Origin: Candidatus Nomurabacteria bacterium | GTDB taxonomy: Bacteria; Patescibacteriota; Minisyncoccia; Phycocordibacterales; UBA9973 | Assembly (NCBI GenBank): GCA_023267435.1 | Contig: JAHFNH010000002.1 | Coordinates: 88,706-152,705, forward strand | DNA: 64,000 nt | Direction of reading: 5' to 3' | Part shown: positions 1 to 64,000 of the stretch, piece after piece | Position numbering within the stretch: the stretch's first letter is position 1 | How the letters are laid out: each line of letters starts with the position of its first letter | Made by a program: the position numbers and the translations under genes | Notes under the pieces: model-generated | Database searches by the model: none | Told to the model about the DNA's origin: nothing | The model's input: only the letters and a program-made list of their open reading frames with translations

Positions 1-25
1 GTAAAATTTCATCAATAAATTTAAA

Positions 26-60
26 AGACCGATATTAATATTAATATCGGTCTTTTTTTA
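26..60. terminator. Intrinsic terminator hairpin (agaccgatattaatattaatatcggtct) with flanking A/T runs; usable on both strands
   Basis: Perfect inverted repeat read directly from sequence, followed by T-run; sits just 3' of minus-strand ORF 58..498. Confidence 0.7.
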
Positions 61-498
61 TTTCCTTCCAATTTGATAAATCAGTTTACCAAAAGTGCCA
101 AAAGTAAATCTGGCATCTAGGGCAATAAATTCAGAATGTTCATTGTATATAACATTTATCAATTCAAAACTCCCATGTATATAAGGAGATTCTTCACTGA
201 AAATATTTTTTGCCCTGATAAACTTATCAGTCGGTTCTACAATTCTTGCATTTAATATTTCATGATTAATAAATGTATGAGTCCCCTGTGTTCCCTTAGT
301 AGGACGTTCAAACCATAAAGACAAAACAGTATTTGTAACTTTGAGAAAGAAGAGGTAATCAATAGCGTCATAATATAGCTTGTTTGGAACTAAACAAAAT
401 TCTATACTAGTTTGCTTTTTTGTAAAATCATCATGAATACTGTACACAAGTAAGGAATATTCAGAGTTTTCTGATAGTTTTAGAATTTTTGTTTCCAT
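58..498 (-). CDS. Hypothetical protein (146 aa)
   Basis: ORF track; preceded on minus strand by TTGACT -35 of bidirectional promoter module at 558..589; terminator at 26..60. Confidence 0.55.
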   Translation of the reverse strand: METKILKLSENSEYSLLVYSIHDDFTKKQTSIEFCLVPNKLYYDAIDYLFFLKVTNTVLSLWFERPTKGTQGTHTFINHEILNARIVEPTDKFIRAKNIFSEESPYIHGSFELINVIYNEHSEFIALDARFTFGTFGKLIYQIGRK

Positions 499-557
499 TT
501 TATAGAGCTAAAATTGTTTAAGGACTACGTTTATTTACTTTAAAACTACCAAGAAAT

Positions 558-589
558 CATTTACAAGTCAATATATTTGTGATATTGTG
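558..589. promoter_or_regulatory. Bidirectional promoter module copy A: TTACAAGTCAA palindrome (divergent -35 hexamers) plus TGaTATTGT extended -10 toward gene 634..984
   Basis: Near-identical to module at 56318..56353 (catttaTTGACtcGTCAAtatttttgTGaTATTGT); -35/-10 spacing 16-17 nt on both strands. Confidence 0.6.
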
Positions 590-633
590 TATTTGAAAAA
601 ATAATTGTTTTTAAACATAAAAAGGAGGTAAAT

Positions 634-984
634 ATGCTAATAAAACTTATAAGTTCACATATGGGTGGACATACAGTAATTGAATTTCAATCTGAAAAAA
701 ATATCTACAGAATGGGAACATTTTGTTCTCAAATTCCGGGCCAGATAAATTCAAATGATTTTTTTGAAATTCCCGATGAGTTTATGAAAAAGGAATTGGG
801 TCTTACTGAAAATCAGAATCCGTTAAAATGGTATACGGATGAGGATAAAAAAGCTAAAAACAATGCATCTGAAAGCAACAATCTTTTTGAAAAATTTATG
901 GATGCAGTAGCTAAATTTTGTAATTATGATCGAAAAGGAGAAATGGAAAAACGGCAGAGATGGTATGAAAGTAATTTTGGATAA
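634..984 (+). CDS. Hypothetical protein (116 aa)
   Basis: ORF with strong Shine-Dalgarno aaaaGGAGGtaaatATG; terminator follows at 1000..1030. Confidence 0.6.
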   Translation: MLIKLISSHMGGHTVIEFQSEKNIYRMGTFCSQIPGQINSNDFFEIPDEFMKKELGLTENQNPLKWYTDEDKKAKNNASESNNLFEKFMDAVAKFCNYDRKGEMEKRQRWYESNFG

Positions 985-999
985 TTTATGCTAAAAAGT

Positions 1000-1030
1000 A
1001 GCCCCGTCTTAATGATGGGGCTTTTTTATT
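1000..1030 (+). terminator. Rho-independent terminator (agccccgtcttaatgatggggcttttttatt)
   Basis: GC stem plus T-run immediately after stop of 634..984. Confidence 0.75.
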
Positions 1031-1121
1031 TCCCCATTTTTCAATCTTTAATCTGACTTGCTAAATCTTCTAGTGAATAGACTATTTCTATTTCAGGACG
1101 CTGCTGGTGCTTCTATATAAT

Positions 1122-1706
1122 TCATAAAAAAGATTTAAATTTGGGCTTCACCTTTTTCCAATCTTCTTTCAATAAACCATAAACATATTCATCGTGAAGT
1201 CTTCCTGATGCTAAACTTCTCGCGACCTTTCTCATAAGTCCTTCGAGTTTATACCCCATTTTTGATTGAGTAGCATTTGAAGCTTTATTTTCTTTGAAAA
1301 CTTTTGAAGTTAATCTTATTAATCCGAGCTTATTAAACGCAAAATCATTTACAGCTATTTTCGCTTCAGTCATATAACCATTTCTCCAATATTTTTTATT
1401 TATCCAAGAGCCCGTCGTGCCAACTCCAGAAAATTTATCTATCTTATGAATTCCAATGGCTCCAATTACTTTCTTTTCAGATTTTAATTCAATAAAAAAT
1501 AAAATATTAGCTGGTTCTTTCTGTTTCCATTCTTTTATCACTTTATTTACAAATTTTTTCGCATCTTCTTTTTTATATGGGTAAGGAACTCTTAGTAACA
1601 TTTTTGCAACATCATATTCACCCACTCCTTCTAAAAGATCCTTCCAGTCACTATTTTTAGGTTTTCGTAATATTAATCTTTTTGTTTCTAATTTTATATC
1701 TAACAT
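1122..1706 (-). CDS. GNAT family N-acetyltransferase (RimJ/RimL-like)
   Basis: Protein has GNAT fold signature and resembles ribosomal-protein acetyltransferases (…RLILRKP…GAIGIH…WINKKYWRNGYMTEA…). Start moved from 1754 to the internal Met (MLDIKLETKRL) because the first 16 codons overlap the terminator at 1741..1770. Confidence 0.7.
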   Translation of the reverse strand: MLDIKLETKRLILRKPKNSDWKDLLEGVGEYDVAKMLLRVPYPYKKEDAKKFVNKVIKEWKQKEPANILFFIELKSEKKVIGAIGIHKIDKFSGVGTTGSWINKKYWRNGYMTEAKIAVNDFAFNKLGLIRLTSKVFKENKASNATQSKMGYKLEGLMRKVARSLASGRLHDEYVYGLLKEDWKKVKPKFKSFL

Positions 1707-1740
1707 AGATAAATAATACCAAATAAAATCATTTAAACAA

Positions 1741-1770
1741 AAAAAACACCCCACTAGAAAAACTAGGGGG
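1741..1770 (-). terminator. Rho-independent terminator for gene 1864..2097 (minus strand: ccccTAGtttttCTAgtgggg + U-run)
   Basis: Stem-loop followed by gtttttt on the minus strand. Confidence 0.6.
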
Positions 1771-1863
1771 CAGCGATTTAAAACTATTTAAAGGTTTTAG
1801 AAAACTAACTAAAAAAGAATTTTAGGTATTCTTAACCTTTTTTAAAAAACTAAAGACAAGAGA

Positions 1864-2097
1864 CTATCTACGTCTTCCATATTTCTTAATAACTCCAGGG
1901 GTCATAACTGTTCCACAATCTCTACCATTAATGTAAAGAGTGGCTTCTCCTGTAGATGAGTGATCTAGATCTACTTCTCCGTTTGAATCAGTCCAACCAT
2001 TTTGGGAATGACCCCAGGTGAATCCTAGGCATACTTTTGCGTTTTCGATGGGTTCATTTGTTTCCCTATCGATTAAAATAATTGTTGTCGTTGGCAT
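1864..2097 (-). CDS. Hypothetical small protein (77 aa), possible prealbumin/carboxypeptidase-regulatory-like beta domain
   Basis: ORF; weak motif resemblance (TDSNGE...YINGRD); co-oriented with and 13 nt from the zinc-ribbon gene. Confidence 0.45.
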   Translation of the reverse strand: MPTTTIILIDRETNEPIENAKVCLGFTWGHSQNGWTDSNGEVDLDHSSTGEATLYINGRDCGTVMTPGVIKKYGRRR

Positions 2098-2109
2098 TTT
2101 TACCTCCTT

Positions 2110-2445
2110 TTATAAATCATTTAAATCATAAATATAAGCATCACAACCCTTTTCAACCTTTTTACCACAATTATTACAGGTATAAACATGTATTGGATAG
2201 GTTGGACTGAAAAATCCTCCTGTTTTTCTCATAACTGTAACTGGTTCATTGAGATTAAAATCATGACGACCATAAATCTTTTTTTGTCCATTACATGTAG
2301 GACAAGTCTCACGCCATGATGGGCGTTGATACTCTTTAAAACCATTAAAACATAAATTGAGTTTATGTTCTCCTTCTGATTCATAAACCGTAACTTTACC
2401 TTCACCTTTACAACGGCTACAGGTTACTTTTTTACTGCAGGACAT
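2110..2445 (-). CDS. Cysteine-rich zinc-ribbon protein (three CxxC(G) motifs, DnaJ-zinc-finger-like)
   Basis: CSRCKGEGKV, CPTCNGQKKI, CNNCGKK motifs in translation; immediately downstream of tRNA-Trp. Confidence 0.5.
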   Translation of the reverse strand: MSCSKKVTCSRCKGEGKVTVYESEGEHKLNLCFNGFKEYQRPSWRETCPTCNGQKKIYGRHDFNLNEPVTVMRKTGGFFSPTYPIHVYTCNNCGKKVEKGCDAYIYDLNDL

Positions 2446-2586
2446 TTTGACCTCCTTTTTTAGTTAATTATTAAAGAACTTATTTACACTAATATAGTAT
2501 AACTATTAGTTAAAAATGTCAATAAAAAGTTCGATTCCTTTATCGGGTATTAAAAATAAACATTATAAAATATAGTTCAAAATCTG

Positions 2587-2657
2587 CGGGCGATGAGAGA
2601 ATCGAACTCCCACCAAAGGTTTTGGAGACCTTCGTTCTACCATTAAACTAATCGCCC
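2587..2657 (-). tRNA. trnW: tRNA-Trp (anticodon CCA), CCA tail not encoded
   Basis: Hand-folded cloverleaf: acceptor GGGCGAT/ATCGCCC, anticodon loop CTCCAAA, T-arm GGGAG-TTCGATT-CTCTC; closely resembles E. coli tRNA-Trp. Confidence 0.9.
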
Positions 2658-2822
2658 ACACTCCGCATACGCGGAGGTGCGAGAATGTGGAAAATAATAA
2701 TACTTAACGCATTCCCTAGAGTGTCACCCCTTGCGGGTGGACTCATTGGAAAGAACAAACAGCAATAAATTGCTGTTTGTGAATTATAGCAATAAATACT
2801 GAAAAAACAAAAAAACTGGATA

Positions 2823-2987
2823 TTATCCAGTCATTTTTGCTTCTTTGTGTTTAGTCTTCTTTCTGCAAGTTTTACAGAACTTTAAAAGCTCAATCTTTTT
2901 AGGAACGAGTTTTTTGTTCTTACTAGTATAGTAATTAGCATTTTTACAAACGCTGCATTTTAATCTAAAAAGTCTATCTTGGGACAT
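2823..2987 (-). CDS. rpmG: 50S ribosomal protein L33 (54 aa), missed by the ORF track because <60 aa
   Basis: Translation MSQDRLFRLKCSVCKNANYYTSKNKKLVPKKIELLKFCKTCRKKTKHKEAKMTG has the L33 CxxC...CxxC zinc-ribbon pattern; classic rpmG-tRNA-Trp synteny. Confidence 0.8.
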   Translation of the reverse strand: MSQDRLFRLKCSVCKNANYYTSKNKKLVPKKIELLKFCKTCRKKTKHKEAKMTG

Positions 2988-3010
2988 GGTTCTAGGATAA
3001 TATAAAACGC

Positions 3011-3036
3011 TTAAAAAAGCAACCTTAATAAAGGTT
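3011..3036 (-). terminator. Terminator after alr (minus: aaccTTTATTAaggtt + gctttttt)
   Basis: Hairpin plus U-run directly 3' of alr stop. Confidence 0.6.
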
Positions 3037-3041
3037 TTACC

Positions 3042-4178
3042 TTAAATTACAACTCTAGGCAAAAGCGGACTGATACGAGTGGTAATTTCATAGTTAATTG
3101 TATCGATATGAGAGGCCATTTCTTCAACTGATATTTTCTCCTTTCCTTGTGCTCCAATAATCACAACCTCATCTTCAGCCCTAACATTTGATAAATGACT
3201 CACATCTACTACAAGCATATTCATCATAACTCTGCCCAATATTTTACAGCGCGTTCCGCCAATTAACACAAAACCTTTATTGGAAAAACCTCGATCAAAA
3301 CCATCAGCATAACCTTGCGGTATCACTGCTATTTTTGTCACTGAATAAGTCATGAAGGTCAATCCATAACCGATAGTGTACCCTTCTGGTAAAATTTTTA
3401 CTTGAGCTATCTTTGTCTTCCAAGAAAGAACTGGTTTTAGTTCAATTTTATTTTTATATAAATATTCAATTTGAGTAGAAGGCCACAATCCATAAGCACC
3501 GACACCAAGCCGAACAATAGAATTTATGCCTTGATTTTTCTCATAAACCAAAAGCCCTGAAGTTGCCGAAATATGAGTATCTAATTTTTTAAAGCCAAAT
3601 TTTTGCGCAAGTTTCAAAGCCTCTTCGTATCTTTTAATTTGTTTTTTTGCGTGAGTAAAATTATTTGTATCTTCAATATTTGCAAAGTGTGCATACATGC
3701 CGGTAAGTTTTATAAATCTGGATTTCTTAATCTCTGTAAAAATTTCTCCAAGATCTTCTTTTAAGAATCCTTCTCTTCCCAAATATGCATCCACTGAAAT
3801 ATGAACCTCTTGTTTGATTTTATTTTCACCAGCAACCTTTTCTAAATTTCGCAATTGTTCGATTGAAAAAATAGACAAAATGCAACCCAGTTTTATCGTT
3901 TCTAATAAATCAGTCTTCTGTATATACCCAAAAACAAAAGTTTTTTTATTAGTGACCTTTCGCAGTAATTTTAATTCTTCAATACTATCAACCTGTAAAT
4001 AATCGACATACGGCTCGATAATCTTTGCAACTTGATTTTGCCCATGCCCATAAGCGTTGCCTTTAATAGCCACAGACATTTTAATGCCTTTCTTTGCCAC
4101 ACTTTTTAATTGCTTAATATTATGAATTAAATTTTCTTTAGATAATTCAATATAAGCAAGAGGTAAATTTTTGACCAT
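3042..4178 (-). CDS. alr: Alanine racemase
   Basis: PLP-lysine motif VAIKGNAYGHG and overall alanine racemase architecture. Confidence 0.9.
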   Translation of the reverse strand: MVKNLPLAYIELSKENLIHNIKQLKSVAKKGIKMSVAIKGNAYGHGQNQVAKIIEPYVDYLQVDSIEELKLLRKVTNKKTFVFGYIQKTDLLETIKLGCILSIFSIEQLRNLEKVAGENKIKQEVHISVDAYLGREGFLKEDLGEIFTEIKKSRFIKLTGMYAHFANIEDTNNFTHAKKQIKRYEEALKLAQKFGFKKLDTHISATSGLLVYEKNQGINSIVRLGVGAYGLWPSTQIEYLYKNKIELKPVLSWKTKIAQVKILPEGYTIGYGLTFMTYSVTKIAVIPQGYADGFDRGFSNKGFVLIGGTRCKILGRVMMNMLVVDVSHLSNVRAEDEVVIIGAQGKEKISVEEMASHIDTINYEITTRISPLLPRVVI

Positions 4179-5278
4179 TAGAGCAATTTGACAATATCGT
4201 GATAAGTAACGAGAAGCATTAGAATAATCAAAATAGCAAAACCAATCATGTTTACAGTATTAGCGACATTAGGATTGATACGTGAACCTTTAATTTTTTC
4301 AATCAAAAGAAAGAATAGACGTCCGCCGTCGAGTGCTGGAAATGGTATCAAATTTATCACTGCAAGATTTACGGAAATAAGAGCAGCAAAAGAAAGGAGG
4401 TATGCGAAGCCAAATTTATAAGCATCTCCTACGACACCCACCATGCCGACAGGTCCAGTGACTTCAGAAAAGCTACCTTTACCGTGTATACCCTGCGCTA
4501 TAAGCGTATAAAGCCCTACAACAGTACCTTTAGTAACAGACCAGTCCATCTTTAATCCCTCCCAAATAGCCAAGAAAAATGGCAATTTAGCCATTCCGAT
4601 CTGATCCATGGCGATACCAATACTAGGGTTACTACTAGTGGTATTCACAACTGGAATTATTTTAGTATTGTTTAATTCTTCTGTTTTACCGCGTAAATAA
4701 CCAACTTCAATTTCTTTACCTCCATGCGAAACAACAAAAGATTTTAATGAATCTGGATTTACATCTGAAACTACATCATTGCCACTTTTTACAGATATTA
4801 TTTTATCGCCAGATTTAAGTCCTGCCATCTCAGCTGGAGATTTTGCAAGAACAGATACTACAACTAAATGTACATTTTCCAATGCATAGTCTTTTGATTC
4901 CGTACCGACTGAAGTAGGAAGTCCAGACATAAATCCAAAAGAAAACAAAAGCCAAGCGAGTACGAAGTTCGCAAAAACTCCAGCAAAAAGAACAACTGCC
5001 TGCATGTATTTTGGTTTATTCACAAAACTTCGTGCACTATCAGCGCCAGTAGTATTTTCCTCATCTGGATTCTCTCCAAAAATTTTAACAAAACCTCCGA
5101 AAGGTATTGCGTTAAAAGTATATTCTGTCTCCCCTTTTTTAACGCCAAAAAGTTTTGGCGGAAAACCGAAACCAAATTCATCAACTCTGATGCCGAATTT
5201 CTTCGCACTGAAAAAATGTCCGAATTCATGAACCAAAACCACCACAAGTAAAATTATTATAAATATAATAGCGTTCAT
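4178..5278 (-). CDS. rseP: RIP zinc metalloprotease (site-2 protease, M50 family) with one PDZ domain
   Basis: HEFGH zinc motif at N-terminus, PDZ segment, NLIPFPALDGGRL C-terminal motif. Confidence 0.9.
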   Translation of the reverse strand: MNAIIFIIILLVVVLVHEFGHFFSAKKFGIRVDEFGFGFPPKLFGVKKGETEYTFNAIPFGGFVKIFGENPDEENTTGADSARSFVNKPKYMQAVVLFAGVFANFVLAWLLFSFGFMSGLPTSVGTESKDYALENVHLVVVSVLAKSPAEMAGLKSGDKIISVKSGNDVVSDVNPDSLKSFVVSHGGKEIEVGYLRGKTEELNNTKIIPVVNTTSSNPSIGIAMDQIGMAKLPFFLAIWEGLKMDWSVTKGTVVGLYTLIAQGIHGKGSFSEVTGPVGMVGVVGDAYKFGFAYLLSFAALISVNLAVINLIPFPALDGGRLFFLLIEKIKGSRINPNVANTVNMIGFAILIILMLLVTYHDIVKLL

Positions 5279-5283
5279 TAGAA

Positions 5284-5835
5284 TTATCCTAGAACTTCTA
5301 TTTCTTTCTTTTCAAAAATAGATTCTAGATTATTATTAACCTCATCTACTAATTTTTGGATTTCTTCTTTGGCATTAAATTTTTCATCTTCAGTCATTTT
5401 GCCTTCTTTTTCTTGAGATTGAACATCGTTCCAAACATTTTCGCGTTCTTTGCGGACTGTGATTCTAGCTTCTTCCATTTTTGTTTTTAAAACTTTTACT
5501 AAAGTTTGTCTTGTTTCAGTTGTTAATTGAGGAAAAATAACACGAATACCCATGTCATCGGTCGCGACAGATAAACCTAAATTTGCAGCGTTAATAGATT
5601 TTTCAATGCCTTTAATCTGACTTTTATCCCAAGGCACAATACGTAAAGTTTTAGGATCTTCTATAGAAACTGAAGCCACATTTTTGATAGGCTGATATGC
5701 GCCGTATACTTCGATAGAAACTCCATCAAGCACCATCGGTGACGCACGGCCAGTAGATAGCTGACTATATTCTTTACTCAAAAACTCCCCTGCTTTTTTT
5801 AATTCTATTTTAAAATTTGAAAAATTGTATTGCAT
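5284..5835 (-). CDS. frr: Ribosome recycling factor
   Basis: Full-length RRF-like sequence (…VSIEVYGAYQPIKNVASVS…). Confidence 0.9.
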   Translation of the reverse strand: MQYNFSNFKIELKKAGEFLSKEYSQLSTGRASPMVLDGVSIEVYGAYQPIKNVASVSIEDPKTLRIVPWDKSQIKGIEKSINAANLGLSVATDDMGIRVIFPQLTTETRQTLVKVLKTKMEEARITVRKERENVWNDVQSQEKEGKMTEDEKFNAKEEIQKLVDEVNNNLESIFEKKEIEVLG

Positions 5836-5856
5836 ATTTTGATAGTATATCAGAAA

Positions 5857-6603
5857 TTATAAATTTGGCACAACGATAGCCACTGATTCCATGAGAGATT
5901 TTACGGACGAACCAGGTTGACGCAAAAATTCTCGAACCTTAAAGAAATGCTTAAAAAAGCTAGTATCAATATCTGTCTTTTTTGAAAGAATTTTTCTGTG
6001 CAATGCCACTTCTAGTGCATTTAAGAATTTAGAAGCTCTTATGCGTGGAGATTCAAAATCTCCCTCTCCTTGATAAGGAGAGGGTTGGGGTGAGGTAGAT
6101 TCCTCATCTTCATCTTTTTCAGTTTTAGCAAATATTTTTAAAAATTCTATTCGATCAGCCAACTTCATACTAATAAATTTCTCAGCTTCTTTTATTGCAT
6201 CTTTCATTTCTGGCTTGGTAGAAATAAAATAAAACCTAGAAATAACAGTTTTTAACAATGCTGCCGTATCGGGCATGATTAAGAAAAAATGAGTATCAAG
6301 AGTGGGTTCTTCAAACATTTTCAAAAGAACTCCTTGAGCATCCAAAGTAAATTGATTAGCAGATATAACAAATACTTTTTTACCAGTGGAAAAACTTTTC
6401 TCAGTTCCAAAGGCTCTTAAATTTAAAGCATCATCTATTTTTAAATTATCATATGCAATATCGTAAAAATCAGGATTAGCGGATGTTTTTATATTTATTT
6501 CTTCAAGAAAAGAAATTATTTCCGGTAATATTTCATTACGTGATCCTTCTATCAGATATGCGTGATGTAGGTTGTCTTTATCTAAATGCTCTAAAATATT
6601 CAT
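5857..6603 (-). CDS. holB: DNA polymerase III delta-prime-like clamp-loader subunit (AAA+ without Walker A), with a GC-rich hairpin-rich insertion in the C-terminal region
   Basis: HAYLIEG, KMFEEP (LKTLEEPP-like) and SRF (SRC-like) motifs; low-complexity stretch DEDEESTSPQPSPYQGEGDFESP encoded by palindromic DNA at 6040..6110. Confidence 0.6.
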   Translation of the reverse strand: MNILEHLDKDNLHHAYLIEGSRNEILPEIISFLEEINIKTSANPDFYDIAYDNLKIDDALNLRAFGTEKSFSTGKKVFVISANQFTLDAQGVLLKMFEEPTLDTHFFLIMPDTAALLKTVISRFYFISTKPEMKDAIKEAEKFISMKLADRIEFLKIFAKTEKDEDEESTSPQPSPYQGEGDFESPRIRASKFLNALEVALHRKILSKKTDIDTSFFKHFFKVREFLRQPGSSVKSLMESVAIVVPNL

Positions 6604-6611
6604 ATGAGCGA

Positions 6612-7625
6612 TTATTTTTTACTTAAAACAGTTTTTTTGTATACGTCTAAATGTTCTAGTGCTATACCTGTGCCTTTTACAACACAAAAAAGAGAATCTT
6701 CTGCGAGAACTGCTTTTACGCCAGTCTTTCTGTAAACCAAATCAGTAAAACAACGCAACTGAGAAGAACCTCCAGTCATAACAATGCCGTGATCAATAAT
6801 ATCAGAAGCGAGCTCTGGAGGAGTTTCTTGCAGGACATCTTTTATAGCTTTAATAACTTGTTTTAATTCACTGTCTATCGCTTTCACTATTTCATTGGTT
6901 CCGACTTGAGCAGAACGAGGCAAGCCTTGAATAAAATCTCTTCCTTTGATGGTGACACGGAGTTCTTCTTCGAGAGCAACAGCCGCACCGATTTTTATTT
7001 TTACTTCTTCAGCAGTTTTATCACCGATAGCTAGATTGAAAGTTTTTTTAATATAATCTGCGATAGCCTGGTCGATTTTATTTCCGGCGCATTTCACGGA
7101 AGTCGAGGCCACTATTCCTCCTAGAGATATAACTGCGACATCCGTCGTGCCTCCGCCAATATCGACAACCATGTGACCCTTTGATTCGTAAATAGGAATT
7201 CCTGCACCGATAGCTGCAAGAATTGGCTCCTTCACCACGTATGCATTTTTTGCACCGGCGCGAATTGCAGCCTCGACGACTGCTCTGCGTTCTGTTGAAG
7301 TCACGCCGGCTGGAACTGAAACCATCACATCTGGTTTAAATAAATTAAATTTACCCATCGCTTTATTTATGAAATATCGAAGCATTGCTTCAGTCACGCG
7401 GTAGTCTGCTATCACTCCGTCTTTCATCGGGCGATAAGCAATAATAGAATCTGGAGTTTTGCCGATCATATCTTTCGCTTCAAAACCGATAGCTAGGATT
7501 TTATTATCTTGTTCTGAAACAGCCACCACGGAAGGCTCGTTTAAAACGATACCTTTACCAGGCACGAAAACCAATGTATTAGCGGTTCCAAGATCTATTC
7601 CTATTTTCTTTGAAAACATTCCCAT
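6612..7625 (-). CDS. mreB: Rod shape-determining protein MreB
   Basis: Actin-fold motifs GIDLGTANTLV, DIGGGTTD. Confidence 0.92.
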   Translation of the reverse strand: MGMFSKKIGIDLGTANTLVFVPGKGIVLNEPSVVAVSEQDNKILAIGFEAKDMIGKTPDSIIAYRPMKDGVIADYRVTEAMLRYFINKAMGKFNLFKPDVMVSVPAGVTSTERRAVVEAAIRAGAKNAYVVKEPILAAIGAGIPIYESKGHMVVDIGGGTTDVAVISLGGIVASTSVKCAGNKIDQAIADYIKKTFNLAIGDKTAEEVKIKIGAAVALEEELRVTIKGRDFIQGLPRSAQVGTNEIVKAIDSELKQVIKAIKDVLQETPPELASDIIDHGIVMTGGSSQLRCFTDLVYRKTGVKAVLAEDSLFCVVKGTGIALEHLDVYKKTVLSKK

Positions 7626-7663
7626 AGGGCTAAATATAGCATAAGTTATGTTAGAATAAAACT

Positions 7664-9592
7664 ATGAAAATAGTGACGGTAATTCCACTTAAAAAAGGAG
7701 CTTTTAAGGAAAATCTGACCTATTTCACCTCGAAAGATATACCTGATGGAAGTATTGTGACTGTGCCTATGCGCAACAGTCAAATTCTTGGTTTAGCTGT
7801 CTCTTCTGAAGAAGCAACAGACACCAAGTCCGACATAAAAAATCTTAAATTTAATTTAAAAAAAATAACTGAAGTAAAAGAGAATTCTATTTTCTTAAAA
7901 GAATATATCGAGTCCACTCTCGAAATAAGCAAATATTTTAGTTCAAAGAAAAATGATGCGATCGTATCTCTTATACCAGCAATATTACGCGAAGAGTATG
8001 ACAAGATATCTAAATATAAAAATGAAACAGAAAATGTAAAAGAAGTAGAAAATAATTCTGTAAAATTAAAAAAAGAAAAATTACTTTTTCAATTTCCATT
8101 CGCCGACCGTATTAATTTTTATAAAACTTTAATTCGCGGATCCTTCGCTGAAAAAAAATCTGTCTTCATTGTATTACCGACTGAAATAGATATAGAAAGT
8201 TTTTCCAATGCACTTTGCAAAGGCATAGAAAATTTTACTTTCATTATGCACGGAGGATTGAGTTCAAAAAAAGTATTGAAAAATTTCGAAGAAATCATTA
8301 CATCCACACACCCTGTACTCATATTTGGTACTGCACCATTTCTTTCAATTCCCCGCCGAGATTTCGGGACGATTATCGTAGAACACGAAAGTTCTAATGC
8401 TTACAGAATGATCAGCCGGCCATATTTCGACTTACGTTCCTTTGCAGAGCTTTATGCTTCAAAAATAGGCGCAAAACTAATACTAGGAGATTCATTGCTC
8501 CGTTTTGAAACAATAGCTCGAAAAGAAATAGATAATTTTTCAGAAGTTCATCCATTATCTTTTAGAATAAATTTCGAGGGAGAAATAAAGATTCCTAAAA
8601 AAGAAGATAAATTTAAAATACTATCTGATGACAGTATCGAAGAAATAAAAAATAAAATTTCAAAAAAAGAAAACGTATTTATTTTCTCACTTCGAAAAGG
8701 CCTAGCATCTGAAACACTCTGTCAGGATTGTAACAATCCTGTCATGTGTGAAAAATGTTCTGTGCCTGTCGTTCTGTATTTATCTAGAGATAGTAAAAAA
8801 AGAATGTTTGCCTGCAATAGATGCAATACTGAAAAAGACCCTGAAACCAGATGCCTGCACTGTAATAGCTGGAATTTAATGCCACTCGGCATAGGTACAG
8901 ATACAGTCTACGAAGAAGCAAAAAAACTTTTCCCTAAAACTAAAATTTTCCAACTCGACAAAGAATCTGCCAAGACTGCTAAAGGTGCAGAAAAAATCAT
9001 GAAAGAATTTGAAGAAAATTCCGGATCAATCCTCGTCGGGACTGAAATGGCACTTTTATATATGAAAGAACCAGTAGCTCTGTCAGTTATCGCTTCCTTT
9101 GATTCTCTTTGGAGCGTACCGAGTTTTAAAATGAATGAGAAAATTATTCAGCTCATTGTATCGATAATTTCTAAGACAAAAGAGGAACTAATCATCCAAA
9201 CTAAAAATGAACAAGACCCTGCTATTCATGCAATTAAGACTGAAAATGTTTTAGCTTTTGTGCGCGAAGAGCTAGAGGACAGAAAAAACCTTGGCTATCC
9301 GCCATTTAAAAGATTTATCAAAATAACACACATGGGTAGTAAAGAAGAATCAGATCATACTAAAAAAGCATTAGCGGATGTCTTTAAAGACTACGACCCA
9401 GATATTTTCGGTGGTTTTATAAATAAAATAAAAGACAAGTATGTCACCAATATGCTTGTAAAACTAGACCCTAAAAAATGGTCTCTATCTGAACTATCAT
9501 CAAATTCTGAAATAGATGAAAAACTCCTCTCAAAACTCCTCTCTCTCCCGCACGAATTTTCAGTAACCGTTGATCCAGAAAATTTGTTGTAA
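7664..9592 (+). CDS. priA: Primosomal protein N' (PriA)-like with degenerate ATPase motifs
   Basis: PriA-like N-terminus, Cys4 zinc region (CQDC…CEKC…CNRC…CLHC), LVGTEMAL motif. The Walker A position reads IRGSFAEKK (no GxGKT) and the DEEH box reads VEHE. Confidence 0.65.
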   Translation: MKIVTVIPLKKGAFKENLTYFTSKDIPDGSIVTVPMRNSQILGLAVSSEEATDTKSDIKNLKFNLKKITEVKENSIFLKEYIESTLEISKYFSSKKNDAIVSLIPAILREEYDKISKYKNETENVKEVENNSVKLKKEKLLFQFPFADRINFYKTLIRGSFAEKKSVFIVLPTEIDIESFSNALCKGIENFTFIMHGGLSSKKVLKNFEEIITSTHPVLIFGTAPFLSIPRRDFGTIIVEHESSNAYRMISRPYFDLRSFAELYASKIGAKLILGDSLLRFETIARKEIDNFSEVHPLSFRINFEGEIKIPKKEDKFKILSDDSIEEIKNKISKKENVFIFSLRKGLASETLCQDCNNPVMCEKCSVPVVLYLSRDSKKRMFACNRCNTEKDPETRCLHCNSWNLMPLGIGTDTVYEEAKKLFPKTKIFQLDKESAKTAKGAEKIMKEFEENSGSILVGTEMALLYMKEPVALSVIASFDSLWSVPSFKMNEKIIQLIVSIISKTKEELIIQTKNEQDPAIHAIKTENVLAFVREELEDRKNLGYPPFKRFIKITHMGSKEESDHTKKALADVFKDYDPDIFGGFINKIKDKYVTNMLVKLDPKKWSLSELSSNSEIDEKLLSKLLSLPHEFSVTVDPENLL

Positions 9593-9593
9593 A

Positions 9594-9629
9594 TAAAAAA
9601 AACAAGGGATTTAAATTCCTTGTTTTTAA
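9594..9629. terminator. Bidirectional terminator (aacaagggatttaaattccttgtt) between convergent genes
   Basis: Perfect hairpin flanked by A-run and T-run. Confidence 0.75.
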
Positions 9630-9646
9630 TTCTGTTTATTAATAAC

Positions 9647-9847
9647 CTAATTCCAAGTTACTGAGTTCGATGGAACCTCATAAAATGGAGCCTGTCCTGG
9701 TTTATCAGATACAGCAATTCCATCTTTCCCAATGCAACCATAAGTATACTCACTATACTCATGCACTTCTTTCCCTTTTTTTAGATCATTACTGAGCCAA
9801 GGATAATCTTTTTTCCTTAAATCTCTATTTAACACACCCTTTTTCAT
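9647..9847 (-). CDS. Hypothetical small protein (66 aa)
   Basis: ORF only. Confidence 0.4.
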   Translation of the reverse strand: MKKGVLNRDLRKKDYPWLSNDLKKGKEVHEYSEYTYGCIGKDGIAVSDKPGQAPFYEVPSNSVTWN

Positions 9848-9934
9848 GTCTTTGGAATTTTAATTTGTGAACTTTTTTATTTCCAACTCAAAGTTTACCA
9901 TATATAATATATCTGTCAAATAAGACAACCTTTA

Positions 9935-10681
9935 TCAAGAAACAAGCACAACAAACTCCCCTTTTTGTTTTACAGGGTTTTTGGTTAGATATGCAAGAAG
10001 TTCTTCTGCAGAACCGGTTTTAAATTCTTCATAGATTTTTGTTATTTCACGAGCAATGCAGACTTTTTTGTCTGGGCAGAATTTTATTAACGATTCTAGA
10101 GTTTTTAAAATTCTGTGTGGAGACTCATAAAAAACCATCGTGCGTTTTGCTTCGGAAATTTCTTTAAATAATGTTTCTCTACCTTTCTTATGTGGCAAGA
10201 AGCCTAAAAATGTAAATTCATGAGTTGGCAAACCTGACGCACAAAGCGCAGCGATCAAAGCCGTCGCACCGGGTATAGGAATAACTTGAACTTCATCGCC
10301 AAATTTCTCTTTCATTTTTGAAACAAGCATTGCACCTGGGTCTGATATTGTCGGCGTGCCGGCATCAGAAACTAAAGCAAGATTTTTTCCTTGTTCCAAT
10401 AATTCAAAAATTTTATCAGTCTTCGCTAGTTTACTCTGAGCATGATAACTCATCGTTGGCTTGCTGATATTATATTTATCTAAAATTCTTTTTGTATCGC
10501 GAGTATCTTCGCACAATATCAAATCCACTTCTTTAAGTGTTTCAATTGCTCGGAGTGTAATATCTCCCATATTTCCTATTGGTGTGGCAACTATATAAAA
10601 TTTAACCACACACTTATTTTCTAAATGTTCAGAAAAACCTTTTGCAGAATTGTCATTAAATAAGTGTTTGGTTTTAGACAT
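9935..10681 (-). CDS. rsmI: 16S rRNA (cytidine1402-2'-O)-methyltransferase RsmI (tetrapyrrole methylase fold), TGA stop
   Basis: …IVATPIGNMGDITLRAIETLKEVDLILCEDTRDTKRIL… is the RsmI signature. Confidence 0.85.
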   Translation of the reverse strand: MSKTKHLFNDNSAKGFSEHLENKCVVKFYIVATPIGNMGDITLRAIETLKEVDLILCEDTRDTKRILDKYNISKPTMSYHAQSKLAKTDKIFELLEQGKNLALVSDAGTPTISDPGAMLVSKMKEKFGDEVQVIPIPGATALIAALCASGLPTHEFTFLGFLPHKKGRETLFKEISEAKRTMVFYESPHRILKTLESLIKFCPDKKVCIAREITKIYEEFKTGSAEELLAYLTKNPVKQKGEFVVLVS

Positions 10682-10685
10682 AATA

Positions 10686-11171
10686 TTAAGCTATTTTCTC
10701 AAGCTTATTTTTTTCTTTATAAACGAGAGGATGTAGATGCGCCAAGATAACAATCATCAAAGCAATAGTTAAAATATTATCAATAATAAATCGTCCTTCT
10801 AATGTTGGTATTAAAAAACCACTCCAAGTAAATTCTGGCAATAAGAAAAGCGGTAGGATCACTACTATTAAATGCAAAGTAAGAAAGAAAAGCGCCAAAT
10901 GTCTCAAACTATGATTGATAATAGTCAGAGCTATAATTATTTCGAAAACTCCCAACACAATAAGAAGATTATTCAAAGGCACTCCTGGTATTGTTTTTGT
11001 TATGAGTTCAGAAATAATCGGATTTAAAGGAGAAAGAGAAAGTAATTTTAAAATACCAGACCAAAAATAAACTATAAAAATAGAAAATCTGGCAAATGGC
11101 ATCGCCCATCTTCTAACATTAGATATCATCCAATAATCAAAATTTTCTATTCTTTCAAGAATTTTTCCCAT
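10686..11171 (-). CDS. Integral membrane protein (4 TM), possibly DoxX-like
   Basis: Hydrophobic segments; weak DoxX resemblance. Confidence 0.45.
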   Translation of the reverse strand: MGKILERIENFDYWMISNVRRWAMPFARFSIFIVYFWSGILKLLSLSPLNPIISELITKTIPGVPLNNLLIVLGVFEIIIALTIINHSLRHLALFFLTLHLIVVILPLFLLPEFTWSGFLIPTLEGRFIIDNILTIALMIVILAHLHPLVYKEKNKLEKIA

Positions 11172-11225
11172 AAAAATATTATACCACCTACCTTATAATA
11201 TCCACAATAATAATGTTTATGTTAA

Positions 11226-11687
11226 TTATTTTCTATTGTATCTACCCATCAATTCTGCTTCAGCTAAAATATACCCTTGCATAGCATCGATAACTTCCTG
11301 TTTCATAGCACCCTCAGCTAGATTGAGCATAGAATCAAGAGCGTAAAGCTTGAAGAAATATCTGTGTTCTCTGTCAGGCGGACAAGGACTTCCATATGCC
11401 ATATTGCCTCTGGTATTTTTACCTAAAACTCCAGGCGGAGTGGAATTTTCTTTTATCTCTTTTACATCTGGCGGCATATTAAAAACAACCCAGTGATCCC
11501 AAACTTCAATTCCAAAACTTTGTTTGGCAGAATCTGGAATATCAGGATCATCCATCAAAAGAACTAAACTTTTAGCCTCTATAGGAACATCACCAATAAT
11601 AAGTGAAGGATTTATCCCTTCGCCATCGCAAGTGTACTTCGATGGAATTTCTTTTCCATTTTCAAAACTTGGACTTTGTATATTCAT
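11226..11687 (-). CDS. YbhB/YbcL (PEBP/RKIP-like) family protein
   Basis: DDPDIPD and HRYFFKLYALD motifs; start set to Met-8 to avoid overlap with atpC. Confidence 0.75.
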   Translation of the reverse strand: MNIQSPSFENGKEIPSKYTCDGEGINPSLIIGDVPIEAKSLVLLMDDPDIPDSAKQSFGIEVWDHWVVFNMPPDVKEIKENSTPPGVLGKNTRGNMAYGSPCPPDREHRYFFKLYALDSMLNLAEGAMKQEVIDAMQGYILAEAELMGRYNRK

Positions 11688-11694
11688 ACATGAA

Positions 11695-11946
11695 TTATAT
11701 AATATCAACCAAAATAATCACACTGCTTTTTGGTTTGATTTCTAAGACCCCACCAGAAATGGTAAAGGTATTTTTTTCAGATCCAGTATCAAGAACAATA
11801 TCTCCTTTTGCCAGAGCTGAGACGAGTTGCATATGTTCAGGCAGTACTTCGATAATTCCGCTCTTTGTGGGCACAACTACAGAAATAGCCTCACCATCGT
11901 AGGCGACTTTATCTTTAGCTATAATTGCGATTTTAAGATTTGTCAT
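11695..11946 (-). CDS. atpC: ATP synthase epsilon subunit (beta-sandwich domain only, 83 aa)
   Basis: Position after atpD and epsilon N-domain similarity. Confidence 0.8.
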   Translation of the reverse strand: MTNLKIAIIAKDKVAYDGEAISVVVPTKSGIIEVLPEHMQLVSALAKGDIVLDTGSEKNTFTISGGVLEIKPKSSVIILVDII

Positions 11947-11962
11947 TTTAAAAAATTAAAAA

Positions 11963-13381
<1,419 letters not shown>

Positions 13382-14287
13382 TTAATTGCTTGATAATGCT
13401 TCCGCTCCGGCGACTATCTCGGAAAGCTCTCTGGTGATACCGTCTTGTCTTGCATGGTTGTAAGACAACATAAGTTTATTTAATATTGTCGTGGCATTGT
13501 CTCCGGCGTTCTTCATCGCAAACATTCTGGCGGAGTGTTCTGAGGCAAAGGCTTCGGATAATGCTTGATAAACGACTACATCGACTAACCCTGGTAAAAT
13601 ATTTTCTAAGATCGTTTCTATGTCTGGCTCAAATTTATAATCTACAAAACTTTCATCTTCTTTCACACTCACTTTTTCTTCTTCAGTCTCTATTATATTT
13701 TTTACTGATTCAGGGCTGATTGGGAAGAGTTCTCGCAAGACTGGTTTGTAAGAAGTTGATTTCAGGAATTGTGTGTATAAAATCTTTGCGCTCTTGTATC
13801 CCCCTTCGACATATTCTTTTGAAACCAAATCCGATAATTCTTTTATCTGTTCCATACTCGAAGCTTCGGAGAAAGTTGTGAAGCTTGCGAAAGTTGGGAC
13901 ACCAGCTTTCTTGCAAATCTTCTCGCCATACTTTCCTATCGTTATGGCTTTCAAATCAATTCCTCGAGACTCTTCTTTTTTCAAATAAATATTTAAAGCT
14001 TTAAAAAGGTTTGTATGATACCCACCGCAAAGACCCTTACTACTAGCGACAACGACAAGTAATTCCTTGTCAGTTTTCCCTTTTTCCATCAAAGGATGTG
14101 AGACATCTTTATTTTTTGAAAGGTTCACCAATAGGTCTAAAGCAAAACGAGCATAAGCGCGTGAGGCAAGAGTTTTGTCCACCGCGCGACGCATTTTGGA
14201 AACAGAAACCATCTCCATCGTTTTTGTGATTTTTTTGATGTTTCCTGTCGATTTTATTTTTTGTTTTATTTCTTTAGTTGAAGCCAT
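13382..14287 (-). CDS. atpG: ATP synthase F1 gamma subunit
   Basis: Gamma subunit length and conserved C-terminus …ITRELSEIVAGAEAL. Confidence 0.92.
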   Translation of the reverse strand: MASTKEIKQKIKSTGNIKKITKTMEMVSVSKMRRAVDKTLASRAYARFALDLLVNLSKNKDVSHPLMEKGKTDKELLVVVASSKGLCGGYHTNLFKALNIYLKKEESRGIDLKAITIGKYGEKICKKAGVPTFASFTTFSEASSMEQIKELSDLVSKEYVEGGYKSAKILYTQFLKSTSYKPVLRELFPISPESVKNIIETEEEKVSVKEDESFVDYKFEPDIETILENILPGLVDVVVYQALSEAFASEHSARMFAMKNAGDNATTILNKLMLSYNHARQDGITRELSEIVAGAEALSSN

Positions 14288-14317
14288 ATGAGTAGCTAAA
14301 TAAATTAGCTTTTAAAA

Positions 14318-15805
14318 TTACATTCCCATGAATTCAATAATTGCACCGCGTAGTTCTGTCTCTATAACATCATCCCAACCTCCTGATAATTTTGTAAGTA
14401 AATCTTTTTTGGCACGCTCTAAGTGTGTGTAGAAATTTTCTTCCCACGCTTTGATTTCTGTAGTTTCTAATTCATCCAAATATCCTTCGTTTACAGCGAA
14501 AATAGAGGTGACTTGCTTGGCGACAGATATAGGAGAATATTGATTTTGTTTTAGAAGTTCAGTCACTCTCTTTCCTCTGTTGATAGATTTCTTTGTTTCA
14601 GGATCAAGATCGGAATCAAACTGTGCGAAAGATTCAAGTTCACGATATTGAGCCATCGCTAGTTTCATTTTACCAGCAACTTTCTTCATTGATTTTATTT
14701 GTGCACTTGAACCCACGCGAGAAACAGAAAGACCGACGTTGATAGCTGGACGAAGACCTTTGTTGAAAAGACCTGTCTCCAAGAATATTTGTCCGTCAGT
14801 GATAGAAATAACGTTAGTAGGAATATATGCAGACACGTCACCGGCTTGAGTTTCGATGATAGGCAAAGCAGTGATAGATCCACCTCCGTAATTTTTATTC
14901 AATCGGCAAGCGCGTTCCAATAAACGGGAGTGCAAATAGAAAACGTCTCCAGGATAAGCTTCACGACCCGGTGGACGGCGAAGCAAAAGAGAAATCTCAC
15001 GGTAAGCCACAGCGTGCTTGGAAAGATCATCATAAATTATTAAAACATCTTTTCCTTTGTCCAAGAAATATTCTCCAAGTGCTGTACCAGAGTAAGGAGC
15101 AAGGTATGAGAAAGCTGGACCGTCAGATGATCCGGCTGAGACGACGATAGTGTAATCCATCGCACCTGCTTCTTTTAATTTTGAAACGATACGAGCGACT
15201 TTTGATTGTTTTTGTGAAATAGCGACATAGATACAAATAATATCTTCGCCTTTTTGGTTGATGATAGTGTCGATAGCTATCGCAGTCTTACCTGTCTGAC
15301 GGTCACCGATGATAAGCTCGCGTTGTCCGCGACCGATCGGAATCATAGCGTCTATGGCCTTTATACCAGTCTGTACGGGGGTTTTCACAGGTTCACGAGT
15401 CATAACACCTGAAGCGACTTTTTCCACCGGGTAAACAGCGTCTGACTGAATAGCACCTGCTTCATCGATAGGTTCACCTAGAGGGTTTACCACACGTCCG
15501 ATGAAATTTTCTCCGACAGGAATAGAAAGAATCTGGTTTGTTCTCTTTACTGTTTCCCCTTCTTTGATTTTAGAAAAATCTCCGAGGACGATAGCTCCGA
15601 CAGAATCTTCTTCCAAGTTGAGCGCGAGCCCAATAGCTCCGGATTCGAAAGAAACCATTTCTGAAGACTGACATTTTGCAAGACCAGAAATCTTTGCGAT
15701 TCCGTCTGCAACTGAAAGGACTGTGCCATATTCATACATCTCGGCACCTCCTTCAAAACCGGCAATTCTCTTTTTCAAATTTTCTATTGTTGTATTCGCG
15801 CTCAT
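14318..15805 (-). CDS. atpA: ATP synthase F1 alpha subunit
   Basis: GDRQTGKT Walker A and alpha signature. Confidence 0.97.
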
Positions 15806-15815
15806 AATTTTAAAA

Positions 15816-16193
15816 TTAATTATTTATAATATTTTTTTCTAATTTTTTCAGACCTGTCATGATACTCGCGTCATAAATCTTTCCTCCGAACTTCGCTCTA
15901 AACCCTGCGATTAATTCTTTTTTTATTTTTAATGATTCATCTAAATGTTCAGCTTTTAGGAAACTCTTTATTTGTTTAGCGGTCTCGGGTTTTATCTCGT
16001 GAGCTATTTCTATTTGTATTCCTTTTTTCTCTTTTTCTTTTTCAGTAATTCTTTCAAGGTGATAAAGTATTGAATTCATCTGACCTTTCAAATTTCTCTT
16101 TTCAATAAAATCAAAAAACTTCTGGTCGAGACCTTCTGTATTTTCTTCAGACAATTCGAATAAAGCCTGAGCCAGTTGTTTTGATTTGATCAT
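15816..16193 (-). CDS. atpH: ATP synthase delta (OSCP) subunit, short form (125 aa)
   Basis: Operon position; C-terminal [17 protein letters not shown] resembles the delta C-terminus. Confidence 0.7.
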
Positions 16194-16688
16194 TTATTTT
16201 TTGGCCAACATTGCGTTGATAATTTCTTCGCCCTTACCTGCAGATACATAACCTTCAACCATTTTACGAACACCGACAGATACAAGCTCTGCGACTTCTT
16301 TTCTGATTGCGTCATCTCCATTTTTCTTTTCTTTTTCTGCATCAAGCTTGGCTTGTCTCAAGATTTCTTCTTTTTCAAGAGTTGCTTTGTCTTTCGCTTC
16401 TTTTACTATTTCTTTACCGTCAGCTTGTGATTGACTGATAATATTTTTAGCATTATCTTTCGCTTCTCTGATTATTTCTTCTTTTTTGAAACCTGCGCCT
16501 TCAAGTTCGACTATTGCTTTTTCAGCATTAGTCAAACCATCCTTTATTTCATTCTCACGATCATCCATCAACTTGCGAAGAGGTTTCGCTGCAATAAAAT
16601 AAAGCGCAATAAAAACAAGCACAAAGTTAAATAACTGCGCGAGCATTATCTTCCAATCTATGTGAAATGTCGAAATTAATTCATTCAT
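16194..16688 (-). CDS. atpF: ATP synthase Fo subunit b
   Basis: Single N-terminal TM plus long charged coiled coil; operon position. Confidence 0.85.
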   Translation of the reverse strand: MNELISTFHIDWKIMLAQLFNFVLVFIALYFIAAKPLRKLMDDRENEIKDGLTNAEKAIVELEGAGFKKEEIIREAKDNAKNIISQSQADGKEIVKEAKDKATLEKEEILRQAKLDAEKEKKNGDDAIRKEVAELVSVGVRKMVEGYVSAGKGEEIINAMLAKK

Positions 16689-16720
16689 GATTTTTCTTTT
16701 TTGTAAATTAAAAAAATTAA

Positions 16721-16767
16721 GGCGTCGTGGGTCCCCTTTCCTATCTTTTCAGAGGGCGAAGGCGCAG
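16721..16767. repeat. E1 repeat element, intergenic copy between atpF and atpE
   Basis: ggcgtcgtgggtcccctttcctatcttttcagagggcgaaggcgcag; two further copies lie in-frame in the FAD oxidase gene (23470..23514, 23929..23973). Confidence 0.85.
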
Positions 16768-16800
16768 AATTTTTTTAAATTTATAAAAAACTTATAAAAA

Positions 16801-17097
<297 letters not shown>

Positions 17098-17116
17098 TTA
17101 TTCGACTAATTTTTAA

Positions 17117-17153
17117 TTTCGCCTCTTCGGCGAATCAGCCGTTGAGGCTGAAA
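17117..17153. repeat. E2 repeat element (double hairpin), intergenic copy between atpE and atpB
   Basis: tttcgccTCTTCggcgaatcagccGTTGAggctgaaa; stems covary with copies at 18951..18986 and 57815..57852. Confidence 0.85.
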
Positions 17154-17156
17154 TTT

Positions 17157-18029
17157 CTAATGTGCGTGTGCTTCCTTGTGTTCTTCGTGTTCACTGTGAT
17201 CTTGTGCTGCTATTGCGAAATACACAGTGGCGAGCAAACTAAAAATCAAAGCTTGAATCAAGCCAACGAATACTTCCAAAAACAAAAATGGTGCTGGCAC
17301 AAGATATGCCATAATGACACCCATAGAAGCCAATAACACTTCTCCTGCAAAAACATTTCCGAAAAGACGGAAAGATAGTGATGCGATTTTTGCCATTTCA
17401 CCGACTAATTCAAGTATTCCAACAAAGAAATTTATAGGAGCAACAATGAGCACTGTCGGGTCTTTTTTCACCTTTGTGAATATGGAACCGAGCGATATTA
17501 GATTAACATATTTATTGAAACTTTTCCATAATCCAACCATAAATATTCCAAAAATATTTGAAGCGATTACCACCATAATAGCAAGCGCTAATGTGGTATT
17601 TATATCAGCTGTGGCAGATCTGAAAAGAGGTACGAAGGTTGCATTTCCTCCTTCAAAAGAAGTAAAACCTAAAGAACCTAGAAGTGGCATCAATCCAAGC
17701 CAATTACTAATCAGTATGAAAAAGAAAAGTGAAAAAGATAATGGAAAAACTTTTTTAGAAATTTTCCTGTCGCCAGTCACCTGATCGCAAAGAGATAAAG
17801 CGCCTTCCATTATGATTTCAAAAAAATTCTGCAACTTTCCTGGTATTTTTTTTAATTTTAAACGAATAGCAAATGCTAATGCTAAAATTATAAGAAGTGT
17901 TAACCACGAAGTGATGATAGAATTTGTAACAGTAAAATTACCAATATTAAAAATCGGCTCAGCAAAGATAGTCACTTCGTGAGATATTGGAATATTAGTA
18001 TTTATATTTTGCGTATTACTTTGAGTCAT
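17157..18029 (-). CDS. atpB: ATP synthase Fo subunit a
   Basis: Polytopic protein with the conserved LSFRLFGNVFAGE arginine motif. Confidence 0.92.
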   Translation of the reverse strand: MTQSNTQNINTNIPISHEVTIFAEPIFNIGNFTVTNSIITSWLTLLIILALAFAIRLKLKKIPGKLQNFFEIIMEGALSLCDQVTGDRKISKKVFPLSFSLFFFILISNWLGLMPLLGSLGFTSFEGGNATFVPLFRSATADINTTLALAIMVVIASNIFGIFMVGLWKSFNKYVNLISLGSIFTKVKKDPTVLIVAPINFFVGILELVGEMAKIASLSFRLFGNVFAGEVLLASMGVIMAYLVPAPFLFLEVFVGLIQALIFSLLATVYFAIAAQDHSEHEEHKEAHAH

Positions 18030-18031
18030 TA

Positions 18032-18271
18032 TTATAAACTTTTTTGATAATTTTTTACTTCTTTAAATATTCCATAACAAGAAACACCAAAACTTAATCC
18101 GATTAAAATTGGAAAAATAAATTGAGAATTTAGATTAAAAAAATTTTTAACAAATAAAGACAACAAAGCTGGAATCAAAATCCATGCTGTTGTCTTGGCA
18201 TAAAAAACCAATGCTATAACTTTCCAATCTTTCTCTTTTTTATCTAATTCTTTCATTTCACAAAAAACCAA
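18032..18271 (-). CDS. Small membrane protein at head of atp operon (AtpI/AtpZ-like)
   Basis: Two hydrophobic helices; position immediately upstream of atpB. Confidence 0.5.
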   Translation of the reverse strand: MVFCEMKELDKKEKDWKVIALVFYAKTTAWILIPALLSLFVKNFFNLNSQFIFPILIGLSFGVSCYGIFKEVKNYQKSL

Positions 18272-18342
18272 AAATAAATCTGAATAATTAGAATAACTAA
18301 AACAAAAACTATTGTTATAATTTCATTTCTATTATTCATTTG

Positions 18343-18414
18343 TGAGTGTGGATGGAATCGGACCATCGACCTCTGTCTTATCAGGACAGCGTTCTACCAC
18401 TGAACTACACACTC
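18343..18414 (-). tRNA. trnI: tRNA-Ile (anticodon GAU)
   Basis: Hand fold: acceptor GAGTGTG/CACACTC, anticodon loop CTGATAA, T-loop TCCGATT. Confidence 0.85.
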
Positions 18415-18468
18415 ATGTGATCTAAAATTAACTCATAAAATATAACAAATATAACAAAAAAGGGCAAA

Positions 18469-18501
18469 TAAAAAACACTCTATTGCTAGAGTGTTTTTTA
18501 T
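18469..18501. terminator. Bidirectional terminator (aacactctattgctagagtgtt) after the RRM gene
   Basis: Perfect hairpin with A- and T-runs. Confidence 0.75.
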
Positions 18502-18521
18502 TTTTAGAAACTAATTTGAGA

Positions 18522-18857
18522 TTAGTATTCTCGGCGTCCACCGCGGTTTCCACCACCGTATCCACCACCATTGCCTCCTCCGAATCCACCAGTTCTTGGT
18601 GGTCGAGCTTCCATAGGGCGAGCTTCGTTGACTGTTAGTTTGCGTCCTTCGAATTCCTGGCCGTTGAACATTGAGACAGCACTTTGTGCTTCCTCGTCTG
18701 TTGACATTTCAACGAATCCGAAACCTTTTGAGCGACCGGACATTTTGTCCATGATAATCACAGCGGAAGTAACACTTCCTGCTTGTGCGAAAAGCTCTTT
18801 AAGAGCATCTTCTTGTGTACTGTAAGGTAATCCCCCTACGTATAGCTTTGTAGCCAT
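18522..18857 (-). CDS. RNA-binding protein, RRM domain with Gly-rich tail
   Basis: RNP2 LYVGGL and RNP1 KGFGFVEM motifs; GGxGGG C-terminal tail. Confidence 0.88.
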   Translation of the reverse strand: MATKLYVGGLPYSTQEDALKELFAQAGSVTSAVIIMDKMSGRSKGFGFVEMSTDEEAQSAVSMFNGQEFEGRKLTVNEARPMEARPPRTGGFGGGNGGGYGGGNRGGRREY

Positions 18858-18950
18858 TCTTATATTTCTCCCGTTTTTTAAAAATCGGGCAAAAACTATT
18901 TATAATGCGTAGATACTCTTACCGCTCAATTGGCTTAATTGGTGCCTAAC

Positions 18951-18986
18951 AATCGCCTCATCGGCGATCTGCCGTAGAGGCAGATC
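18951..18986. repeat. E2 repeat element, intergenic copy between the RRM gene and prfA
   Basis: aatcgccTCATCggcgatctgccGTAGAggcagatc. Confidence 0.85.
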
Positions 18987-19085
18987 AACACTCACAACTC
19001 AAACAAAAAGCTCTGGAGAAACTACACGCGAAGTATAGCACAAAAATAGAAAAAAGCAATGAAAGTGTATAGGTGTGGATAAATT

Positions 19086-20051
19086 TTATTCCTCTTCTTC
19101 ATCCCCTACAGCTCCAGATTCAATAGATTCTATGATTTCTCCTATTCCGCCTTCCATTATTTTAGGCAGATTATGCCAAGATTTTTTAATGCGGTGGTCT
19201 GTCACACGATCCTGTGGAAAATTATAAGTACGAATTTTCTCACTTCTGTCCCCTGTTCCGATCTGACCTTTACGTTCACTAGAATATTTTTTTGCCTCCT
19301 CTTCTTCTTTTAATTGCTGAATCTTCGCAGTCAGAATCATCATCGCTTTTTCACGGTTTGCGAGCTGACTTCTTTCGTTAGTCGAACGAACATCTAGACC
19401 TGTCGGTATGTGAATCAAACGAACTGCCGTCTCAACCTTGTTCACGTTCTGTCCTCCTTTTCCACCAGAACGAGAATATTCCATTTCCAAATCAGCCGGA
19501 TTAATAACAAAATTCACTCTTTTTTTGATAGGTAAAATAGCAACAGATGCTGTCGAAGTGTGTACGCGTCCATTTTTTTCTGTCGCAGGAATTCTCTGTA
19601 CTCGATGCACGCCAGTTTCATAACGCATTTTTTTATAAACATCTTTGCCTTTTATTTCAAAACTCGCTTCTTTATATCCACCAATATCATTTTTTGATTC
19701 GTCGTTTGTCTTCCATTGCCAACCTTCTACTTCAGAAAATCTTTCATACATGTGCGCCAGTTCCCAAGCAAAAAGAGCGGCTTCATCTCCTCCAGCACCT
19801 GCACGAACTTCGAGAACTATTTCATTTGGAAATTCTTCTTCCTCTTTATCTTTATCTAAAATTTCTTGAATTTGTTTTTCTGCACCATCTTTCTGTTCTT
19901 GAATAGACTTCAACTCAGTTTGAGCCATTTCATGTAAAGTATCATCACTCGCGAGCATTTCACGCACTTCAGCTTCTTCACGAGCAAGACGCTCTAAAAT
20001 ACCTGCTAGATAGCTCGTCTTGTGATTTTTTTTTAATTCTTCTAGATCCAT
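19086..20051 (-). CDS. prfA: Peptide chain release factor 1
   Basis: GGQ motif plus RF1-type PAT tripeptide (RIPATEKNGRVHTS). Confidence 0.88.
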   Translation of the reverse strand: MDLEELKKNHKTSYLAGILERLAREEAEVREMLASDDTLHEMAQTELKSIQEQKDGAEKQIQEILDKDKEEEEFPNEIVLEVRAGAGGDEAALFAWELAHMYERFSEVEGWQWKTNDESKNDIGGYKEASFEIKGKDVYKKMRYETGVHRVQRIPATEKNGRVHTSTASVAILPIKKRVNFVINPADLEMEYSRSGGKGGQNVNKVETAVRLIHIPTGLDVRSTNERSQLANREKAMMILTAKIQQLKEEEEAKKYSSERKGQIGTGDRSEKIRTYNFPQDRVTDHRIKKSWHNLPKIMEGGIGEIIESIESGAVGDEEEE

Positions 20052-20065
20052 ATGATATAAGAAAA

Positions 20066-20150
20066 AAGCTTCTTAAAATTTTTTACTTCCGAGGGTCCCA
20101 ACCGGTACTCCGGGAAGGGCGCAGGAATAAAAAATTTCAAGAAGCTTTGG
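20066..20150. repeat. ~85-nt extended palindromic element between rpmE and prfA with a GC-rich nested core loosely resembling E1
   Basis: Outer arms aagcttcttaaaatttttt / aaaaaatttcaagaagctt (18 of 19 complementary), inner cttccgagggtcccaaccggtactccgggaagggcgcagg. Confidence 0.6.
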
Positions 20151-20154
20151 TCAG

Positions 20155-20373
20155 TTATTTCTTTGCTTTAGGAGATGCAGCTCGGCGCTTGTTGAAACGT
20201 TCTACACGTCCAGCTGTGTCCATGATCTTTTCATTACCAGTATAGAAAGGATGGCACTGACTGCAGATTTCCACAGAAATTTCAGGTAAAGTTGAACCAA
20301 CTTCAAATTCAGCTCCGCAGGCGCAAGTAGCTTTGGTCTTATCACTATATTTTGGGTGTATACCTTTTTTCAT
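20155..20373 (-). CDS. rpmE: 50S ribosomal protein L31 (zinc-binding type)
   Basis: MKKGIHPKY start and CxxC…CxxC. Confidence 0.9.
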
Positions 20374-20394
20374 ATTTAAGAGATTATCACAAAC

Positions 20395-21738
20395 CTAAAT
20401 CGAAAGCAAATCTATATCAGACTGTATCTTCTTAGCCTTACTCATAACACCATCACCATAAAAGGCATTAGCTTTTTTATTCCAATTACTACCGGCATAA
20501 TATTTCAAAGCAGCCGTACGCTCAGCGGTAAATCCTCCAGCACTAGCCCCCAGCTCTCCTAGATAAATAGACGATGCCATAAACGCATGCTCCGGTTCCC
20601 AAGGATTTGGCATTCCGCTTATACCGAGTGCATTTGCGATTTTACCTGCATAAAGTTCCCATGTAGAAGGAATAAATTGTGAAGGACCCATTGCTCCGCC
20701 ATAACCACCCTTCCAAGGACAAGACACTGGCATAGAATATGGATTCAAGCCAAGAGCTGCAGTTATGCGTTCAAATGGAGCTTGATCTCGATCAGGTTTC
20801 ATAACATTTTTCCAACTCTTTGAAGGTGGATCATCTGGTCTATTGCATGTACCGATATTTGCTCCTAGATTTGTTTCTTGAGTAAGAATAGCGAGGACAA
20901 ATGCCGGACGCACACCTGTCTTCTTTTCAGCTTCTTGTGCATACTTCAAAGCTGTTCCGAAAGGAATAGCTTTCGAATCACGCAACTGGAAAAGCGCAGC
21001 GCGAATTTTATCTGCTCTGGATTTTTTCTCAGCGGCAAGTTTTTGATAAGCATCTTCTTTTTGTTTTGAAATTGCTAAAAGCTGCTTCTTGTCGGCTTCA
21101 CTTTTAGCAAATTGTTTCTGTGCAGTCTCAAGTTCGACTTTTGCATCAGTTTCAGCATTTTGTTTTATTTCTAAATCTTTCTTTTCAGTTTCAGTTTGAA
21201 CTTTAACTCCGGTAATTTCTTCCACAGAAGCTTTAACAGCTTGTTTAATAGAAGCATACGATTCTAAATCGCTGTAGAAATTTGAAATACTTTGATCAGA
21301 AAGAATCAAATGCATTATATTTTCATTATCAAATTCATTGGTATTTCTTAAAAGCTGAGCGAGAGATTCATGTTCGCGATCTATCTTGTCGGAAAGAGTT
21401 CCTATTGTTGTTACTTTTTCACTAATTGAAACTTTCAATTGAGCTATAACCAAAGCGCGAGCTTTTATTTTTGTTTTTAGAGCATTGATCTGACTAGTCA
21501 AATAATTTACATCGCCTTTCAATGTACCAGTTTGTTTTTGCTGTTCTTTTTGTTTTGCCAATAAGTCTGTTAATTGTTGTTCTATTTGGGCTAATTCATT
21601 ACGACAGTAATCCTTATCTGTTTGTGAAGAAGATATGGAAAGTGTTAAACAGTCAAAAACAGCGTACGCTTTATGGGCCGTAAATCCTGAAAACAACAAT
21701 ATTACAACAAAAAAAGTTATGACCGTTTTCCGTATCAT
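20395..21738 (-). CDS. Secreted coiled-coil protein with C-terminal lytic transglycosylase (MltB/SLT_2-like) domain
   Basis: Signal peptide MIRKTVITFFVVILLFSGFTAHKAYA, long Q/K/E-rich coiled coil, catalytic LTQETNLG and GAMGPSQFIPSTW motifs. Start set to Met-68; the upstream extension is K-rich and overlaps rplY. Confidence 0.7.
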   Translation of the reverse strand: MIRKTVITFFVVILLFSGFTAHKAYAVFDCLTLSISSSQTDKDYCRNELAQIEQQLTDLLAKQKEQQKQTGTLKGDVNYLTSQINALKTKIKARALVIAQLKVSISEKVTTIGTLSDKIDREHESLAQLLRNTNEFDNENIMHLILSDQSISNFYSDLESYASIKQAVKASVEEITGVKVQTETEKKDLEIKQNAETDAKVELETAQKQFAKSEADKKQLLAISKQKEDAYQKLAAEKKSRADKIRAALFQLRDSKAIPFGTALKYAQEAEKKTGVRPAFVLAILTQETNLGANIGTCNRPDDPPSKSWKNVMKPDRDQAPFERITAALGLNPYSMPVSCPWKGGYGGAMGPSQFIPSTWELYAGKIANALGISGMPNPWEPEHAFMASSIYLGELGASAGGFTAERTAALKYYAGSNWNKKANAFYGDGVMSKAKKIQSDIDLLSI

Positions 21739-21799
21739 AACTTTAATTGTAACATAATTTAGTTTAATTTTTCCCTCGGTCATAAACCTACAGGTGAAA

Positions 21800-22438
21800 C
21801 TATTCCGCTGGAGCAGCTTCTTCTTCTTTCTTACCTTTCTTTTCAACTTCGATTGCAGATAGATCAACTGGTGCAGCAACTTCTTCAACTTCTTCTTTTT
21901 GTTCTGCGATCGATGCAACAACTTCGTCAGCTTCAGCAAGGATTGTAACTCCAGCTGGAGCTTTCAAATCTGAAATAAGTATCTGATCATCTAATGTTGC
22001 AAGCTTGGAAATATCAACAACGATATTGTGTGGAAGATCTTTTGGAAGAGCTTCAACTTCAACTTCGTGCAAAACTTTCACAAGTGTACCAGAACCTGAT
22101 TTAACAGCTTCTGAAATACCTTCGAATTCAAGAGGGATATTAACGGTAATTTTCTTGTTCATATCGATCACTAGGAAATCTGCATGTATAGGATCATCGG
22201 TTACAGGATCAACTTGAACATCATGAATTAAAACATCTACATCTCCTTCTGGAGTAGAAATTTTAACAGCAGAAGACTCTCCTGCTTGTTGCCAAACTTT
22301 TTTAAATTCAATTTTTGATACTGAAATTGAAGTGGTCTTTTTATTTAATCCGTAAAAAACAGCTGGCAATTCACCTGCTTTTCGCATTTCTGATAAGTCT
22401 TGTTTTATATCTCTATTTTTCGCTGTTAATTTAAGCAT
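21800..22438 (-). CDS. rplY: 50S ribosomal protein L25 / general stress protein Ctc
   Basis: L25 N-domain plus acidic C-terminal tail. Confidence 0.85.
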   Translation of the reverse strand: MLKLTAKNRDIKQDLSEMRKAGELPAVFYGLNKKTTSISVSKIEFKKVWQQAGESSAVKISTPEGDVDVLIHDVQVDPVTDDPIHADFLVIDMNKKITVNIPLEFEGISEAVKSGSGTLVKVLHEVEVEALPKDLPHNIVVDISKLATLDDQILISDLKAPAGVTILAEADEVVASIAEQKEEVEEVAAPVDLSAIEVEKKGKKEEEAAPAE

Positions 22439-22479
22439 GAAGACATTATATACAAAATTTTTAAAAAGGCAAATTATTT

Positions 22480-24282
22480 CTATACCCCATGGTGTGGTTT
22501 TGGGTGTTCTATGGCTAAATGGCTTGCAACGTATTCTTTGGTGCCCATACCTCCCTGAGGCAGTGCGATCTTTTTACCAGGATTGAAAATATTTTTGGGA
22601 TCAAAGATATTCTTAACTTCACCAAATAAAGCATAAATTTTCTCGCCGTACATTTTTTCCAAATATGGCGTACGGATTATTCCATCATTATGTTCCGCGG
22701 TAATAGAACCTTCATAATCTAAAACTAAATCATAAACCTTTTCGGAAAGCTCAGTTATAATTTCAGCTGTATTGCTCCGACTAAAATCCATCAAGGGGAT
22801 AATATGAAAATTACCATCACCTGCGTGTCCGGCAATCGTATATTCTAAATTATAATTTTTCAAAATATTATTAAGTTCTGGAATAAATTTCGGTAAGAAT
22901 TCTGGACGAACAATAATGTCATCGATAAATGGCGCAGTACGTTTTCCAGAAACATGTTTGCGTAATAGATTAAAGCTCTCACGTCTAATGTCCCAATATT
23001 TCCCTGCTTCAGCTTCTGTTTTAGTAATGTGCACTTCTAGTTTAAAATCTTTTATTTTTTCTTTCAAACTTAAACACTGCTTATTTACTTCTGTATCATC
23101 GTCACTAGCAAATTCAGCTAATAAAATTAATTTCGGAAATCCGCCCGTAATCATCATTTTTAATTCCGGCAAGAAACTCCACATGAATTTTATCATTCCA
23201 AAAAATCCTTTAGTCTTTAAAAAATCTGGGAAAAATCGCACTGCAAGCTTCATAGTCTTATCGTCATAAGTTTCCAATGTCTCAAGGTTCGTTTCTAAAA
23301 TAGAATCTACAAGTTTACCCAATGGCGCTAAATCATTCATGAAAATAACCACAAGTTTCGAATGTTTTGGATTTTTAACAAGTTTGAAAGTTATTTCTGT
23401 GGCTATGCCTAAAGTTCCTTGTGAACCTACGAGTAATTTATTCAGATTAAAGACCGGCAAAGAATTTTTAGCGTCGTGGGTTCCCTGTCCTATGTCTCCG
23501 AGGGCGAAGGCGCCTAAATTCTTTGCTGGTTGGTTCTCTATAACATTCCAAAGATAATATCCAGCAGAATTCTTATGAACTTTTGGTTTTGCATTATTTA
23601 TTTCTTCTTGATTATTTTTTATTAAATCATAAAGTTTTTTATAATTTTCTTCTTTCTGTGAAATTTCACTTAAAGGAAAAGATTTCACAACTCTTTCCAC
23701 TCCATCTGAGAAAACAACTTTCGCTTCCATAACATAATCTTCCGTCTTGCCATATTTCAAAGTTCTTTCACCAGCAGAATTATTACCATACATTCCACCC
23801 ATCGCATTGAGACTTTTTGACGCTGTATAACAAGGTAAAATTAAACCTTCGGCTAAAGTTATCTTTTCAAAATCTCGGTAAAACGTTCCAGGCTGAACGG
23901 TAATAGTACTCTCCAGTAAAGGATTTTTAGAGTCGTGGGTTCCCTGTCCTTTGTCTCCGAGGGCGAAGGCTCCAAAATCCTTTACTGGAGAGAAGGACAC
24001 CAACTTATTCATATATTTAGTGAAATCTAAAATAATAGATTCATTTATCGCCCCACCAGACATATCTGTACCAGCGCAACGAGCTGTAATTGAGAGTTCT
24101 GGATACTTGGTTTTATTTTCATTTACCCATTTCACTAAATTCTGTACATCTTCTGAATCTTTTGGAAAAACAACTAACTTTGGTCTAACTTCAAAAATAC
24201 TCGCATCATGCGAATATTTTTTGAGAGTTTCTTCACTATCATCCACATCTCCCCTGAAAAATTTTTTAATTTCTTCTTTCAC
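22480..24282 (-). CDS. FAD-linked oxidase (GlcD / D-lactate dehydrogenase family) carrying two in-frame E1-element insertions
   Basis: FAD-binding PCMH-type region (RCAGTDMSGGA), C-terminal HAGDGNFH motif. Two 15-aa insertions GAFALGD(I/K)GQGTHD(A/S) are encoded by the E1 repeat. Confidence 0.8.
   Translation of the reverse strand: MKEEIKKFFRGDVDDSEETLKKYSHDASIFEVRPKLVVFPKDSEDVQNLVKWVNENKTKYPELSITARCAGTDMSGGAINESIILDFTKYMNKLVSFSPVKDFGAFALGDKGQGTHDSKNPLLESTITVQPGTFYRDFEKITLAEGLILPCYTASKSLNAMGGMYGNNSAGERTLKYGKTEDYVMEAKVVFSDGVERVVKSFPLSEISQKEENYKKLYDLIKNNQEEINNAKPKVHKNSAGYYLWNVIENQPAKNLGAFALGDIGQGTHDAKNSLPVFNLNKLLVGSQGTLGIATEITFKLVKNPKHSKLVVIFMNDLAPLGKLVDSILETNLETLETYDDKTMKLAVRFFPDFLKTKGFFGMIKFMWSFLPELKMMITGGFPKLILLAEFASDDDTEVNKQCLSLKEKIKDFKLEVHITKTEAEAGKYWDIRRESFNLLRKHVSGKRTAPFIDDIIVRPEFLPKFIPELNNILKNYNLEYTIAGHAGDGNFHIIPLMDFSRSNTAEIITELSEKVYDLVLDYEGSITAEHNDGIIRTPYLEKMYGEKIYALFGEVKNIFDPKNIFNPGKKIALPQGGMGTKEYVASHLAIEHPKPHHGV
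23470..23514. repeat. E1 repeat element, in-frame copy inside the FAD oxidase
   Basis: agcgtcgtgggttccctgtcctatgtctccgagggcgaaggcgcc. Confidence 0.85.
23929..23973. repeat. E1 repeat element, second in-frame copy inside the FAD oxidase
   Basis: agagtcgtgggttccctgtcctttgtctccgagggcgaaggctcc. Confidence 0.85.
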
Positions 24283-24297
24283 AAAAGATTATTGAGA

Positions 24298-25164
24298 TTA
24301 TTGCATTCCACTAAATAATTTTAATCTTGCTTCGACGACTGCTTCGATAGCATCTACCGCCGGCTGTAAAATTTTTGCCGGAGTTATTTCAGATGAATTT
24401 TCTTTCAAGAATTTTTCTACAGCTTCTCTAAAAGCTAAACGTATCTCACTATTTATATGCACAATGGAAATACCCGCTTTGATAGCATTCGTAAAATCTT
24501 CATCTCGCAAACCTGAACCACCATGAAGCACAAGGGGAATACCTGTAACTTTTTTTATTTCTGTCACAAGTTCTGCATTAATATGTGGCTTGCCTGTTTT
24601 AATAAGTCCGTGAATACTGCCGACTGACGGAGCAAATAAATCTATACTAGTCGCATCTACAAATTTCTTTGCATCTTCAGGAGTTGTTAAAATTCCAGCA
24701 CCTTCCGGTACTACATCTCTGATAATTGACCCAGAACCAATATAACCAAGTTCAGCTTCAACTAAAATATCTCTGCCAGTCTTCGCAGTCACTTCACGTG
24801 CATAATCTACACATTGTTTAGTAACAGCTACATTTTCATCAAAAGGTAATTTCGCAGCATCGATGATAACCATATCGAAACCAACATCAATACACTTCTT
24901 TACTGATTCGAAACTCGCATGATGATCTGCGTTTAAAAATATTGGGTAATTATCACGGGTACGAATTTCAGAAACAACTGCATAAACTTCTTCTAATCCA
25001 GCAAATTTTTCTTCCCCTTCTGAAACTCCAATAATAACTGGAAGATTTAATTTCTTTGCTGCATTATAAATACCGTGTAAAGCTTCCAAATTTGAAATAT
25101 TAAAATGCCCGATGGCAATTCCCTTTTCACCAGCTTCCTTTATGTACTCGCGTAATGTTTTCAT
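24298..25164 (-). CDS. fba: Class II fructose-bisphosphate aldolase
   Basis: HFNISNLE…LHGGSG zinc-aldolase motifs. Confidence 0.88.
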   Translation of the reverse strand: MKTLREYIKEAGEKGIAIGHFNISNLEALHGIYNAAKKLNLPVIIGVSEGEEKFAGLEEVYAVVSEIRTRDNYPIFLNADHHASFESVKKCIDVGFDMVIIDAAKLPFDENVAVTKQCVDYAREVTAKTGRDILVEAELGYIGSGSIIRDVVPEGAGILTTPEDAKKFVDATSIDLFAPSVGSIHGLIKTGKPHINAELVTEIKKVTGIPLVLHGGSGLRDEDFTNAIKAGISIVHINSEIRLAFREAVEKFLKENSSEITPAKILQPAVDAIEAVVEARLKLFSGMQ

Positions 25165-25244
25165 GAATATATTTTATCATATTAAAAATAAAAAAACGCT
25201 ATACTTTTTACAAGCATAGCGTTTTAGCCAAATCATTACTTAAA

Positions 25245-25835
25245 TTAACCTTTTTCAATAATTACTGAAAGTTCTTTTCTTTTTTCAATTCTTTCAGAGC
25301 GAAGCTTTGCGCTTTTATTCCAAAGTCTTTGTAATAACATTTTACGAACTTTTTCGTTTTTTTGATGTTTACTTTCTATCGCAATTTCTTTTTCTTTTTC
25401 TAATTTTTCGTATTGTTCAGCTTCATCACTGTCTTTTTTAGGCCAGGTAATTACTGCCAAAGCATTAAAAAATCGAATATTTGATATATTGCTCTTTATT
25501 TGTAAAACATCACTTTCTTTGAAGAAGCTAACCTCAAGATTATCAATAGTAGGCGGTAAGGCAGATAAATACTTTGTGTGCTTATCTTTTGGTATTATTT
25601 TTTTAAATCCAAAAAACCATTCCTGAGCTCCGTGTCCTCCGGCATAAGAAACATAACCGGTATCAAAATCTTTTTTATTTCTCAATACTAAAATAGAATT
25701 TTTTGAAAAAGCATCAAAGTAATTTCCGTAAGCAATAAGTTTTAAAAAGTAAATTTTTTTACCCCTGTATTTAAACAAAAAGTAAAGTTGTCCGTTTAGT
25801 TTAACAACGGTAATAATTATTTTTTCCATTTTCAA
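25245..25835 (-). CDS. Hypothetical protein (196 aa)
   Basis: ORF only. Confidence 0.5.
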   Translation of the reverse strand: MKMEKIIITVVKLNGQLYFLFKYRGKKIYFLKLIAYGNYFDAFSKNSILVLRNKKDFDTGYVSYAGGHGAQEWFFGFKKIIPKDKHTKYLSALPPTIDNLEVSFFKESDVLQIKSNISNIRFFNALAVITWPKKDSDEAEQYEKLEKEKEIAIESKHQKNEKVRKMLLQRLWNKSAKLRSERIEKRKELSVIIEKG

Positions 25836-25950
25836 AGAGTTTAAATTTTTTATACTGATTTATTTATTTTTATAATACAAAACTTATTTAAATAAGTCAA
25901 TAAAAACGTAACGGGCAACGTACACGCTTCCTGAATTCAATATAAAAATA

Positions 25951-27393
25951 CTATTTAAGTAAATCTTTTAAGATTTCGATAACTATTTTAGGATTTGCAC
26001 TACCATTACTTTCTTTGATGATTTTTCCGACTAGAGACATAATGGCATTTTCTTTTCCACCCTTATAAGTAGCAACAACTTCAGGATTTTCTAAAACAAC
26101 CTTTTCTGCAATAGTTTTAATTGCACCTGTATCATTTTTCTGAAGTAAATCTTTTTCTGTCGCAATTTTGAGTGGCGATTCATCATTTAATACAATCATA
26201 GCCAAGATATCTTTGGCGACTCTGGAAGATATTTTATTTTCAGTAAACAAAGATACTAATTCAGCGAAATTCTCTACTTTTGGGAGTTGAACTCCCAAAT
26301 TTGTTTTCTTAAGACCAAGATAATCAGAAGTTATAAAATTCGAAGCTATTTTTAATTTATCAGCTACTGGAATAATCTTCGCAACGTTTTCAAACCAAGT
26401 TCCAAGTATCGGATCATTGATATATACCTCTATATCTTCTTCTTTAATACCGAAATCATTTTTGTATCGTGCGCGCATTTCTGAAGGAAGTTCCGGCAAA
26501 CTTTTCTTTAATTCTTCTATATTAAAAATCTCATGAAGTTTAAACTTTGTAATATCTGGATCTGGGAAATATCTGTAATCCTGACTAGATTCTTTTTTTC
26601 TCTGTGAGAATGTTTTTTGTTTTCCATCATCCCAACCACGAGTTTCTTTTACTATTTCACTTTCTCTGCCTGTTTCAAAAAGATCTATCATTCTTTCTAC
26701 TTCATATTTGATAGCTTTCTCAACAGTTCGAAATGAATTTAGATTTTTTACTTCGACATATGCAGTCCATTTTTTATCTTTATCTGGAGAAACAGAAACA
26801 TTCGCTTCCACGCGCATCTCACCTTTTTCCATATTTGCCTCGGACGCACCGAGATACCAAAGTATTAACTGGTACTCTTTTGCAAAAATAGACGCAGCTT
26901 TCGCAGCATCATCAGGATTCTCAAATGTATGCGCTTCAGTTACAAGTTCCATAAGTGGTACACCTGCACGATTAAAATCAATCAATGAGTATCCTCCACT
27001 TGCACTCTCATAGTGCTTATTATTTGCGGTATCTTCTTCTAGATGAATACGAGTCAGGTCCATACCTACCAAACGTCCACCGAAAACTATTGGATATTTA
27101 AATTGTGAAATCTGATAACCTTTTGGAATATCTGGGTAGAAATAATTCTTTCTGTCGAACTCTGTAAAATCTGCAATATTTGAACCTAGAGCCAAACCAA
27201 CTTTTATCACACTTTCAACGGCTTTTTTATTTACAACCGGCAAAGTACCAGGATGCGCCATGCAAACTGGGCAGATGTTTTTATTTGGAGTTTCTTCGTC
27301 AGGATCATTTTTGCAACTACAAAACATCTTTGTGTTTGTCTTCAATTCTGCGTGTATTTCTAAGCCGATTGTCGTGTAATATTTCTTTTCCAT
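25951..27393 (-). CDS. gatB: Asp/Glu-tRNA amidotransferase subunit B
   Basis: Characteristic N-terminus (YYTTIGLEIHAELKT) and GatB/YqeY tail. Confidence 0.92.
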   Translation of the reverse strand: MEKKYYTTIGLEIHAELKTNTKMFCSCKNDPDEETPNKNICPVCMAHPGTLPVVNKKAVESVIKVGLALGSNIADFTEFDRKNYFYPDIPKGYQISQFKYPIVFGGRLVGMDLTRIHLEEDTANNKHYESASGGYSLIDFNRAGVPLMELVTEAHTFENPDDAAKAASIFAKEYQLILWYLGASEANMEKGEMRVEANVSVSPDKDKKWTAYVEVKNLNSFRTVEKAIKYEVERMIDLFETGRESEIVKETRGWDDGKQKTFSQRKKESSQDYRYFPDPDITKFKLHEIFNIEELKKSLPELPSEMRARYKNDFGIKEEDIEVYINDPILGTWFENVAKIIPVADKLKIASNFITSDYLGLKKTNLGVQLPKVENFAELVSLFTENKISSRVAKDILAMIVLNDESPLKIATEKDLLQKNDTGAIKTIAEKVVLENPEVVATYKGGKENAIMSLVGKIIKESNGSANPKIVIEILKDLLK

Positions 27394-27414
27394 AGCTACT
27401 ATAATATCATATTT

Positions 27415-27708
27415 TTATTCTTTTATAGTCGCTTCGACGTGAATAGTCTCACTAGAAGAACTTGAAGGTGTGTCACTTTTTACAAATTTGTTATATATCC
27501 AAAATCCTTTTCTTGAAACATTGTTAGCCGTGCCCATTATCGCTTTAAATTTTAAAAATATAATTAGTGAAACTATTCCTGCAATAACAAAAGGCAAAAT
27601 AGCAATAAAGAAAATTACTTTAAAAAATAAATACGGCCCGCCTAGAAAATGCGTAAACCCTAGTGCCCAGATCAAAAGCATTGTTAAAAAAGAGCTGGAG
27701 ATTCTCAT
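27415..27708 (-). CDS. Small membrane protein (97 aa)
   Basis: Three hydrophobic helices. Confidence 0.45.
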   Translation of the reverse strand: MRISSSFLTMLLIWALGFTHFLGGPYLFFKVIFFIAILPFVIAGIVSLIIFLKFKAIMGTANNVSRKGFWIYNKFVKSDTPSSSSSETIHVEATIKE

Positions 27709-28704
27709 TTATTTTTTCTTTAAAATCTTTACTAAGTCGTCTCTGAAATCTTTTACTGACTTATCATCAAATAAAGATATAGTGAAAACTTTCTTACCTA
27801 ATTTTTCAAATTCTTTTTTTCTTTTTTCTATAAGTTTAGGATCTTCTGCAACGTCTGTCTTCGTAAGAAGAATTATTTCATCTTTAGTTGAAAGACCATC
27901 TTCTGTTAAATCATTTTTCTTGTCATAAGCTTCCAGTTCTTTACGAATCTCTTTGTAAACTTTCATCATGTTTGCATTTTCAAAAGAAATAAGATGAGCA
28001 AGCATTTTTGTACGTTTGATGTGTTTCAAAAATTTAACACCTAAACCTTTTCCTTCAGAAGCACCTTCAATAATTCCTGGGATATCGGCAATAATGTATC
28101 CATAAAATTCTCCAAGGTTTGGGTCGAGTGTCGTAAAAGCATAATCGCCCACTTTCGCTTCAGCATTGGTCAAAGCATTCAGTAATGAAGATTTACCAGC
28201 ATTTGGTAGACCAACAAGTCCAATATCTGCGAAAAGTTCGAGTTCAACATGAAAATCACCCTGCTCGCCTTCTTGACCAGGATTAAATTCTTGAGGAGTT
28301 GTATTCGTAGAACTTTTAAAATGTTCATTGCCGTATCCACCATATCCACCTTTCAAAAGTTGAACCTTTTCTCCTTCTTCAAAAAGCTGAATTTTTTCTC
28401 CGGTTGCAACATTGGTAACAATAGAACCGATTGGCAATTCTAAAACAAAATCTTCACCATTCTTGCCATGCAGACTTTTCTTTGCTCCGTCTTCACCGCG
28501 TTCAGCGGAAAACTCTTTTTTCATTTTATATTTCGAAAGAATATTAATATCACGCACAGTTTGCACGTAAAAATTACCTCCACGTCCGCCATCACCACCT
28601 GCAGGCCCACCTTTGGGTACGAATTTTTCCTGACGCCAACGTACTACGCCGTCACCACCTCTTCCAGCCTCTGCATGTATATTTATTTCATCTATAAAAG
28701 CCAT
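27709..28704 (-). CDS. obg: GTPase Obg/CgtA
   Basis: Gly-rich Obg fold (GGDGGRGG) followed by GxxxxGKS GTPase. Confidence 0.92.
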   Translation of the reverse strand: MAFIDEINIHAEAGRGGDGVVRWRQEKFVPKGGPAGGDGGRGGNFYVQTVRDINILSKYKMKKEFSAERGEDGAKKSLHGKNGEDFVLELPIGSIVTNVATGEKIQLFEEGEKVQLLKGGYGGYGNEHFKSSTNTTPQEFNPGQEGEQGDFHVELELFADIGLVGLPNAGKSSLLNALTNAEAKVGDYAFTTLDPNLGEFYGYIIADIPGIIEGASEGKGLGVKFLKHIKRTKMLAHLISFENANMMKVYKEIRKELEAYDKKNDLTEDGLSTKDEIILLTKTDVAEDPKLIEKRKKEFEKLGKKVFTISLFDDKSVKDFRDDLVKILKKK

Positions 28705-28706
28705 AT

Positions 28707-29627
28707 TTAAGATACTAGCGCAATTTGAGCTAATTTGATAGCCCCCTCACGAGATTTCGCTACAGCCAAGAAAAGTGCACGGTGACAAAACACAGCGTCT
28801 TCTACTCCAGAAATTTTTGCAAATTCTTCATCTCTAAGCCCAGCCCAGTTTGTAGGAAAATATTTTTTAGATTTAAAACTCTTATTGTCTACGCGCACAG
28901 TTCTAGCTCCCCAAGTATTATCACTCTCTTTTGGATAAACCACAAAACAAGGTTCTGGAAAATTACTCAAAGCTTCACCGTAAGGATAATCTTTATCTAA
29001 AACAATAATTCTTTTATCTTCGGTATTTTTATAAATAGTAATGACAGACTCTTCAGCAATAATAAAATCTTTCGCGCAAACTATTTCACGCAATAAAATT
29101 TTTTTAGCTATCGCAACACATTCCAAAAACTTCTGATCAACATCCACATAACTCTCTCGCCAGGTAGGACGCATTGATATAAAAAGATCTTGAATTATGT
29201 AAGGTGAAACATCGTATTTTTTTTCAACCAAATCCATACCATTGTCGTGCGCATCTATCGGAGCAGCTAAACGCTTATCTATCATTCTAAATATTTCTTC
29301 TGATTCAGTTATTTCAACTCCGAAATGTTTCCAAACAAGACCGAATGAAGAATATTCTATACTAGAATCCCGTTTTCCTGCACCGCCTATTTGATGATGA
29401 TCGAATCTATTGGTGGCTGGATCGTAAATTCCTCCAACATCAAAAACATAATCCGCATTTTTTATTATCTCTTCATCTCGTGTACGAGCAAGTTCAAAGG
29501 TCTCACCTCTCTTGTCGAATAAAATAGAAAGTGTCGCACAAGCAAAAATATCGTCTGAATGGAACGATCCATTGTGAGTTACTATTTTTCTATTTATTGT
29601 TGTCATAAAATGTTTCAAAAAGTTCAA
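28707..29627 (-). CDS. MYG1/UPF0160 family metal-dependent hydrolase
   Basis: THNGSFHSDD N-terminal motif typical of UPF0160. Confidence 0.75.
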   Translation of the reverse strand: MNFLKHFMTTINRKIVTHNGSFHSDDIFACATLSILFDKRGETFELARTRDEEIIKNADYVFDVGGIYDPATNRFDHHQIGGAGKRDSSIEYSSFGLVWKHFGVEITESEEIFRMIDKRLAAPIDAHDNGMDLVEKKYDVSPYIIQDLFISMRPTWRESYVDVDQKFLECVAIAKKILLREIVCAKDFIIAEESVITIYKNTEDKRIIVLDKDYPYGEALSNFPEPCFVVYPKESDNTWGARTVRVDNKSFKSKKYFPTNWAGLRDEEFAKISGVEDAVFCHRALFLAVAKSREGAIKLAQIALVS

Positions 29628-30195
29628 ACAACCAACCAGCTAATTTATCAAAAATAATAAATCCTATCACCAAAAGTAGAACAATCAACGAAAATCTCCA
29701 TATCTCACGACTCACATTGAGCGCAGTGTAACCGAAAAAATATCCCAACGATAAAAGTAATGGTGCCCAAATGACTGTAGAAATAAATTCTGCTTTCAAA
29801 TATGTTTTCAGTGGTATTCTCTTAAAACCAGAGAAGATTATCACAATATGATTCACTCCCAAGATAAATTTAGAAAGAAAAATTGACCAAAATGGTCTTG
29901 CTTCGAAATGTGGCATGACATATGAAACTCTGCGCTCAAGATATTTTACAAATTTTGTTTCTTTCCAGTTTTTGTTTATAACTGTTCCGATATAATATCC
30001 TAAAAATGTTTTACCCACACCTCCGCATAAAATAAAAACAAAAACAGAGTAAACATCCAATGCTCCCAAATAAGCAAGTATTCCTGTGCAGATAATAATA
30101 AACTCTCCTTCAAAAATAATACCCGCAAAGATCATAGCATAAGCGAGAGCCTCGTGACCTTCTACTAAATGTTTTAATAAATTTACAGTATGCAT
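29590..30195 (-). CDS. DedA/SNARE-associated family membrane protein
   Basis: DedA-like TM topology and G-rich motif (CGGVGKTFLGYYIG). Confidence 0.65.
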   Translation of the reverse strand: MHTVNLLKHLVEGHEALAYAMIFAGIIFEGEFIIICTGILAYLGALDVYSVFVFILCGGVGKTFLGYYIGTVINKNWKETKFVKYLERRVSYVMPHFEARPFWSIFLSKFILGVNHIVIIFSGFKRIPLKTYLKAEFISTVIWAPLLLSLGYFFGYTALNVSREIWRFSLIVLLLVIGFIIFDKLAGWLFELFETFYDNNK

Positions 30196-30204
30196 ATTAA
30201 AAAT

Positions 30205-30654
30205 TTAGAAGAGCGCGTCGACAACCTCTTTCACCACCATGCCGTCAGCCTTGCCTTTCAAGTCTTTCATAAGAGCAGACATAAGCATTCCTTTTTTTGT
30301 CGGATCAGTGATATTTAATTCTTCTTTTTTAGCTTTAGCTATTTTTTCTACTTCTTCTTTACTCATCAATTCTGGTAAATAAGTCTCAAGGATTTTAAGC
30401 TGAGCTTCTTCTTCAGCTACTAGGTCTTCTCTGCCACCCTTCTTAAACTGATCAATAGAATCTTTTCTTTGTTTTGCCAAGCGAGTAATGACAGCTATAA
30501 CTTGTTCATCGGTAAGAAAATCTTGCGGTGTATGCCCTGTCGCCACCAATTCGTTTGTAAAAGCCGTGACCAGTCCGCGCATAACTTCAAGACGAACTTT
30601 ATCTTTCGCCATCATTGCCTCTTTTATTCCTGCTTTTATTTGTTCGTGTAACAT
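30205..30654 (-). CDS. yqeY: GatB/YqeY domain protein
   Basis: 149-aa YqeY-like sequence starting MLHEQIKAG. The 150-aa N-terminal extension in the ORF track is rejected because it overlaps the exonuclease gene on the opposite strand. Confidence 0.75.
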   Translation of the reverse strand: MLHEQIKAGIKEAMMAKDKVRLEVMRGLVTAFTNELVATGHTPQDFLTDEQVIAVITRLAKQRKDSIDQFKKGGREDLVAEEEAQLKILETYLPELMSKEEVEKIAKAKKEELNITDPTKKGMLMSALMKDLKGKADGMVVKEVVDALF

Positions 30655-30690
30655 GTCTGGAATTATAGCAAAATATGGTAGAATAGTGAA

Positions 30691-31407
30691 ATGCAAAAGA
30701 TTATATTTTTCGATACGGAGACCACAGGCAATACTGAAAAAGATTTCCTGTGCCAAATCGCCTACAAGACAGGCGATGAAAATTTTAACGGACTTTATAA
30801 ACCTCCTGTCAAAATTCCACCCGAAGCTTCCGCAGTACATCACATCACAAATAAAATGCTCGAAGGCAAACCGGCTTTCAGTGAAAGTTCCAATTCTAAA
30901 AAAATAAAAGAACTTTTTGAAGATGAAAATTCTGTCGTTGTCGCACATAATGCGACTTTCGACTTGATGATAATCAAAAAAGAAAATATTATCCCTAAAA
31001 ATTTCATTTGCACATTGAGACTCGCTCGACACCTTGATCCGGAAGGAAAAATAGAAAAATATAATTTGCAATATTTGCGCTACTTGCTCGACCTCGATGT
31101 CGAAGCTACGGCGCACGATGCTCTAGGTGATGTTTTGGTTTTAGAAAAACTATTTGAAAGATTAAAAACTAAAATGACTGAAAGTGAAAACTTAACCGAA
31201 GAGCAAGCTATAAATAAAATGATAGAAATTTCTTCACACCCTTCACTACTTAGACACATTCCATTCGGAAAACATAATGGTAAAACAGTCGAAGAAGTTC
31301 TTCGTGTTGATCCTGGTTACCTAGAATGGCTTTTAAAACAAAAACTGGAGAGTGACCAAATCGACGAAGATTGGATTTATACGTTGAAGTATTATTTAAA
31401 TAAATAA
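30691..31407 (+). CDS. DnaQ-like DEDDh 3'-5' exonuclease with C-terminal DUF3820-like domain
   Basis: Exo I FFDTETTG, Exo II AHNATFD, Exo III HDALGD motifs. Confidence 0.8.
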   Translation: MQKIIFFDTETTGNTEKDFLCQIAYKTGDENFNGLYKPPVKIPPEASAVHHITNKMLEGKPAFSESSNSKKIKELFEDENSVVVAHNATFDLMIIKKENIIPKNFICTLRLARHLDPEGKIEKYNLQYLRYLLDLDVEATAHDALGDVLVLEKLFERLKTKMTESENLTEEQAINKMIEISSHPSLLRHIPFGKHNGKTVEEVLRVDPGYLEWLLKQKLESDQIDEDWIYTLKYYLNK

Positions 31408-31409
31408 AA

Positions 31410-32489
31410 ATGGATACACAAAACATTCTCTGGATTATCATAGGAGTTTTAGGCGGAGGAATACTCGCCTATTTGTTGTTGAATAAAAAAGACCTGTCCG
31501 ACGATGAGGCGGAAAAAAAAGCTCACAATGACGTCGGTCTTCAGCTTATTCTGACTCAACTAAATGAAATCTCCCGAACAGTCGACTCTAAAATTGGTGA
31601 ATCACATAGACAAGTCAATGAGAGTCTTAAATTTCACTCTTCTGAATCAAATAAAATAATCCGTGATGTTACAGAAAGATTAACTAGACTCGATGAGACA
31701 AACAAACAAGTCATTTCTTTTGCTGACCAGCTTCAAAGCTTGCAAGATGTGTTGAAAAATCCAAAACAACGCGGAATACTCGGCGAATATTATCTTGAAA
31801 CAGTTTTAAAAAATGTTCTTCCACCGGGAAGCTACCAAATGCAATACCCTTTTCCAGACGGCACTATCGTGGATGCTGTTGTATTCGTAAAAGATAAAAT
31901 AATTCCTATCGATTCTAAATTCTCATTGGAGAATTATAATAGAATGATCGAGAGTAAAAGTACTGAAGAAAAAGACAGATATGAGAAAATTTTCGTGAAT
32001 GATTTAAAAAACAGAATCGTGGAAACTTCAAAATATATCCAACCTGCTCAAGGTACGACAGACTTCGCTTTTATGTTCATTCCGCACGAAGCTATTTATT
32101 ATGATTTGCTTGTAAATAAAATCGGCGGATTAAAAGATGAAGAAAATGAAAACCTCATCCAACGCGCCGCCGGAAAATACAAAGTTATAATCACTTCACC
32201 CACTTCTTTCCTCGCATATTTGCAGACAGTCCTCCAGGGACTCAAAGCTTTACAAATAGAAGAATCTGCAAAAGAAATAATCAAGAAAGTCGAAGATCTC
32301 GGTAAGCATTTAAAGTCTTATGATGAATATCACACAAAGCTCGGCAATTCCCTTTCGACTGTCATAAACCACTACAACGCTTCAAATAAAGAACTTAAAA
32401 AAATAGATAAAGATGTCTTGCGTATTTCTGGCTCCTCACCAGAACTCTCAGCCCTCGAACTCGAGAAACCTAGAACAGAAGAAGATTAA
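31410..32489 (+). CDS. rmuC: DNA recombination protein RmuC
   Basis: N-terminal TM, coiled coil, RmuC nuclease-like core (FAFMFIPHEAIYYDLL). Confidence 0.8.
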   Translation: MDTQNILWIIIGVLGGGILAYLLLNKKDLSDDEAEKKAHNDVGLQLILTQLNEISRTVDSKIGESHRQVNESLKFHSSESNKIIRDVTERLTRLDETNKQVISFADQLQSLQDVLKNPKQRGILGEYYLETVLKNVLPPGSYQMQYPFPDGTIVDAVVFVKDKIIPIDSKFSLENYNRMIESKSTEEKDRYEKIFVNDLKNRIVETSKYIQPAQGTTDFAFMFIPHEAIYYDLLVNKIGGLKDEENENLIQRAAGKYKVIITSPTSFLAYLQTVLQGLKALQIEESAKEIIKKVEDLGKHLKSYDEYHTKLGNSLSTVINHYNASNKELKKIDKDVLRISGSSPELSALELEKPRTEED

Positions 32490-32590
32490 AAAATTACTTG
32501 TTTTAATATTGACATACACGCACTATTTTTATATAGTGTAAGTCTTGATTTTTGACAACTAAATAATACTAACCTCTAAAAACAAAACTT

Positions 32591-33136
32591 ATGAAAAACG
32601 GAAATGGAAAAACATGTCTAACGGTTATAACCTATGCCATGAAACACTTTTATTTAAAAAGTGTAAAAACACTAGAAAAAGAATTGGCTGATTTGATATC
32701 AGCTAATAAGTATCCTGACCCAAACATTGTTGAGGCAACAATGGAAAAACTAACTGAAAAACAAAGAATAGCTAGTTCTACTTCTATTGTTCCACATGAT
32801 CAAACAGAAGAAGTTAAACTCGGCAATGCCGTTGAAGTTATATTGACTGGTGGAAAATACAGAACAATATTTATTGATGGAGTTGGTTTTGGAATGGAAG
32901 GAAAAGACTTTTTACCCGAAAACCATACTGTAATTCCTACAAATTCTCCGTTTGGTAAAGCTATCCTTGGAAAAAAAGTAGGCGAAGAAGGAAGTTATAC
33001 TGTTGGAAACCTTACTTTTAAATTTAAAGTGGTGAAAATAATCCCTTATTTAGAAGCAGTAAAAATATTTTTTAGAGACCTTCGACCTAAAGAGGAAGAA
33101 GTAAAAGAAAAATTACAACAAGAAGTGACAGTATAA
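32591..33136 (+). CDS. GreA/GreB-family transcription factor paralog (C-terminal FKBP-like domain conserved, N-terminal coiled coil divergent)
   Basis: VIPTNSPFGKAILGKKVGEE matches the GreA C-domain; a canonical greA is at 48328..48795. Confidence 0.6.
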   Translation: MKNGNGKTCLTVITYAMKHFYLKSVKTLEKELADLISANKYPDPNIVEATMEKLTEKQRIASSTSIVPHDQTEEVKLGNAVEVILTGGKYRTIFIDGVGFGMEGKDFLPENHTVIPTNSPFGKAILGKKVGEEGSYTVGNLTFKFKVVKIIPYLEAVKIFFRDLRPKEEEVKEKLQQEVTV

Positions 33137-33235
33137 ATGCTGTTACTTAATCACAAAAACGCGTTTCTAAACAGATACGCGTTTTATTTTTTTCTTTTTT
33201 ATAAAAAAATGTTATATTAAAAAAGTTAGTTACAT

Positions 33236-33310
33236 GGCCTCATCGTCTATCAGTTAGGACACAAGCTTCTCAAGCTTGGAAGCTGGGTGCGATTCCCAGT
33301 GAGGTCACCA
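33236..33310 (+). tRNA. trnE: tRNA-Glu (anticodon CUC), 3' CCA encoded
   Basis: Hand fold: acceptor GGCCTCA/TGAGGTC, anticodon loop TTCTCAA, T-arm CTGGG-TGCGATT-CCCAG, then ACCA. Confidence 0.8.
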
Positions 33311-33405
33311 TTTAGAGCTAGCACGAGAAGCATAGAAAATTTAAATAAAAAAACTCCCACCTAAATAATATAGGTAAGAGTTTTGTAAAATTTACTTTTT
33401 AAGTA

Positions 33406-34101
33406 TTAATCAATGGCAGCAGAAAAAGATACAAACGATTCATTGTAAAGTAAAGTCTGAGAAATATCCAAGACTCTATGTGTTTTTTTAACTTTAACGA
33501 TAGTAGTAGAACCATCTTTTAGCTTTACGTAAAATAAATTCGCTGTGCCATCTATAAGTAGACCATCATAAGTTTCGTCTTTAACATGAAATTTAGCATG
33601 AAAAAGCATTGACCATAGTACTCGAACAAAATTTTTGAAATCTATTGGTGTTAAACGATTAAGTTCTCCTCTGAGTACACCCGCTAATTTACCTTCAAAA
33701 GCATCCTTAGAAAAATTATCAATTTTTCTAAGCTTAGTTCGACTTTCAAATTCTAATGTTATATTCCTAAAAGGAGTTATAAAATTATCAAAAAACTCCT
33801 CTGTTAAATATAAATCAATTCCGAGTTGCCTAGAACTGAAATCCCCAAACTTATCTGGAAGATCTAATTTAGAAAGATTTAAAATTATTATGTTCCTAAT
33901 ATTCGCATGATTTTTTATCATACTTCCAGTAAAGAATCCTTTATTCACTAAATATTCAACCGCTTCTGTTATTAATTTTTCTTTAATAACTTTACTCGTC
34001 ACATCGTTCGGATTTATGCCCATATTTTTAAGAGCATTTTCATACCCCAAAAGCAATTCATGCCCTTGAGTGTGACTAATTACCTGGCTTACATTTTTCA
34101 T
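33406..34101 (-). CDS. Hypothetical protein (231 aa)
   Basis: ORF only; first gene of the tRNA-adjacent accessory stretch. Confidence 0.5.
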   Translation of the reverse strand: MKNVSQVISHTQGHELLLGYENALKNMGINPNDVTSKVIKEKLITEAVEYLVNKGFFTGSMIKNHANIRNIIILNLSKLDLPDKFGDFSSRQLGIDLYLTEEFFDNFITPFRNITLEFESRTKLRKIDNFSKDAFEGKLAGVLRGELNRLTPIDFKNFVRVLWSMLFHAKFHVKDETYDGLLIDGTANLFYVKLKDGSTTIVKVKKTHRVLDISQTLLYNESFVSFSAAID

Positions 34102-34240
34102 TTTGCATACCGTATTAAATTAACAAATTACATTATGTCCTTTTAAGGACATGGCCGATATCGTGGAATCGGTTACCTTTACCATTTATTTTACACTACA
34201 ACTTACTTTCTAATTTAGCAAGAAAAAATTCTAAATACCT

Positions 34241-34281
34241 TTATATTACTTATAATAAGGTTCCAATTCCGTCCCGTTTGG
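34241..34281. repeat. 41-nt direct repeat R1 (ttatattacttataataaGGTTCCAATTCCGTCCCGTTTGG) downstream of the secreted-protein cassette
   Basis: 36/41 identical to R2 at 34952..34992. Confidence 0.8.
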
Positions 34282-34329
34282 CTCACAAAAAGATACTTAT
34301 ACGAAAAGTATCAATACCTATCTTTCAAT

Positions 34330-34358
34330 AAAAAAACGCACCATTTAAGATGCGCTCT
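34330..34358 (-). terminator. Terminator of gene 34374..34826 (minus: agcgcatcttaaatggtgcg + U-run)
   Basis: Imperfect hairpin plus T-run. Confidence 0.55.
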
Positions 34359-34373
34359 AATAATTTTATTTAT

Positions 34374-34826
34374 TTAAAACCAATCACCAATTTTACCCTT
34401 AACTCCGAGAGGAGCTTTGTCATCATAAAAATGAACAAAATAATCCTCTACCTTAAGATTAAAATCTTTCCATTTAATCAGAAAGTTTGGATATTCTTTA
34501 CTGTATCGAGAATCTTTAGAAAAAAAATCAATCGGGTATATTTTTGATTCTCCTTTCTTAAGGACATCTCCTTCAGCAATACCACCTGTATGCCACATCT
34601 GTGTTTTCATGTATGGTTCATAATAATAACCACTTTTTGTGCCAACAATAACTTTCTCACATAATAAATTGGTAATTCCCCAGTATTTCTTACCATCTTT
34701 TTGTAAAACACAAATTTTTATACTATCGTTATTTATTTTTTTAATTGCGTAAGTGGTGTAAGTTTTTTGACCAAATACAAGCATACAGGACAACATATAA
34801 GTTGTCAGAATAATTAGTGTTTTCAT
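34374..34826 (-). CDS. Secreted hypothetical protein (150 aa, signal peptide)
   Basis: N-terminal MKTLIILTTYMLSCMLVFGQ; own promoter and terminator; flanked by R1/R2. Confidence 0.6.
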   Translation of the reverse strand: MKTLIILTTYMLSCMLVFGQKTYTTYAIKKINNDSIKICVLQKDGKKYWGITNLLCEKVIVGTKSGYYYEPYMKTQMWHTGGIAEGDVLKKGESKIYPIDFFSKDSRYSKEYPNFLIKWKDFNLKVEDYFVHFYDDKAPLGVKGKIGDWF

Positions 34827-34874
34827 TTTATTTAAGGTTTTTAAAGAAGTTAATACTTATTTCTATCTAAATTC

Positions 34875-34905
34875 AGATTACCATATAAATCATTGACTTG
34901 TCAAT
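34875..34905. promoter_or_regulatory. Bidirectional promoter module copy D: TTGACttGTCAA with TGgTAATCT extended -10 toward gene 34374..34826
   Basis: Same architecture as modules A, B, C. Confidence 0.6.
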
Positions 34906-34951
34906 TATTACGTGGGTACAACTCAATGTGTAAGTACAACACCGAAATTAC

Positions 34952-34992
34952 TTATATTTCTTACTATAAAGTTCCAATTCCGTCCCGTTTGG
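34952..34992. repeat. 41-nt direct repeat R2 upstream of the secreted-protein cassette
   Basis: ttatatttcttactataaaGTTCCAATTCCGTCCCGTTTGG. Confidence 0.8.
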
Positions 34993-35002
34993 GACACAGA
35001 AA

Positions 35003-35037
35003 ATAAAAAAGACCTAACAAATGTGTTAGGTCTTTTG
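35003..35037. terminator. Bidirectional terminator (aagacctaacaaatgtgttaggtctt)
   Basis: Hairpin with A/T flanks, 3' of gene 35057..35554. Confidence 0.75.
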
Positions 35038-35056
35038 AGTGCAATTCATACATGGA

Positions 35057-35554
35057 TCACACTCTGTAATTTTTATTAAAATCATTAATCACAAAGGAAA
35101 GAAGATCAAATCGCTGTTCCCATCTGATATTAACTTTCTCTGTGCTGTATGATTTAAACTGAGCATTAATATCTCCAACCTCATAACCTGAAGAAATAAT
35201 ACATTCAGTTTTTAATTCCATAGTCCATATATATTTTTCATATCCTTTTTCAATGTATTCATCGGGCTTACTCGAACGGGAGCAAGTCATTCGAACATTT
35301 ACACATTGATCGTGTTTTTGAAAACAAAAAATTAAAATACTATGGAACATGTTTATTGTTAATTCAATGTGCCCGGCAATAGGTTTACCATCTTTTCTTG
35401 AAATGGAAAAATCCACTTCCTTTATTATTGTTCCATTACGATCTGTGATTTCTTCTTTTCCAATGGCATGTTTTAAGTATGCTTTATACATTTTTTCGAG
35501 ATTCTTAGGATCAAAACCAATCTTTGGTTCAGTTTCCTTTTTAAATGTTTCCAT
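35057..35554 (-). CDS. Hypothetical protein (165 aa)
   Basis: ORF only. Confidence 0.5.
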   Translation of the reverse strand: METFKKETEPKIGFDPKNLEKMYKAYLKHAIGKEEITDRNGTIIKEVDFSISRKDGKPIAGHIELTINMFHSILIFCFQKHDQCVNVRMTCSRSSKPDEYIEKGYEKYIWTMELKTECIISSGYEVGDINAQFKSYSTEKVNIRWEQRFDLLSFVINDFNKNYRV

Positions 35555-35659
35555 TCTTATTAGTTATTAAGTTGTTAGTATTATTAGTTAATACGCCAAA
35601 ATGTTTGTAAAAGTGCGTTTAACTACAGACTACAACCTTTGTTATTTTTTGTCAAATCA

Positions 35660-35691
35660 AAAAAATCACCTGTTTCAACAAGTGATTTTTA
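35660..35691. terminator. Terminator hairpin (aatcacctgtttcaacaagtgatt) after the CBS gene
   Basis: Hairpin with A/T flanks. Confidence 0.65.
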
Positions 35692-35705
35692 AAAAAGATT
35701 TATTT

Positions 35706-36149
35706 TTACAGATGCTTTTCAAAAATATTTTTGAAAATATCGTGACGAGAAACAATGCCTACGATTTTACCATTTTCAACTACTGGTATTCTATTGATAC
35801 CGCGAGAAAGCATAATGGAACCAATCTTCATAACCGGCATATCCGGATCAGCAAAAATCACAACTTTAGTCATAAATTTTTCAATATGATGATCTTTAAT
35901 TTCTTCGATTTTTTTCTCCCTTTCTTCAAAATCTGTATAAGCTTCGGGGTTAGTATAGAAACTGCTATAAAACGGATACAAGACTCGGAAAAGATCTTTT
36001 TCGGAAAGCACACCGACAAGGTTGCCTGCATCGTCAACTACCGGTGCACCAGAAATATTTTTCTCACGGAGAATTTTTGCCGCATCATGATACGAGGTGT
36101 CTTTGTGAATCGTGACTAATAAGGTTGTCATCACGTCTTTGACTTTCAT
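35706..36149 (-). CDS. CBS-domain pair protein
   Basis: Two CBS motifs (…ISGAPVVDDAGNLVGVLSEKD… and …INRIPVVENGKIVGIVSRHD…). Confidence 0.85.
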   Translation of the reverse strand: MKVKDVMTTLLVTIHKDTSYHDAAKILREKNISGAPVVDDAGNLVGVLSEKDLFRVLYPFYSSFYTNPEAYTDFEEREKKIEEIKDHHIEKFMTKVVIFADPDMPVMKIGSIMLSRGINRIPVVENGKIVGIVSRHDIFKNIFEKHL

Positions 36150-36209
36150 ACTTTAATGATACCACGCCGATAAAATATCTCAACAAGCAAATTATCAATA
36201 TGCAACATA

Positions 36210-36252
36210 AAAAACAAAAATACCAGTGACTCTCATTTGAGAGACACTGGTA
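36210..36252 (-). terminator. Terminator hairpin overlapping the stop codon of gene 36233..36853
   Basis: taccagtgactctcatttgagagacactggta plus U-run on minus strand. Confidence 0.6.
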
Positions 36253-36853
36253 TTAATTCAGCTGCTATTTTTTTGTCGGGACAGCTGGAAAGCTTCGCTA
36301 ATTCTTTTAATTGCTTGGCACAGGTTTGATACAGAACAAGAGTTTCTTTGGTCATCGGCTCAGGTCTGTCATTGTTATGAAAACCAATTATAGTGCCAGC
36401 CAATACGCACAGTTCTTCGAAAGTCATCTCTTGAACATTTTTTTTACAAGTTATGTTCATTCGCAATGCGCCTTTCTCTATGGTCAAGCTGTCGAATGGC
36501 ACTATAATGTAATGTATGGAAATATTTGAAAAGATATTTTCTATATCCTTATCAAACTTTTTCCATAACAATGTCTGCGCTTCAGTAGAATCGCCATAAG
36601 TGTGGCTATTCATAACAAGGCAGAATTCAAGCAGATTCGAAGCATTTTGAGCGGCAGTAAGGTAAGTGCTGGTAACAGTGGGTAATGCTACATCAAATGG
36701 ATCGATTTTACCCTTTTGTGCTTTTGTTTCGTAAGCTTCTTTAGCCTGCAACATTTCCTGGTAACTTGCATCAAATTTTTTCGACACGCAGTCGTTTTGA
36801 GCATGTGCCAGCGGTCCTAAAAGAACCACGAGAATTAGAATTATTTTTTTCAT
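36233..36853 (-). CDS. Secreted hypothetical protein (206 aa, signal peptide)
   Basis: MKKIILILVVLLGPLAHAQ signal peptide. Confidence 0.55.
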   Translation of the reverse strand: MKKIILILVVLLGPLAHAQNDCVSKKFDASYQEMLQAKEAYETKAQKGKIDPFDVALPTVTSTYLTAAQNASNLLEFCLVMNSHTYGDSTEAQTLLWKKFDKDIENIFSNISIHYIIVPFDSLTIEKGALRMNITCKKNVQEMTFEELCVLAGTIIGFHNNDRPEPMTKETLVLYQTCAKQLKELAKLSSCPDKKIAAELIPVSLK

Positions 36854-36990
36854 TTATGAAAGTCCCTCCGCGGACTGTTTTTAAAAAACTATTTATAGAC
36901 TTTTTCTATTTTGATTTTAACATACCAAATATATTTGTCAAACTTTACGTAAACAATGCTCAAAATTTATTTATCTGCTAATATAAAAGA

Positions 36991-37557
36991 GTGAAAATAA
37001 CATCCATGAAATTCGTAAGAGGAATCGTGAGTGACGATCCGATCTTGGGCAACAATATCCCCCAGATCGCCTTTATTGGGCGCTCCAATGTCGGTAAATC
37101 AACTCTTATCAATACTTTGACCAATAGTAAAATAGTTCGCACAAGTTCCTTTCCGGGCAGAACTCAAGAGATAAATCTTTTCCTTGTGAACAACTCGCAT
37201 TACTTTGTCGATCTTCCAGGATATGGCTTTGCTCGCGCTTCTGGTGCTGGCCGTGAAAAAATCAGTAGTTTGATAGAGTCTTATTTGTTTAATTCCCTTT
37301 ACGAACAAAAGAAAATAATATTTATTATTGATGCAAGTGTCGGGATGACAGATGGAGACAAAGCAATGCTCCGAGATCTAGAAGACAATCACAAGGATTT
37401 TATTATTGTTACCAATAAAGTAGACAGAATGAATCAATCTGAATATCACAAAAAAATAACTGAAATAAAAAATACAGTGGGTGCGCACACCATCATCCCA
37501 TTTTCATCAACAAAAAAAATAGGAGTCAAACCGCTTTTGAGCGAGATTTTTAATTAA
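36991..37557 (+). CDS. engB: Ribosome biogenesis GTPase YihA/EngB (YsxC)
   Basis: IAFIGRSNVGKSTLIN G1 motif and EngB architecture. Confidence 0.88.
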   Translation: MKITSMKFVRGIVSDDPILGNNIPQIAFIGRSNVGKSTLINTLTNSKIVRTSSFPGRTQEINLFLVNNSHYFVDLPGYGFARASGAGREKISSLIESYLFNSLYEQKKIIFIIDASVGMTDGDKAMLRDLEDNHKDFIIVTNKVDRMNQSEYHKKITEIKNTVGAHTIIPFSSTKKIGVKPLLSEIFN

Positions 37558-37562
37558 ATAAA

Positions 37563-39107
37563 CTAATTTGTTACAACTAATTGATTGGGAGAAGAAACCG
37601 CCAGGTCAAAATCTATCATATATAATCGTGGTACGCGTTTAAAATCAACATTCTCTTTTTCATCCCTAAAGAAACGAAGACAAAAATTGCGTTCATGAGA
37701 ATGGCCGTGTTTTATTTTTAACTTATTTAAAACTTTGATTATTTTATCTTTTTGTTCTCGCAATTCATCCACAAAAATTTCAGTTTTATCCGCCCAATCC
37801 GATAAATTTAAATCTAAAACACCACTATAGACATCGACCAAACCTTCCTTATTTAATTTATAAGATTGTATTGGTTCTATAGGCACATAATCAAAACTAG
37901 CTTCTTTCCATTCAGCGTAATCTTCATAAAGCTTCTGCCAAGTCATAAATGCTTCCGGTTTTATATGTCGTATTATTGTTTTATCTTTTAATTCACCACC
38001 AATCAATGTGAGACCAGAACCAGTTTTTTCAAATTCTTGTCTTGAGAAAGTTTTTTCATCAATTTTTTTATTGTCATATAAGGGTGATTTGATTAGTTCT
38101 TCACCTAACCCTTTTTCTATCAGCAAATTTATTAATTCTTTTTTATTTTCTTCCGGTACTGCCCAAAGCATTTTTACATATGCTTTTTGTATATCGACAT
38201 TGTGATTTTCAATACCCCTTTTTACTTTTTCTAATATTTTTATTTTTAAATTAACCGCATCTTCGTCAGGCACTGATCTCAGTATACCTACAGCTGCGTT
38301 TTGTATTTCAATATTTGGATTTTCCAGACACAAATTAATCAAATAACCTCTTTCTTTATATAATGCATTTTCGATCATTCTCACAGAGATCTTTTGTATT
38401 TCAATACTTGGATTTTCTAATCCCAGTTTAATCAAAGATGTTCTTTCTTCTTCGGGTACCAATCCCATTATTGATGCAGCTGCTTTTTGTATTTCAAAAT
38501 TTTGATTTTCAAGGCATTGTTTAACAAAAACAGATCTGCCTTTATATGGTAAATCTCCAATCATGCCTATATATGCCTTCTGTATTTCAACATTCGGATT
38601 TTCAAGACCCTCTTTTACTTTTTCTACAAGATCTTTTTTAAAAGAATCTTTTTCTTCATCTGACAACAACCAAAACATTCCGGTAGATATCTTTTGTATT
38701 TCAACATTTTTATTTTCAACCCCCAGCTTGATTAGAGATGCCTTATCTTCTTCTGGTGCAAATTCAATCATTTTTACGGAAGTCTTTTGTATATCAATAT
38801 TTGAGTTTTCAAGACCGAGCTTGATTAAAGATGTTCTTTCTTTTTCTGGTGCAGATGTAACCATTTCTGCAAATTCCCTTTGCACTTCAGTTATATGATT
38901 TAAATTTTGCTTCGGGGAAAATTTTTTTTCTTTTAAAGGCGGAGCATTTTCTATTTGTTCTCTAATGAGATTATCTTGATTTTTATCTTTTATATATCTT
39001 TTAAAACTATGTTCTGTTATTGAGTTTTGACCAGAAATCTCATACATTTTCAAGTATTCTGGCGTTATAGATTCTAGTTTTTTGATCTCTAAATTTGATT
39101 TTTCCAT
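37563..39107 (-). CDS. HEAT-like repeat protein with C-terminal atypical protein-kinase-like domain
   Basis: Seven or more ~33-aa repeats (…SLIKLGLENPNxEIQKxSVxMI…); the C-terminal 180 aa carry HGHSHERNF and YMIDFDLAV, reminiscent of RIO/APH catalytic and DFG-like loops. Confidence 0.55.
   Translation of the reverse strand: MEKSNLEIKKLESITPEYLKMYEISGQNSITEHSFKRYIKDKNQDNLIREQIENAPPLKEKKFSPKQNLNHITEVQREFAEMVTSAPEKERTSLIKLGLENSNIDIQKTSVKMIEFAPEEDKASLIKLGVENKNVEIQKISTGMFWLLSDEEKDSFKKDLVEKVKEGLENPNVEIQKAYIGMIGDLPYKGRSVFVKQCLENQNFEIQKAAASIMGLVPEEERTSLIKLGLENPSIEIQKISVRMIENALYKERGYLINLCLENPNIEIQNAAVGILRSVPDEDAVNLKIKILEKVKRGIENHNVDIQKAYVKMLWAVPEENKKELINLLIEKGLGEELIKSPLYDNKKIDEKTFSRQEFEKTGSGLTLIGGELKDKTIIRHIKPEAFMTWQKLYEDYAEWKEASFDYVPIEPIQSYKLNKEGLVDVYSGVLDLNLSDWADKTEIFVDELREQKDKIIKVLNKLKIKHGHSHERNFCLRFFRDEKENVDFKRVPRLYMIDFDLAVSSPNQLVVTN
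38190..38870. repeat. Tandem ~99-nt coding repeats inside the HEAT-repeat gene
   Basis: Recurring …tcttttgtat(a/t)tcaa(t/c)a…ttttcaa…gat(g/c)… units are visible at the nucleotide level. Confidence 0.7.
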
Positions 39108-39116
39108 TAAAAATTA

Positions 39117-39851
39117 TTAAGAGACAAATAATACTGCGCGGATTTCGTTTACTTTTTTCATAAATTCCATTTCATGATCCCTGCGCGGATGAGCTATGGA
39201 TATAGGTATTTCTTTCAATATTTTTCCGCCAGCGACTACTATCACCCTATCTGCCAATGAGACAGCTTCTTCTACCTGGTGAGTCACCATAAGAACAGTG
39301 ATATTCATTTCTTTACATATTTGAATCAGATCATCATGAAGTTCGGCTGATGTCTTTTCATCAAGAGAAGAAAACGGTTCATCTAAAAGAAGTAATTCTG
39401 GTTTTACAGCTAATGCGCGCGCAATACCCACACGCTGACGCTGTCCGCCTGATAAATTTCTAGGATACTTATCAGCAAAATCTTTCAACTTCATCATTGT
39501 TAAATATTTATCAACTTCTTCTTTTATTCTTTCACCTGAAAGTCCTGACGCTTCCAGTGCAATAGCAATATTGTCAGACACTGTCCTCCATGGCAAAAGC
39601 GCTCCATTTTGAAAAACCATAGAAAAATTGCAATCACACGAAACAGAACCAGCTGATTTATTTTCAATACCAGCAGCTATTTTAAGTATTGTTGATTTGC
39701 TGGAACCAGAAGGTCCGACGATGCAGACAAATTCATTTTTAGAAATTGAAAATGTGACATCACAAAGCTGAGCGACAGAATCATTGTCATAAGTTTTGAA
39801 AATCTTTTTGAATTCCAGTATTTTTTTATTCGAATCTAAATTTTTGTGCAT
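39117..39851 (-). CDS. ABC transporter ATP-binding protein (NitT/TauT-type)
   Basis: Walker A GPSGSSKST, signature LSGGQRQR, Walker B LLLLDEP. Confidence 0.88.
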   Translation of the reverse strand: MHKNLDSNKKILEFKKIFKTYDNDSVAQLCDVTFSISKNEFVCIVGPSGSSKSTILKIAAGIENKSAGSVSCDCNFSMVFQNGALLPWRTVSDNIAIALEASGLSGERIKEEVDKYLTMMKLKDFADKYPRNLSGGQRQRVGIARALAVKPELLLLDEPFSSLDEKTSAELHDDLIQICKEMNITVLMVTHQVEEAVSLADRVIVVAGGKILKEIPISIAHPRRDHEMEFMKKVNEIRAVLFVS

Positions 39852-40650
39852 AATTAAGCAAATTTTGCCATATAAAAATATTAATAATAGCTATAAAAAT
39901 AATCATAACGGTAACAGCAGCAAGAAATATATATGTATTGCCGTCAGTGATTGCTTTTACAAGTTCACTACCTATACCCGGAAGATCTCTGACTGTCGAA
40001 CCGACTGGTAAATAAGTATGCAGAACTTCAGCCACAATGGCTATGTTCCAACTTTGAGACCAAGCTAAAATAGATGCAGTCACGAGCTGTGGCGTAATGG
40101 CAGGAATAATAATGTGCCGTATATATTGATATTTTGAAAAATTAAAAACTTTTGACATAGATAATATTTCTCTCGGAATAATTTTTAAACCTCCAATGAG
40201 AGAGAACGTCATCATCCAAAGCATCGTAAAGAAAAATACGACAATAGCTGCGAGATTAAATAAACCAAATTGCACAAAAAGAAAAACCAAAATCGGGAAA
40301 AATGCCAAAATTGGAACAGATTGCAAAATATCTATTATCGGAAGTAAAACTTTTTCCGTGCGTGGACTTCGAACAGTAAAAATGGCTAGAGTGACTGAAA
40401 AAATAACAGCAAAAATGTAAGCAATAATAATACGTCCAAATGTCTGCACTGCTGCTGCTAAAATGCCGAGCATTGGTATTTCGCGTGCTTCCTCTTTGAA
40501 TTCATGACCGCCTCCAGTGAGAGCCACCACGACAGCGAAAAAAGCAATAAGAACAGTCGGTATTAATATCGATAAATATAAAAGCTTGCCCGTCGGCAAA
40601 GAATATAATCCCCTTATGCTTTCACCTAATTTTTTAATCTTTTGATACAT
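39826..40650 (-). CDS. ABC transporter permease (binding-protein-dependent family); no substrate-binding protein gene adjacent
   Basis: Six-TM permease pattern; overlaps the ATPase gene by 26 nt. Confidence 0.75.
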   Translation of the reverse strand: MYQKIKKLGESIRGLYSLPTGKLLYLSILIPTVLIAFFAVVVALTGGGHEFKEEAREIPMLGILAAAVQTFGRIIIAYIFAVIFSVTLAIFTVRSPRTEKVLLPIIDILQSVPILAFFPILVFLFVQFGLFNLAAIVVFFFTMLWMMTFSLIGGLKIIPREILSMSKVFNFSKYQYIRHIIIPAITPQLVTASILAWSQSWNIAIVAEVLHTYLPVGSTVRDLPGIGSELVKAITDGNTYIFLAAVTVMIIFIAIINIFIWQNLLNYAQKFRFE

Positions 40651-40678
40651 GACTTTTCCAACAAAGTAATTACACTAA

Positions 40679-42001
40679 TTATTCTTTTGATATCCACTCT
40701 GCATCCTGGCGGACTAATAGATTTTCTTTATTCTTCTGGTCTAAGAGCACTGCTTCGACAGTACGTTCCATACGCATCCCCTGAGAGCCTTTTATTAGTA
40801 CTAAATCACCTGGTTGTACAAAGACTTTAAGAAACTCTCCAGCTTCACGCGAATTTAAAAGTTCAAAAATATTTTTTGGATTCATTTCAGCTGAAAGTGC
40901 ACCTTCTTTAATAGCTTGCGCTCTGGGTCCGACAACAACAAGAACTTCAGCATTTTCTTTGGCAATTCTTCCAATATTTTTATGAGCTTCTTCTGTATGC
41001 TTGCCAAGTTCCAACATATCACCCAAGACAGCGACTTTCCTGCCTGTTGTCTCGCCCACACTGACAGGCTTCACTTCTCCTAAAGTTTTCAAAGCAGACT
41101 CGCAAGCAAAAGGAGATGAATTGTAAGTGTCATCGATAATCATAGAATTATTTATGCCTTTCAAAAGACGCATTCTACCCGGAGGAACGTCGTAATTTTT
41201 TAATGCATTAATCGCATTGATGATATTAAATTTCAAACCAAAAGAAAGTGCCAATGATGCGAGTGAAGCATAAACATGATTTCTTCCGAATACTCCCGCA
41301 ATAATAACCGGCAAACTTTTTCCTTCTTTATCTACTCTGAAAATTATTCCTTGAGGTTCTCCTGATTGTGTAGAATCATTATAAAAAATAGTATCTGCAG
41401 AACCCATCACATCAGCGCCTTCTTTGAATCCATAAGTTATGACGCGATTCTTGCTTTTAATTTTCATTTCCAATACAGCCTCATCATCAGCATTCAACAC
41501 TAGAAGACCGTCTTTTTTCAAAGTTTTAATAAGCTGACTTTTTTCATCTATTAAATGTTCGCGTGATTTGAAAAATTCAATATGCACAGGAGTCTCTCCT
41601 ATCGCTGTGATGATAACCGCATCAGTTTTTAACCAAGAAGCAGTCTGTTTCATATCACCCGGCTTGCCTATGCCGACTTCGAGCACAAGCCACTTTGGAT
41701 ATTTATGCGGAGCAATGATAAGCCACAAACCTTTTAAAATATTTTGTAACCAGACATAAGGATTATTCCAACCATTCGGACATCCTAAAATAGTAAGGGG
41801 TAAACCGATCTCGCTATTATAACTTTTTTCACTCTTGCGTACATGTGAAATTCCAGAAAGCACAGCGTATACCGCGTCTTTAGTGGAAGTCTTGCCGACT
41901 GAACCGGTAATAGCCACAACTTTCGGTTTGTATTTCCAAAGAACCAGTCGTGATTCTATTTTTAATATGTTAGCTATTATTTTTTTAAAAGTTGTTTTCA
42001 T
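40679..42001 (-). CDS. murF: UDP-N-acetylmuramoyl-tripeptide--D-alanyl-D-alanine ligase
   Basis: ITGSVGKTSTKD P-loop, Mur ligase architecture, dcw cluster context. Confidence 0.88.
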   Translation of the reverse strand: MKTTFKKIIANILKIESRLVLWKYKPKVVAITGSVGKTSTKDAVYAVLSGISHVRKSEKSYNSEIGLPLTILGCPNGWNNPYVWLQNILKGLWLIIAPHKYPKWLVLEVGIGKPGDMKQTASWLKTDAVIITAIGETPVHIEFFKSREHLIDEKSQLIKTLKKDGLLVLNADDEAVLEMKIKSKNRVITYGFKEGADVMGSADTIFYNDSTQSGEPQGIIFRVDKEGKSLPVIIAGVFGRNHVYASLASLALSFGLKFNIINAINALKNYDVPPGRMRLLKGINNSMIIDDTYNSSPFACESALKTLGEVKPVSVGETTGRKVAVLGDMLELGKHTEEAHKNIGRIAKENAEVLVVVGPRAQAIKEGALSAEMNPKNIFELLNSREAGEFLKVFVQPGDLVLIKGSQGMRMERTVEAVLLDQKNKENLLVRQDAEWISKE

Positions 42002-42061
42002 TATTTTGTTTATGGCCTAGCCATGAATTTGCTAATTCATATCGGGTATAAATTTGCTAAT

Positions 42062-43786
42062 TCACCTATCAGGTGGAATTTCATAATAATTTATCAAAAA
42101 TTTAGAGAGATCTAAAAACGGATCAGACCAAGTTTGAAACGCGTAAGGCACTCCTTTAGGATTTACTGCATAAAGAAAAACTATAAATTTCGGATCATAC
42201 GCTGGAAAATATGAGAAGAAAGAATGCGTATGCCTATCTTCATAATATCCTCCACCACCTTCTTTCGCAACTTGCGCGGTACCTGTCTTTGATGCGATAG
42301 AATAATGTTCTAGATTGGTAATTTTATTTTTCATATAAGCATCCATAACATTCACAAGCATTCGAGTTATCTCTTCGGAAGTTTTTCCAGAAATTTTTGT
42401 AGGCTTGGTAGGATACGATAAAACTTTTTCCGTACCATCGTCATACTTTATAGCTTTTACAATATGCGGAGTAACTAGATTGCCACCATTTGAAAGAGAA
42501 GCCAATGCACGAATCATTTCCATTGGAGTAAAAGAAACACCCTGTCCGAAAGAAGCATTTGCATTCTCAAGATCTCTAGGGCTTTTCAAAAAATTAGAAA
42601 CTAAACCGCTTGTTTCATTTGGTAAATCAATTCCTGTTTTTTCTTTGACGCCATAAGACAACATATAATCATGTAAATTTTGTTTGCCTAAATGCTGATA
42701 AACAAAAACCATTCCAGTATTTAATGATTGATTTAAAACTTCCTGCATTGAAATACCGTTTCCACGTCCCTTTTTATCAAAGTTATTTATTTGCTTTTTA
42801 TCTATAATTACAAAACCCCTATCATTGTATTTAGTATCAGCAGTCACTACGCCAGTATCAAGACCGGCTGCCATAACCAAAGGCTTCACAACCGATCCAA
42901 ATTCAAGAACATGTTCGATTAATGGATTCGCGAAAATTGACGCATCTGTTTCTTGAGAAAAATTATTTGGATTAAAATCCGGCTTAGCACTAAGCGCATA
43001 AATAGAACCGTCTTTAGGATTCATAATTATCCCGCCGACAGCATCGACGTTTTCTTTCTCTTTCACCTCAGATAATTTTTTTTCTAAAAATCCTTGCACT
43101 GCCGGCTCTATTGTCGTCACTACATCTCCGCCTGGTTTTGATTTTTTAAATAGTGTTTCGTTTATATTGGAAAAAACTTCTGCAAAAAAATTAACATAAG
43201 GATTGTCTACATCTCGAGAGAGTTCTGAATTGTATTGCCTTTCTATGCCATAACGCCCGCTAAATTCATTACCTTTGTATCCAACAATACCAAGTGTGTG
43301 TGAAGCAAGTGTATCCCCCGGATAAAAACGCCATTTTTCTTTGTATACGGAAACGCCAGAAATCTTTTCGGCTGAAATGGCATCAGCCTGTTCTTTTGAA
43401 AGACGATCTGCAATCTCTTCATAAGGATCATCTTTCTTAGAAGCTTTAGCAACAAATGAACCATGATCAAGGGTTATTTTTCCTGCTAATTTCTGATAAA
43501 CATTTTCTACATTAACAATTTTGTTTGGAGTGATAGCTAATTTAAATCCGGTAGTTTGCGTCGCAGCAGAAACGAGCTGTCCATCCTTGCGTTCAAAAAA
43601 AATAGTTCTGCGTTCGAAAATATCAGATGATGGCGTGGCGTACTGCCTATCTGCACGCTCTGAATAAGAATTTTTATGAACCACTTGCACCAAAAAAAGC
43701 TTTCCTATTAAAATCAAAGCAAGAACTAGTAACCCTAGAGAGACGATTCTTGTTCGAGAAAGAAAACTATAAGTCATTTTTTGCAA
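42062..43786 (-). CDS. ftsI: Peptidoglycan D,D-transpeptidase FtsI/PBP2
   Basis: N-terminal TM, SVVK (SxxK), SNG (SxN), KTGT motifs. Confidence 0.88.
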   Translation of the reverse strand: MQKMTYSFLSRTRIVSLGLLVLALILIGKLFLVQVVHKNSYSERADRQYATPSSDIFERRTIFFERKDGQLVSAATQTTGFKLAITPNKIVNVENVYQKLAGKITLDHGSFVAKASKKDDPYEEIADRLSKEQADAISAEKISGVSVYKEKWRFYPGDTLASHTLGIVGYKGNEFSGRYGIERQYNSELSRDVDNPYVNFFAEVFSNINETLFKKSKPGGDVVTTIEPAVQGFLEKKLSEVKEKENVDAVGGIIMNPKDGSIYALSAKPDFNPNNFSQETDASIFANPLIEHVLEFGSVVKPLVMAAGLDTGVVTADTKYNDRGFVIIDKKQINNFDKKGRGNGISMQEVLNQSLNTGMVFVYQHLGKQNLHDYMLSYGVKEKTGIDLPNETSGLVSNFLKSPRDLENANASFGQGVSFTPMEMIRALASLSNGGNLVTPHIVKAIKYDDGTEKVLSYPTKPTKISGKTSEEITRMLVNVMDAYMKNKITNLEHYSIASKTGTAQVAKEGGGGYYEDRHTHSFFSYFPAYDPKFIVFLYAVNPKGVPYAFQTWSDPFLDLSKFLINYYEIPPDR

Positions 43787-44117
43787 GTTTTATACTGCCA
43801 AGATATTCACGAGTTGCGTATTTTGTTTTCGTTTCTTGGAAACCCATCGATTTTGCAAGATTAAGATCAACTTTATTTGAGACAGAAAGATATTGCAACT
43901 CCAAATCTTGAACTTGATTTGAAAGAGTGTTAGCCTCAGCTTCAAGACTTTTTCGTTCTACAATATTAAAAACCATATTCGCTAAGAAGAAAACGTAGCA
44001 AGCTGCAAGTGCAACTAAAAACCAAAGCACAATATTTAATACCTGCCTTTCTAGGTTATTGTTTGCGATGTTTATGCTCATCGTATGCATCTTTGGTTTT
44101 ATGGACATTGTTCTCAT
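43767..44117 (-). CDS. ftsL: Cell division protein FtsL-like (single TM + coiled coil)
   Basis: Small bitopic protein between rsmH and ftsI. Confidence 0.6.
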   Translation of the reverse strand: MRTMSIKPKMHTMSINIANNNLERQVLNIVLWFLVALAACYVFFLANMVFNIVERKSLEAEANTLSNQVQDLELQYLSVSNKVDLNLAKSMGFQETKTKYATREYLGSIKLAKNDL

Positions 44118-44122
44118 AATTT

Positions 44123-45037
44123 TTATAATTTTTCTAAAATTCTTAATTTTGCACTTCTTGCTCTTGGATTATTTTTAATTTCTGCATCTCCAGAGACAAT
44201 CGGCTTTTTATTTATTAATTTCGCTTCATCATTCTTTTCTTTCTCTTTAAAAAACTTTTTAACAATTCTATCTTCTAAACTATGGAATGAAATGACTGAC
44301 ATCCTGCCTTCTTTTTTTAAAACACTGAAACCTTTCTCTAAACCTTTCTCTAACGCACCTAATTCATCATTCACTGCTATCCGTATTGCCTGAAAACTCC
44401 TCGTAGCAAAATGTAATCTTCCCTTTCGATATGCAGCTGGAACAGAATCACTGATAATCTTTACTAATTCAAAGGTCGTCTCAATCTTTTTAATTTTTCT
44501 AGCTTCGCATATTGCTTTAGCAATTCTTCTAGAAAATCTCTCTTCGCCGTAACCGTATATAACATTTGCGAGATTCTCTTCGCTCCAAGTATTTACCACA
44601 TCCATGGCGGTTAAATCTTCTGGAAGCGGATTTTCTTTCATCGTCATGAGCAATGGCTCGTTTTTCATGAAAGAAAATCCTCGTCCGGAATTATCTAACT
44701 GGTCTGAACTCAATCCTATATCTAATATGATTCCATCAACTTCTTTTATCTCTTCAGTCTCTAAGGCTTTATCTAATTCTCTGAAATTAACATTGTGAAA
44801 AGAAACTTTGCAGTCCACATTTTCAAACTTACTCTTTGCTTTTTCCCAAGCACTCTTGTCTTGATCGATGGCAATGATTTTCACTCCAGGAAATTTTTTA
44901 CAAACTTCCGCACTGTGTCCTCCGCCACCAAATGTGCCATCTAGCACAATCGACTTTGAATTCAAATTCAAACCCTCTATTGTTTCATTTAAAAGAACTG
45001 TCTTGTGAACGCTCTCCATCTTATAAAACTCCCGCAC
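44123..45037 (-). CDS. rsmH: 16S rRNA (cytosine1402-N4)-methyltransferase RsmH (MraW)
   Basis: DGTFGGGGHS SAM motif. Confidence 0.9.
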   Translation of the reverse strand: MREFYKMESVHKTVLLNETIEGLNLNSKSIVLDGTFGGGGHSAEVCKKFPGVKIIAIDQDKSAWEKAKSKFENVDCKVSFHNVNFRELDKALETEEIKEVDGIILDIGLSSDQLDNSGRGFSFMKNEPLLMTMKENPLPEDLTAMDVVNTWSEENLANVIYGYGEERFSRRIAKAICEARKIKKIETTFELVKIISDSVPAAYRKGRLHFATRSFQAIRIAVNDELGALEKGLEKGFSVLKKEGRMSVISFHSLEDRIVKKFFKEKEKNDEAKLINKKPIVSGDAEIKNNPRARSAKLRILEKL

Positions 45038-45455
45038 TGCTTAACTTTTCTGCTAATTGATCCGCTTGTTTTTCAACAACCTGTCGATAATCTGACCATG
45101 CTTTTTCATTCCACACTTCCACTCGATTCTTTACTCCGATCAATGCCGCCTTGCCGTCTAATCCAACTCTGGCCTTTAAAAAATCTGGAATAAGTATTCT
45201 ACCGATTGAATCTACATCTATCTCTGTCGCTCCTCCGAACATGTAACGATTCAAACCTCTGCTGTCTGACTGCAAGAAAGATGGCGTAGAAAGCTGTTCT
45301 GAAATTTTTATCCATTCCTTGCTGGTAAAAATAAATAAACAATTATCGAAACCGGGAGTGATGACTATTTTCTTACCCATTTCTTTGCGAAATTTAGAAG
45401 GTAATGAAATTCTATTTTTATCATCTATTGTATGTATATATTCGCCGATTAACAT
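45021..45455 (-). CDS. mraZ: Transcriptional regulator MraZ
   Basis: Two DxxxR MraZ repeats (DDKNRISLP …). Confidence 0.88.
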   Translation of the reverse strand: MLIGEYIHTIDDKNRISLPSKFRKEMGKKIVITPGFDNCLFIFTSKEWIKISEQLSTPSFLQSDSRGLNRYMFGGATEIDVDSIGRILIPDFLKARVGLDGKAALIGVKNRVEVWNEKAWSDYRQVVEKQADQLAEKLSSAGVL

Positions 45456-45478
45456 AATTTTTTATTCATTTATTTTTA

Positions 45479-45528
45479 TCCCACTCTTTCCCACTTACTA
45501 CACATTATAAACCACTATCCCCCACAAT
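45479..45528 (-). promoter_or_regulatory. MraZ operator: direct GTGGG repeats at ~10-bp spacing overlapping a TTTATAAT -10 box (minus strand)
   Basis: Minus strand reads GTGGGggata GTGGTTTATAATgtgtagtaa GTGGGaaaga GTGGGat. Confidence 0.65.
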
Positions 45529-45655
45529 GCCAAAGTCTTTACTGTGGATAACTAAAAACAACATTTCCATCTTTATGTTGCAATTTAAGTTTTTTATTGT
45601 ATTATGAGACTTAGACAAATAAATTCTTCACAAACCTATAAAAACATATAGAAAA

Positions 45656-46093
45656 ATGGAAACAGCCCAGACACAAACAGACAAAGGTATTAGACTATAT
45701 CTTTGCAACATAAACTTGTTCATAGCAGAACATTTAGGTTGTACAATTCCAGGTAATAAATATTACAGAAAACCTGACGGAGAATTACGTTCAATGATTC
45801 CTCCAGCTGAATTTGATCACATGAAATATAATCACCCCAATTTGAATAAAAACACTGAACTTTGGGGGAAAGGTAAAGTGCTTTTCTCTGCCGGTGAAAC
45901 ACCTGAACCATTTTTTGAAATGCCATTAGTAGACGAAGTTGTTGATTTAGATGATATAAAAATATCTGACATAATCATAGCAGTGTGGGGTTTCCTTATG
46001 GACGAAGGAAGAATGTTTTTCAAATTAAAAAGTGACAATGTCGCTCTTGAAATTGATTACAAAAATCAAAAAATTCTTCTGTATGAATTATAA
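45656..46093 (+). CDS. Hypothetical protein (145 aa)
   Basis: ORF; terminator follows. Confidence 0.5.
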   Translation: METAQTQTDKGIRLYLCNINLFIAEHLGCTIPGNKYYRKPDGELRSMIPPAEFDHMKYNHPNLNKNTELWGKGKVLFSAGETPEPFFEMPLVDEVVDLDDIKISDIIIAVWGFLMDEGRMFFKLKSDNVALEIDYKNQKILLYEL

Positions 46094-46205
46094 AATTTCA
46101 TGGTAGTTATATCGGTCTACCCAATAAACAAAATCGAGAGAAGAAATAAATATTTTTTTATTTAATATCTTCGAGTACCTACCTTAGGGTACTTTTAAAA
46201 TTAAA

Positions 46206-46232
46206 GGAGTACCGATGGTGCTCCTTTTTTTA
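46206..46232 (+). terminator. Terminator (ggagtaccgatggtgctcc + T-run)
   Basis: Hairpin plus ttttttt. Confidence 0.65.
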
Positions 46233-46857
46233 TTTCTTTTTATATTTTAATAATAAAAAAAACGCCCTCACATATGTGACGACGCTTTTGCGTTTTTCTC
46301 AATCTTTTGATTGATTAAAACTATGATGGAGGAAATGAAAATCGCTTTAGTCCTTATCTTTGGGAGTTGCTCAAGAGCAATCTTATATGATGAAGGACGG
46401 GATTCCATTCGATTTTTACTGGCTTTATTTTTGTCGTAGATTGGCTAACCTTTGACTAAAATAGTTTTGAATATCGTTTGCTTTTTAAGGCAATGATGAG
46501 ACATTACTACTCTCTCGTTTGATAAACTTGCGTTTTTCTTAGAAAGAACCAATATTTTAAAGAACTATATCCTATGTCTTTTTTAGGGACATTATTTATT
46601 TGATTGATCTCTGTTGCCAGATAAAACCAAATTTTTTCGGAAGAAACTTGTCTTGTTTATGTTTATTTGTTTAGCTTTCGCTTCACATTTAGAACATAGA
46701 ACAAGATTACGAAACCCTGACGAATCTTTTGATTTGGAGTCACTCCTTTTGGGAGGCTTTGACATCAATTAACTCGTATTAAAGATACTACTCAAAAATA
46801 AAATTCCGTCAATTGTGGAAAAGTATTCCGCAACAAAATTATATTTTTTGTCAAAAA

Positions 46858-48318
46858 CTATTCTTTTTTAGGTCTCATTAGAGGGAAAATTTGAGTTTCG
46901 CGAATAGGTTTGTCAGCTAGGAACGCGAACAACATTTCACCAAAACCGAAACCACACGTCGGAGGCATACCATGTTCGAGCATTTCTACGAATTCCATAT
47001 CTGGCATCATTGCTTCTTTGTCCCCCGCTTTCAATAATTCTTGTTGAGCTTCGAATCTTTCAGATTGGTCGATGGGATCATTTAATTCGGAGAATCCATT
47101 GCCAACTTCTGATCCAGCGATGATTATTTGAAATCTTTCTGTTAGATCTTTATTATCCAGCATTGATTTTGATAATGGAGAAACAAGTTTTGGATGACCA
47201 GTTAAAAATACCGGACCGGAGATTTGCTTTCGGCAATATTTCCAAAGTGTATCCACCATGCGTTCCATCGTATTGCCATCATAAACAACATGAAGCTCAT
47301 CGAGCTTTTTCTTTACTTCATCATAAGTAGCATCTAATACATCGATACCTGTTTGAGCTTTCACTGTTTCTCGGTAATCTATTTTTTTCCATTCACCACT
47401 CAAATCAAATTTATGTCCGCGTGTTTCGAATTCAGTTTTTCCAAATACATCATTCGCTATTTTTTTATATAATTCTTCGGTGAGTTTCATTCCGTCTTTA
47501 TAATTCGCATAAGCCCAGTAAAATTCCAAATTAGTAAATTCTTGCAAATGATTAGCATCCGAACCTTCATTGCGATAAGCGCGTCCTATTTCAAAAGTCT
47601 TTGGAAAACCTGCCGCCATCAAACGCTTCTGCCAAAGCTCTCCGATAGAGATACGCATATATAAAGGCAGTTTAAAATCTTCATTGTATGTTTTAAAAGG
47701 TGTCGCTTCGGCACCGCCAGTCGTAACTTCCAGCGATGGAGTTTCGACTTCCATAAAACCATGATCTTTCATAAAATTGCGGGCAGTGTCCCAAAATTTA
47801 GTTTTCTTTTCTAATATATCTCTCACTTCCGGATCCATTAAAATATCCAAATATCTTTTTCGAAAACGCTCTTCAATATCTTGCAACCCATGCCATTTTT
47901 CTGGTAATGGCTGTAATGTTTTTGTGAGCATGCGCCAATCTTTCACTTCAACTGTCTTCTCTCCTCTTTTAGTTGTAAAAAATATTCCTTGCACTTCTAC
48001 GAAGTCTCCTATGTCTGTGACTTCATTAAAGAAATCAAATTTATCATCACCGAGAGAATCTTTCTTAAGAAGAGCCTGAAATTGCGCAGTACCATCATTT
48101 AAAGTCAAAAAAATAATCGCACCTTGTCCACGCATCGACATAATTCTGCCGGCAACCCATTTCATCTCGCCAGACTTTTCTAAATCTGAAAAACTCTCAA
48201 TCGCTTCTGCTAAGGAAAGTTCTCTTTTTGATTCTGCTGGATACGGATTAATACCTCTTTCTTTTAAGAGGTTGAGTTTTTTTATTCTAGCGTCTCTAAT
48301 CTCAGCAATTGTAGACAT
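46858..48318 (-). CDS. lysS: Lysyl-tRNA synthetase (class II)
   Basis: Anticodon-binding OB fold and class II motifs 1-3. Confidence 0.93.
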   Translation of the reverse strand: MSTIAEIRDARIKKLNLLKERGINPYPAESKRELSLAEAIESFSDLEKSGEMKWVAGRIMSMRGQGAIIFLTLNDGTAQFQALLKKDSLGDDKFDFFNEVTDIGDFVEVQGIFFTTKRGEKTVEVKDWRMLTKTLQPLPEKWHGLQDIEERFRKRYLDILMDPEVRDILEKKTKFWDTARNFMKDHGFMEVETPSLEVTTGGAEATPFKTYNEDFKLPLYMRISIGELWQKRLMAAGFPKTFEIGRAYRNEGSDANHLQEFTNLEFYWAYANYKDGMKLTEELYKKIANDVFGKTEFETRGHKFDLSGEWKKIDYRETVKAQTGIDVLDATYDEVKKKLDELHVVYDGNTMERMVDTLWKYCRKQISGPVFLTGHPKLVSPLSKSMLDNKDLTERFQIIIAGSEVGNGFSELNDPIDQSERFEAQQELLKAGDKEAMMPDMEFVEMLEHGMPPTCGFGFGEMLFAFLADKPIRETQIFPLMRPKKE

Positions 48319-48327
48319 TATTAATAA

Positions 48328-48795
48328 TTATGATACGTCGATGATTTTATAATTAACTGTGCCACCAGGAGTTTGGAATGAAACACTGTCTCCTTTCTTT
48401 TTTCCAAAAAGAGCTTCGCCGAACGGTGAATGATTTGAAATTTTACCGGCAGCCATATCTGCCTCCTCTGATCCCACAATAAAATAAGTTTTGTTTTCTT
48501 TTGTACCTTCTTTTTCCACCACGACAGTAGAACCGACTTGCGCCGTGTCACCTCCATGTTTTGAAACAACCATTGATGTCTGTAAAATATGTTCTATCTT
48601 TGCAATACGTTCTTCTAATTTACCTTGATCTTCTCTGGCTTGGTGATACTCTGCATTTTCTGAAAGGTCTCCGAGAGATTTGGCGTACTCCAAGGCATCG
48701 ATTATTTCTTTGCGCTTTGGGCCTTTTAAATCTTCAAGCTCAGCTTGAAGCAATTTTTTCTTCTCTTCGGTTATATAATCTGCTGTCTTATCCAT
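48328..48795 (-). CDS. greA: Transcription elongation factor GreA
   Basis: Conserved coiled-coil with acidic tip and C-terminal FKBP-like domain. Confidence 0.9.
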   Translation of the reverse strand: MDKTADYITEEKKKLLQAELEDLKGPKRKEIIDALEYAKSLGDLSENAEYHQAREDQGKLEERIAKIEHILQTSMVVSKHGGDTAQVGSTVVVEKEGTKENKTYFIVGSEEADMAAGKISNHSPFGEALFGKKKGDSVSFQTPGGTVNYKIIDVS

Positions 48796-48917
48796 TAGTT
48801 AAATCTAACTTTTTTCCATTAAAAAGTCAAAAAATGCTTTCAAATTATAAAGATGACGATATTTACACCACGACAAAACTTGCGATAAATTTTTTATATG
48901 ATATTCTATTGGAATAT

Positions 48918-49148
48918 ATGGCAAAAACAATAATAGAAGTTAAGAAAAATCCAAATGAAAATAACGCGAGCATAATGCGCCGTTTTTCTCGTAAGGTTCA
49001 GGAATCAGGCGTAATCCACAAAGTGAAAGGTTCTCGATATAACGAAAGAAAGGAATCAAAGCTTAAGGTTAAAGCTGGAGCTCTAAAGAGACTAGGTAGA
49101 AGAAAAGAAATCGACAAGCTTCGCAAACTAGGCAAATTGGTAAAGTAA
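48918..49148 (+). CDS. rpsU: 30S ribosomal protein S21 (start uncertain; ATG at 48834 would add 28 aa)
   Basis: …IMRRFSRKVQESGVIHKVKGSRYNERKESKLKVKAGALKRLGRRKE… is S21-like. The N-terminal part of ORF 48561..49148 overlaps greA and is rejected. Confidence 0.65.
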   Translation: MAKTIIEVKKNPNENNASIMRRFSRKVQESGVIHKVKGSRYNERKESKLKVKAGALKRLGRRKEIDKLRKLGKLVK

Positions 49149-49151
49149 AAT

Positions 49152-49604
49152 ATGCAGGAAAATTTATCTATTATAAACAAAACAAAAGGCAAGCTTCCGA
49201 GCTTGCCTTTTAACGAGTTGAAAAATAACATCTTGGGCAAAAATTACTCTTGCTCGATTGTTTTCGTCGGAGAAAAAAGATCCAGAGAGTTCAATAAAAA
49301 ATATCGAGATAAAGATAAGTCTACGAATATTTTATCTTTTTGTTTATCAAAAACTGACGGCGAGATGATTCTATGTCCAGCCGTCGCAAAACGCGAATAT
49401 AAAAAATTCGACAGAACTTTTCCAAATTTCCTAGGATTTTTAGTTATCCACGGAATGCTTCATTTGAAAGGAATGGAACATAGTAGTAGAATGGAGAAAG
49501 CGGAACAAAAATATGATCAGAAATATTTCTATCGGGATAGACATAGGATCATCAACGACAAGAGTCGTGGTGGGAGAATTCTTAAAGGGAGAAAAAAATC
49601 CTAA
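49152..49604 (+). CDS. ybeY: rRNA maturation endoribonuclease YbeY
   Basis: HGMLHLKGMEH zinc-binding motif. Confidence 0.85.
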   Translation: MQENLSIINKTKGKLPSLPFNELKNNILGKNYSCSIVFVGEKRSREFNKKYRDKDKSTNILSFCLSKTDGEMILCPAVAKREYKKFDRTFPNFLGFLVIHGMLHLKGMEHSSRMEKAEQKYDQKYFYRDRHRIINDKSRGGRILKGRKKS

Positions 49605-50676
49605 AGTTATTGGCATTGGTGAAAATGAAACAAAAGGCATCCGACATGGTTATGTCGTAAATTTCAATGACGCAGTAAATTCTGTTAAGAAAGCTGTTGC
49701 TATGGCAGAAAAAACTTCCGGTGTAAAAATAAAACACGCATTTGTTTCAGTCGGCGGCACAACTCTGCATTCAGAAATGAGTTCAGGGGTCGCAATTATT
49801 TCCAAAGCAGATGGCGAAGTGACCAGCCTAGACATAAATAAAGCTATTGAAGACGGAGAAAATAATCTAAAACTCGGCAATAAAAGAGTGATCCAATTGT
49901 TCCCTATTTCTTTCCGCCTCGATGGCAAAGAAGTTTTAGGCAGACCGGAAGGAATGCGAGGAGTAAAGCTTGAAATTAAAACTATTTTCGTTGTTTGTTC
50001 AAGTCAACATTTAGAAGACTTACTAGAAGTAATAGCCGAAGCTGGAGTAGAACCGCTAAATATCATCGCCTCGCCTATCGCCGGAAGTAATATCGCATTA
50101 TCCGACAGACAAAAAATCGTAGGATCAGCATTGGTTAGTATCGGTTCGGAAACTGTATCAATCGGAGTATTTGAAAATGGCTCGCTCATATCTCTCCACA
50201 CATTTTCAATCGGTTCATCTGATATCACAAATGACATAGCTTTGGGTTTGAAAATTCCGTTGGAAAAAGCAGAGAGTTTCAAACTTGGAAATATTTCCGA
50301 AGATTATTCAAAGAAAAAACTAGATGAGATCATTGAAGCTCGTTTATCTGATATTTTTGAACTCATCGAGAATCATCTGAAAAAAATAAAAAGAAATGAA
50401 CTCCTGCCTGCCGGCATTGTATGGATAGGTGGAGGTTCTTCTATACCTAAACTTGAAGAATTTTCAAGGTCTGCATTAAAACTCCCATCCAGAGTGGGAC
50501 AGACAGATATGTTTGGTAATGCAAAAACAAAACTTCGAGACCCGTCCTGGTTTACAGCACTGGGTCTTATAATAGAAAACAAAGATAGTAAAGGACCAAC
50601 CGGCAACCCATTTTCCAATCTTTTAAAAGATCTAATAAACGCAATAAAATCAATGACTAAACAGCTCATGCCTTAA
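49513..50676 (+). CDS. ftsA: Cell division protein FtsA
   Basis: Actin-like IGIDIGSSTTRVVVG start; overlaps the ybeY 3' end by 92 nt. Confidence 0.88.
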   Translation: MIRNISIGIDIGSSTTRVVVGEFLKGEKNPKVIGIGENETKGIRHGYVVNFNDAVNSVKKAVAMAEKTSGVKIKHAFVSVGGTTLHSEMSSGVAIISKADGEVTSLDINKAIEDGENNLKLGNKRVIQLFPISFRLDGKEVLGRPEGMRGVKLEIKTIFVVCSSQHLEDLLEVIAEAGVEPLNIIASPIAGSNIALSDRQKIVGSALVSIGSETVSIGVFENGSLISLHTFSIGSSDITNDIALGLKIPLEKAESFKLGNISEDYSKKKLDEIIEARLSDIFELIENHLKKIKRNELLPAGIVWIGGGSSIPKLEEFSRSALKLPSRVGQTDMFGNAKTKLRDPSWFTALGLIIENKDSKGPTGNPFSNLLKDLINAIKSMTKQLMP

Positions 50677-50713
50677 AAATATGAAGTTTTTTTAAAATGT
50701 AATATAGTTGTAA

Positions 50714-50746
50714 AAAAGCAAAAATTTTGCTTTTTTTTATTTTCTG
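50714..50746 (+). terminator. Weak hairpin plus T-run between ftsA and ftsZ (possible attenuator)
   Basis: aaaaagcaaaaattttgctttttttt. Confidence 0.45.
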
Positions 50747-50803
50747 CTATTATAAGACTTATACAAACTAATCATTTTTATTAGAAATTAATTTTAAAAA
50801 CAT

Positions 50804-52030
50804 ATGCCAAAAGTAAACCCAGCTATTGAAACATTCGCTCGCATTAAAGTCATCGGAGTCGGAGGTTCCGGAAAAAATGCCCTTAACCATATGATAATGA
50901 ATAAGGTGAAAGGCGTGGAATTTATCTGTATGAACACAGATACTCAAGACCTACACCACTCTCTAGCTGATAAGAAAATTCACATTGGAAAAAATTTAAC
51001 TAAAGGACTCGGAGCAGGAATGAATCCGGAAATCGGAAGAAAGGCTGCCGAGGAAACTAAGTCTGAAATCCAAGATGTGATCAAGGGAGCTGATATGGTT
51101 TTCATAGCATGCGGTTTGGGCGGAGGTACAGGCACTGGTGCAGCTCCGATTGTAGCTAGAGCGGCAAAAGAGCAAGGCATATTGACTGTCGCTGTCGTTA
51201 CCAAGCCATTCTTTTTCGAAGGCAGTCACAGAATGAAGTTGGCCGACAAGGGACTTGAGGAACTTTCCAAGGAAGTGGATGCAATCATCGTAATCCCTAA
51301 TGATAAACTTCTACAAATTTCCGACAAAAACACCAACTTCAAAGATGCTTTTGCTACTTGCGATGATGTTTTACGTCAAGCAGTAGAAGGCATTTCAGAC
51401 CTTATTACAACTCCAGGTATCATCAATGTAGACTTCGCTGATATAAAGACAATCATGGCTGATGCAGGAAGTGCACTTATGGGTATCGGTTCTGCTTCTG
51501 GCGAGAAGCGTGCTGAGAAGGCCGCACTTATGGCAATCAATTCACCTCTTCTCGAAGTATCTATCAACGGTGCAAGAGGCGTACTCTTTGCTATTTCCGG
51601 CGGGGATGATATTACAATCCACGAAATTCAAGAAGCGGCAAAAATAATTACCGAATCAATCGACAAAGATGCAAAAGTAATTTTCGGAACTATACGAGAT
51701 GAAAAATTAAAAAAAGGAGAATTAAAAGTTACAGTTATTGCTACCAGCTTCCCTACTGAAATGCCAAAGAAAAATCTTTTTAACTCCAACGCAAATCTAA
51801 ATCAGCCAATCTTAAAAGAAGACAACGCGATCACAGCCAAGAAAGAAATTCACAACAGTATTGTGAATCCAAATACACAAAATTCCAATACGCAAAACTC
51901 AAGCATGAATAATAATGACTTTGTGAGAAAAGTAGAAAAAAAGCCTGAAGTTGTTGAAGAAATAATCATCGAAGAAGATTCCGACGACTGGAGTGCTGTT
52001 CCAGCTTTCTTAAGAAGAAATAAAAAATAA
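50804..52030 (+). CDS. ftsZ: Cell division GTPase FtsZ
   Basis: GGGTGTG tubulin signature. Confidence 0.97.
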   Translation: MPKVNPAIETFARIKVIGVGGSGKNALNHMIMNKVKGVEFICMNTDTQDLHHSLADKKIHIGKNLTKGLGAGMNPEIGRKAAEETKSEIQDVIKGADMVFIACGLGGGTGTGAAPIVARAAKEQGILTVAVVTKPFFFEGSHRMKLADKGLEELSKEVDAIIVIPNDKLLQISDKNTNFKDAFATCDDVLRQAVEGISDLITTPGIINVDFADIKTIMADAGSALMGIGSASGEKRAEKAALMAINSPLLEVSINGARGVLFAISGGDDITIHEIQEAAKIITESIDKDAKVIFGTIRDEKLKKGELKVTVIATSFPTEMPKKNLFNSNANLNQPILKEDNAITAKKEIHNSIVNPNTQNSNTQNSSMNNNDFVRKVEKKPEVVEEIIIEEDSDDWSAVPAFLRRNKK

Positions 52031-52037
52031 TATACCT

Positions 52038-52964
52038 ATGATCTATGATTTAATCATTGTCGGAGGCGGACCTGCAGGAGTAGCTGCGGCTGTGTATGCT
52101 TCACGCAAGCGCCTCAACACCCTATTTTTAACTTCCGAATTCGGAGGGCAATCTGTCGTATCAGAAAATATCTATAATTGGATAGGATCAGTTTCTATCT
52201 CCGGCGCAGATCTCGCAAAAAATTTCAAAGCACATGTCACGGCAAATGCTGGTGATATGCTCCAAATAAAAGAAGGCGCCAAAGTTGATAGTATTTCAAA
52301 AGATGGAGATTTATTCAAAATAAAAACAAATTCCAACGAAGAATTTTCAACAAAAAGTTTACTCATTGCGACTGGAAGCGGACGCAGAAAATTGATCGCA
52401 AAAAATGCAGATGCTTTAGAACACAAAGGCATCACCTATTGCGCATCTTGTGATGGTCCGCTTTTTTCCGGTGCAGATGTTGTGGTGATCGGAGGAGGCA
52501 ATGCTGGTTTTGAAAGTGCAGCCCAGCTTCTCGCCTATTGTAATTCTGTAACTTTAATAAACAGAAGTAATGAATTTCGTGCGGATAAAATAACTGTTGA
52601 AAAATTACTTTCTAATCCAAAAATGAAAGTTATAAAAAATGTTGATATCTTGGAAATAAAAGGTGAAAAATTCGTAGAAGGACTCACCTATTTAGATAAA
52701 AATACAAACGAAACAAAAGAATTGAAAGTCACAGGTATCTTTGTAGAAATCGGTCAAATCCCCAACACGGACTGGGTTAAAGACTTGGTGGAGTTAGATG
52801 AAATAAATAGAGTTAAAATAGACCCTTGGACCAATCGCACCTCTGTGCCGGGCATCTGGGCAGCTGGAGACTGTACAAATATCCTCTATCATCAAAACAA
52901 TATCGCTGCTGGTGACGGAGTCAAAGCTCTCGAAGACATATATCTCTATTTACACGCAAAATAG
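52038..52964 (+). CDS. trxB: Thioredoxin-disulfide reductase
   Basis: GGGPAG FAD motif and CASC redox centre. Confidence 0.9.
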   Translation: MIYDLIIVGGGPAGVAAAVYASRKRLNTLFLTSEFGGQSVVSENIYNWIGSVSISGADLAKNFKAHVTANAGDMLQIKEGAKVDSISKDGDLFKIKTNSNEEFSTKSLLIATGSGRRKLIAKNADALEHKGITYCASCDGPLFSGADVVVIGGGNAGFESAAQLLAYCNSVTLINRSNEFRADKITVEKLLSNPKMKVIKNVDILEIKGEKFVEGLTYLDKNTNETKELKVTGIFVEIGQIPNTDWVKDLVELDEINRVKIDPWTNRTSVPGIWAAGDCTNILYHQNNIAAGDGVKALEDIYLYLHAK

Positions 52965-52972
52965 AAAAAATA

Positions 52973-52998
52973 AAAACCGATCTGTGATCGGTTTTTTT
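52973..52998 (+). terminator. Terminator (aaaccgatctgtgatcggttt + T-run)
   Basis: Perfect hairpin after trxB. Confidence 0.8.
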
Positions 52999-53015
52999 AA
53001 TTATTTATAACTATT

Positions 53016-53561
53016 TTAGTTGTATTGCATTCTACCTTGAAAATGAATTTGTAATTTCTTAACTGATTCATGTAAATCGAAAGTTTGATCGTCTTTTTTT
53101 TCGAATACTATTTTTATAAGTTCCGCATCTTGTGTGTTTTTTTCTTTTTGTAAATTTTTCTGTTTTTGCAGATCTTTAATCATTGAAAATAAAAGAGGGG
53201 CAAGGTCTTCGAATATACATTCATAATGACATATTTTTCCCTTACCAAAAATTTCTTCTCTGTAATTGCCAGTCGCAATTAACTTTCCCTTGAATTCCTC
53301 GTCTGATCGCATTTGTTTTACAAAAGGTAGAGTTTCAGCATGACGACAATTTTCCAAAATCGAAGTAATTATTACAAAGTCTAACTTATTCTTATTTAAC
53401 TCAAAAATTTCTTTAGCACTTTTTAACGATTTTGCTCGTAATAAATTGCAAAAATTTCCAATTTTAATTTCACACTGTCCGTAAAGATAAGAACTGGTTA
53501 TAATTACAAGAACATTTACATCTTTAGTAAATTGTCCGTCTGGTTTATTTTCTTTTGTCAT
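53016..53561 (-). CDS. Hypothetical protein, possibly a degenerate receiver-like (pseudo-REC) domain
   Basis: The ORF as given (to 53705) overlaps tRNA-Ser, so the start is moved to Met-49. Alternating hydrophobic-strand/helix pattern (…VNVLVIITSS…LDFVIITSI…). Confidence 0.45.
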   Translation of the reverse strand: MTKENKPDGQFTKDVNVLVIITSSYLYGQCEIKIGNFCNLLRAKSLKSAKEIFELNKNKLDFVIITSILENCRHAETLPFVKQMRSDEEFKGKLIATGNYREEIFGKGKICHYECIFEDLAPLLFSMIKDLQKQKNLQKEKNTQDAELIKIVFEKKDDQTFDLHESVKKLQIHFQGRMQYN

Positions 53562-53632
53562 AGAGCTATAAATTAAGGTTAGTACTAGAATATCTTGAGA
53601 AAGTATAGCACAATCAAACACTAATGTCAATG

Positions 53633-53719
53633 CGGAAGCGGTGAGATTTGAACTCACGATGAGGTTTCCCCCATGCTGGTTTTCGAAACCAGTGCCTTCA
53701 ACCACTCAGCCACGCTTCC
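53633..53719 (-). tRNA. trnS: tRNA-Ser (anticodon CGA), long variable arm
   Basis: Hand fold: acceptor GGAAGCG/CGCTTCC, anticodon loop TTCGAAA, long variable arm, T-arm GTGAG-TTCAAAT-CTCAC. Confidence 0.85.
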
Positions 53720-53765
53720 GTTAAAAGCTTTTTACAACAACATATATTATGTTAGCTGTCAACTG

Positions 53766-53837
53766 TGACCCTACAGAGAATCGAACTCTGATTACCGCCT
53801 TGAAAAGGCGATGTCCTAACCGTTAGACGATAGGGCC
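53766..53837 (-). tRNA. trnE: tRNA-Glu (anticodon UUC)
   Basis: Hand fold: acceptor GGCCCTA/TAGGGTC, anticodon loop TTTTCAA, T-arm CAGAG-TTCGATT-CTCTG. Confidence 0.85.
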
Positions 53838-53880
53838 ATCCAAATAACTTAACCAATATAACATTTTTATAATAAAATGC

Positions 53881-53912
53881 AAAAAATCCCCACAAATTTT
53901 GTGGGGATTTTT
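53881..53912. terminator. Bidirectional terminator (atccccacaaattttgtggggat)
   Basis: Perfect hairpin with A/T flanks. Confidence 0.8.
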
Positions 53913-53927
53913 GATCAAACTAAAATT

Positions 53928-54758
53928 TTATTTTGTAAACAAAGGAACAATGGCTAACGAAAGAAGAATCAAACATACTCCCACATCCAAAAAATTCTTT
54001 TGGATAATACGATATCTTTCCGTATAAACAAAAGACACCAGAACAAAAAAACAAATAAAACAGCCAAGCGAAAAAGTTATTGTAAAAAAATACTCATTAT
54101 TCTTTGGCAATGTAAATAAACAAGCAAAAAGTCCGACAAGTATGAAAGACGCGACCAGTCTGATTATTTCACTTTCAGATAATCCTTTCTCTGTTATTTG
54201 TTCTTTTTTATGGCGCTTTTCCATATCTTTAAGAATTTCCCGCCCAAGAACAACACAAAAAACAAATACAAAGAAAGCTATACATTTCCCCGCCCCGATA
54301 TCATCTATATTAAATGCAAATAATATGGGTAAACTATTTGCTATCGCAGTTAATATTGTCGAGAAAAAATAAAATCGCCTAACACTAGGCAAAAATATTC
54401 CAATAACAATACAAACAAGCAACAAGATGCTTTGATGGTGAGAAAATGAAAATCTGGAATAAGACAACAAAACAGCGGCTATCCATAACAATGAAAGAAT
54501 CATCGAGAAAAAAATTCTATCATTATTATTCATAATGTATTTACTTTTTTCAGGATTATGATTTCTTTCATAAAAATCATTCCAGGTAACTCTGGCCAAG
54601 GTTATGATAAATACTGTAAAAGTTATAAGCAAATAATCTTGTGTTAACCAGAAATCCTTACTGCCGGATAAAACAAAACTGATATGTATTAACAATACGG
54701 ACAATAATGCCACGGACAGCCTGAGGCCACCGAAGCATCTGAATAAATGTTTCGTCAT
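53928..54758 (-). CDS. Polytopic membrane protein, possibly a divergent UbiA-like prenyltransferase
   Basis: Eight or nine TM segments; weak NDFYERNHN Asp-rich-like motif. Confidence 0.4.
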   Translation of the reverse strand: MTKHLFRCFGGLRLSVALLSVLLIHISFVLSGSKDFWLTQDYLLITFTVFIITLARVTWNDFYERNHNPEKSKYIMNNNDRIFFSMILSLLWIAAVLLSYSRFSFSHHQSILLLVCIVIGIFLPSVRRFYFFSTILTAIANSLPILFAFNIDDIGAGKCIAFFVFVFCVVLGREILKDMEKRHKKEQITEKGLSESEIIRLVASFILVGLFACLFTLPKNNEYFFTITFSLGCFICFFVLVSFVYTERYRIIQKNFLDVGVCLILLSLAIVPLFTK

Positions 54759-54895
54759 ATTTAGGGAGTTTTATGTTGTTTATTTTTCAGTGAACTTTTT
54801 TCTTTTTATACATTAACATAAAAAATACGATTTAGCAAATTAAAAATTACTTAAAAAGCTTTTCTTTTTCAAGAAAAAAGAGTAAATTTGTCTAT

Positions 54896-55645
54896 ATGCT
54901 AAATAATCAAGAAAAAATAAAGATTGTCATCTTGGCTGGTGGCAAAGGAAAAAGAATGCAAAGCGAATTACCGAAGGTGCTTATGCCTTTGAAAAACAAG
55001 CCGATGATTTCCCATATAGTTTCAGAAATAAAAAAAATTTCAGATGAAAAGCCGATAGCCATCGTCGGACACAAAGCAGAACTGGTGCAATCCGAACTTG
55101 GTGATTTATGTTTTTATGCACTTCAAGAAGAACAGCTCGGCACAGGCCATGCAGTCTCTTGTGCTAAAGGTGACTGCGCCGATGCTGAACAAATCGTAGT
55201 TCTTTCTGGAGATCAGCCTTTCATTTCAGCAAAGACAATAGTGAACCTGATAGAGAAACAATTAGACTCAAAGTCAAAAATAACTTTCGCTACGACCGAA
55301 GTCCCCGACTTTTTTGATTGGCGCAAAGCGTTTCTTGCTCTCGGAAGAATTCTGCGTAAAGATGGCGAAGTCGTCGGTATTAAAGAATACAAAGACGCGA
55401 CAGAAGAAGAAAAGGAAATAAAAGAAATAAATGTCGGATGCTATTGTTTTGAAGCAAAATGGCTTTGGGAAAATTTAGAGAAAATAAATAACGACAACAA
55501 TCAGAAAGAATATTACCTGACCGATCTTTTAAAGATAGCAAAAAGCGAGGAAGAAAAAATCGAAACAATTAAGATAGATAATCACGAAGCCTTGGGAGCA
55601 AATTCCAAAGAAGAACTTGAGATATTAGAGAACTTTGCTGTATAA
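54896..55645 (+). CDS. Sugar-1-phosphate nucleotidyltransferase, GlmU N-terminal (uridylyltransferase) domain only
   Basis: VILAGGKGKRM and LPKVLMPLKNKPM motifs; no left-handed beta-helix acetyltransferase domain. Confidence 0.75.
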   Translation: MLNNQEKIKIVILAGGKGKRMQSELPKVLMPLKNKPMISHIVSEIKKISDEKPIAIVGHKAELVQSELGDLCFYALQEEQLGTGHAVSCAKGDCADAEQIVVLSGDQPFISAKTIVNLIEKQLDSKSKITFATTEVPDFFDWRKAFLALGRILRKDGEVVGIKEYKDATEEEKEIKEINVGCYCFEAKWLWENLEKINNDNNQKEYYLTDLLKIAKSEEEKIETIKIDNHEALGANSKEELEILENFAV

Positions 55646-55713
55646 AATATAGAAAATAAAAAAAACACCCCTAATTAACAAGAGTGTTTTATACTTAAAC
55701 TAGAACGAAAATT

Positions 55714-56187
55714 TTATTTACTATCCAATAAATTCTTAACCGCCATTTTTATTTTACCATCTAAAAATATAGATAAATTTGGATCACCATCATGAGAAGT
55801 TCCTGGACATGGTAAATTTAAAAAATCTTCCCAACGAATATATCTTCCTTGATAAGCAGAATTGCCTCCATATCTTTCAATCAACCATTCTGACCCATTA
55901 GGACAATAATCAGATAAACCAAATGCACCACTGAGAGCTTTTTTATTAAGAATTATTATTCCCTCAATACTTTCCCTAATAGAAAACCTTATTTCGTATT
56001 TTAATTGGAATTTGCCTTTTTCTTCTTCTTTCGTAATAGTTAAATTGGCAACATCACCATTTTTAAGATATACATAAACATCACTACTAACAACAACCTT
56101 CATTTTTATTCCGTGACGATTATACCAATCAGGAAAAAATGAATTAGAAAGTTTTGGAATTTTTGATTTTACAGTTTGTGTTTCCAT
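55714..56187 (-). CDS. Hypothetical protein (157 aa)
   Basis: ORF; divergent partner of 56400..56822, sharing promoter module B. Confidence 0.5.
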   Translation of the reverse strand: METQTVKSKIPKLSNSFFPDWYNRHGIKMKVVVSSDVYVYLKNGDVANLTITKEEEKGKFQLKYEIRFSIRESIEGIIILNKKALSGAFGLSDYCPNGSEWLIERYGGNSAYQGRYIRWEDFLNLPCPGTSHDGDPNLSIFLDGKIKMAVKNLLDSK

Positions 56188-56317
56188 TTTTTTAGTTTTT
56201 AGTTAGACATAAATTTAGTTAATTTTCTCAACCCTCATAAAGGAGCTGGGAAAATCAACCAAATAGCCTGCTAAAACAAATATTTCAAACAACTGAATCT
56301 TGTCATTATATTATCAA

Positions 56318-56353
56318 ACATTTATTGACTCGTCAATATTTTTGTGATATTGT
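56318..56353. promoter_or_regulatory. Bidirectional promoter module copy B: TTGACtcGTCAA palindrome; TGaTATTGT extended -10 (plus) and TAATAT -10 (minus)
   Basis: catttaTTGACtcGTCAAtatttttgTGaTATTGT; 17-nt spacers on both strands. Confidence 0.65.
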
Positions 56354-56399
56354 TTGGATAAATAAATTTGTTATTGTTAAACCTTAAAAACTAAATATC

Positions 56400-56822
56400 A
56401 TGTTAAACATAAATCGTTTCAATAATGAAACTAAGGAAATCATCAATCTGATAATCAATTGTTGGCCAATGCGGTACGCTGGCAAAAATGAAAACGTCCA
56501 AAAAGATATTGAAAAAACGATCAAGAATCTTAAACGGATGAGGAAAGAAAACCTCAATGGTATTCTTAGTCTTGGTGGTTCAATTGAAGAATATCTTGAT
56601 GCACTTGCCATTTGCGAGAAAAACAAAGAATTATTATCACAAGCCATATTTTCAAGCTTTATTGCAGAAAAGAAAAAAATTGAAATGTACCAAAGATTTC
56701 AAAATGCCAAACTTGGTTTAATTGAAGAACTGCTTGAACGTAAACAAATTACTTCCAGAACAGCTCAATACTTAAGACGATGGAAAAGTTTGGGTAAGGG
56801 TTCAGAAAGTTCATTTATTTGA
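56400..56822 (+). CDS. Hypothetical protein (140 aa), TGA stop
   Basis: ORF downstream of module B. Confidence 0.55.
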   Translation: MLNINRFNNETKEIINLIINCWPMRYAGKNENVQKDIEKTIKNLKRMRKENLNGILSLGGSIEEYLDALAICEKNKELLSQAIFSSFIAEKKKIEMYQRFQNAKLGLIEELLERKQITSRTAQYLRRWKSLGKGSESSFI

Positions 56823-56920
56823 TACATGGTTTAAATTAAAGCTCCACAGAAATGTGAGAGCTTTTTTATTTTCCTAAAATATTTGATAATTTACTAAAAA
56901 ATAGCTATTATAGGTTACAT

Positions 56921-56993
56921 GCGCGGTTAGCTCAGTTGGTAGAGCGACCCCTTGACGTGGGGTAGGTCACAGGTTCGAATCCTGTATCGCGCA
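56921..56993 (+). tRNA. trnV: tRNA-Val (anticodon GAC)
   Basis: Hand fold: acceptor GCGCGGT/ATCGCGC, anticodon loop TTGACGT, T-arm ACAGG-TTCGAAT-CCTGT. Confidence 0.85.
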
Positions 56994-57107
56994 CAAAAGG
57001 CTTATTTTTTAAGCATATTAAAGGGCTTGACAAGTTGTATATTATCTGATATACTTGGTTCAGATAAGATCATTAAACCAAAAAACAAGTCCTGCTGAGT
57101 CAAGTAG

Positions 57108-57452
57108 GTGGGCAAAAGAAAAATGAAAAAGAAAGTAAAAGTTTTCGCAATGACCATTGGGTTTTTTGCACTAATTGCATTAGTACAAATAAATTTAGCT
57201 GGAGGGATCACTTCCGATAATATGATTGCTACCGGTGTTTACATGTTTGCTGGAATAGCGTTAGGATTTTTATTATGTTCTCCTTTCAGTAAAAAGGAAG
57301 TAAATAAAGATGTAACTACCGCTATCAGGACAAGTAACAAACCGGTACACTTCAGAGATATCAAATACCGAAACATTAAAGGACAAAGAAATGTGAGAAG
57401 TACTGAAAAATCTTTGCAAGTATCAGAATGTGACATAGCGATGCGAAATTAA
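57108..57452 (+). CDS. Small membrane protein (114 aa)
   Basis: Two TM helices; strong terminator follows. Confidence 0.5.
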   Translation: MGKRKMKKKVKVFAMTIGFFALIALVQINLAGGITSDNMIATGVYMFAGIALGFLLCSPFSKKEVNKDVTTAIRTSNKPVHFRDIKYRNIKGQRNVRSTEKSLQVSECDIAMRN

Positions 57453-57457
57453 AATTA

Positions 57458-57492
57458 GGGGTTCATGAAATAATTCATGAACCCCTTTTTAT
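57458..57492 (+). terminator. Strong terminator (ggggttcatgaaataattcatgaacccc + T-run)
   Basis: 12-bp perfect stem. Confidence 0.85.
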
Positions 57493-57579
57493 TTTGCAAT
57501 TTTTATAAATTTTTATCTTTAAACACTTCCCCTTTCAAAAAAGATCTTATTTTGATAGTATAAACGAACGTTTTAATTA

Positions 57580-58677
57580 ATGACATATATGAAAATACTC
57601 GCAATCGAAACATCCTGCGACGAAACAGGAATAAGTATATTGGAAATAAAAGGAGGAATTAAAAATCCTTCTTTTAGAGTTTTGGCGGACAGCTTGAATT
57701 CTCAAATAAAAATACACGCTCCTTTCGGTGGAGTGTACCCCATGCTAGCCAAAAGAGAACATCAAAAAAATCTTCCGATTTTATTTGAAAGAACATTAAA
57801 AAAAGCGGGTAAAAAAATCGCCTCTTCGGCGATCCGCCGTAGAGGCGGAAAACTATTTGATTTAATAGCTGTCACTTCCGGCCCAGGCCTCGAACCTGCA
57901 CTTTGGACAGGAATAATGTTCGCGCAAGAACTAGCTAAAAAATGGAAAGTTCCCATTGTACCAGTTAATCATATGGAAGGTCATATTCTTTCTGTATTTG
58001 GAAAACAAAAAGGTGAATTCTCCATTCCAAAAATAAAATTCCCTATTCTTTCCTTGCTTGTTTCCGGCGGACATACGGAATTGGTGCTTTCAAAAGATTG
58101 GATGAAATACGAAGTCATCGGCGAGACACTGGATGATGCAGCTGGAGAGGCTTTTGATAAAGTTGCCAGAATGCTCGAACTTCCCTATCCTGGCGGACCG
58201 GAAATTTCAAAGCTGGCAGAACAAGGCAGGAAAACTTTTAAAAATCTTCCGGAAGAAATAAAATTACCTCGCCCGATGATGTACAGTAAAAATTTTGATT
58301 TTTCTTTTTCTGGATTAAAAACTGCCGTATTATACCTAACTCAGAAAATTGGAAAATTAAACGACAAAACTAAAAAGCAGATAGCAACAGAATTTGAAAA
58401 TGCCGTAGTTGAAACTTTAATTTACAAAACAAAAAAAGCTATAGAAAAATACAATATCAAAACAATCGTGGTGGCGGGCGGGGTATCTTCTAATAAACAT
58501 TTAAGAAAAGAAATAAAAAAAATGGTAGGGTTGAAACAAAAAATTCTATTTCCTGGCAAAAAACTTTCTACCGATAATTCTGTGATGATAGGCATAACAG
58601 GATATTTCAGATTTATAAAAAAAGGAAAAAAAATCGGCGCCTCAAAAATAAAAGCTGAAGGATATATGCACCTTTAA
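57580..58677 (+). CDS. tsaD: tRNA N6-adenosine threonylcarbamoyltransferase TsaD (Kae1/Gcp) carrying an in-frame E2-element insertion
   Basis: ILAIETSCDETGISI start and HMEGH metal motif. The 12-aa insert IASSAIRRRGGK sits just before the conserved IAVTSGPG and is encoded by the E2 repeat. Confidence 0.88.
   Translation: MTYMKILAIETSCDETGISILEIKGGIKNPSFRVLADSLNSQIKIHAPFGGVYPMLAKREHQKNLPILFERTLKKAGKKIASSAIRRRGGKLFDLIAVTSGPGLEPALWTGIMFAQELAKKWKVPIVPVNHMEGHILSVFGKQKGEFSIPKIKFPILSLLVSGGHTELVLSKDWMKYEVIGETLDDAAGEAFDKVARMLELPYPGGPEISKLAEQGRKTFKNLPEEIKLPRPMMYSKNFDFSFSGLKTAVLYLTQKIGKLNDKTKKQIATEFENAVVETLIYKTKKAIEKYNIKTIVVAGGVSSNKHLRKEIKKMVGLKQKILFPGKKLSTDNSVMIGITGYFRFIKKGKKIGASKIKAEGYMHL
57815..57852. 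repeat. E2 repeat element, in-frame copy inside tsaD
   Basis: aaatcgccTCTTCggcgatccgccGTAGAggcggaaaa. Confidence 0.85.
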
Positions 58678-58707
58678 AAAATAACTTAAAAATGCTATAT
58701 TATAAGG

Positions 58708-60867
58708 ATGGAAATTAATCCAAAACTGCTAAAACCATACGATCCGGCTGAAACAGAAAGCAACATCTACAGGCTTTGGGAAGAGAGCGGTTTTTTTAAT
58801 CCGGACAATTTGCCCGATGACAGGAAAAATCCTTTTACTATCATAATGCCACCTCCAAATGTGACTGGTGTCCTTCATATGGGTCACGCATTAATGATCA
58901 CTCTTGAAGATATAATGATCCGTTATAAACGCATGCAAGGATATAAAACACTCTGGCTCCCTGGCACAGACCACGCTGCGATAGCCACTCAGTCAAAAGT
59001 TGAAAAAGAAATTCAAAAAAAAGAAGGAAAATCTCGCCATGATTTAGGTAGAGAAGAAATGTTGAAAAGAATAAAAGAATTTGCTCAGCAAAGTCATGAT
59101 ACGATCATCTCTCAAATAAAAACTATGGGCGCATCTTGCGATTGGTCTCGAGAAGCTTTTACTTTGGATGAAAAAAGAAATCTCGCAGTCAATACTGTTT
59201 TCAAAAAAATGTACGACGATGGCATAATCTATCGCGGTAATAGAATTATAAACTGGGATCCGAAAGGACAGACAACTATTTCCGACGATGAAATTGTTTA
59301 CGAAGAACGTACAGCAAAAATGTACACTTTTAAATATTCAAAAGACTTCCCTATTTCAATTTCTACCACTCGTCCAGAAACAAAAGTCGGAGACGTGGCA
59401 GTCGCAGTGCATCCAGAAGATACAAGATACACAAACTTTATTGGTAAAGAATATGATTTAGTATTCTGTGGAGTTCCTATTCACATAAAAATAATTGCAG
59501 ATAAAGAAGTCGATCCAGCTTTTGGTACTGGCGCGCTTGGTGTCACACCCGCACACTCTATGACTGACTGGGAAATAGCTGATAGGCACGACCTCCCTCG
59601 CCCACAAGTTATAAACGAATATGCCAAAATGACAGTAGGTGCAGATAATTTATTGGGCAAGAAAACAACTGAAGCAAGAGAGGTAATTGTAGAATGGCTT
59701 CGCGCAGAAAAACTTTTAGAAAAAGAAGAAGAAATAAAACAAAATATTTCTACAGCTGAACGCACAGGTGGAATCATCGAACCTCTTCCAAAACTTCAAT
59801 GGTTTATAAATGTAAATAAGCCTATCAAAGAACGCGATAATAAGACTCTGAAGGAGTTAATGCGTGAGCCATTAGAAAATGGAAATATAAACATAATTCC
59901 TGATTATTTTTCAAAAACATATTTCCACTGGATAGAAAATTTGCGCGACTGGTGCATTTCAAGGCAGATTTGGTATGGACATCGAGTTCCTGTTTGGTAC
60001 CGTTCGGCTTCGCTCACGGCGAGTCGTGAAGATGAAGTTTACTGCGGAGTAACAGCCCCTGAAGGTGAAAACTGGAAACAAGATGAAGACACATTGGACA
60101 CATGGTTTTCTTCCGGCATGTGGACATTTTCCACGCTCGGTTGGCCAGAACAAACAGCAGACTTAAAAACATATCATCCGACAGATGTACTAGAAACAGG
60201 TAGTGAAATAATTTTCTTTTGGGTTGCTCGAATGATACTCATGAGTGAATATGTTCTTGGAGAAATCCCATTTAAAACTATTTATCTTCACGGCACAGTC
60301 CGCGATGCAAAAGGACGCAAAATGTCGAAATCTCTCGGCAATGGAATCGATCCTATCGATATTGCTCAAAAATTTGGCGCTGATGCTGGACGCATGGCTC
60401 TCGTTACAGGTACGGCTCCAGGCACAGATAGCAGAATAGATGAAAACAAAATAAAAGGTTATAAAAATTTTGCAAATAAAATTTGGAACATTACCCGCTT
60501 CGTCTTAGATAATGTCAGTGAAAATAATTTTGAAAACAATATCCAAAATGATCTAACAGAAGAATTTAAAAAAATATATCAAGACATAACATCAGATATG
60601 GAAAATTATCGTTTTCATATCGCATCAGAAAAAATATATCATTATATCTGGCACAGATTTGCAGATGAAATAATCGAAGAAAGTAAAGAAATAATAAAAG
60701 CTGGCGGTGAAAAAGCTGAAGAAAGAAAAAACGCATTAGTTTCAATTTGGAAAGATTGTCTTAGAACTCTTCACCCATTTATGCCTTTTGTCACCGAAGA
60801 AATTTGGTCGATGATTCCTAAAAAAAATAAAAATCTTTTAATAATAGAGAAGTGGCCAAATGAATAA
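58708..60867 (+). CDS. valS: Valyl-tRNA synthetase (short form, lacking the long C-terminal coiled coil)
   Basis: PPPNVTGVLHMGHAL (HIGH), WLPGTDHAAIATQ, KMSKSLGN. Confidence 0.88.
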   Translation: MEINPKLLKPYDPAETESNIYRLWEESGFFNPDNLPDDRKNPFTIIMPPPNVTGVLHMGHALMITLEDIMIRYKRMQGYKTLWLPGTDHAAIATQSKVEKEIQKKEGKSRHDLGREEMLKRIKEFAQQSHDTIISQIKTMGASCDWSREAFTLDEKRNLAVNTVFKKMYDDGIIYRGNRIINWDPKGQTTISDDEIVYEERTAKMYTFKYSKDFPISISTTRPETKVGDVAVAVHPEDTRYTNFIGKEYDLVFCGVPIHIKIIADKEVDPAFGTGALGVTPAHSMTDWEIADRHDLPRPQVINEYAKMTVGADNLLGKKTTEAREVIVEWLRAEKLLEKEEEIKQNISTAERTGGIIEPLPKLQWFINVNKPIKERDNKTLKELMREPLENGNINIIPDYFSKTYFHWIENLRDWCISRQIWYGHRVPVWYRSASLTASREDEVYCGVTAPEGENWKQDEDTLDTWFSSGMWTFSTLGWPEQTADLKTYHPTDVLETGSEIIFFWVARMILMSEYVLGEIPFKTIYLHGTVRDAKGRKMSKSLGNGIDPIDIAQKFGADAGRMALVTGTAPGTDSRIDENKIKGYKNFANKIWNITRFVLDNVSENNFENNIQNDLTEEFKKIYQDITSDMENYRFHIASEKIYHYIWHRFADEIIEESKEIIKAGGEKAEERKNALVSIWKDCLRTLHPFMPFVTEEIWSMIPKKNKNLLIIEKWPNE

Positions 60868-61552
60868 CGATCCAAAAATTTTAGGCTTGGCACTCTTGGG
60901 TGGAATCGTCCCCGCACTTTTTTGGCTATGGTTTTGGCTCCGTGAGAATAGAGAAAAACCGGAACCAAAAGGCCTTTTAACTATTTGTTTCATTATCGGC
61001 ATGATCGCGGTTATTTTCGTGTTGCCAATCGAAAAATTTCTTCAAACAAATATTCACGTTAATGAATGGCAGATCATCAGCTGGGCCACGGCCGAAGAAT
61101 TAATAAAATATTTGGCTGTTATGACAATTCTTTTTAGAACGTCTTATGTAAAAAATCCCATAGACTGGCCTATTTACATGATAACCGTAGCTTTAGGTTT
61201 CGCTGCGCTGGAAAATATGCTTTTTTTAATAAAACCACTTTCATTAAATCAATCAACTGTAGGACTTTTAACAAGCCAATTAAGATTCTTGGGGTCTACC
61301 TTATTGCATGCCGTATCGAGCGGAATAGTCGGCATTTCTCTCGGACTTTCTTTCTTTATTAAAGATTGGAAAAAAAAATGGTATCTTCTCATGGGACTTA
61401 TACTAGCTATTTCCTTGCATAGTGCCTTTAATTTTTTTATAATGAAGAATAACGGAAGCGATTTTTTGAAAGTCTTCGCTTTCCTGTGGGTCGCAACCAT
61501 TATCAATATGTTACTTTTTGAAAAAATAAGAAGAATGAGCGGAGAATATTAA
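60860..61552 (+). CDS. PrsW-family intramembrane metalloprotease
   Basis: EELIKY, GFAALEN and HAVSSG motifs on a polytopic scaffold. Confidence 0.7.
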   Translation: MNNDPKILGLALLGGIVPALFWLWFWLRENREKPEPKGLLTICFIIGMIAVIFVLPIEKFLQTNIHVNEWQIISWATAEELIKYLAVMTILFRTSYVKNPIDWPIYMITVALGFAALENMLFLIKPLSLNQSTVGLLTSQLRFLGSTLLHAVSSGIVGISLGLSFFIKDWKKKWYLLMGLILAISLHSAFNFFIMKNNGSDFLKVFAFLWVATIINMLLFEKIRRMSGEY

Positions 61553-61569
61553 TTGCTCATAAAAAAAAT

Positions 61570-62049
61570 ATGTTAAATAATAAAAGAAAATCGTTTTTTG
61601 AGAGATTAACAGGAAGTGTTCGTGCTGACGAAGAACAGGAGCAAGAGGAACAGACAAAAAGAGTGTCAGTGCGAGGAGGTCAAAAAATTCCTAGCAACTG
61701 GATGGAAGAAGAAGTTGAAGAAGCTGAGCTCACTGTGGATGTGTATCAGACACCTACAGACATAATTGTGCAGACAATGGTCGCTGGAGTAAAGCCTGAA
61801 GATTTAGAACTCACCATCGCTCGCGATATGATCACTATCCGAGGCAAGCGCGAAGAATCTCGCACAATAGACGAAGATAATTATTTTACAAAAGAACTTT
61901 ATTGGGGTACATTCTCTCGAACGATACTCCTTCCCCAAGAAGTCGACCCCGAAGAAGCTGAAGCGACAGAAAAACACGGTTTACTCACTATAAAGCTTCC
62001 AAAAATAGACAAAGAGAAAAAAACAAGCGTAAAAGTGAAATCTATATAA
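61570..62049 (+). CDS. Hsp20/alpha-crystallin family small heat-shock protein
   Basis: ACD core (…LTVDVYQTPTDIIVQTMVAGVKPEDLELTI…GLLTIKLPK). Confidence 0.88.
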   Translation: MLNNKRKSFFERLTGSVRADEEQEQEEQTKRVSVRGGQKIPSNWMEEEVEEAELTVDVYQTPTDIIVQTMVAGVKPEDLELTIARDMITIRGKREESRTIDEDNYFTKELYWGTFSRTILLPQEVDPEEAEATEKHGLLTIKLPKIDKEKKTSVKVKSI

Positions 62050-62056
62050 CATAAAA

Positions 62057-62283
62057 TAAAAACCCCACCAACTATGTTGATGGGGTTGCCTCTGCGATAG
62101 AGCACAGGTCTAAGCCGATTTAGCCATAAAATCACAAACAGGACAAAATCGGGTCTTTGATCGCGTTCAATGTTTCCCTTGAGAGCGAGAACGCCATTAG
62201 CAATAAGGGGTAACTGTCCAAGTCGTAGAGTTCACTCACGACTATGCTGATCCGTTACATCGATTTACCAGCCCCCATAGATT
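62057..62283 (-). ncRNA. Candidate ~220-nt small RNA: minus-strand promoter from module C (TTGACA-17-TAATCT), ORF-free and GC-elevated, ending at the hairpin + U-run at 62063..62085
   Basis: Promoter and terminator are both oriented for the minus strand; no ORF longer than 21 codons. Confidence 0.4.
62063..62085. terminator. Hairpin (ccccaccaactatgttgatgggg); a U-run follows only on the minus strand
   Basis: 10-bp stem with one mismatch. Confidence 0.65.
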
Positions 62284-62295
62284 AGCATAATTAAC

Positions 62296-62324
62296 TTGAC
62301 TTGTCAATATTTTTATGCTAGTAT
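62296..62324. promoter_or_regulatory. Bidirectional promoter module copy C: TTGACttGTCAA, TGcTAGTAT extended -10 toward gene 62425..62787
   Basis: Same architecture and spacer sequence as modules A and B. Confidence 0.6.
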
Positions 62325-62424
62325 CAGTTTAGATTGAATTTGTTGGATTTTTATCCGTTAAATTAATAAACCCGATATATATTCCCTCAACTTATTTTAT
62401 TTAACCTTTTAAAACTTAAGAAAC

Positions 62425-62787
62425 ATGAAATTTAAAGATATTAATTTTAACTTCGACAAACTTAGGGAAAATTTCCTTTCTTTATTAAAAGAAGAAGTAT
62501 CTCCCCTTTTTGAGAATGCTGTTCAAGATGAACAAAGTAAAGCGGACGATTTTATTAATTACGACATTATTTGGTCCTTCACTGCTAAAAATAAAAGTCG
62601 TGAAGTTACAATAGATTGCACTAAAAACAAAGGAGTGGCTGTTGGTTTTGATAGAGAAAACTCTGATATTTATTACTGTTCTAAAAGCATGAGCGTACTG
62701 GAATTTCAAAGAGTAATTCCTGACATAAAAGCATATCTAAAAAATGGCAAGGTTAATTATGACAAATTTGAAAAACAGGAATTGTAA
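62425..62787 (+). CDS. Hypothetical protein (120 aa)
   Basis: ORF downstream of module C. Confidence 0.55.
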   Translation: MKFKDINFNFDKLRENFLSLLKEEVSPLFENAVQDEQSKADDFINYDIIWSFTAKNKSREVTIDCTKNKGVAVGFDRENSDIYYCSKSMSVLEFQRVIPDIKAYLKNGKVNYDKFEKQEL

Positions 62788-62805
62788 AAATTAAATCTGT
62801 TTTTA

Positions 62806-62837
62806 AAAGCACTGAATCAATCAGTGCTTTTTTAATT
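62806..62837. terminator. Bidirectional terminator (agcactgaatcaatcagtgct) between convergent genes
   Basis: Hairpin plus T-run. Confidence 0.7.
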
Positions 62838-63221
62838 ATCTGCGTGATTTGAAAGGGCTTTTTTTACAATTTTTATAAATTCTTCAGCCTCAATTGATTT
62901 TGGTATGCATCCCAACACCCCCAGCTCTTTTACTGCTTTTTCTTCTTCAATTGATAAATCTACATTAGTTAAGAAAATAATTGGAATATTAGAAGTTTCT
63001 TTTTCCTCTTTTAGTAAACTGGAAGTTTTTATACCATCCATCACAGGCATGTTTATATCCATCAAGATAAGATCTGGTTGAAAGCGTCGTGCTATTTCTC
63101 GTCCCTCATTGCCATCCTTTCCATATAAAACCTCAAATCCAGCAGAAGCTAATTTGGAGCCGAAGAACCGACGATTTATCTCATCTTCATCAACAAGGAG
63201 AATGTGAATTTTTTTATCCAT
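62832..63221 (-). CDS. Stand-alone response-regulator receiver (CheY-like) protein
   Basis: ILLVDEDE…PDLILMDINMPVMDG REC motifs; start set to MDKKIHILLVDED. Confidence 0.8.
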   Translation of the reverse strand: MDKKIHILLVDEDEINRRFFGSKLASAGFEVLYGKDGNEGREIARRFQPDLILMDINMPVMDGIKTSSLLKEEKETSNIPIIFLTNVDLSIEEEKAVKELGVLGCIPKSIEAEEFIKIVKKALSNHADN

Positions 63222-63304
63222 ATTTTTATTATAACAATAAAATTTTAATATGCGAAATAAATTTGCTTTTTCTTGCACACTTTATGTGTTAGATTATTAA
63301 ATAA

Positions 63305-63376
63305 GTCTTCGTAGTTAAATGGATATAACGACTCCGTCCTAAGGAGTAGTTGCAGGTTCGATTCCTGCCGAGGACA
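63305..63376 (+). tRNA. trnR: tRNA-Arg (anticodon CCU)
   Basis: Hand fold: acceptor GTCTTCG/CGAGGAC, anticodon loop GTCCTAA, T-arm GCAGG-TTCGATT-CCTGC. Confidence 0.8.
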
Positions 63377-63473
63377 CAAGAGAAATAAACTGCTTTATTT
63401 CGAGCAGAAATCGAAAAGCTTTTCGTTCTCTGATGAAATCAGAGCGAAAAGGTATACTGTTCCTGTAAGGAAA

Positions 63474-63493
63474 GATTCCTGCCGAGGACACAA
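63474..63493 (+). repeat. 20-bp exact direct repeat of the tRNA-Arg 3' end (gattcctgccgaggacacaa), ~95 bp downstream of the tRNA
   Basis: Identical to 63359..63378. Confidence 0.8.
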
Positions 63494-63536
63494 ATTTAAA
63501 ATTGGCTTTTTATAAGTCTTATGCTAAAATACCATT

Positions 63537-63797
63537 ATGGATCCTGAATCAAAGCAATTACTTGAAAATACATACGCATTATCCGAGGAGAATAATAAAA
63601 TGCTTCACAGCATGAGACGTGCGCAAAAAATCGCATCTTTTATGCGTGTAATGTATTGGATAGTTATTATTGCCATCACTTTTGGATCTTATTATTTCTT
63701 GCAACCATATGTGACGCAATTGCAGAAATTTATGCAGGATTCCGGTGCTAGTATTGATCAATTAAAAAATATAGGTAATTATTTACCTAAAAAATAA
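63537..63797 (+). CDS. Small membrane protein (86 aa)
   Basis: One TM helix; ORF only. Confidence 0.45.
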   Translation: MDPESKQLLENTYALSEENNKMLHSMRRAQKIASFMRVMYWIVIIAITFGSYYFLQPYVTQLQKFMQDSGASIDQLKNIGNYLPKK

Positions 63798-63880
63798 ACA
63801 CGCAAGCCGAGATGACTGTTTTGGTTGATAACGCCAAATAAAGAAAATAAGTTAAAAAGTTTTGAAAATAAAATAAACAT

Positions 63881-63953
63881 GCCGAGATAGCTCAGTTGGT
63901 AGAGCGCTCCCCTGAAGAGGGATAGGTCCCCAGTTCGACCCTGGGTCTCGGCA
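63881..63953 (+). tRNA. trnF: tRNA-Phe (anticodon GAA)
   Basis: Hand fold: GCCGAGATAGCTCAGTTGGTAGAGC…, anticodon loop CTGAAGA, T-arm CCCAG-TTCGACC-CTGGG. Confidence 0.88.
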
Positions 63954-63967
63954 CATAAAAACAATAA

Positions 63968-63998
63968 AAGGCTGACATTAAAAGTGTCAGCCTTTTTG
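63968..63998 (+). terminator. Terminator (ggctgacattaaaagtgtcagcc + T-run)
   Basis: Hairpin after tRNA-Phe. Confidence 0.8.
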
Positions 63999-64000
63999 TT

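Follow-up and report, generated by a model that had tools for sequence, protein, structure and literature searches.

The window, i.e. the whole stretch of 64,000 nt that was analysed, comes from a tiny, uncultured bacterium of the Patescibacteria (CPR) and carries on its minus strand a gene for a protein of 514 aa, in which an N-terminal motif is followed by seven HEAT-like repeats, a linker and a C-terminal kinase-like (PKL) domain of ~155 aa (Table 1). An identical protein, encoded on a 311-kb contig, is present in public MAG data. The full-length AF2 model was confident (pLDDT 91.1, pTM 0.83), and the gene product would be a soluble cytoplasmic protein with three modules: motif, solenoid and minimal PKL domain. 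A preliminary description of the locus had reported a repeat protein with a kinase-like C-terminus and an Asp-to-His change in the catalytic loop. This observation was confirmed with small corrections to the repeat period, and its three structural claims were each tested and each held.

The protein belongs to a previously undescribed family (HEAT-PKL family) which is almost confined to Patescibacteria. At 50% identity it splits into about 600 clusters, nearly all from this group, and the fusion, whose phylogenetic distribution had been left to be checked, is widespread there. All homologues are named "hypothetical", and often two to three paralogues with differing solenoids are found per genome. 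Some members are located on contigs titled DPANN archaea; a Pfam search of their neighbours (class I tRNA synthetase, Cpn60/TCP1, nucleotidyltransferase, APH-like fragment) revealed nothing diagnostic. A literature search found no description of the family, and neither HEAT fusions nor Patescibacteria appear in a 2025 review of bacterial pseudokinases (PMC12599244) or in a 2026 preprint on PKL discovery.

Table 1 Features of the HEAT-PKL gene (positions in the window)
Feature	Residues (aa)	Position	Strand	Basis or remark
Whole gene	514 aa	37563..39107	-	ATG-started ORF
Conserved N-terminal motif, PEYLKMYEISGQNSITEHSFKRYIKDKNQDNLI	16-48	38964..39062	-	family alignment and motif HMM
Seven HEAT-like (PBS-HEAT / alphaRep-type) repeats	87-331	38115..38849	-	period 31 aa, two 38-aa units
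Linker, KGLGEELIKSPLYDNKKIDEKT	332-353	38049..38114	-	L343/Y344 conserved
Minimal PKL domain (predicted)	354-506	37590..38048	-	N-lobe, αD/αE-like helices, catalytic loop, β-hairpin, IDFD
Glycine-rich-loop equivalent, KTGSG	361-365	38013..38027	-	between β1 and β2; flanked by strands 356-361 and 364-369
Arg380 in β3 (TIIRHI), place of the VAIK lysine	380	37968..37970	-	strand 377-382; placed by secondary-structure order, no superposition
Catalytic-loop equivalent, HGHSHERN	467-474	37686..37709	-	conservation, variant columns, modelled register
DFG equivalent, IDFD	498-501	37605..37616	-	invariant Asp499, Asp501

The N-terminal motif and the solenoid

The N-terminal ~330 aa had been described as repeats. 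Indeed, seven units were found between aa 87 and 331, but the first ~86 aa are not repetitive and contain a conserved motif of their own. M21, Y22 and Y38 of this motif are invariant in the family alignment, and G26 and R37 are present in at least 90% of the sequences. A motif HMM matched 166 of the 175 full-length family proteins, independent of the number of repeats, and the segment was modelled as helical in the full-length AF2 run (pLDDT 88-95). The first module would be a conserved helical motif of ~35 aa at the N-terminus.

The repeats are anchored by [LIV]ENxN[VIF][ED]IQ at aa 99, 130, 168, 199, 230, 261 and 299. Since the spacing from anchor to anchor is 31, 38, 31, 31, 31 and 38 aa, the period is 31 aa or 93 nt (two units have 38 aa) and not ~33 aa or ~99 nt as estimated before. 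A repeat HMM matched each of the seven repeats with i-E-values from 8e-16 to 7e-10. The consensus, EeERasLIkqGLeNpNiEVQKaaAeMI, is specific to the HEAT-PKL family, and the best sequence match of the repeats was Pfam HEAT_2 (PF13646). Tandem repetition of the DNA, also claimed before, was seen as a single array in Tandem Repeats Finder (93 nt, 1.9 copies, 38690-38866, 80% matches), but elsewhere the units share just 52-77% DNA identity. The solenoid is acidic, with a pI of 5.25 in this protein and a median pI of 5.3 in the family. As second module, this acidic HEAT-like solenoid of variable length would most likely be a protein-binding platform. Its predicted 31-residue helix-turn-helix repeat resembles that of PBS-HEAT / alphaRep-type proteins such as YibA and the bilin lyases CpcE/CpcF, which, in contrast, have no kinase-like domain.

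The C-terminal domain and its putative active site

AF2 predicted a PKL fold for aa ~354-506 with high confidence (pLDDT 91.4; 89-91 across all five models). The model has an N-lobe of β1-β5 with an αC-like helix, a hinge, αD- and αE-like helices, a catalytic loop and a Mg-binding loop, and the same secondary structure was reproduced in the full-length run, which was built on a different alignment. The linker was modelled confidently together with the domain (pLDDT 91-93 for the 30 residues at the start of the domain model). A Foldseek search against the PDB gave 314 matches at E ≤ 1e-3, and the best 50 of the 314 were all protein kinases; a second, independent structure-comparison method agreed in returning essentially kinases alone among hundreds of matches. 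The kinase-like fold proposed earlier is thus borne out by the model, and the domain is more unusual than had been stated: all family members lack the entire C-lobe downstream of the DFG equivalent. The chain stops 13 residues past IDFD in this protein and 4-17 residues past it across the family. Equivalents of the activation segment and of αF-αI are absent in model and family sequences, because the chains stop that early. To our knowledge, this would be the shortest natural PKL domain.

Conservation was counted over 264 homologous copies of the domain, and for N474, D499 and D501 over the ungapped copies (259, 257 and 257, respectively). KTGSG was counted as the glycine-rich loop that the preliminary description had proposed to look for; it is non-canonical (not GxGxxG), with K361 (258/264) and G363 (254/264) near-invariant and S364 in 247/264 copies. 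A VAIK-like lysine, sought likewise, was not found at its place in β3; the position is occupied by Arg in 252 of the 264 copies (95%) and by Lys in three. Glu395, at the end of the αC-like helix 384-395, is present in 240/264 copies and replaced by Asp in 16.

The catalytic-loop equivalent lies within KIKHGHSHERNFCL (aa 464-477), five residues past the αE-like helix 446-462 and directly before strand 475-478 in the AF2 model. From there the modelled chain runs through the strand, a hairpin and a further strand to IDFD within YMIDFDLAV (aa 496-504). By this register His469 would take the position of the catalytic Asp, His471 the +2 position and Asn474 that of the metal-binding Asn. H467 is conserved in 254/264, H469 in 248/264 (94%) and H471 in 232/264 copies, Asn474 in 259/259, Asp499 in 257/257 and Asp501 in 256/257. 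The gap of ~25 residues noted before between catalytic loop and YMIDFDLAV is exact for Asn474 to Asp499. Distant family members have a spacing of 16, which is near the 13 residues of PKA, and therefore the 25 residues found here reflect a hairpin insertion. Active-site conservation extends to members at ~35% identity with unrelated solenoids, and the conservation over 264 copies indicates that the C-terminal motifs are beyond chance.

The canonical H-x-D-x-x-x-x-N is replaced family-wide by a motif with His at the position of the catalytic Asp. This assignment agrees with the secondary-structure register, and the members that read HRD, YRD or HGD put Asp in the exact column. Eight copies (3%) have Asp469, with all else unchanged; two have Ser and one has Gln. 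The Asp469 variants are scattered and their nearest relatives carry His469, which implies at least six independent His/Asp exchanges, presumably from an ancestral His. With Asp as the commonest alternative, the pattern fits the idea that either His or Asp could do the chemistry at this position.

Comparison with known kinases and kinase-HEAT proteins

At the sequence level, all matches of the family to kinase families were below significance. Scans of the protein with Pfam, NCBIfam and PADLOC gave no match for the C-terminal domain; neither Kdo/WaaP (PF06293) nor APH (PF01636) matched this protein, and no family of the PADLOC-DB defence-system models was found at E ≤ 1. Sub-threshold matches to PF06293 were obtained for 4 of 59 family members (best E 0.044) and, with about 12 bits, for two further, divergent members out of 10 scanned. 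When the family consensus was back-mutated in silico (R380K, H469D), APH was matched with E 0.048 and 13.8 bits (profile positions 142-195) and Kdo with E 0.077 and 12.9 bits (108-169). All of these weak echoes map to the region from αE to DFG. By curated gathering thresholds (PF06293, 21.3 bits; PF01636, 23.2 bits) the family is outside APH/Kdo, because 12-14 bits were reached against cut-offs of 21-23. Searches of PDB sequences, one with a single sequence and two with profiles, gave no significant kinase match; APH(9)-Ia was the sole kinase matched in a profile search (E 2.1). The top PDB sequence matches, a SIMPL/periplasmic protein and a His-tagged designed protein, were rejected as spurious matches on the helical αD-αE stretch. 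An hhalign comparison of the family profile with the kinase core of PKA gave no useful alignment (probability 0.4).

Like the APH and Kdo-WaaP enzymes, the domain has a Brenner-type loop H-G-[D]-x-x-x-x-N followed by (I/L)-I-D-F-D. Unlike them, it has His for the catalytic Asp and Arg for the β3 Lys, and the chain stops after IDFD, whereas these enzymes have a full helical substrate-binding C-lobe of their own. The absence of an activation segment is shared with the minimal kinases/ATPases RIO and Bud32, which act mainly as ATPase switches within larger assemblies. A sequence relationship to these is not detectable and the family does not group with them; they retain the catalytic Asp, the β3 Lys and the C-lobe helices past the DFG equivalent, and their targets are complexes of the ribosome or of tRNA, while the solenoid described here is acidic.

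A small PKL enzyme with non-canonical HRD and DFG motifs is also known in the archaeal tRNA 2'-kinase ArkI (AQ578 family). In TkArkI, HGQ stands in place of HRD and DFE in place of DFG, yet the enzyme is catalytically active as an ATP-dependent kinase of RNA, and its activity requires K32, G33, K51, E65, H130, Q132 and D149; essential are a P-loop Lys and Gly, a basic residue in β3, an αC Glu, the loop His and the DFx Asp (PMC9095486). ArkI differs in having Gln at the Asp position, where the HEAT-PKL family has His, in lacking a solenoid and in its distribution among thermophilic archaea. It retains subdomains IX and XI along with the YKR motif, and it has a basic patch that binds tRNA (PMC9095486), whereas the chain described here ends before IX. 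With their HGH...DFD loops, the HEAT-PKL proteins are set apart from the AQ578 family by the description of ArkI. A function as ArkI-like RNA kinase was considered and set aside, solenoid and domain being acidic to neutral; an RNA substrate of the kind used by ArkI, Rio or Bud32 is disfavoured because the solenoid is acidic.

SCYL1/Cex1p, Vps15/PIK3R4 and the PIKKs likewise combine a (pseudo)kinase domain and a HEAT solenoid in a single chain, but their kinase domains are full-size, that of the PIKKs is of the PI3K type, and in SCYL and Vps15 the kinase comes first, i.e. the domain order is opposite. These eukaryotic proteins are an architectural analogy only; there is no sign that the fusions share a common origin. 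The HEAT-PKL family would be a prokaryotic parallel to them.

Proposed function

The strict conservation of the active site points to an atypical kinase or ATPase that binds nucleotides and is probably active, and not to a pseudokinase in decay. From the alignment we infer strong purifying selection on Asn474, Asp499, Asp501, Lys361, Arg380 and Glu395, which would serve as metal/phosphate ligands, and on the triad His467/His469/His471, so that binding of Mg-ATP or another nucleotide in the pocket has most likely been retained. The best explanation overall, in which we have moderate confidence, is a three-module protein with a minimal PKL domain that consists of N-lobe, hinge, αD/αE, catalytic loop and Mg-binding loop. 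This domain would bind a nucleotide and most likely function either as an atypical phosphotransferase or, like RIO/Bud32, as an ATPase-type switch. The role of Asp as catalytic base or phosphate handler would fall to His469, and with no substrate-binding C-lobe of the usual kind, it would be the solenoid that positions the substrate or partner. Against activity speaks that two canonical catalytic residues are altered, with Arg for the β3 Lys and His for the catalytic Asp, changes of the sort by which many true pseudokinases are defined. Further, the αF helix normally anchors the kinase spines, and a stable active conformation is uncertain because it is missing. The domain had been called possibly inactive before, which the conservation pattern neither supports nor refutes.

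A true pseudokinase, which would not transfer phosphate but end the solenoid as a rigid interaction module or a nucleotide-sensing allosteric module comparable to SCYL/Cex1p, is a serious contender, though somewhat unlikely. It would account for the two substitutions in 94 and 95% of the copies, for the loss of the entire substrate-binding C-lobe and for the fusion to a scaffold-type solenoid, and several paralogues per genome with differing solenoids are what adaptor families would show. However, Asn474, Asp499, Asp501 and Lys361 are invariant family-wide, which is unusual once catalysis is abandoned, Asp recurs independently at position 469, and ArkI is a PKL enzyme that is active without the Asp (PMC9095486). 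It is very improbable that the resemblance to kinases arose from a chance match of motifs or as an artefact of modelling and that the domain has an unrelated fold: the structure is a prediction and the Pfam, NCBIfam, PADLOC and PDB-sequence matches all stay below significance, but five AF2 models agree at pLDDT 89-91, a run from another alignment yields the same secondary structure, two independent structure comparisons return essentially kinases alone and the rare HRD/YRD members restore the canonical motif in register.

The PKL scaffold might also have been repurposed for AMPylation- or glutamylation-type transfer, for a phospho-histidine intermediate on His469 or His471, or for a transition-metal site made of HxHxH and Asp499/Asp501. 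The strictly conserved His467-x-His469-x-His471 next to two invariant Asp would fit such chemistry, as would the absence of a docking lobe for protein substrates, and PKL folds with other than kinase chemistry are known: AMPylation and glutamylation are mentioned in PMC10870513 and PMC12409994. Nevertheless, we regard this explanation as improbable, since specific support is nil, and a covalent His intermediate is a poorer fit than ordinary acid/base catalysis to members that have Asp469 and are otherwise unchanged. Loops of the HGDxHxxN type are common in ordinary APH/UbiB-type small-molecule kinases, and His471 therefore needs no special explanation. A bolder version of an active domain, which we consider unlikely, is that half a kinase has become an enzyme of a new class. 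In such an enzyme, composed of the PKL N-lobe with the catalytic and Mg loops and devoid of a substrate-binding C-lobe, His469/His471 and Asp499/Asp501 would replace the Asp/Lys pair and drive nucleotide-dependent chemistry other than classical O-phosphorylation (e.g. a phospho-His relay, an ATPase-driven release switch or a metal-dependent transfer) on a protein delivered by an exchangeable solenoid, and the paralogues would form a regulatory toolkit throughout the CPR and possibly DPANN.

The family offers a natural test case of how much of the kinase fold nucleotide binding or catalysis needs and of whether His can stand in for the catalytic Asp. For kinase biology it would provide a natural PKL domain which ends right past the Mg-binding loop and has a family-wide His, apparently under selection, for the catalytic Asp. 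The genomes of Patescibacteria are very small, and most of their conserved "hypothetical" families lack an explanation; a family of ~600 clusters can now be assigned to a predicted fold and a testable putative active site.

The gene neighbourhood was analysed by clustering all neighbouring ORFs at ~85 loci. No conserved gene partner was found among them, and thus no neighbour that hints at a substrate. The most recurrent neighbour was a Mur ligase (7-8 of the ~85 loci), followed by FtsI and RsmH (4); a link to the cell wall was considered and dropped, these neighbours being too infrequent. At one locus (L050), the family gene is flanked by ftsI and a Mur ligase gene.

Solenoid and N-terminal motif

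The ORF at 37563-39107 (minus strand) of the window, which begins with ATG and codes for 514 aa, encodes a tripartite protein consisting of a conserved N-terminal motif, a HEAT-like solenoid and a minimal protein-kinase-like (PKL) domain that carries His at the catalytic-Asp position and has no C-lobe past the DFG equivalent. Public metagenome-assembled sequences include an identical protein, encoded on a 311-kb contig. Neither a signal peptide nor a membrane helix was found, as no stretch of the protein is hydrophobic enough (maximal Kyte-Doolittle value over 19 aa, 0.83).

Seven repeats carry the anchor [LIV]ENxN[VIF][ED]IQ at aa 99, 130, 168, 199, 230, 261 and 299, with spacings of 31, 38, 31, 31, 31 and 38 aa, and a repeat HMM matched all seven (i-E-values 8e-16 to 7e-10) and nothing else in the window. 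Therefore, the tandem repeats noticed in the preliminary description are real, but their period is 31 aa (93 nt) and not ~33 aa (99 nt). As tandem repeats in the DNA, only a single 93-nt array of 1.9 copies was detected and the remaining unit pairs are 52-77% identical. Pfam HEAT_2 was the best match of the repeats (E 1e-4, 23 bits, under the cut-off of 27.7 bits), precomputed hits to HEAT_2 or HEAT are present in many homologues, and in the full-length AlphaFold2 model (pLDDT 91.1, pTM 0.83) the helices are regularly paired over aa 74-331; thus, the repeats are HEAT-like, probably of the 31-residue PBS-HEAT type. The linker (aa 332-353) was modelled confidently and the pTM suggests that the modelled domains have a defined arrangement. 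A 111-aa ORF antisense to the repeat region (38563-38898, plus strand) probably arises mechanically from the repeats, with no sign of being a gene.

The N-terminal region had been described as repeats throughout, which holds for aa 87-331; the first 86 aa are free of repeats and contain, at aa 16-48, a conserved motif of their own in which M21, Y22 and Y38 are invariant. This motif was found in 166 of 175 full-length proteins of the family (homologues sharing the PKL domain), irrespective of repeat number. Family proteins have ~300 to 790 aa and 0 to 12 repeats by the repeat HMM.

Fold of the C-terminal domain

For 59 homologues, the last ~180 residues were aligned, and an AlphaFold2 model of the domain was built from this alignment (pLDDT 91.4, pTM 0.86; 89-91 for all five models). 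In a Foldseek search of the PDB, 314 matches had E<=1e-3, and the 50 matches listed were all protein kinases. Small and atypical kinases were well represented, with Bud32 (9.9), Rio2 (9.2), Rio1 (9.1), TkArkI (8.9), WaaP (8.5), APHs (8.4-8.5) and a 173-residue Ark1 chain (8.4). By predicted structure, the domain is a member of the PKL fold superfamily, as the preliminary description had proposed, and this assignment is solid; a non-kinase fold is very improbable.

No curated sequence-family threshold was reached by the domain: it was not recognised by Pfam, NCBIfam or PADLOC, nor in PDB sequences searched with the single sequence and two profiles. All sub-threshold echoes lay in the segment bounded by the alphaE-like helix and IDFD. 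Kdo/WaaP was echoed by 4 of the 59 members, with a best E of 0.044, and by two of ten divergent ones, and in one PDB profile search APH(9)-Ia was the sole kinase (E 2.1). The unmodified family consensus matched neither APH nor Kdo; after in silico back-mutation (R380K, H469D) both appeared (APH, E 0.048; Kdo, E 0.077). The style of its motifs places the domain nearest to APH/Kdo-type small kinases; its size and its logic place it nearest to RIO, Bud32 and ArkI. Eukaryotic SCYL, Vps15 and PIKK proteins resemble it in architecture only.

Elements and active-site residues of the C-terminal domain (elements from the AlphaFold2 models; residue counts over 264 aligned domain copies)
Feature	Position (aa)	State	Copies
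beta1	356-361
KTGSG loop	361-365
Lys361 (Gly-rich loop)	361	kept	258/264
Gly363 (Gly-rich loop)	363	kept	254/264
beta2	364-369
beta3 (TIIRHI)	377-382
beta3 Lys -> Arg380	380	changed	252/264 (Lys in 3)
alphaC-like helix	384-395
Glu395	395	kept	240/264
conserved FDYVPIEPI loop	405-413
beta4	415-418
beta5	424-429
hinge	~430-434
alphaD-like helix	435-441
alphaE-like helix	446-462
HGHSHERN	467-474
His467	467	kept	254/264
catalytic Asp -> His469	469	changed	248/264 (Asp in 8)
His471	471	kept	232/264
Asn474	474	kept	259/259
strand after HGHSHERN	475-478
hairpin	479-493
strand before IDFD	494-497
IDFD	498-501
Asp499	499	kept	257/257
Asp501	501	kept	256/257

Catalytic loop and possible function

The modelled elements run as in kinases, from alphaE through the catalytic loop, beta7 and beta8 to DFG. 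His469 is the seventh residue past the end of alphaE, as is Asp166 in PKA. The strongest evidence for the register comes from sequence comparison: the eight copies with Asp469 read SHRD, NYRD, THRD or KHGD, with the canonical triplets of kinases at the aligned positions. Models and variants together bear out the earlier reading that His occupies the catalytic-Asp position. Arg is present at position 468 in nine copies. The Asp469 variants are not one clade, their nearest relatives carrying His except for one close pair (plus a duplicate copy of one), and the most divergent members (35-45% identity) are all HGH; from this we infer that the ancestral family member had His469 and that Asp was regained several times. 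The spacing from Asn to Asp is 16 in divergent members, which have a short hairpin, versus 25 in the window protein, and the latter is thus due to an insertion. In the Y-R-D members P0049 and P0126 (locus L054), Gln takes the place of the beta3 Arg (ILQYM); this may be a compensatory pair with Arg moving from beta3 to the HRD position.

Two upstream kinase features had been named as worth looking for; the glycine-rich loop is present as KTGSG, a VAIK-like lysine is replaced by Arg380. The window protein stops 13 residues past IDFD, and family members 4-17 residues past it, so everything after the Mg-binding loop is missing, including the activation segment and alphaF-alphaI. Three features of canonical kinases, namely a beta3 Lys, a catalytic Asp and the C-lobe, are thus lacking.

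These changes, Lys to Arg, Asp to His and the truncated lobe, favour the main alternative, a true pseudokinase adaptor analogous to SCYL/Cex1p, which we consider rather unlikely. The metal and phosphate ligands do not vary even among widely diverged members, His and Asp were exchanged repeatedly at position 469, and ArkI is an active kinase with HGQ/DFE (PMC9095486). On these grounds, the predicted pocket would still bind nucleotide and metal, and the domain is probably capable of catalysis, either as an atypical phosphotransferase or as a switch of the ATPase type. ArkI activity needs the equivalents of K361, G363, R380, E395, H467, residue 469 and D499 (PMC9095486). The chances of a nucleotide-dependent active module are about even; a different chemistry on the PKL scaffold is improbable.

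The domain lacks the usual substrate-docking lobe, and the solenoid is therefore the likely holder of a substrate or partner. The median pI is 5.3 for the solenoid and 6.5 for the PKL domain, i.e. acidic and near neutral, and the acidity of the solenoid favours a partner protein rather than RNA.

Distribution and gene neighbourhood

The phylogenetic distribution of the fusion was traced by a profile search over 1.84 billion cluster representatives, which found 612 proteins with E<=1e-3, 338 of them with E<=1e-30; the domain was C-terminal in all 150 among the matches listed. Named sources were Parcubacteria/Paceibacterota, Nomura-, Kaiser-, Harrison-, Vogel- and Shapirobacteria, and the homologues were all named "hypothetical protein" or "HEAT repeat". 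GTDB species representatives contained 86 loci with a relative, adding Staskawicz-, Magasanik-, Moran-, Uhr-, Berkel- and Peri/Peregrinibacteria as well as Absconditabacterales; a few family-bearing MAGs are titled as DPANN archaea (by title only). A description of the family was not found in the searchable literature. We regard it as a PKL family that is new and unannotated, is unusually truncated and has a His under selection.

Some genomes encode two to three paralogues of differing length (loci L046, L047 and L089 in MAG KR_bin-0332; L041 and L044; L034, L051 and L054), which suggests that the solenoid diversified around a constant C-terminal domain. Distant members have the same PKL domain on other helical N-terminal regions: L079 has ~36-aa "ARLALEKAPKEAAP..." repeats (pattern ARLALEKAPKEAAPxLMxNLxxLPEGI), and L083 and L088 a coiled-coil-like region with two GLPAVKDLINE(R/H)TWP units.

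A conserved neighbourhood was not found over ~85 loci, the commonest neighbouring family, Mur ligase, occurring in 7-8. At L050 the family gene lies between ftsI and a Mur ligase gene. At L007 an RsgA-like GTPase is encoded directly upstream, the sample being too small to claim a GTPase link. At L087 (MAG titled Iainarchaeum), the Pfam APH match of a 189-aa ORF (4507-5076, minus strand) convergent with the family gene is confined to the N-lobe (E 1.4e-8, profile positions 4-121 of 239); the family gene thus has another kinase-like gene, small or partial, beside it.

In the window (G+C 30-41%), the gene is the last of a same-strand string (39117-45455, minus strand) in which Pfam identified a PBP/FtsI-type transpeptidase, a Mur ligase, an ABC permease (BPD_transp_1) and an ABC ATPase; the gap from the ATPase gene is 9 nt. 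Three further upstream ORFs on this strand are read as mraZ-, rsmH- and ftsL-like by size and position. The ABC importer pair between murF and the window gene is an unusual insert for a division/cell-wall cluster. An EngB/YsxC-like GTPase gene (36991-37557, plus strand) is convergent with the window gene, the stop codons being 5 nt apart. Rfam families besides tRNA were not found across the window; eight tRNA genes (gathering hits) are dispersed at 2587-2657, 18343-18414, 33236-33307, 53633-53837, 56921-56993 and 63305-63953.

Follow-up and report, generated by a model that had tools for sequence, protein, structure and literature searches.

Paired -35 boxes as the probable core of a duplicated two-way promoter module in a 64-kb bacterial window

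We found that four intergenic sites built on the palindrome TTGACnnGTCAA are best explained as paralogous modules of ~90 nt, at which a housekeeping sigma-70-type polymerase would be directed by abutting -35 hexamers and could start in either direction, though not in both at once. To this reading we assign a probability of roughly two in three. In such a module two near-consensus -35 hexamers on opposite strands abut exactly, with TTGACn followed directly by nGTCAA, and it is because of this exact abutment that a 12-bp palindrome appears. Each hexamer but one is paired with its own TGn-extended -10 at a distance of 17 (once 18) nt, the whole forming two divergent predicted promoters whose start sites lie 59 bp apart. 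The modules would drive short, mostly monocistronic accessory units and one candidate RNA, and the units of modules B and C appear to sit in strain-specific inserts adjoining tRNA genes.

The window, by which we mean the whole stretch of 64 kb that was analysed, belongs to a small bacterial chromosome of ~35% G+C. It encodes FtsA/FtsZ, a Mur ligase, a penicillin-binding protein and an F-type ATP synthase, together with several aminoacyl-tRNA synthetases, TsaD, RF-1 and GatB, and contains eight scattered tRNA genes. Judged by its genes and by the sources of the nearest loci and motif matches, the organism very probably belongs to the candidate phyla radiation (Patescibacteria).

Results

All four copies that a sequence-only reading of the window had reported were located, and all of them are intergenic. 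They are listed here as modules A to D, followed by their half-sites, which are written as -35 hexamer, spacer and extended -10.

543..588, both strands: core of module A, with the minus-strand -10 TGGTAGTTT at 551-543, the near-palindrome TTTACAAGTCAA at 560-571 and the plus-strand -10 TGATATTGT at 580-588; predicted start sites ~536 (-) and ~595 (+)
56308..56353, both strands: core of module B, with the minus-strand -10 TGATAATAT at 56316-56308, the palindrome TTGACTCGTCAA at 56325-56336 and the plus-strand -10 TGATATTGT at 56345-56353; predicted start sites ~56301 (-) and ~56360 (+)
62279..62324, both strands: core of module C, with the minus-strand -10 TGCTAATCT at 62287-62279, the palindrome TTGACTTGTCAA at 62296-62307 and the plus-strand -10 TGCTAGTAT at 62316-62324; predicted start sites ~62272 (-) and ~62331 (+)
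34875..34904, - strand: module D, with the palindrome TTGACTTGTCAA at 34893-34904 and the minus-strand extended -10 TGGTAATCT at 34883-34875 (spacer 18); predicted start site ~34868 (-)

Half-site A+: TTTACA-17-TGATATTGT
Half-site A-: TTGACT-17-TGGTAGTTT
Half-site B+: TTGACT-17-TGATATTGT
Half-site B-: TTGACG-17-TGATAATAT
Half-site C+: TTGACT-17-TGCTAGTAT
Half-site C-: TTGACA-17-TGCTAATCT
Half-site D-: TTGACA-18-TGGTAATCT
Half-site D+: no usable -10, though the perfect TTGACT hexamer is kept

All eight half-sites match TTGACA at 5 or 6 of 6 positions, and a TGnTAnnnT extended -10 stands on the proper strand of 7 out of 8, six times at a spacer of 17 and once, in D-, at 18. The 17-nt spacing claimed for all copies is therefore correct for A, B and C, while D deviates by one nucleotide. 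With TGn and TAnnnT at 16-18 nt, these seven half-sites have the composition of a sigma-70-type promoter with an extended -10, which D+ lacks, and a separate scan for the promoter consensus picks out B+, B- and C+ too, each with the TG. At the level of sequence the modules may thus rightly be called bidirectional, each of the seven equipped half-sites facing a transcription unit. In A, B and C the predicted divergent start sites are 59 bp apart, and the -10 boxes flank the -35 pair at a mutual distance of 28-29 bp. The -10 hexamers themselves are weak (TATTGT, TAGTAT, TAATCT, TAGTTT). A T is found just outside the half-site in seven of the eight cases (ATTGAC..GTCAAT), and across the four copies 38 of the 40 core positions equal the consensus, whereas spacers and -10 boxes vary.

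We detected the exact palindrome TTGACNNGTCAA, which is the TTGACnnGTCAA palindrome, three times in the 64 kb (34893, 56325, 62296), far above the random frequency of 0.11 expected copies, and none of 100 dinucleotide shuffles reached three. The 12-bp palindrome that had been ascribed to four copies is hence exact in B, C and D, and copy A at 560 has TTTACAAGTCAA with one mismatch. When one mismatch is allowed, seven sites appear against 2.5 expected; among these only the four modules A-D are intergenic and promoter-like, and the remaining three one-mismatch matches fall within genes and look like chance. Additionally, the probability of meeting a TGnTAnnnT at a set spacing by chance, estimated from base composition, is below 1% per half-site. 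The palindrome modules are real and non-random in the window.

The ordinary promoters of the window follow another style. In intergenic DNA we counted 51 TGnTAnnnT sites, those before tRNA genes among them; a -35 matching at 5 or more of 6 positions accompanies just 12 of the 51, and module half-sites make up 7 of these 12. The general pattern is a TGnTATAAT-like extended -10 with a weak -35 (TTGnnn or worse), so that two good -35 boxes per copy exceed the needs of ordinary promoters here. The modules, which join a consensus -35 to a weak -10, are the reverse of the housekeeping and tRNA promoters, and this could indicate an alternative sigma-70-family factor with a need for a strong -35, for which the modules would be a promoter class of their own and serve a separate accessory-gene programme. 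We consider such a factor improbable. The primary sigma-70 promoter consensus is the basis on which elements and spacing of the modules are judged, and they fit it exactly; moreover, the -35/TG/-10 make-up is shared by four other promoters of the window that are not palindromic (9919, 36941, 53630, 57027), and the 64-kb window revealed no sigma factor gene.

We then asked how closely the copies resemble each other beyond the promoter itself, bearing in mind that, of the 31 nt from the -35 to the -10, about half are already dictated by the promoter elements. A and B share 26 of 31 positions (84%) from -35 to -10, 22 of 24 (92%) from GTCAA on and 73% over 56 nt without gaps, values that replace the figure of about 90% over ~38 nt given earlier. 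The two remain alike in the leader as well, until ~40 nt beyond the -10, and B and C resemble each other from the opposite -10 through the dyad and the -10 to ~45 nt of leader. Relatedness was judged by the real distribution of intergenic pairs (1640 alignments) and not by shuffle z-scores, because control promoters reach z values of 4-6 against mononucleotide shuffles, which overstates relatedness. The scores of A/B (52) and B/C (49) are the second and third best of the 1640, the 99th percentile being 33, and C/D- (38) and A/D- (37) come just above that percentile. Furthermore, a profile of the four main arms gives 50-58 bits on its own copies and otherwise finds only their opposite arms in the window. 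The leaders concerned are the following.

589..633, + strand: leader of A+, similar to the B+ leader for ~40 nt past the -10
56354..56399, + strand: leader of B+, similar to the A+ and C+ leaders
62325..62424, + strand: leader of C+, of which the first ~45 nt resemble the B+ and D- leaders
34827..34874, - strand: leader of D- (GAATTTAGATAGAAATAA...), similar to the C+ leader
34173..34184: decayed paralogue of the D palindrome (TTACCTTTACCA), in a tandem duplicate ~711-720 bp from D

Because A, B and C stay alike past the promoter elements and into the transcribed leader, they are paralogous modules, and the earlier description of the module as duplicated stands. D is by the same measure a looser member of the family. 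Two other candidates were rejected. A fifth module at 57027 (TTGACAAGTTGT...) has no similarity to the others beyond the promoter elements, and paralogy of the flanking genes as the cause of the common upstream DNA fails, since BLASTP gave nothing between the neighbours of A and B or among all window proteins. Around D we also observed a tandem duplication at 34102-35056 with a period of ~711-720 bp. It includes a 51-nt repeat (34241-34291 / 34952-35002, 86% identical), which lies ~50 nt from the D palindrome and beside the decayed copy, at about -100 to -50 of minus-strand promoters.

Six of the seven equipped half-sites face short genes and one, C-, faces a terminator-bounded candidate RNA. 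The units that the modules are predicted to serve are these.

58..498, - strand: 146-aa hypothetical gene, served by A-
634..984, + strand: 116-aa hypothetical gene with a strong Shine-Dalgarno, served by A+
55714..56187, - strand: 157-aa gene of a large, widespread, uncharacterised family, served by B-, with its own terminator at 55690-55662
56400..56822, + strand: 140-aa orphan gene, served by B+
62425..62787, + strand: 120-aa hypothetical gene, served by C+, with a terminator at 62805-62831
62056..62272, - strand: candidate non-coding RNA, served by C-, with an intrinsic terminator at 62087-62061 and then a T run
34374..34826, - strand: 150-aa gene with an apparent signal peptide, served by D-

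Modules A and B each lie between two divergent short genes, and the opposite-strand -10 boxes that had been proposed for them, facing these genes, are indeed present as A- and B- at spacer 17; likewise, the minus-strand extended -10 of D that should serve 34374..34826 was found. Start codons follow the promoters by 40-210 nt (~95 nt for C+, ~115 nt for B-). Terminator-like hairpins end the units of B-, C+ and C-, and because of these hairpins the B- and C+ units look monocistronic. The genes had been described as small unrelated hypotheticals. They are mutually unrelated by BLASTP, but 55714-56187 belongs to a large family, although an uncharacterised one. Its product shows only moderate resemblance to the Whirly fold, and none of the compared loci contains a family member. 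The 140-aa B+ gene has no homologue among 5.8 billion proteins, and the D- gene has one homologue elsewhere, with 54% identity. Searches of the flanking genes returned no Pfam, PHROG or PDB sequence relatives and one insignificant PADLOC match.

The C- promoter had been thought to point into an ORF-free region. There is indeed no credible ORF, but the stretch is not featureless: since a strong intrinsic terminator ends it after ~215 nt, we regard it as a candidate non-coding RNA. It would begin ~7 nt past the C- extended -10 (GGGGGCUGG...) and end, directly behind the HSP20 gene, with a 12-pair hairpin followed by TTTATTTT. Its G+C is ~45% against a background of 30%, and its folding z-score is only -2.3. 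Rfam gave nothing credible for the C- RNA or for the D+ side, and the candidate RNA has no counterpart in 80 related loci.

Two features of the leaders were observed in passing. Genes at 56400, 62425, 34826(-), 498(-) and 53561(-) have no Shine-Dalgarno and a AACCTTAAA-like motif 8-30 nt before the ATG, and TAGCTCTAT stands just before the start codon in the leaders of both A- and the gene 53016-53561.

For comparison with relatives we collected the 80 closest loci by way of valyl-tRNA synthetase (56-84% identity), amounting to 984 kb, largely from groundwater and similar metagenomes. In these 984 kb the exact palindrome occurs twice, both times at one position inside the synthetase gene, and never in intergenic DNA. 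None of the 17 sites with at most one mismatch resembles a promoter, none of 34 TTGAC promoters with an extended -10 is palindromic or paired, and a search with the module profile gave nothing (best E-value 0.33). Judged from these 80 loci, the module family appears to be private to the source genome. The synteny comparison covers B and C, as the relatives' loci stop short of A and D. B lies within 55650-56915 and C within 62050-63280, two stretches for which no relative has matching DNA, even though the tRNA and housekeeping genes on either side can be aligned; the closest relative has a glutamate dehydrogenase-like gene in the slot of B. The genes of these islands have a G+C of 0.31 versus 0.36 elsewhere (p = 4e-5). 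A phage or defence origin of the islands was considered and is unsupported, with no nucleotide match in 50,697 phage records, no PHROG and no meaningful PADLOC match.

Compared with relatives L031-L036, L075 and L104, the region 62050-63960 is locally rearranged: in the relatives HSP20 is directly followed by tRNA-Phe(-), an 86-aa gene(-) and tRNA-Arg(+), and in the window a 1.2-kb insert follows HSP20, with the 86-aa gene and tRNA-Phe inverted and placed beyond tRNA-Arg. Between tRNA-Val and TsaD there are an extra 590 nt, with an orphan gene (57123-57452), its promoter at 57027 and a terminator at 57457-57486. Elsewhere we noted G+C-rich palindromic repeat families (23454-23529, 23913-23988 and 16710-16776; also 18948-18984 and 57813-57849). 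Two of these repeats lie inside an uninterrupted FAD-linked oxidase ORF and are translated in frame (..GAFALGD(I/K)GQGTHD(A/S)KN..), and a third is intergenic; their closing stems vary by compensatory changes, and Rfam holds no match for them. Another small repeat family has one copy inside TsaD, where a loop exceeds that of the closest relative by 6 aa. The repeats in the FAD oxidase and in TsaD are reminiscent of Rickettsia palindromic elements.

Related copies, inserts beside tRNA genes and other palindromic repeat families in the same window are what one would also see if the four sites derived from a small mobile element with outward promoters, as its remnants or its ends; a MITE or an insertion-sequence end would be candidates. 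This we regard as highly improbable. The similarity is restricted to ~90 nt of promoter and leader; outside the core the arms are not significantly alike, apart from A+/B+; and neither terminal inverted repeats nor target-site duplications, defined ends or a transposase were seen.

The symmetry of the palindrome can be read in yet another way. The 14-bp dyad ATTGACnnGTCAAT may also, or even mainly, be a putative operator at which a dimeric protein binds, perhaps a winged-helix repressor of the MarR/ArsR type, which by sitting over both -35 boxes would shut off both directions and so control a small, co-regulated accessory set of strain-specific, recently acquired orphan genes and a novel small RNA. 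We think this unlikely. An added operator role is kept alive because the conservation of the modules exceeds that of the genome's ordinary promoters, which need no good -35. The near-invariant core amid variable spacers and -10 boxes fits an operator, as does the flanking T, which a -35 role leaves unexplained, and the D+ half-site has been kept without any -10. A dyad of 12-14 bp does lie over both -35 boxes. Against an operator stands the missing protein: MraZ apart, the 64 kb encode neither a helix-turn-helix protein nor any other candidate regulator, and Pfam, PHROGs, PADLOC and PDB sequence searches revealed no DNA-binding domain in the six flanking genes, so that none of the modules adjoins or drives a regulator gene. 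Near none of the four modules is there a second dyad, and every conserved half-site except D+ is already accounted for as a -35 box. Moreover, the half-site centres are 7 bp apart, which is short for most helix-turn-helix dimers. The palindrome is also absent from the relatives' intergenic DNA, from the promoter of the sole homologue of the D- gene and from upstream of a B- family member, on the one contig with upstream DNA. As the homologues of these two driven genes lack the palindrome, there is no conserved regulon, and the small accessory regulon suggested earlier finds no support beyond the shared module. As for MraZ, we observed repeated GTGGG motifs (gtggggg..agtggt..aagtggg..agtggg) in the region 45456-45655 upstream of its own gene, which is what one would expect of MraZ autoregulation.

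Further evidence comes from foreign genomes. We scanned one genome per species for 185,579 species with a pattern that fixes one side only (TTKACNNGTCAATATNTTTNTGNTA), and obtained 27 sites, mostly in Clostridia and two in candidate-phyla bacteria, before unrelated genes; outside Firmicutes-like genomes the matches are confined to Nomurabacteria and Paceibacterota. Of the 26 testable foreign sites, 9 have a TAnnnT at spacer 17 on the unconstrained strand and 6 have a TGnTAnnnT there at spacer 17 or 18, versus counts of ~1 and ~0, respectively, at all other spacings from 8 to 39. Because the opposite-strand -10 falls specifically at spacer 17, the palindrome seems to recur as the core of bidirectional promoters. 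Conservation of the module across phyla was nevertheless rejected: the 27 sites precede unrelated genes and match the module profile only over the core, with 15-27 bits compared with 50-58 for the window copies. With the match restricted to the promoter core, we take the foreign sites to be convergent analogues and not homologues. No paper turned up when the literature was searched for the palindrome as a string.

Several of the foreign sites deserve mention on their own. An extended -10 on both sides of the dyad was seen in L006, L008 and L018, all from the Oscillospiraceae MAG Th196P3bin104, and in L013 and L017, from candidate-phyla MAGs. The three two-way sites of the termite-gut genome Th196P3bin104 precede unrelated genes (PhoU, a six-cysteine peptide, an epimerase), and the genes flanking L013 and L017 encode small proteins without known families. 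A pattern scan of viral contigs gave 8 contigs with one match each, 7 of them with the same or nearly the same flanks. L111-L117 (IMG/VR) represent one conserved promoter, in which TTGACTTGTCAA is flanked by the forced extended -10 and, on the opposite side, by TATTTT at spacer 17.

Two foreign sites speak for the operator. In L003, a Clostridiales MAG (JAAVYP010000061.1), two TTGACnnGTCAA dyads 44 bp apart (2967-3022) precede a MarR-family gene, one over the -35 and the other just downstream of the -10. Dyads over a promoter before the regulator's own gene are the classic layout of an autoregulated repressor, and from its arrangement this pair is likely an autoregulatory operator pair. In L002 (Sporosarcina) the same palindrome precedes an ArsR-family gene. 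The earlier reading had left two options for the palindrome, overlapping -35 boxes or an operator. Taken together, and chiefly in view of the spacer-17 -10 boxes at the foreign sites, the data favour a plain pair of -35 boxes.

Discussion

From the order and spacing of the promoter elements we infer that initiation takes place at the modules, in both directions, and that polymerases compete there. In the predicted geometry each -35 lies within the spacer of the other promoter (-29 to -24) and the opposite -10 at about -47 to -52, because of which the two promoters would mutually occlude each other: a polymerase bound in one orientation would cover the opposite promoter and the two directions would compete. 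The weak -10 hexamers make it plausible that each side of a module depends on a strong -35.

The modules would be the signals from which strain-specific accessory genes, along with one candidate small RNA, are expressed. Since units lie in tRNA-adjoining inserts, the modules may offer a handle on how newly acquired genes are expressed in very small genomes. The practical value of a compact 46-bp two-way promoter core is modest. Were the operator reading true, it would point to a regulator in a Patescibacteria-like group with very few known regulators.

The feature is fairly ordinary in being a variant of known divergent promoters, and the modules fit the older, broad notion of overlapping divergent promoters. 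In the E. coli pairs tetA/tetR and bioA/bioB, overlapping divergent promoters are governed by a known repressor at defined operators, the regulator usually being one of the divergent pair. As there, the divergent promoters of the modules overlap in a short intergenic region, and one bound protein could affect both. In contrast, the dyad of the modules is the -35 pair itself, and no regulator was found within the 64-kb window. With palindromic winged-helix operators, such as the probable L003 pair and the AdcR/ZitR site TTAACnnGTTAA, the modules share a 12-bp dyad with a 2-nt centre over the -35. They differ in that they have no adjacent regulator gene and no second copy, and in that each half-site, D+ excepted, has its own -10.

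Reuse of similar promoters before unrelated genes of one genome also recalls the putative mobile promoters of Matus-Garcia, Nijveen and van Passel (2012), which are at least 80% identical over 50-100 nt and lie upstream of non-homologous genes (PMC3488235). The best pair here, A/B, stays below that threshold, as its identity is 84% over only 31 nt and falls to 73% over 56 nt. With identity under 80% over at least 50 nt, the module copies would be older or more diverged than putative mobile promoters.

The closest comparison is with the symmetry-based bidirectional promoters described by Warman, Grainger and colleagues, in which a symmetrical -10 is shared and the -35 elements lie outside, with start sites mostly 18 bp and also 10 or 23 bp apart (PMC12825309, PMC10268837). 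For E. coli promoters that share a -10, mutually exclusive two-way use was shown experimentally (PMC12825309). Like these, A, B and C are pseudo-symmetrical sequences that offer the polymerase two orientations; the competition and divergent mRNAs known there we infer for the modules. Unlike these, the modules share no -10: their centre of symmetry is the -35 pair, the -10 boxes lie outside, and the predicted starts are 59 bp apart. If the start sites are confirmed, the modules would be a second way to build a symmetrical two-way promoter, with the -35 pair in common and 59 instead of 18 bp between starts. Since Clostridia and other candidate-phyla bacteria have the -35-pair layout too, it may be common without having been recognised, and -35-sharing promoters with starts 59 bp apart may constitute a general, as yet undescribed class beside the -10-sharing one.

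What the first reader, a model, noticed from the sequence alone, without database searches (positions are those of the whole stretch)
57815..57852. In-frame insertion of an E2 element into the essential tsaD gene, adding IASSAIRRRGGK
The 36-nt E2 copy sits in reading frame inside tsaD. It is translated as K-I-A-S-S-A-I-R-R-R-G-G-K, directly before the universally conserved IAVTxGPG segment of TsaD/Kae1. The same nucleotide element occurs intergenically elsewhere. The coding sequence therefore hosts a mobile-element-derived peptide, analogous to Rickettsia palindromic elements that insert in-frame into ORFs. The 12-codon length preserves the frame, implying selection against frameshifting insertions in an essential gene.
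Basis: partly seen in the sequence, partly recalled or inferred. Interest (0 to 1): 0.75.

Follow-up and report, generated by a model that had tools for sequence, protein, structure and literature searches.

The report
Hairpin repeat element inside tsaD gene
A 36-base GC-rich double-hairpin repeat, found almost unchanged in many ultra-small (Patescibacteria) bacteria, sits in frame inside the essential tRNA-modification gene tsaD and adds 12 amino acids to a floppy surface loop, a miniature bacterial parallel to the Rickettsia elements that live inside genes.

Summary
tsaD (57580-58677, +) is intact. It carries the 36-nt unit AA-ATCGCC-TCTTC-GGCGAT-CCGCC-GTAGA-GGCGG-AA at 57815-57850, read as K-IASSAIRRRGG-K. 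The closest TsaD orthologs (75-77% identity) lack this peptide, and removing 12 residues restores the minimal loop length. AlphaFold puts the insert in the only low-confidence internal loop.

The same element occurs twice more in the window, both intergenic (18952-18983 and the variant 17118-17151). It also occurs, nearly identical, in about 35 further Patescibacteria contigs. At least 10 independent in-ORF insertions were found (TsaD, TrmD, RNase R, PurA, UvrC, MurD-like, Xer recombinases). All are sense-oriented: frame IASSAIRRRGG eight times, frame KSPHRRSAVEAE three times. Intergenic copies are split 5:5 by orientation.

At orthologous sites the flanks have diverged to 51-81% identity while the element stays 97-100% identical, including every third codon position. 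Variants change the loops, keep the stems, and show compensatory pairs. So the hairpins are maintained at the nucleic-acid level.

It is best read as a new, very small REP/RPE-like palindromic element that targets A-rich (Lys-rich) loops. The mobilising enzyme and any host function are unknown.

The parts
57580..58677 (+). tsaD coding sequence (365 aa), the host gene. It is intact.
   Evidence: TIGR03723 350 bits; PDB TsaD/YgjD E 5e-73; AF2 mean pLDDT 90.3, Foldseek TM 0.88 to E. coli YgjD.
57815..57850 (+). E2 unit, 36 nt = 12 codons (AA + 32-nt core + AA). It is read in frame as (K)IASSAIRRRGG(K), residues 80-90 plus parts of K79 and K91.
   Evidence: Flank logo: A at -1 in 16/16 site groups, at -2 in 13/16, at +1 in 15/16, at +2 in 12/16. 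It differs from the family consensus by one synonymous loop base (TCA to TCT).
57817..57833 (+). Hairpin 1: ATCGCC / TCTTC / GGCGAT (6-bp stem, 5-nt loop).
   Evidence: The two-hairpin structure gives 98.1% of cells paired. The outermost pair covaries (A-U, G-C; T-A in the 17118 copy).
57834..57848 (+). Hairpin 2: CCGCC / GTAGA / GGCGG (5-bp stem, 5-nt loop).
   Evidence: The second stem pair is C-G here, T-A at 18970/18982 and A-T at 17137/17149. All three are compensatory.
18952..18983 (+). Intergenic E2 copy (29/32 identical), antisense to the flanking prfA and RRM-protein genes.
17118..17151 (+). Diverged E2-family copy (TTCGCC-TCTTC-GGCGAA + TCAGCC-GTTGA-GGCTGA) in the atpB-atpE spacer, antisense to the atp genes.
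   Evidence: nhmmer E 1e-4; context; atpB and atpE identified by Pfam.

Best explanation
E2 belongs to a family of very small (36-nt, 12-codon) GC-rich double-hairpin repeat elements. The family is dispersed in AT-rich genomes of a Paceibacteria/Nomurabacteria-like group of Patescibacteria.

Copies sit in A-rich tracts, with AA on both sides. In spacers inside operons either orientation occurs. Inside genes, A-tracts are Lys-rich surface loops, and only sense-oriented copies in one of the two stop-free frames are seen.

The tsaD copy is one such insertion. It lies between helix alpha1 and the IAVTSGPG strand and is simply translated, adding IASSAIRRRGG(K) to a disordered loop of an otherwise normal TsaD.

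Shown:
- the repeat family exists;
- the insertion is absent from the nearest orthologs;
- the location is a loop;
- there is an orientation rule inside ORFs;
- the stems and synonymous sites are conserved.

Inferred:
- the element spreads by transposition or insertion through an unidentified trans-acting enzyme that recognises the hairpin stems;
- the A-tract is the target;
- the peptide is tolerated rather than useful.
For: Repeat family. The genome scan gave 13 hits and the metagenome scan 19, all in Patescibacteria contigs of 34-48% GC. All are the same sequence even though 12 stem positions were left free in the metagenome pattern. There is no match in viral contigs, phages, plasmids or Rfam.

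In-ORF copies. They occur in TsaD (window, L001, L013), TrmD, RNase R, PurA, UvrC, MurD-like and Xer genes. Variants occur in RNase R, TrmD and a 251-aa ORF. All 11 in-ORF insertions are sense-oriented against 5:5 for intergenic sites. My own Fisher arithmetic on these counts gives p = 0.012.

Independent insertions at the same loop:
- two Xer genes carry E2 in the same loop in different frames;
- TsaD E2+ proteins fall in two clades whose nearest relatives lack it;
- TrmD E2+ proteins are scattered among E2- proteins of 92-94% identity.

Other TsaD and TrmD orthologs hold different palindromes at the same loops.

The insert maps to the gap after about T69 of E. coli TsaD and to the lowest-pLDDT internal segment: block 81-90 has a mean of 56, and residues 84-86 are below 50.

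A-runs are 2-3.6 times commoner than T-runs on coding strands in the window.

Decayed remnants exist: L036 KPARRGGK and L037 KITRRGGG.
Against: - No transposase, RAYT or other mobilising gene was found in the DNA held.
- No clean filled/empty pair defines the boundaries or a target-site duplication. In TrmD the E2+ and E2- alleles differ by 6 codons, not 12.
- The strict copy number is only 1-3 per genome, and about 10 GTDB species representatives carry it. That is low for a proliferating element.
- Near-perfect conservation at orthologous sites fits a functional cis-element at least as well as a selfish one.
- A-tract bias alone (67-78% sense expected) does not fully account for 11/11 sense.
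- Translation of the insert is inferred from the open frame, not observed.
Confidence: 0.75

Rival explanations
1. E2 is mainly a host-maintained cis-acting nucleic-acid signal: a hairpin or palindromic site bound by a conserved Patescibacteria protein or RNase, for example for mRNA processing or stability, or a DNA-binding site. Its presence inside tsaD is incidental, and its spread by insertion is ancient rather than ongoing.
For: - Orthologous copies keep 97-100% identity while flanks are 51-81% identical.
- In TrmD all 11 third codon positions are identical in every pair, against 57-61% in the flanks.
- The L006/L011/L017 spacer copies share a site-specific TCCTC loop, which indicates vertical inheritance with conservation.
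- Variants change 1-4 bases in each 5-nt loop but none of the 22 stem bases, and two stem pairs covary.
- All copies lie inside or between co-directional genes, so they are transcribed.
- TrmD peptides are either intact (at most 1 substitution) or absent, with no continuum of decay.
Against: - Distribution is sporadic: about 10 GTDB species representatives, 1-3 copies each, in different genes in different genomes.
- Decayed remnants exist.
- Two Xer insertions in different frames and the patchy TrmD/TsaD pattern point to repeated gain.
- No binding factor, Rfam family or positional rule was found.
- The loci were found by searching for intact E2, which inflates apparent conservation.
Confidence: 0.3
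2. The peptide is an ancestral or independently evolved TsaD loop, not an insertion of a repeat.
For: The loop is hypervariable in length (0 to about 40 extra residues) across Patescibacteria TsaD.
Against: - The six nearest orthologs lack the peptide.
- A TsaD of only 67% identity in a 43%-GC genome carries the same 32 nt with 1 mismatch, while its flanks are about 59% identical.
- The same nucleotides occur intergenically and in unrelated genes.
Confidence: 0.02
3. The element is not translated. It is removed from the mRNA or bypassed by the ribosome, as with the mitochondrial 'byp' elements or T4 gene 60.
For: It is a stable GC-rich hairpin (-22 kcal/mol, z = -5) in an AT-rich message. The byp analogy rests on my own knowledge.
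Against: - In-ORF copies use only the two stop-free sense frames and have lengths that are multiples of 3 (36 nt; the extra module is 21 nt). That would be unnecessary if the element were skipped.
- There are no matching take-off and landing codons across copies.
- The loop tolerates many other inserts.
Confidence: 0.03
4. It is an assembly, chimera or contamination artefact.
For: All sources are metagenome assemblies.
Against: - The element is found in frame, with continuous host gene sequence on both sides.
- It appears in independent assemblies from several projects, judging by record and contig names (RIFCS/RIFOXY MAGs, 'Hain' contigs, 'Montesol' groundwater, TPA re-assemblies).
- Site-specific variants are present.
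Confidence: 0.01

Closest known systems
Rickettsia palindromic elements (RPEs; Ogata et al. 2000, as summarised in PMC10969869)
   Same: - Palindromic repeats that occur both between genes and inside unrelated housekeeping ORFs.
- They are inserted in frame and encode a family-specific peptide.
- They are compatible with protein fold and function.
- The host is a reduced, AT-rich genome.
   Different: - E2 is 36 nt, against about 100-150 bp for RPEs.
- It is a two-hairpin unit.
- It occurs in a different phylum.
- Only 1-3 strict copies are seen per genome.
- It is nearly identical across species whose orthologous genes are saturated at synonymous sites.
- Sequence relatedness to RPEs was not tested.
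Repetitive extragenic palindromes, including intragenic GTAG/CGTC-tagged REPs (Di Nocera et al. 2013, PMC3733652)
   Same: - GC-rich stem-loops of 20-40 bp, mostly between co-directional genes.
- Some lie inside ORFs, and their ends can supply stop codons. Here the TAA of the upstream gene overlaps the AA of E2 in L003/L028 and L006-type sites.
- They are proposed to act as RNA hairpins.
   Different: - There is no GTAG or CGTC tag at an end of the palindrome. GTAG lies in the loop of hairpin 2.
- Copy number is low.
- No RAYT was found.
- The in-ORF share is high (about half of sites), with a strict sense orientation.
GC-rich hairpin elements of AT-rich mitochondrial genomes (yeast GC clusters, Allomyces double-hairpin elements, Magnusiomyces byps). 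This comparison rests on my own knowledge and was not checked in the library.
   Same: Short GC-rich single or double hairpins that spread in AT-rich genomes and also land in coding sequence.
   Different: These are organellar elements. The byps are translationally bypassed, whereas E2's frame and length rules indicate ordinary translation.

Membership tests
TsaD/Kae1 (host gene) | Full-length match to the TsaD equivalog model above its cut-off, with the ASKHA fold | tested here: met
   TIGR03723 350 bits against 296; Foldseek TM 0.88 to E. coli YgjD.
Rickettsia palindromic elements | Repeat found both intergenically and in frame inside unrelated ORFs, encoding a conserved peptide | tested here: met
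Rickettsia palindromic elements | Length of about 100-150 bp and membership of one of the RPE sequence families, in Rickettsia | tested here: not met
   The unit is 36 nt and all hits are Patescibacteria.
Rickettsia palindromic elements | Insert lies on the protein surface, compatible with the fold | tested here: met
   The insert is the lowest-pLDDT internal loop in a model with mean pLDDT 90. It falls in an alignment gap against solved TsaD structures. Proximity to the TsaB/TsaE interfaces was not tested.
REP (repetitive extragenic palindrome) | Imperfect GC-rich palindrome of 20-40 nt forming a stem-loop | tested here: met
REP (repetitive extragenic palindrome) | GTAG (or CGTC) tetranucleotide at one end of the palindrome (PMC3733652) | tested here: not met
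   GTAG occurs only inside the loop of hairpin 2. No CGTC is present on either strand (sequence).
REP (repetitive extragenic palindrome) | High copy number per genome | tested here: not met
   1-3 strict copies per genome assembly. There are 3 family copies in this 64-kb window. Complete genomes were not available.
REP (repetitive extragenic palindrome) | Associated RAYT / IS200-type tyrosine transposase | tested here: inconclusive
Whole genomes were not searched.
MITE | Terminal inverted repeats plus a target-site duplication; about 50-500 bp | tested here: inconclusive
   The flanking AA...AA could be a 2-nt duplication or part of the element. No clean empty site was found. The size is below the usual range.
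Programmed-bypass elements (byp / gene 60 type) | Matching take-off and landing codons; any length or frame tolerated | tested here: not met
   The flanking codons differ among copies. Only stop-free frames and 3n lengths are seen.

The most novel reading that the evidence does not exclude
E2 is a portable, host-relevant nucleic-acid signal, not merely a selfish insert. It would be a sequence-specific double hairpin recognised by a conserved Patescibacteria factor (an RNA-processing or stability factor, or a DNA-hairpin-binding enzyme). It is kept under purifying selection even when it rides inside the coding sequence of essential genes. The codons of a protein loop would then be constrained by a non-coding function.
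Probability: 0.25. Interest if true: 0.8.

Novelty: new variant of a known kind. Interest (0 to 1): 0.6.

Why it matters
If this holds, Patescibacteria host families of 12-codon palindromic elements that colonise Lys-rich surface loops of essential enzymes. These are the most reduced and least mobile-element-rich bacteria known.

- It would explain part of the puzzling length variation of their conserved proteins. The TsaD and TrmD loops here hold a whole zoo of such inserts.
- It offers a natural map of insertion-tolerant sites.
- It extends the 'selfish DNA inside genes' phenomenon of Rickettsia to a far smaller unit and a different phylum.
- Frozen synonymous sites and covarying stems raise a testable question: is a nucleic-acid structure being selected within coding sequence?
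- No description of this element, its sequence or its peptide was found in the searchable literature.

Tried and rejected
1. **Census of proteins carrying the peptide.**
   - A synthetic 40-column motif probe worked locally but returned no candidates from the word index. One capped search was lost.
2. **Single long hairpin.** This is the MFE fold of one sequence. Comparative counts reject it as the conserved structure: 93.5% paired and 177/500 shuffles as good, against 98.1% and 1/500 for two hairpins.
3. **Antisense-terminator explanation for the sense-only rule.**
   - The scan tool does not call E2 a terminator on the minus strand.
   - An inverted copy in an A-rich coding tract would have only UUU after the hairpin.
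   - I kept this idea only as a minor possibility.
4. **Origin-proximal, parS- or Ter-like site.**
   - GC skew and gene strand flip near 48-49 kb.
   - There is no dnaA, no DnaA-box cluster and no parS.
   - All three window copies have the same absolute orientation.
   - Dropped.
5. **Replication-strand-specific insertion (IS200/IS605 style).** The window copies have opposite orientation relative to local skew, and intergenic copies are split 5:5. Not supported.
6. **Viral, phage or plasmid carrier.** Only chance partial matches were found.
7. **Exact boundaries from a filled/empty TrmD pair of 94% protein identity.** The A-rich loop has changed length independently, so the comparison is uninformative.
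8. **NJ tree of TrmD.** E2+ proteins are scattered, but resolution at 85-94% identity is too low to separate repeated gain from repeated loss.
9. **Host genes of the other E2 copies.** trmD, rnr, purA, uvrC, murD and xer are not in this window.

Full report
**1. The observation**

The ORF 57580-58677 (+) encodes a 365-aa protein.
- It matches the TsaD equivalog TIGR03723 at 350 bits (cut-off 296).
- It matches solved TsaD/YgjD structures at E about 5e-73.

Codons 79-91 (57814-57852) read AAA ATC GCC TCT TCG GCG ATC CGC CGT AGA GGC GGA AAA = K-IASSAIRRRGG-K, followed by LFDL-IAVTSGPG.

The 32-nt core ATCGCCTCTTCGGCGATCCGCCGTAGAGGCGG recurs at 18952-18983 with 3 mismatches, against 0 expected in shuffles. 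That copy lies between prfA and an RRM-protein gene, both on the minus strand. A profile search found a third, more diverged copy at 17118-17151 in the atpB-atpE spacer. No further copies are in the window.

**2. It is an insertion relative to orthologs**

Among the 120 best TsaD homologs, all Patescibacteria, the six closest (75-77% identity) lack the peptide.
- Several have the minimal loop (…AKIKK-ADLIAV…).
- Deleting 12 residues from the window protein gives exactly that loop length.
- HMMER places the extra residues in a gap after about T69 of E. coli TsaD, between helix alpha1 and the strand that carries the GPG motif.
- An AlphaFold2 model built on 70 homologs is confident overall (mean pLDDT 90.3, pTM 0.88). 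Its only weak internal segment is the insert: block 81-90 has mean 56 and residues 84-86 are below 50.
- The model superposes on E. coli YgjD with TM 0.88.

I did not test whether the loop faces TsaB, TsaE or the tRNA.

**3. The element is a widespread, nearly invariant repeat**

- A TsaD of only 67% identity (P0064, contig L001, 43% GC) carries the same peptide at the same loop. Its DNA matches the core at 31/32 while the flanks are about 59% identical.
- A scan of one genome per GTDB species with a 21-base pattern gave 13 hits, all in Patescibacteria MAGs (labelled Nomurabacteria, Paceibacterota, 'Saccharibacteria'), with 1-3 per assembly.
- A metagenome scan left 12 stem positions free and gave 19 hits. 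Every one is the same element with the same stems.
- The same loose pattern in viral contigs gave only two unrelated chance matches.
- Phage and plasmid collections gave only partial chance hits.
- Rfam has no family for it.
- The literature library contains neither the sequence nor the peptide, and no paper links Patescibacteria with palindromic repeats.

Across independent sites the bases next to the core are A at -1 (16/16), -2 (13/16), +1 (15/16) and +2 (12/16). The conserved unit is therefore AA+32+AA = 36 nt, exactly 12 codons.

**4. Where the copies sit**

About half of the sites are inside long ORFs identified by Pfam:
- TsaD;
- TrmD (five lineages);
- RNase R;
- adenylosuccinate synthetase;
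- UvrC;
- a MurD-like ligase;
- two Xer-type recombinases.

Profile hits add variants in RNase R (same site, a three-hairpin version; plus a second site), in TrmD (same site) and in a 251-aa ORF.

All 11 in-ORF insertions are in the sense orientation. Eight use the frame IASSAIRRRGG and three use the frame KSPHRRSAVEAE. The third sense frame has a stop. Two of the three antisense frames are open but are never used.

Intergenic sites are split 5 sense to 5 antisense relative to the flanking, co-directional genes. The contrast gives Fisher p = 0.012 (my arithmetic from those counts).

The PurA and UvrC copies lie near the N-terminus, so their translation depends on the start codon called.

**5. 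Structure**

A single sequence folds best as one long hairpin, but the comparative data favour two adjacent hairpins: ATCGCC-N5-GGCGAT and CCGCC-N5-GGCGG.
- On 14 distinct family members the two-hairpin structure has 98.1% of cells paired. Two pairs have double changes (A-U/G-C; C-G/U-A/A-U). Its covariation score was reached by 1 of 500 shuffles.
- The long hairpin has 93.5% paired and is no better than shuffles (177/500).
- Variants change 1-4 bases in each 5-nt loop and none of the 22 stem bases.

The sample is small, and several rows differ by single bases only.

**6. Conservation far above the flanks**

| Site | Flank identity | E2 identity |
|---|---|---|
| TrmD, five lineages (third codon positions) | 57-61% | 100% in every pair (11 positions) |
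| Spacer site in L006/L011/L017 | 68-79% | 30-32/32, all with a site-specific TCCTC loop |
| L003/L028 | 69% and 51% | 32/32 |
| TsaD L001/L013 | 68% | 31/32 |

The shared TCCTC loop at the L006-type site argues for vertical inheritance there. Identity drops right at the AA…AA edges.

One caveat is that the loci were retrieved by searching for intact E2. However, the TrmD protein search does not depend on the nucleotide pattern. It shows the peptide either intact (at most one substitution; 8 of 120) or absent, with no graded decay.

Remnants do exist in TsaD: L036 KPARRGGK and L037 KITRRGGG.

**7. Signs of repeated gain**

- The two Xer genes carry E2 in the same loop but in different frames.
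- E2+ TsaD proteins lie in two clades (…TSGPGLEPAL and …TYGPGLEM…) whose neighbours lack it.
- E2+ TrmD proteins are each closest to E2- proteins (92-94% identity outside the loop).
- A three-hairpin subfamily occurs in two unrelated genes in two frames.
- The same TsaD and TrmD loops hold many other, unrelated GC-rich palindromes in other lineages. Examples are AAGGTCGGACCTT…AAGGTCTGACCTT in L039 and a different hairpin in L038, the closest relative with a long contig.
- The 'empty' loops are Lys-rich A-tracts, for example KIKIKDKK.

A filled/empty TrmD pair of 94% protein identity differs by 6 codons, not 12. The exact boundaries and any target duplication therefore remain undefined.

**8. 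Mechanism, with confidence**

Most likely (0.75), E2 is a REP/RPE-like non-autonomous palindromic element whose 36-nt length makes it frame-neutral.
- It lands in A-tracts.
- On coding strands A-runs outnumber T-runs 2- to 3.6-fold in this window. They encode Lys-rich surface loops, whereas T-runs encode hydrophobic core segments.
- Targeting plus selection together can therefore give the sense-only rule. This step is inferred.
- The tsaD copy is translated into a disordered loop.

The conservation data suggest that the stems are recognised by something. Whether that is a mobilising enzyme or a host factor cannot be decided here.

The rival reading, a host-maintained cis-element, gets 0.3 and is not exclusive of the first. 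The remaining rivals are contradicted:
- ancestral loop, contradicted;
- bypass or splicing, contradicted;
- assembly artefact, contradicted.

**9. Comparison with known systems**

It works like Rickettsia palindromic elements: in-frame colonisation of housekeeping ORFs (PMC10969869). It also resembles intragenic REPs (PMC3733652). It is a member of neither.
- It is a quarter of the RPE size and occurs in another phylum.
- It lacks the terminal GTAG/CGTC tag.
- It lacks the high copy number of REPs.
- No RAYT was found (weak evidence).

I rate it a new variant of a known kind, with interest 0.6. The phenomenon is known in principle. The new features are its size, the cross-species invariance inside coding sequence, the strict orientation rule and the loop hot spots in Patescibacteria.

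Noticed in passing
window 23454-23529 and 23913-23988 (inside ORF 22480-24282, minus strand); window 16710-16766: A second repeat family. Two 76-nt copies (88% alike, with terminal inverted repeats CCGGCAAAGAATTTTTAG / CTAAATTCTTTGCTGG) lie inside a FAD-linked oxidase gene. They are translated as …LGAFALGD[IK]GQGTHD[AS]KN… twice. A third core copy (80% alike) is intergenic between atpE and the next atp gene. This looks like another in-ORF repeat element in the same genome.
   Followed up: partly
TsaD loop before IDLIAVTxGPG in P0002-P0120; loci L036 1881-3044, L038 10001-11101, L039 4001-5179: The same TsaD loop holds many different inserted peptides in other Patescibacteria (LTNSAIAEN…, QGRTLRIQKGLTF…, LTPSPSPDRRGLGRG, NFMRAESGGNPG…). 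The three examined at DNA level are distinct GC-rich palindromes. The loop is a general insertion hot spot.
   Followed up: partly
TrmD homologs P0121-P0240 (loop after KAF): The TrmD helix-to-strand loop is a second hot spot. Besides E2 it carries KGRASKDGARHDFAKS, SRPKSGSRQKV, PPGRGKKD, LARRNGGKN, RKFSSGPRV… and other inserts in different lineages. The empty state is the A-rich KIKIKDKK.
   Followed up: partly
L019 2-32 and L008 2827-2884; L022 6339-6397: E2 subfamilies. One is a three-hairpin version (an extra 21-nt module CAAGTCCGCCGAGGAGGCGGA) in RNase R and in a 251-aa ORF, in different frames. Another is a variant with a G-C outer pair at a second site in RNase R.
   Followed up: partly
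window about 48000-49200: GC skew changes sign and gene orientation flips (greA on minus; ybeY-ftsA-ftsZ on plus). There is no dnaA, no DnaA-box cluster and no parS match, so an origin is not established.
   Followed up: partly
window 38170-38875: Seven or so 93-nt (31-codon) tandem repeats at 60-80% identity, presumably a repeat-domain protein on the minus strand (families D1/D2).
   Followed up: no
window 542-602, 56307-56367, 62278-62320: A 43-56-nt repeat containing TTGAC.[CT]GTCAATAT[AT]TTTGTGATA, upstream of genes or tRNAs. It could be a shared promoter or operator (families D6/D12).
   Followed up: no
L013 (TsaD of JBAZYS010000001.1): This E2-bearing TsaD has a further insert of about 30 residues (KGKQSLGGVSQADGPRGSAPRTRGDSDPSKIG) at a different loop.
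   Followed up: no
L003/L028 and L006/L011/L017 loci: In sense-oriented spacer copies, the stop codon TAA of the upstream gene overlaps the 5' AA of E2. The GAGG of hairpin 2 lies 6-18 nt before the next start codon, so the element may double as a stop codon and a Shine-Dalgarno-like sequence.
   Followed up: no

Follow-up and report, generated by a model that had tools for sequence, protein, structure and literature searches.

A 114-bp structured insertion at the 3' end of a tRNA-Arg(CCU) gene, and related units behind other tRNA genes of Patescibacteria

The window analysed here, a stretch of 64,000 nucleotides from a Candidatus Nomurabacteria bacterium, carries a clean 114-bp insertion (63380-63493) directly behind an intact tRNA-Arg(CCU) gene, and the inserted unit is very probably a member of a conserved, structured family. 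That the same interval represents the insertion of a small, non-coding and non-autonomous element, one of a family of structured elements at tRNA 3' ends, is a proposal that we hold with about even confidence. The best reading of the sequences compared is that the elements of ~95-200 nt, structured and located at the 3' ends of tRNA genes in Patescibacteria, would constitute one family. Such a family behind the tRNA genes of this group has apparently not been described before, as full-text literature searches yielded general background only and no description of units of this type.

The first-pass annotation of this DNA had reported a duplicated 3' end of the tRNA-Arg gene, separated from the original by ~95 bp of hairpin-rich sequence, with a CheY-like gene and small membrane proteins nearby, and all these observations could be reproduced (Table 1). 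The duplication is an exact repeat of 20 nt whose first copy lies within the intact tRNA gene, covering from G57 in the T loop through the discriminator base and 2-3 further bases; CCA is not encoded by the gene. The spacer measures 94 nt, and its richness in hairpins was reflected in the z-scores of the predicted folds, both for RNA (63378-63493, z = -3.5) and for DNA (63350-63493, z = -5.05). The CheY-like gene and an 86-aa membrane ORF were found at both sides of the locus. Two exact occurrences of the 20-mer GATTCCTGCCGAGGACACAA were detected in the 64-kb window and no third site appeared with 3 mismatches tolerated, while dinucleotide-preserving shuffles gave any match in 0/100 cases. No credible ORF was identified in the spacer, no further spacer copies were present in the window, and no anomaly in GC or composition was associated with the 114-bp unit, in a window with GC values of 30-41% and genes that include TsaD, a short ValRS, a PrsW-like protease, and Hsp20.

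Table 1. Coordinates of the features discussed in the text (window positions).
Feature	Position	Strand	Remarks
CheY-like gene	62832-63221	-	
tRNA-Arg(CCU), intact	63305-63377	+	ARAGORN; Rfam tRNA model 62.6 bits (63305-63376)
Repeat copy 1, 20 nt	63360-63379	+	T loop G57 to discriminator, plus CAA; working 3' end of the tRNA
Spacer, 94 nt	63380-63473	+	body of the family A mini-element; not in the L104 empty site
P0		 	tRNA end GGACAC(AC) with GTGTGTCC; missing in the window
P1 hairpin	63382-63401	+	GAAATAAA-CTGC-TTTATTTC; invariant within family A
Antisense segment TCGAGCAGAAATCGAA	63400-63415	+	complementary to 63354-63365 at 11/12 positions
P2 5' strand, GAGCAGA	63402-63408	+	pairs with 63455-63462
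P3	CTTTTCG 63419-63425 with CGAAAAG 63445-63451	+	encloses P4; predicted minimum-free-energy fold
P4 hairpin, CTCTGAT-GAA-ATCAGAG	63428-63444	+	predicted minimum-free-energy fold
P2 3' strand, T-A-CTGTTC	63455-63462	+	
P5 hairpin, TTCCT-GTA-AGGAA	63460-63472	+	directly before copy 2
Repeat copy 2, 20 nt	63474-63493	+	
Promoter-like site of the downstream 86-aa ORF	63502-63530	+	in L104 conserved directly after the tRNA
Membrane ORF, 86 aa	63537-63797	+	

The insertion became apparent in a related genome (locus L104) that was reached through homologues of the downstream 86-aa ORF. Its tRNA-Arg(CCU) gene coincides with that of the window at 72/72 positions, the upstream promoter region also matches, and the gene is followed directly by ...AAAATTAAAATTGGCTTTTTT...GCTAAAATA...ATGGATCCTGAA, with no insert. 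This flank aligned with the window sequence located after copy 2 (score 45, with 0/2000 shuffles as high) and gave no alignment with the spacer (score 12, p = 0.84). As L104 holds the tRNA and its flanks without the insert, the segment 63380-63493, or equivalently 63360-63473, corresponds to an insertion of 114 bp. We read copy 2 as the displaced original 3' end of the tRNA gene, joined to its original downstream flank, and the promoter-like site that follows is, by sequence comparison, part of this original flank and external to the element. A second synteny group, of ~12 genomes, carries the same tRNA gene with the stop codon of a convergent NrdH-like gene within ~5 nt, and it is at exactly this junction that L015, L025, L092, and L095/L097 present a homologous spacer and a second copy of the repeat. 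Close relatives with an identical tRNA thus live without the element, so the unit is dispensable.

Of the two options proposed in the first-pass annotation, a remnant after the loss of an element or a very small insert, it was the second that found support, through the comparison of related genomes that had been suggested there and that revealed empty sites in L104 and in the ~12 genomes of the NrdH synteny group. The CheY-like and membrane genes mentioned as neighbours are indeed present, and they are ordinary syntenic neighbours that also occur in relatives lacking the insert. Homologues of the CheY-like protein were named Candidatus Liptonbacteria or were located in Patescibacteria MAGs, the genome being one of the Candidate Phyla Radiation, and synteny searched through this gene was uninformative: a 77%-identical homologue (P0002) has other neighbours, the neighbourhood in L002 is different, and L001 stops inside the tRNA.

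At least six further assemblies of Patescibacteria (L015, L025, L031, L092, L095, and L097) carry a homologue of the spacer behind this tRNA, and these, together with the window, define family A. L031 carries two tandem units, and the unit of L097 is identical to that of L095. An alignment of seven copies (A1: the window, L015, L025, both units of L031, L092, and L095) showed a mean column identity of 83%, with pairing in 96-98% of the cells compared to 93-95% in shuffles, and nine cells changed on both sides against 2.5-2.7 expected, a value reached by 0/500 shuffles. The covariance model derived from A1 gave 112.7 bits for the window copy, and it also recovered copies behind tRNA-Val(GAC) in L061 and L054 (48.6 and 47.3 bits, respectively, E ~1e-11), the family A architecture being thus present behind tRNA-Val too. 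In the alignment that resulted (A4), 16/30 pairs were changed on both sides, pairing was 96.1% versus 81.4% in shuffles, and 0/500 shuffles reached the observed value on any of five measures, whereas slid controls gave at most 6 both-side-changed pairs; A4 was fitted to the structure of the covariance model and these numbers are somewhat inflated, the hairpins being nevertheless plain in the raw sequences.

The architecture of the spacer consists of five helices with compensatory changes. P0, which involves the tRNA end, covaries between Arg and Val hosts. The stem of P1 covaries in the tRNA-Val copies and in family C, described below, and its 20-mer appears in other contexts in L093, L094, L096, and L098. 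P2 is the weakest helix, paired in 81-88% of the cells; it reads GTGCAGG/CCYGCG in other members and GAGCAG/CTGTTC in the window, with two pairs changed on both sides. P3 appears as GCTTTTCC with GGAAAAGC in other members of family A and covaries as well, while P4 is variable, each genome having its own perfect stem. Finally, P5 keeps a GTA loop on stems of different sequence (TTCCT/AGGAA, CGGCC/GGTCG, CGGC/GCCG, CGGT/ACCG, and CGAT/ATCG), with 4/4 pairs changed on both sides across members and 97-100% of the cells paired. The data fit both an internal P2 and an alternative T-like helix formed with copy 2: A·C mismatches occur in P2, which nevertheless covaries, and the T-like helix is invariant, with 95-100% of the cells paired for this helix and for P0. 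A search of Rfam 15 at permissive thresholds over the window region and ten related loci let only tRNA pass; the best non-tRNA match was far under the gathering threshold, and the YrlA model reached 14.8 bits (E = 3) in the window.

Within the spacer, positions 63400-63415 are an inverted copy of the T loop, the 3' strand of the T stem, and the start of the acceptor strand of the tRNA. The local alignment of this antisense segment, TCGAGCAGAAATCGAA, with TCG-GCAGGAATCGAA scored 20, against a null of 13.0 +/- 2.0 (p ~0.009). In families A and C alike, one segment is complementary to the tRNA of the same locus over its T loop, T stem, and acceptor 3' strand; this segment reads GTGTCC...GCAGGAAGCGAA in other tRNA-Arg(CCU) members, CAGGGTTCGAA in tRNA-Val members, GGAGAGG...GGAGGGATTCGAA in the tRNA-Ser(GCT) member, and AAGGGATGAGAA in a tRNA-Arg(TCG) member whose T stem is CCCTC. 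The comparison between members shows that this predicted pairing segment changes with the host tRNA. Moreover, in L021 it perfectly complements the 3' strand at a position where the 5' strand of the tRNA itself has a C·A mismatch, from which it follows that the segment is a partner for pairing rather than a duplicate of the 5' strand.

The search for downstream copies of tRNA ends was extended to 220 tRNAs in the fetched Patescibacteria loci, 24 of which showed a direct copy of their last 16 nt located 58-250 nt downstream and outside other tRNAs, a frequency that is biased by the selection of the loci with a tRNA-Arg pattern. The trailers of these 24 tRNAs matched the antisense of their own 3' end better than those of the other tRNAs (median 14 vs 10; Mann-Whitney p = 8e-7). 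The hosts were five Arg isoacceptors, Ser, Phe, His, Pro, Val, and Ala, the copies after tRNA-Phe, tRNA-His, tRNA-Pro, and tRNA-Ala belonging to other spacer families. In all the GTDB tRNA loci and JGI P1-motif loci, the second copy lies at most ~250 nt downstream. To the left of copy 2 (...CGAGA or ...CCGA), the inverted core expected of a classical tyrosine-integrase attP is absent.

Another conserved core, family C, was found behind Arg-gcg, Arg-ccg, Arg-tcg, and Ser-gct, with matched segments, in L021, L037, L072 (two copies), L050 (two copies), L080, and L069. It shares with family A the general layout and the hairpin with the CTGC loop, and its core can be written as ...CGAAAG-NNC-GGAGCG-(hairpin)-CGUGAG-GNN-GGGGUCGAG..., in which a 3-bp helix covaries (GUC/GAC, GGC/GCC, GGC/GCU, and GAC/GUC) and the purine-rich internal loops AAAG/GGAG/UGAG are invariant. 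Strongly conserved unpaired bases and loop motifs, these internal loops among them, suggest a functional RNA rather than a recombination site, and they count against the element proposed here.

Several signs of mobility were detected. Tandem units exist in L031 and L076, and the two family C units of L072, which are 95% identical to each other and 73-88% identical to units of other genomes, are located behind two different tRNA-Arg genes with a common T arm. On the tree of the NrdH-like neighbour, sites with and without the unit are intermingled; this tree is poorly resolved, as it is based on a 77-aa protein. The patchy distribution could also reflect a single ancient insertion, with the unit later lost precisely, and repeatedly, by way of its flanking repeats. 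In L092, L054, L080, L025, L059, and L077, the second copies of the repeat have decayed while the bodies of the elements remain intact, which fits with a displaced target fragment and not with a functional part of the element. The distal copy is free to decay in other genomes, and it is the copy proximal to the tRNA that keeps the tRNA intact.

The machinery that could move such units was also searched for. No recombinase was detected in the 64-kb window by motif scan and by phmmer with one Xer-like query, nor within 8 kb of any of about two dozen inserts in partial genomes, analysed with motifs and phmmer. Neither an autonomous parent element nor a circular or free form of the element was seen. 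A 2.1-kb sequence in L068 that was considered as a putative full-length element turned out to contain ordinary genes (a histidine kinase and a 180-aa ORF) and to lack the second repeat.

We propose that the element would insert at the T loop, rebuild the tRNA, and leave the displaced 3' end as a downstream repeat. It would carry for this its own version of the tRNA portion between T loop and 3' end, in the manner of integrative elements that target tRNAs. Entry could take place by a Campbell-type event, through either site-specific recombination or recombination between short homologies, with the catalysis provided by an enzyme encoded elsewhere. In a single-stranded form, the inverted and direct tRNA-derived segments could fold into a duplex resembling the tRNA gene, and this fold might be the feature recognised, as it is for the attC sites of integrons or the folded attP of the CTX phage. 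By analogy with these systems, a recombinase acting on the folded site is a possible mechanism, which we put forward only tentatively. Copies could spread between tRNA genes with a common 3' end by recombination between flanking repeats, and recombination between the flanking repeats of a single unit could also explain its precise loss.

A more speculative proposal, which we consider possible but on the unlikely side, is that a conserved scaffold, whose "guide" segments complement a chosen tRNA in its T loop, T stem, and acceptor 3' strand, represents a new class of tiny mobile elements or structured selfish RNAs in Patescibacteria. The choice of T loop could then be programmed, either through base pairing or by a fold that mimics the target, scaffolds related to each other would be able to settle in the genes of Arg, Val, Ser, and other tRNAs, and the catalyst could be a trans-acting enzyme or the RNA itself.

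The main alternative to a mobile element is a functional non-coding RNA co-transcribed with the tRNA, its mobility being secondary or absent, although we regard it as rather unlikely. The 5' segment would pair with a tRNA-type 3' strand, either that of its own tRNA or that of copy 2, to build a mimic of the acceptor/T-arm minihelix in which a conserved structured domain takes over the position of the T loop. It might serve as a tRNA-like processing signal recognised by RNase P or RNase Z, as a cis-acting trailer controlling maturation, or as a decoy for a factor that binds tRNA 3' halves. Covarying helices together with highly conserved unpaired nucleotides are what such an RNA would show, as are the internal loops of the family C core, typical of RNA tertiary motifs, and its covarying 3-bp helix. 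In addition, the nucleotides of the element are more conserved than the neighbour protein (73-86% aa identity) would predict, the element is always found in the orientation of the tRNA, directly behind it and before the next promoter, and wobble pairs are somewhat commoner on the tRNA-sense strand. However, the dispensability described above does not fit easily with this function, which also leaves unexplained the exact direct repeat and the decay of the second copy in several genomes, and a transfer mechanism would still be needed to place related cores with matched segments behind unrelated tRNAs. Furthermore, the first hairpin of L061 and L068, a GC stem with T7 behind it, resembles an intrinsic terminator, at which transcription would end ahead of the remainder of the element, and no Rfam family matched. 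Both readings can be compatible if the unit is a mobile element whose cis-acting structure is RNA.

It is improbable that the locus is a decayed attL-attR remnant of a deleted prophage or integrative island, the first of the two options of the first-pass annotation. The geometry of the repeat is exactly that of tRNA-integrating elements, and enterobacterial phages do carry 3' fragments of tRNA-Arg, as observed by blastn against phages. Nonetheless, a spacer of the same size and sequence is preserved in at least six independent assemblies, with compensatory changes in its helices in place of neutral decay, and no second copy was found farther than ~250 nt downstream in the GTDB tRNA loci and JGI P1-motif loci. 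The search of the spacer for a phage or plasmid origin, suggested in that annotation, found nothing in phage or plasmid collections or in IMG/VR: with 63340-63500 as the blastn query, phages and plasmids gave matches in the tRNA part only, a scan of IMG/VR with the P1 21-mer gave no viral match, so that no larger element with matching ends was found, and a 17-mer of the tRNA retrieved from viral contigs only unrelated high-GC phage genes and jumbo-phage tRNAs. An integrase was likewise not found in the window or adjoining the analogous inserts by motif and phmmer searches, and a foreign composition was not apparent either.

We give equally little credit to copy 2 being part of a degenerate second tRNA, derived from a tandem duplication that lost its 5' part. 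Cases of this type do exist among the loci, since the second unit of L040 keeps the acceptor 5' strand, the anticodon arm, and the T arm with a palindromic insert, and L087 has a truncated second tRNA. The 5' segments of the elements also resemble acceptor and T-stem 5' strands, a resemblance due to their complementarity to the 3' strands. In the window, however, local alignment of the spacer with the first 55 nt of the tRNA stayed at the level of the null (score 12, null 13.2 +/- 2.3), which rules out a degenerate tandem gene, and neither ARAGORN nor the Rfam tRNA model called a second gene, so that the second tRNA considered in the first-pass annotation as the explanation contrary to an att-type repeat was not found. 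What the segment holds is AATCGAA, which is complementary to the T loop rather than identical to it, in L021 it complements the 3' strand where the 5' strand is mismatched, and one conserved core behind unrelated tRNAs cannot derive from independent duplications. Finally, a chance match or an assembly artefact, conceivable in a metagenome-assembled genome, can be dismissed from the shuffles (0/100 with a match) and from the homologous units in independent GTDB and JGI assemblies, including the identity of L095 and L097.

Other candidates were considered and rejected. The motifs CTGATGA and CGAAA of the spacer recall a hammerhead or other ribozyme, but the permissive Rfam search found only tRNA. 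A T-loop intron or a split tRNA is incompatible with the complete tRNA that precedes the unit; to our knowledge, bacteria lack the splicing endonuclease that either would need. Bacterial group I introns in tRNA genes interrupt the anticodon loop, have a P3-P9 core and a size of at least ~200 nt, and do not duplicate the exon, while this unit follows a complete tRNA, has 94 nt and a duplicated flank, and has no intron match in Rfam. MITEs end in inverted repeats and duplicate a short target of constant length; the 94-nt unit lacks inverted repeats at its ends, and the duplication is of 17-28 nt and variable in length.

Mobile DNA is well known to insert at tRNA genes, and a second copy of a tRNA 3' end is usually taken to mark the border of an island. 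In the present case, the "island" amounts to ~100 nt of conserved, folded sequence matched to its own tRNA, and such units recur behind many tRNA genes in bacteria whose genomes are tiny and hold little non-coding DNA. If mobile, these units may rank among the smallest site-specific elements known and would hint at a targeting based on mimicking or pairing with the target, and if they are functional RNAs, they would represent a new class of tRNA-linked RNA in a lineage whose RNA biology is almost unexplored. In either case, programs that find islands through displaced tRNA fragments will misread such loci.

Regarding known systems, genomic islands regenerate the target tRNA and leave a displaced fragment (PMC4383910), and the attB site of mycobacteriophage Ms6 lies in the T loop of a tRNA-Ala gene (PMC1762012). 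As in tyrosine-integrase islands, the insert described here would interrupt the tRNA at its T loop and restore it with sequence of its own, leaving a displaced direct repeat from the T loop to the 3' end, and relatives have empty sites; the first base of the repeat is G57 in the window, compared with A58-U60 or C56 in other families. Unlike these islands, the insert is of 94 nt instead of kilobases, it has no integrase, cargo, or foreign composition, it shows a conserved fold with a segment complementary to the tRNA, and its second junction has no inverted core. The CIMEs related to ICESt of Streptococcus thermophilus are also non-autonomous and flanked by attL and attR, with the recombinase acting in trans, but they are kilobase-scale deletion derivatives of identifiable parent ICEs. 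In contrast, our element has ~100 nt and no parent was found for it, and it evolves under structural constraint. Unlike in a CIME scar, its internal sequence matched no parent ends in the IMG/VR, phage, and plasmid searches and shows compensatory changes in P2, P3, P4, and P5.

Integron integrases recombine single-stranded with double-stranded partners (PMC4792948). The layout of the element, with a core, its inverted copy, a variable structured centre, and a direct copy, matches that of attC or of the CTX attP, as in an integron cassette that consisted only of its attC site. Also as in these sites, a fold of one strand could rebuild a duplex similar to the target, structure is more conserved than sequence, the sizes are those of attC (60-200 nt), and tandem arrays without ORFs exist. 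Unlike for attC sites, no integron integrase or Xer gene was found nearby in the partial genomes searched, the repeat is of 17-28 nt instead of ~7 nt, and the target is the T loop of a tRNA; the T loop GTTCGAT matches the integron core motif GTTRRRY at 6/7 positions, and the boundary of the repeat is not at G|TT.

Structured RNAs linked to or beside tRNAs, with a possible mimicry of the acceptor/T arm, include the 3'ETS-leuZ of E. coli, the t-elements of plant mitochondria, and the bacterial YrlA Y RNAs. We know of none among them that is flanked by a duplicate of a tRNA 3' end, that is polymorphic as a clean insertion, or that has a segment matched to the host tRNA. Guide-bearing elements, namely IS200/IS605 with their guide tetranucleotides, IS110 with its bridge RNA, and group II introns with EBS/IBS, share with these units a conserved scaffold with short target-complementary segments that differ between copies. 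They encode or accompany a known enzyme, and their repeat is absent or of only 2 nt, unlike the tRNA units, for which no enzyme was found and whose repeat is long. In conclusion, since a defining feature of integrase islands, CIMEs, MITEs, and Rfam families was in each case looked for and not found, and no integron recombinase appeared in the sequence searched, the unit is placed outside these groups and we file it as a new variant of the tRNA-targeting insertion elements.

The first hairpin of the window-type element behind tRNA-Arg(CCU), termed P1 (CTGC loop), also occurs away from this position. Exact copies of its 21-mer GAAATAAACTGCTTTATTTCG were found at unrelated places in four of the loci fetched from other assemblies, L093, L094, L096, and L098 (coordinates of these and the following features are collected in the table). 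In L093 and L094, the tRNA-Leu 5' fragment bearing the P1 insert lies upstream of the real tRNA-Leu. A search of Rfam with the P1-bearing contexts in these four loci returned no family match. In the insert type represented by L061 and L068, a P1-equivalent hairpin, AAAGCGCC-CTGC-GGCGCTTT, followed by T7, is located directly behind the tRNA and looks like a canonical intrinsic terminator; if it acts as such, the rest of the insert would fall past the transcript end.

Units of family C, the related elements with a different core found behind other tRNA-Arg genes and tRNA-Ser, range in size from 145 to 210 nt. Their core is invariant and purine-rich (GAAAG, GGAGCG, CGUGAG, GGGGUCGAG) and their short helices covary, and the units look like a structured RNA in its own right.

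Partial tRNA copies carrying short palindromic or two-hairpin inserts were also detected, in which the insert splits the T loop precisely at the TTC/GATT junction, as in GGTTC[CCTGCCTGCCGGCAGGCAGG]GATTCC. The copy in L040 still presents the acceptor 5' strand and the anticodon arm. The location of these inserts between TTC and GATT points to the T loop as a general insertion hotspot in these genomes.

Coordinates of hairpins, inserts, units, and duplicated sequences in the window and in the compared loci
Feature	Locus	Position	Strand	Context
P1 21-mer	L093	486-506	-	inside structured ~90-nt insert within duplicated tRNA-Leu 5' fragment
P1 21-mer	L094	3953-3973	-	inside structured ~90-nt insert within duplicated tRNA-Leu 5' fragment
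P1 21-mer	L096	1210-1230	-	between tRNA genes, adjoining tRNA 3'-end copy
P1 21-mer	L098	235-255	+	at stop codon of small zinc-ribbon ORF
P1-equivalent hairpin and T7	L061	77-130	+	
P1-equivalent hairpin and T7	L068	~3950-3999	-	
Family C units	L072	759-919 and 1071-1241		
Family C units	L050	4962-5131 and 5968-6115		
Family C unit	L069	5858-6000	-	
Partial tRNA copy with T-loop insert	L040	5262-5360	+	
Partial tRNA copies with T-loop insert	L059, L077			downstream of tRNA-Arg(CCU)
Partial tRNA copy with T-loop insert	L076	2160-2320	+	
Duplicated GCCGAGAT	window	63806-63813 and 63881-63888		

Gene order around tRNA-Arg(CCU) differs among relatives (L068 1-8000; L101-L103; window 61570-63954), with the rearrangement breakpoints at the tRNA-Arg itself. 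In L068 and L101-L103, this gene is opposite in orientation to the pair formed by a membrane ORF and tRNA-Phe, and in L101 and L102 the inverted tRNA-Arg also adjoins an NrdH-like gene, which is absent from its neighbourhood in the window. The 5' portion of an L061-type insert is present in L068, where the second repeat copy is missing. An independent Logan assembly contig from SRR14366756 (L001), whose CheY-like gene is identical to that of the window, ends within tRNA-Arg at around window position 63348, just short of the repeat (L001 1-127 corresponding approximately to window 63348-63221). This contig end could be an assembly-graph branch caused by polymorphism between filled and empty sites in the SRR14366756 population.

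Finally, the initial 8-9 nt of tRNA-Phe(GAA) and the preceding AAAATAAACA have a second copy ~75 nt upstream of the gene (window 63791-63815 vs 63870-63890, with GCCGAGAT in both). The sequence between both copies, ...CTGTTTTGGT.G.TA.ACGC..., is kept in L099 (2780-2995) and in the empty-site relative L104 (430-505), and in L099 the unit appears in at least three repeats spanning a run of N. This duplication may be a 5'-side counterpart to the 3'-end duplication behind tRNA-Arg.
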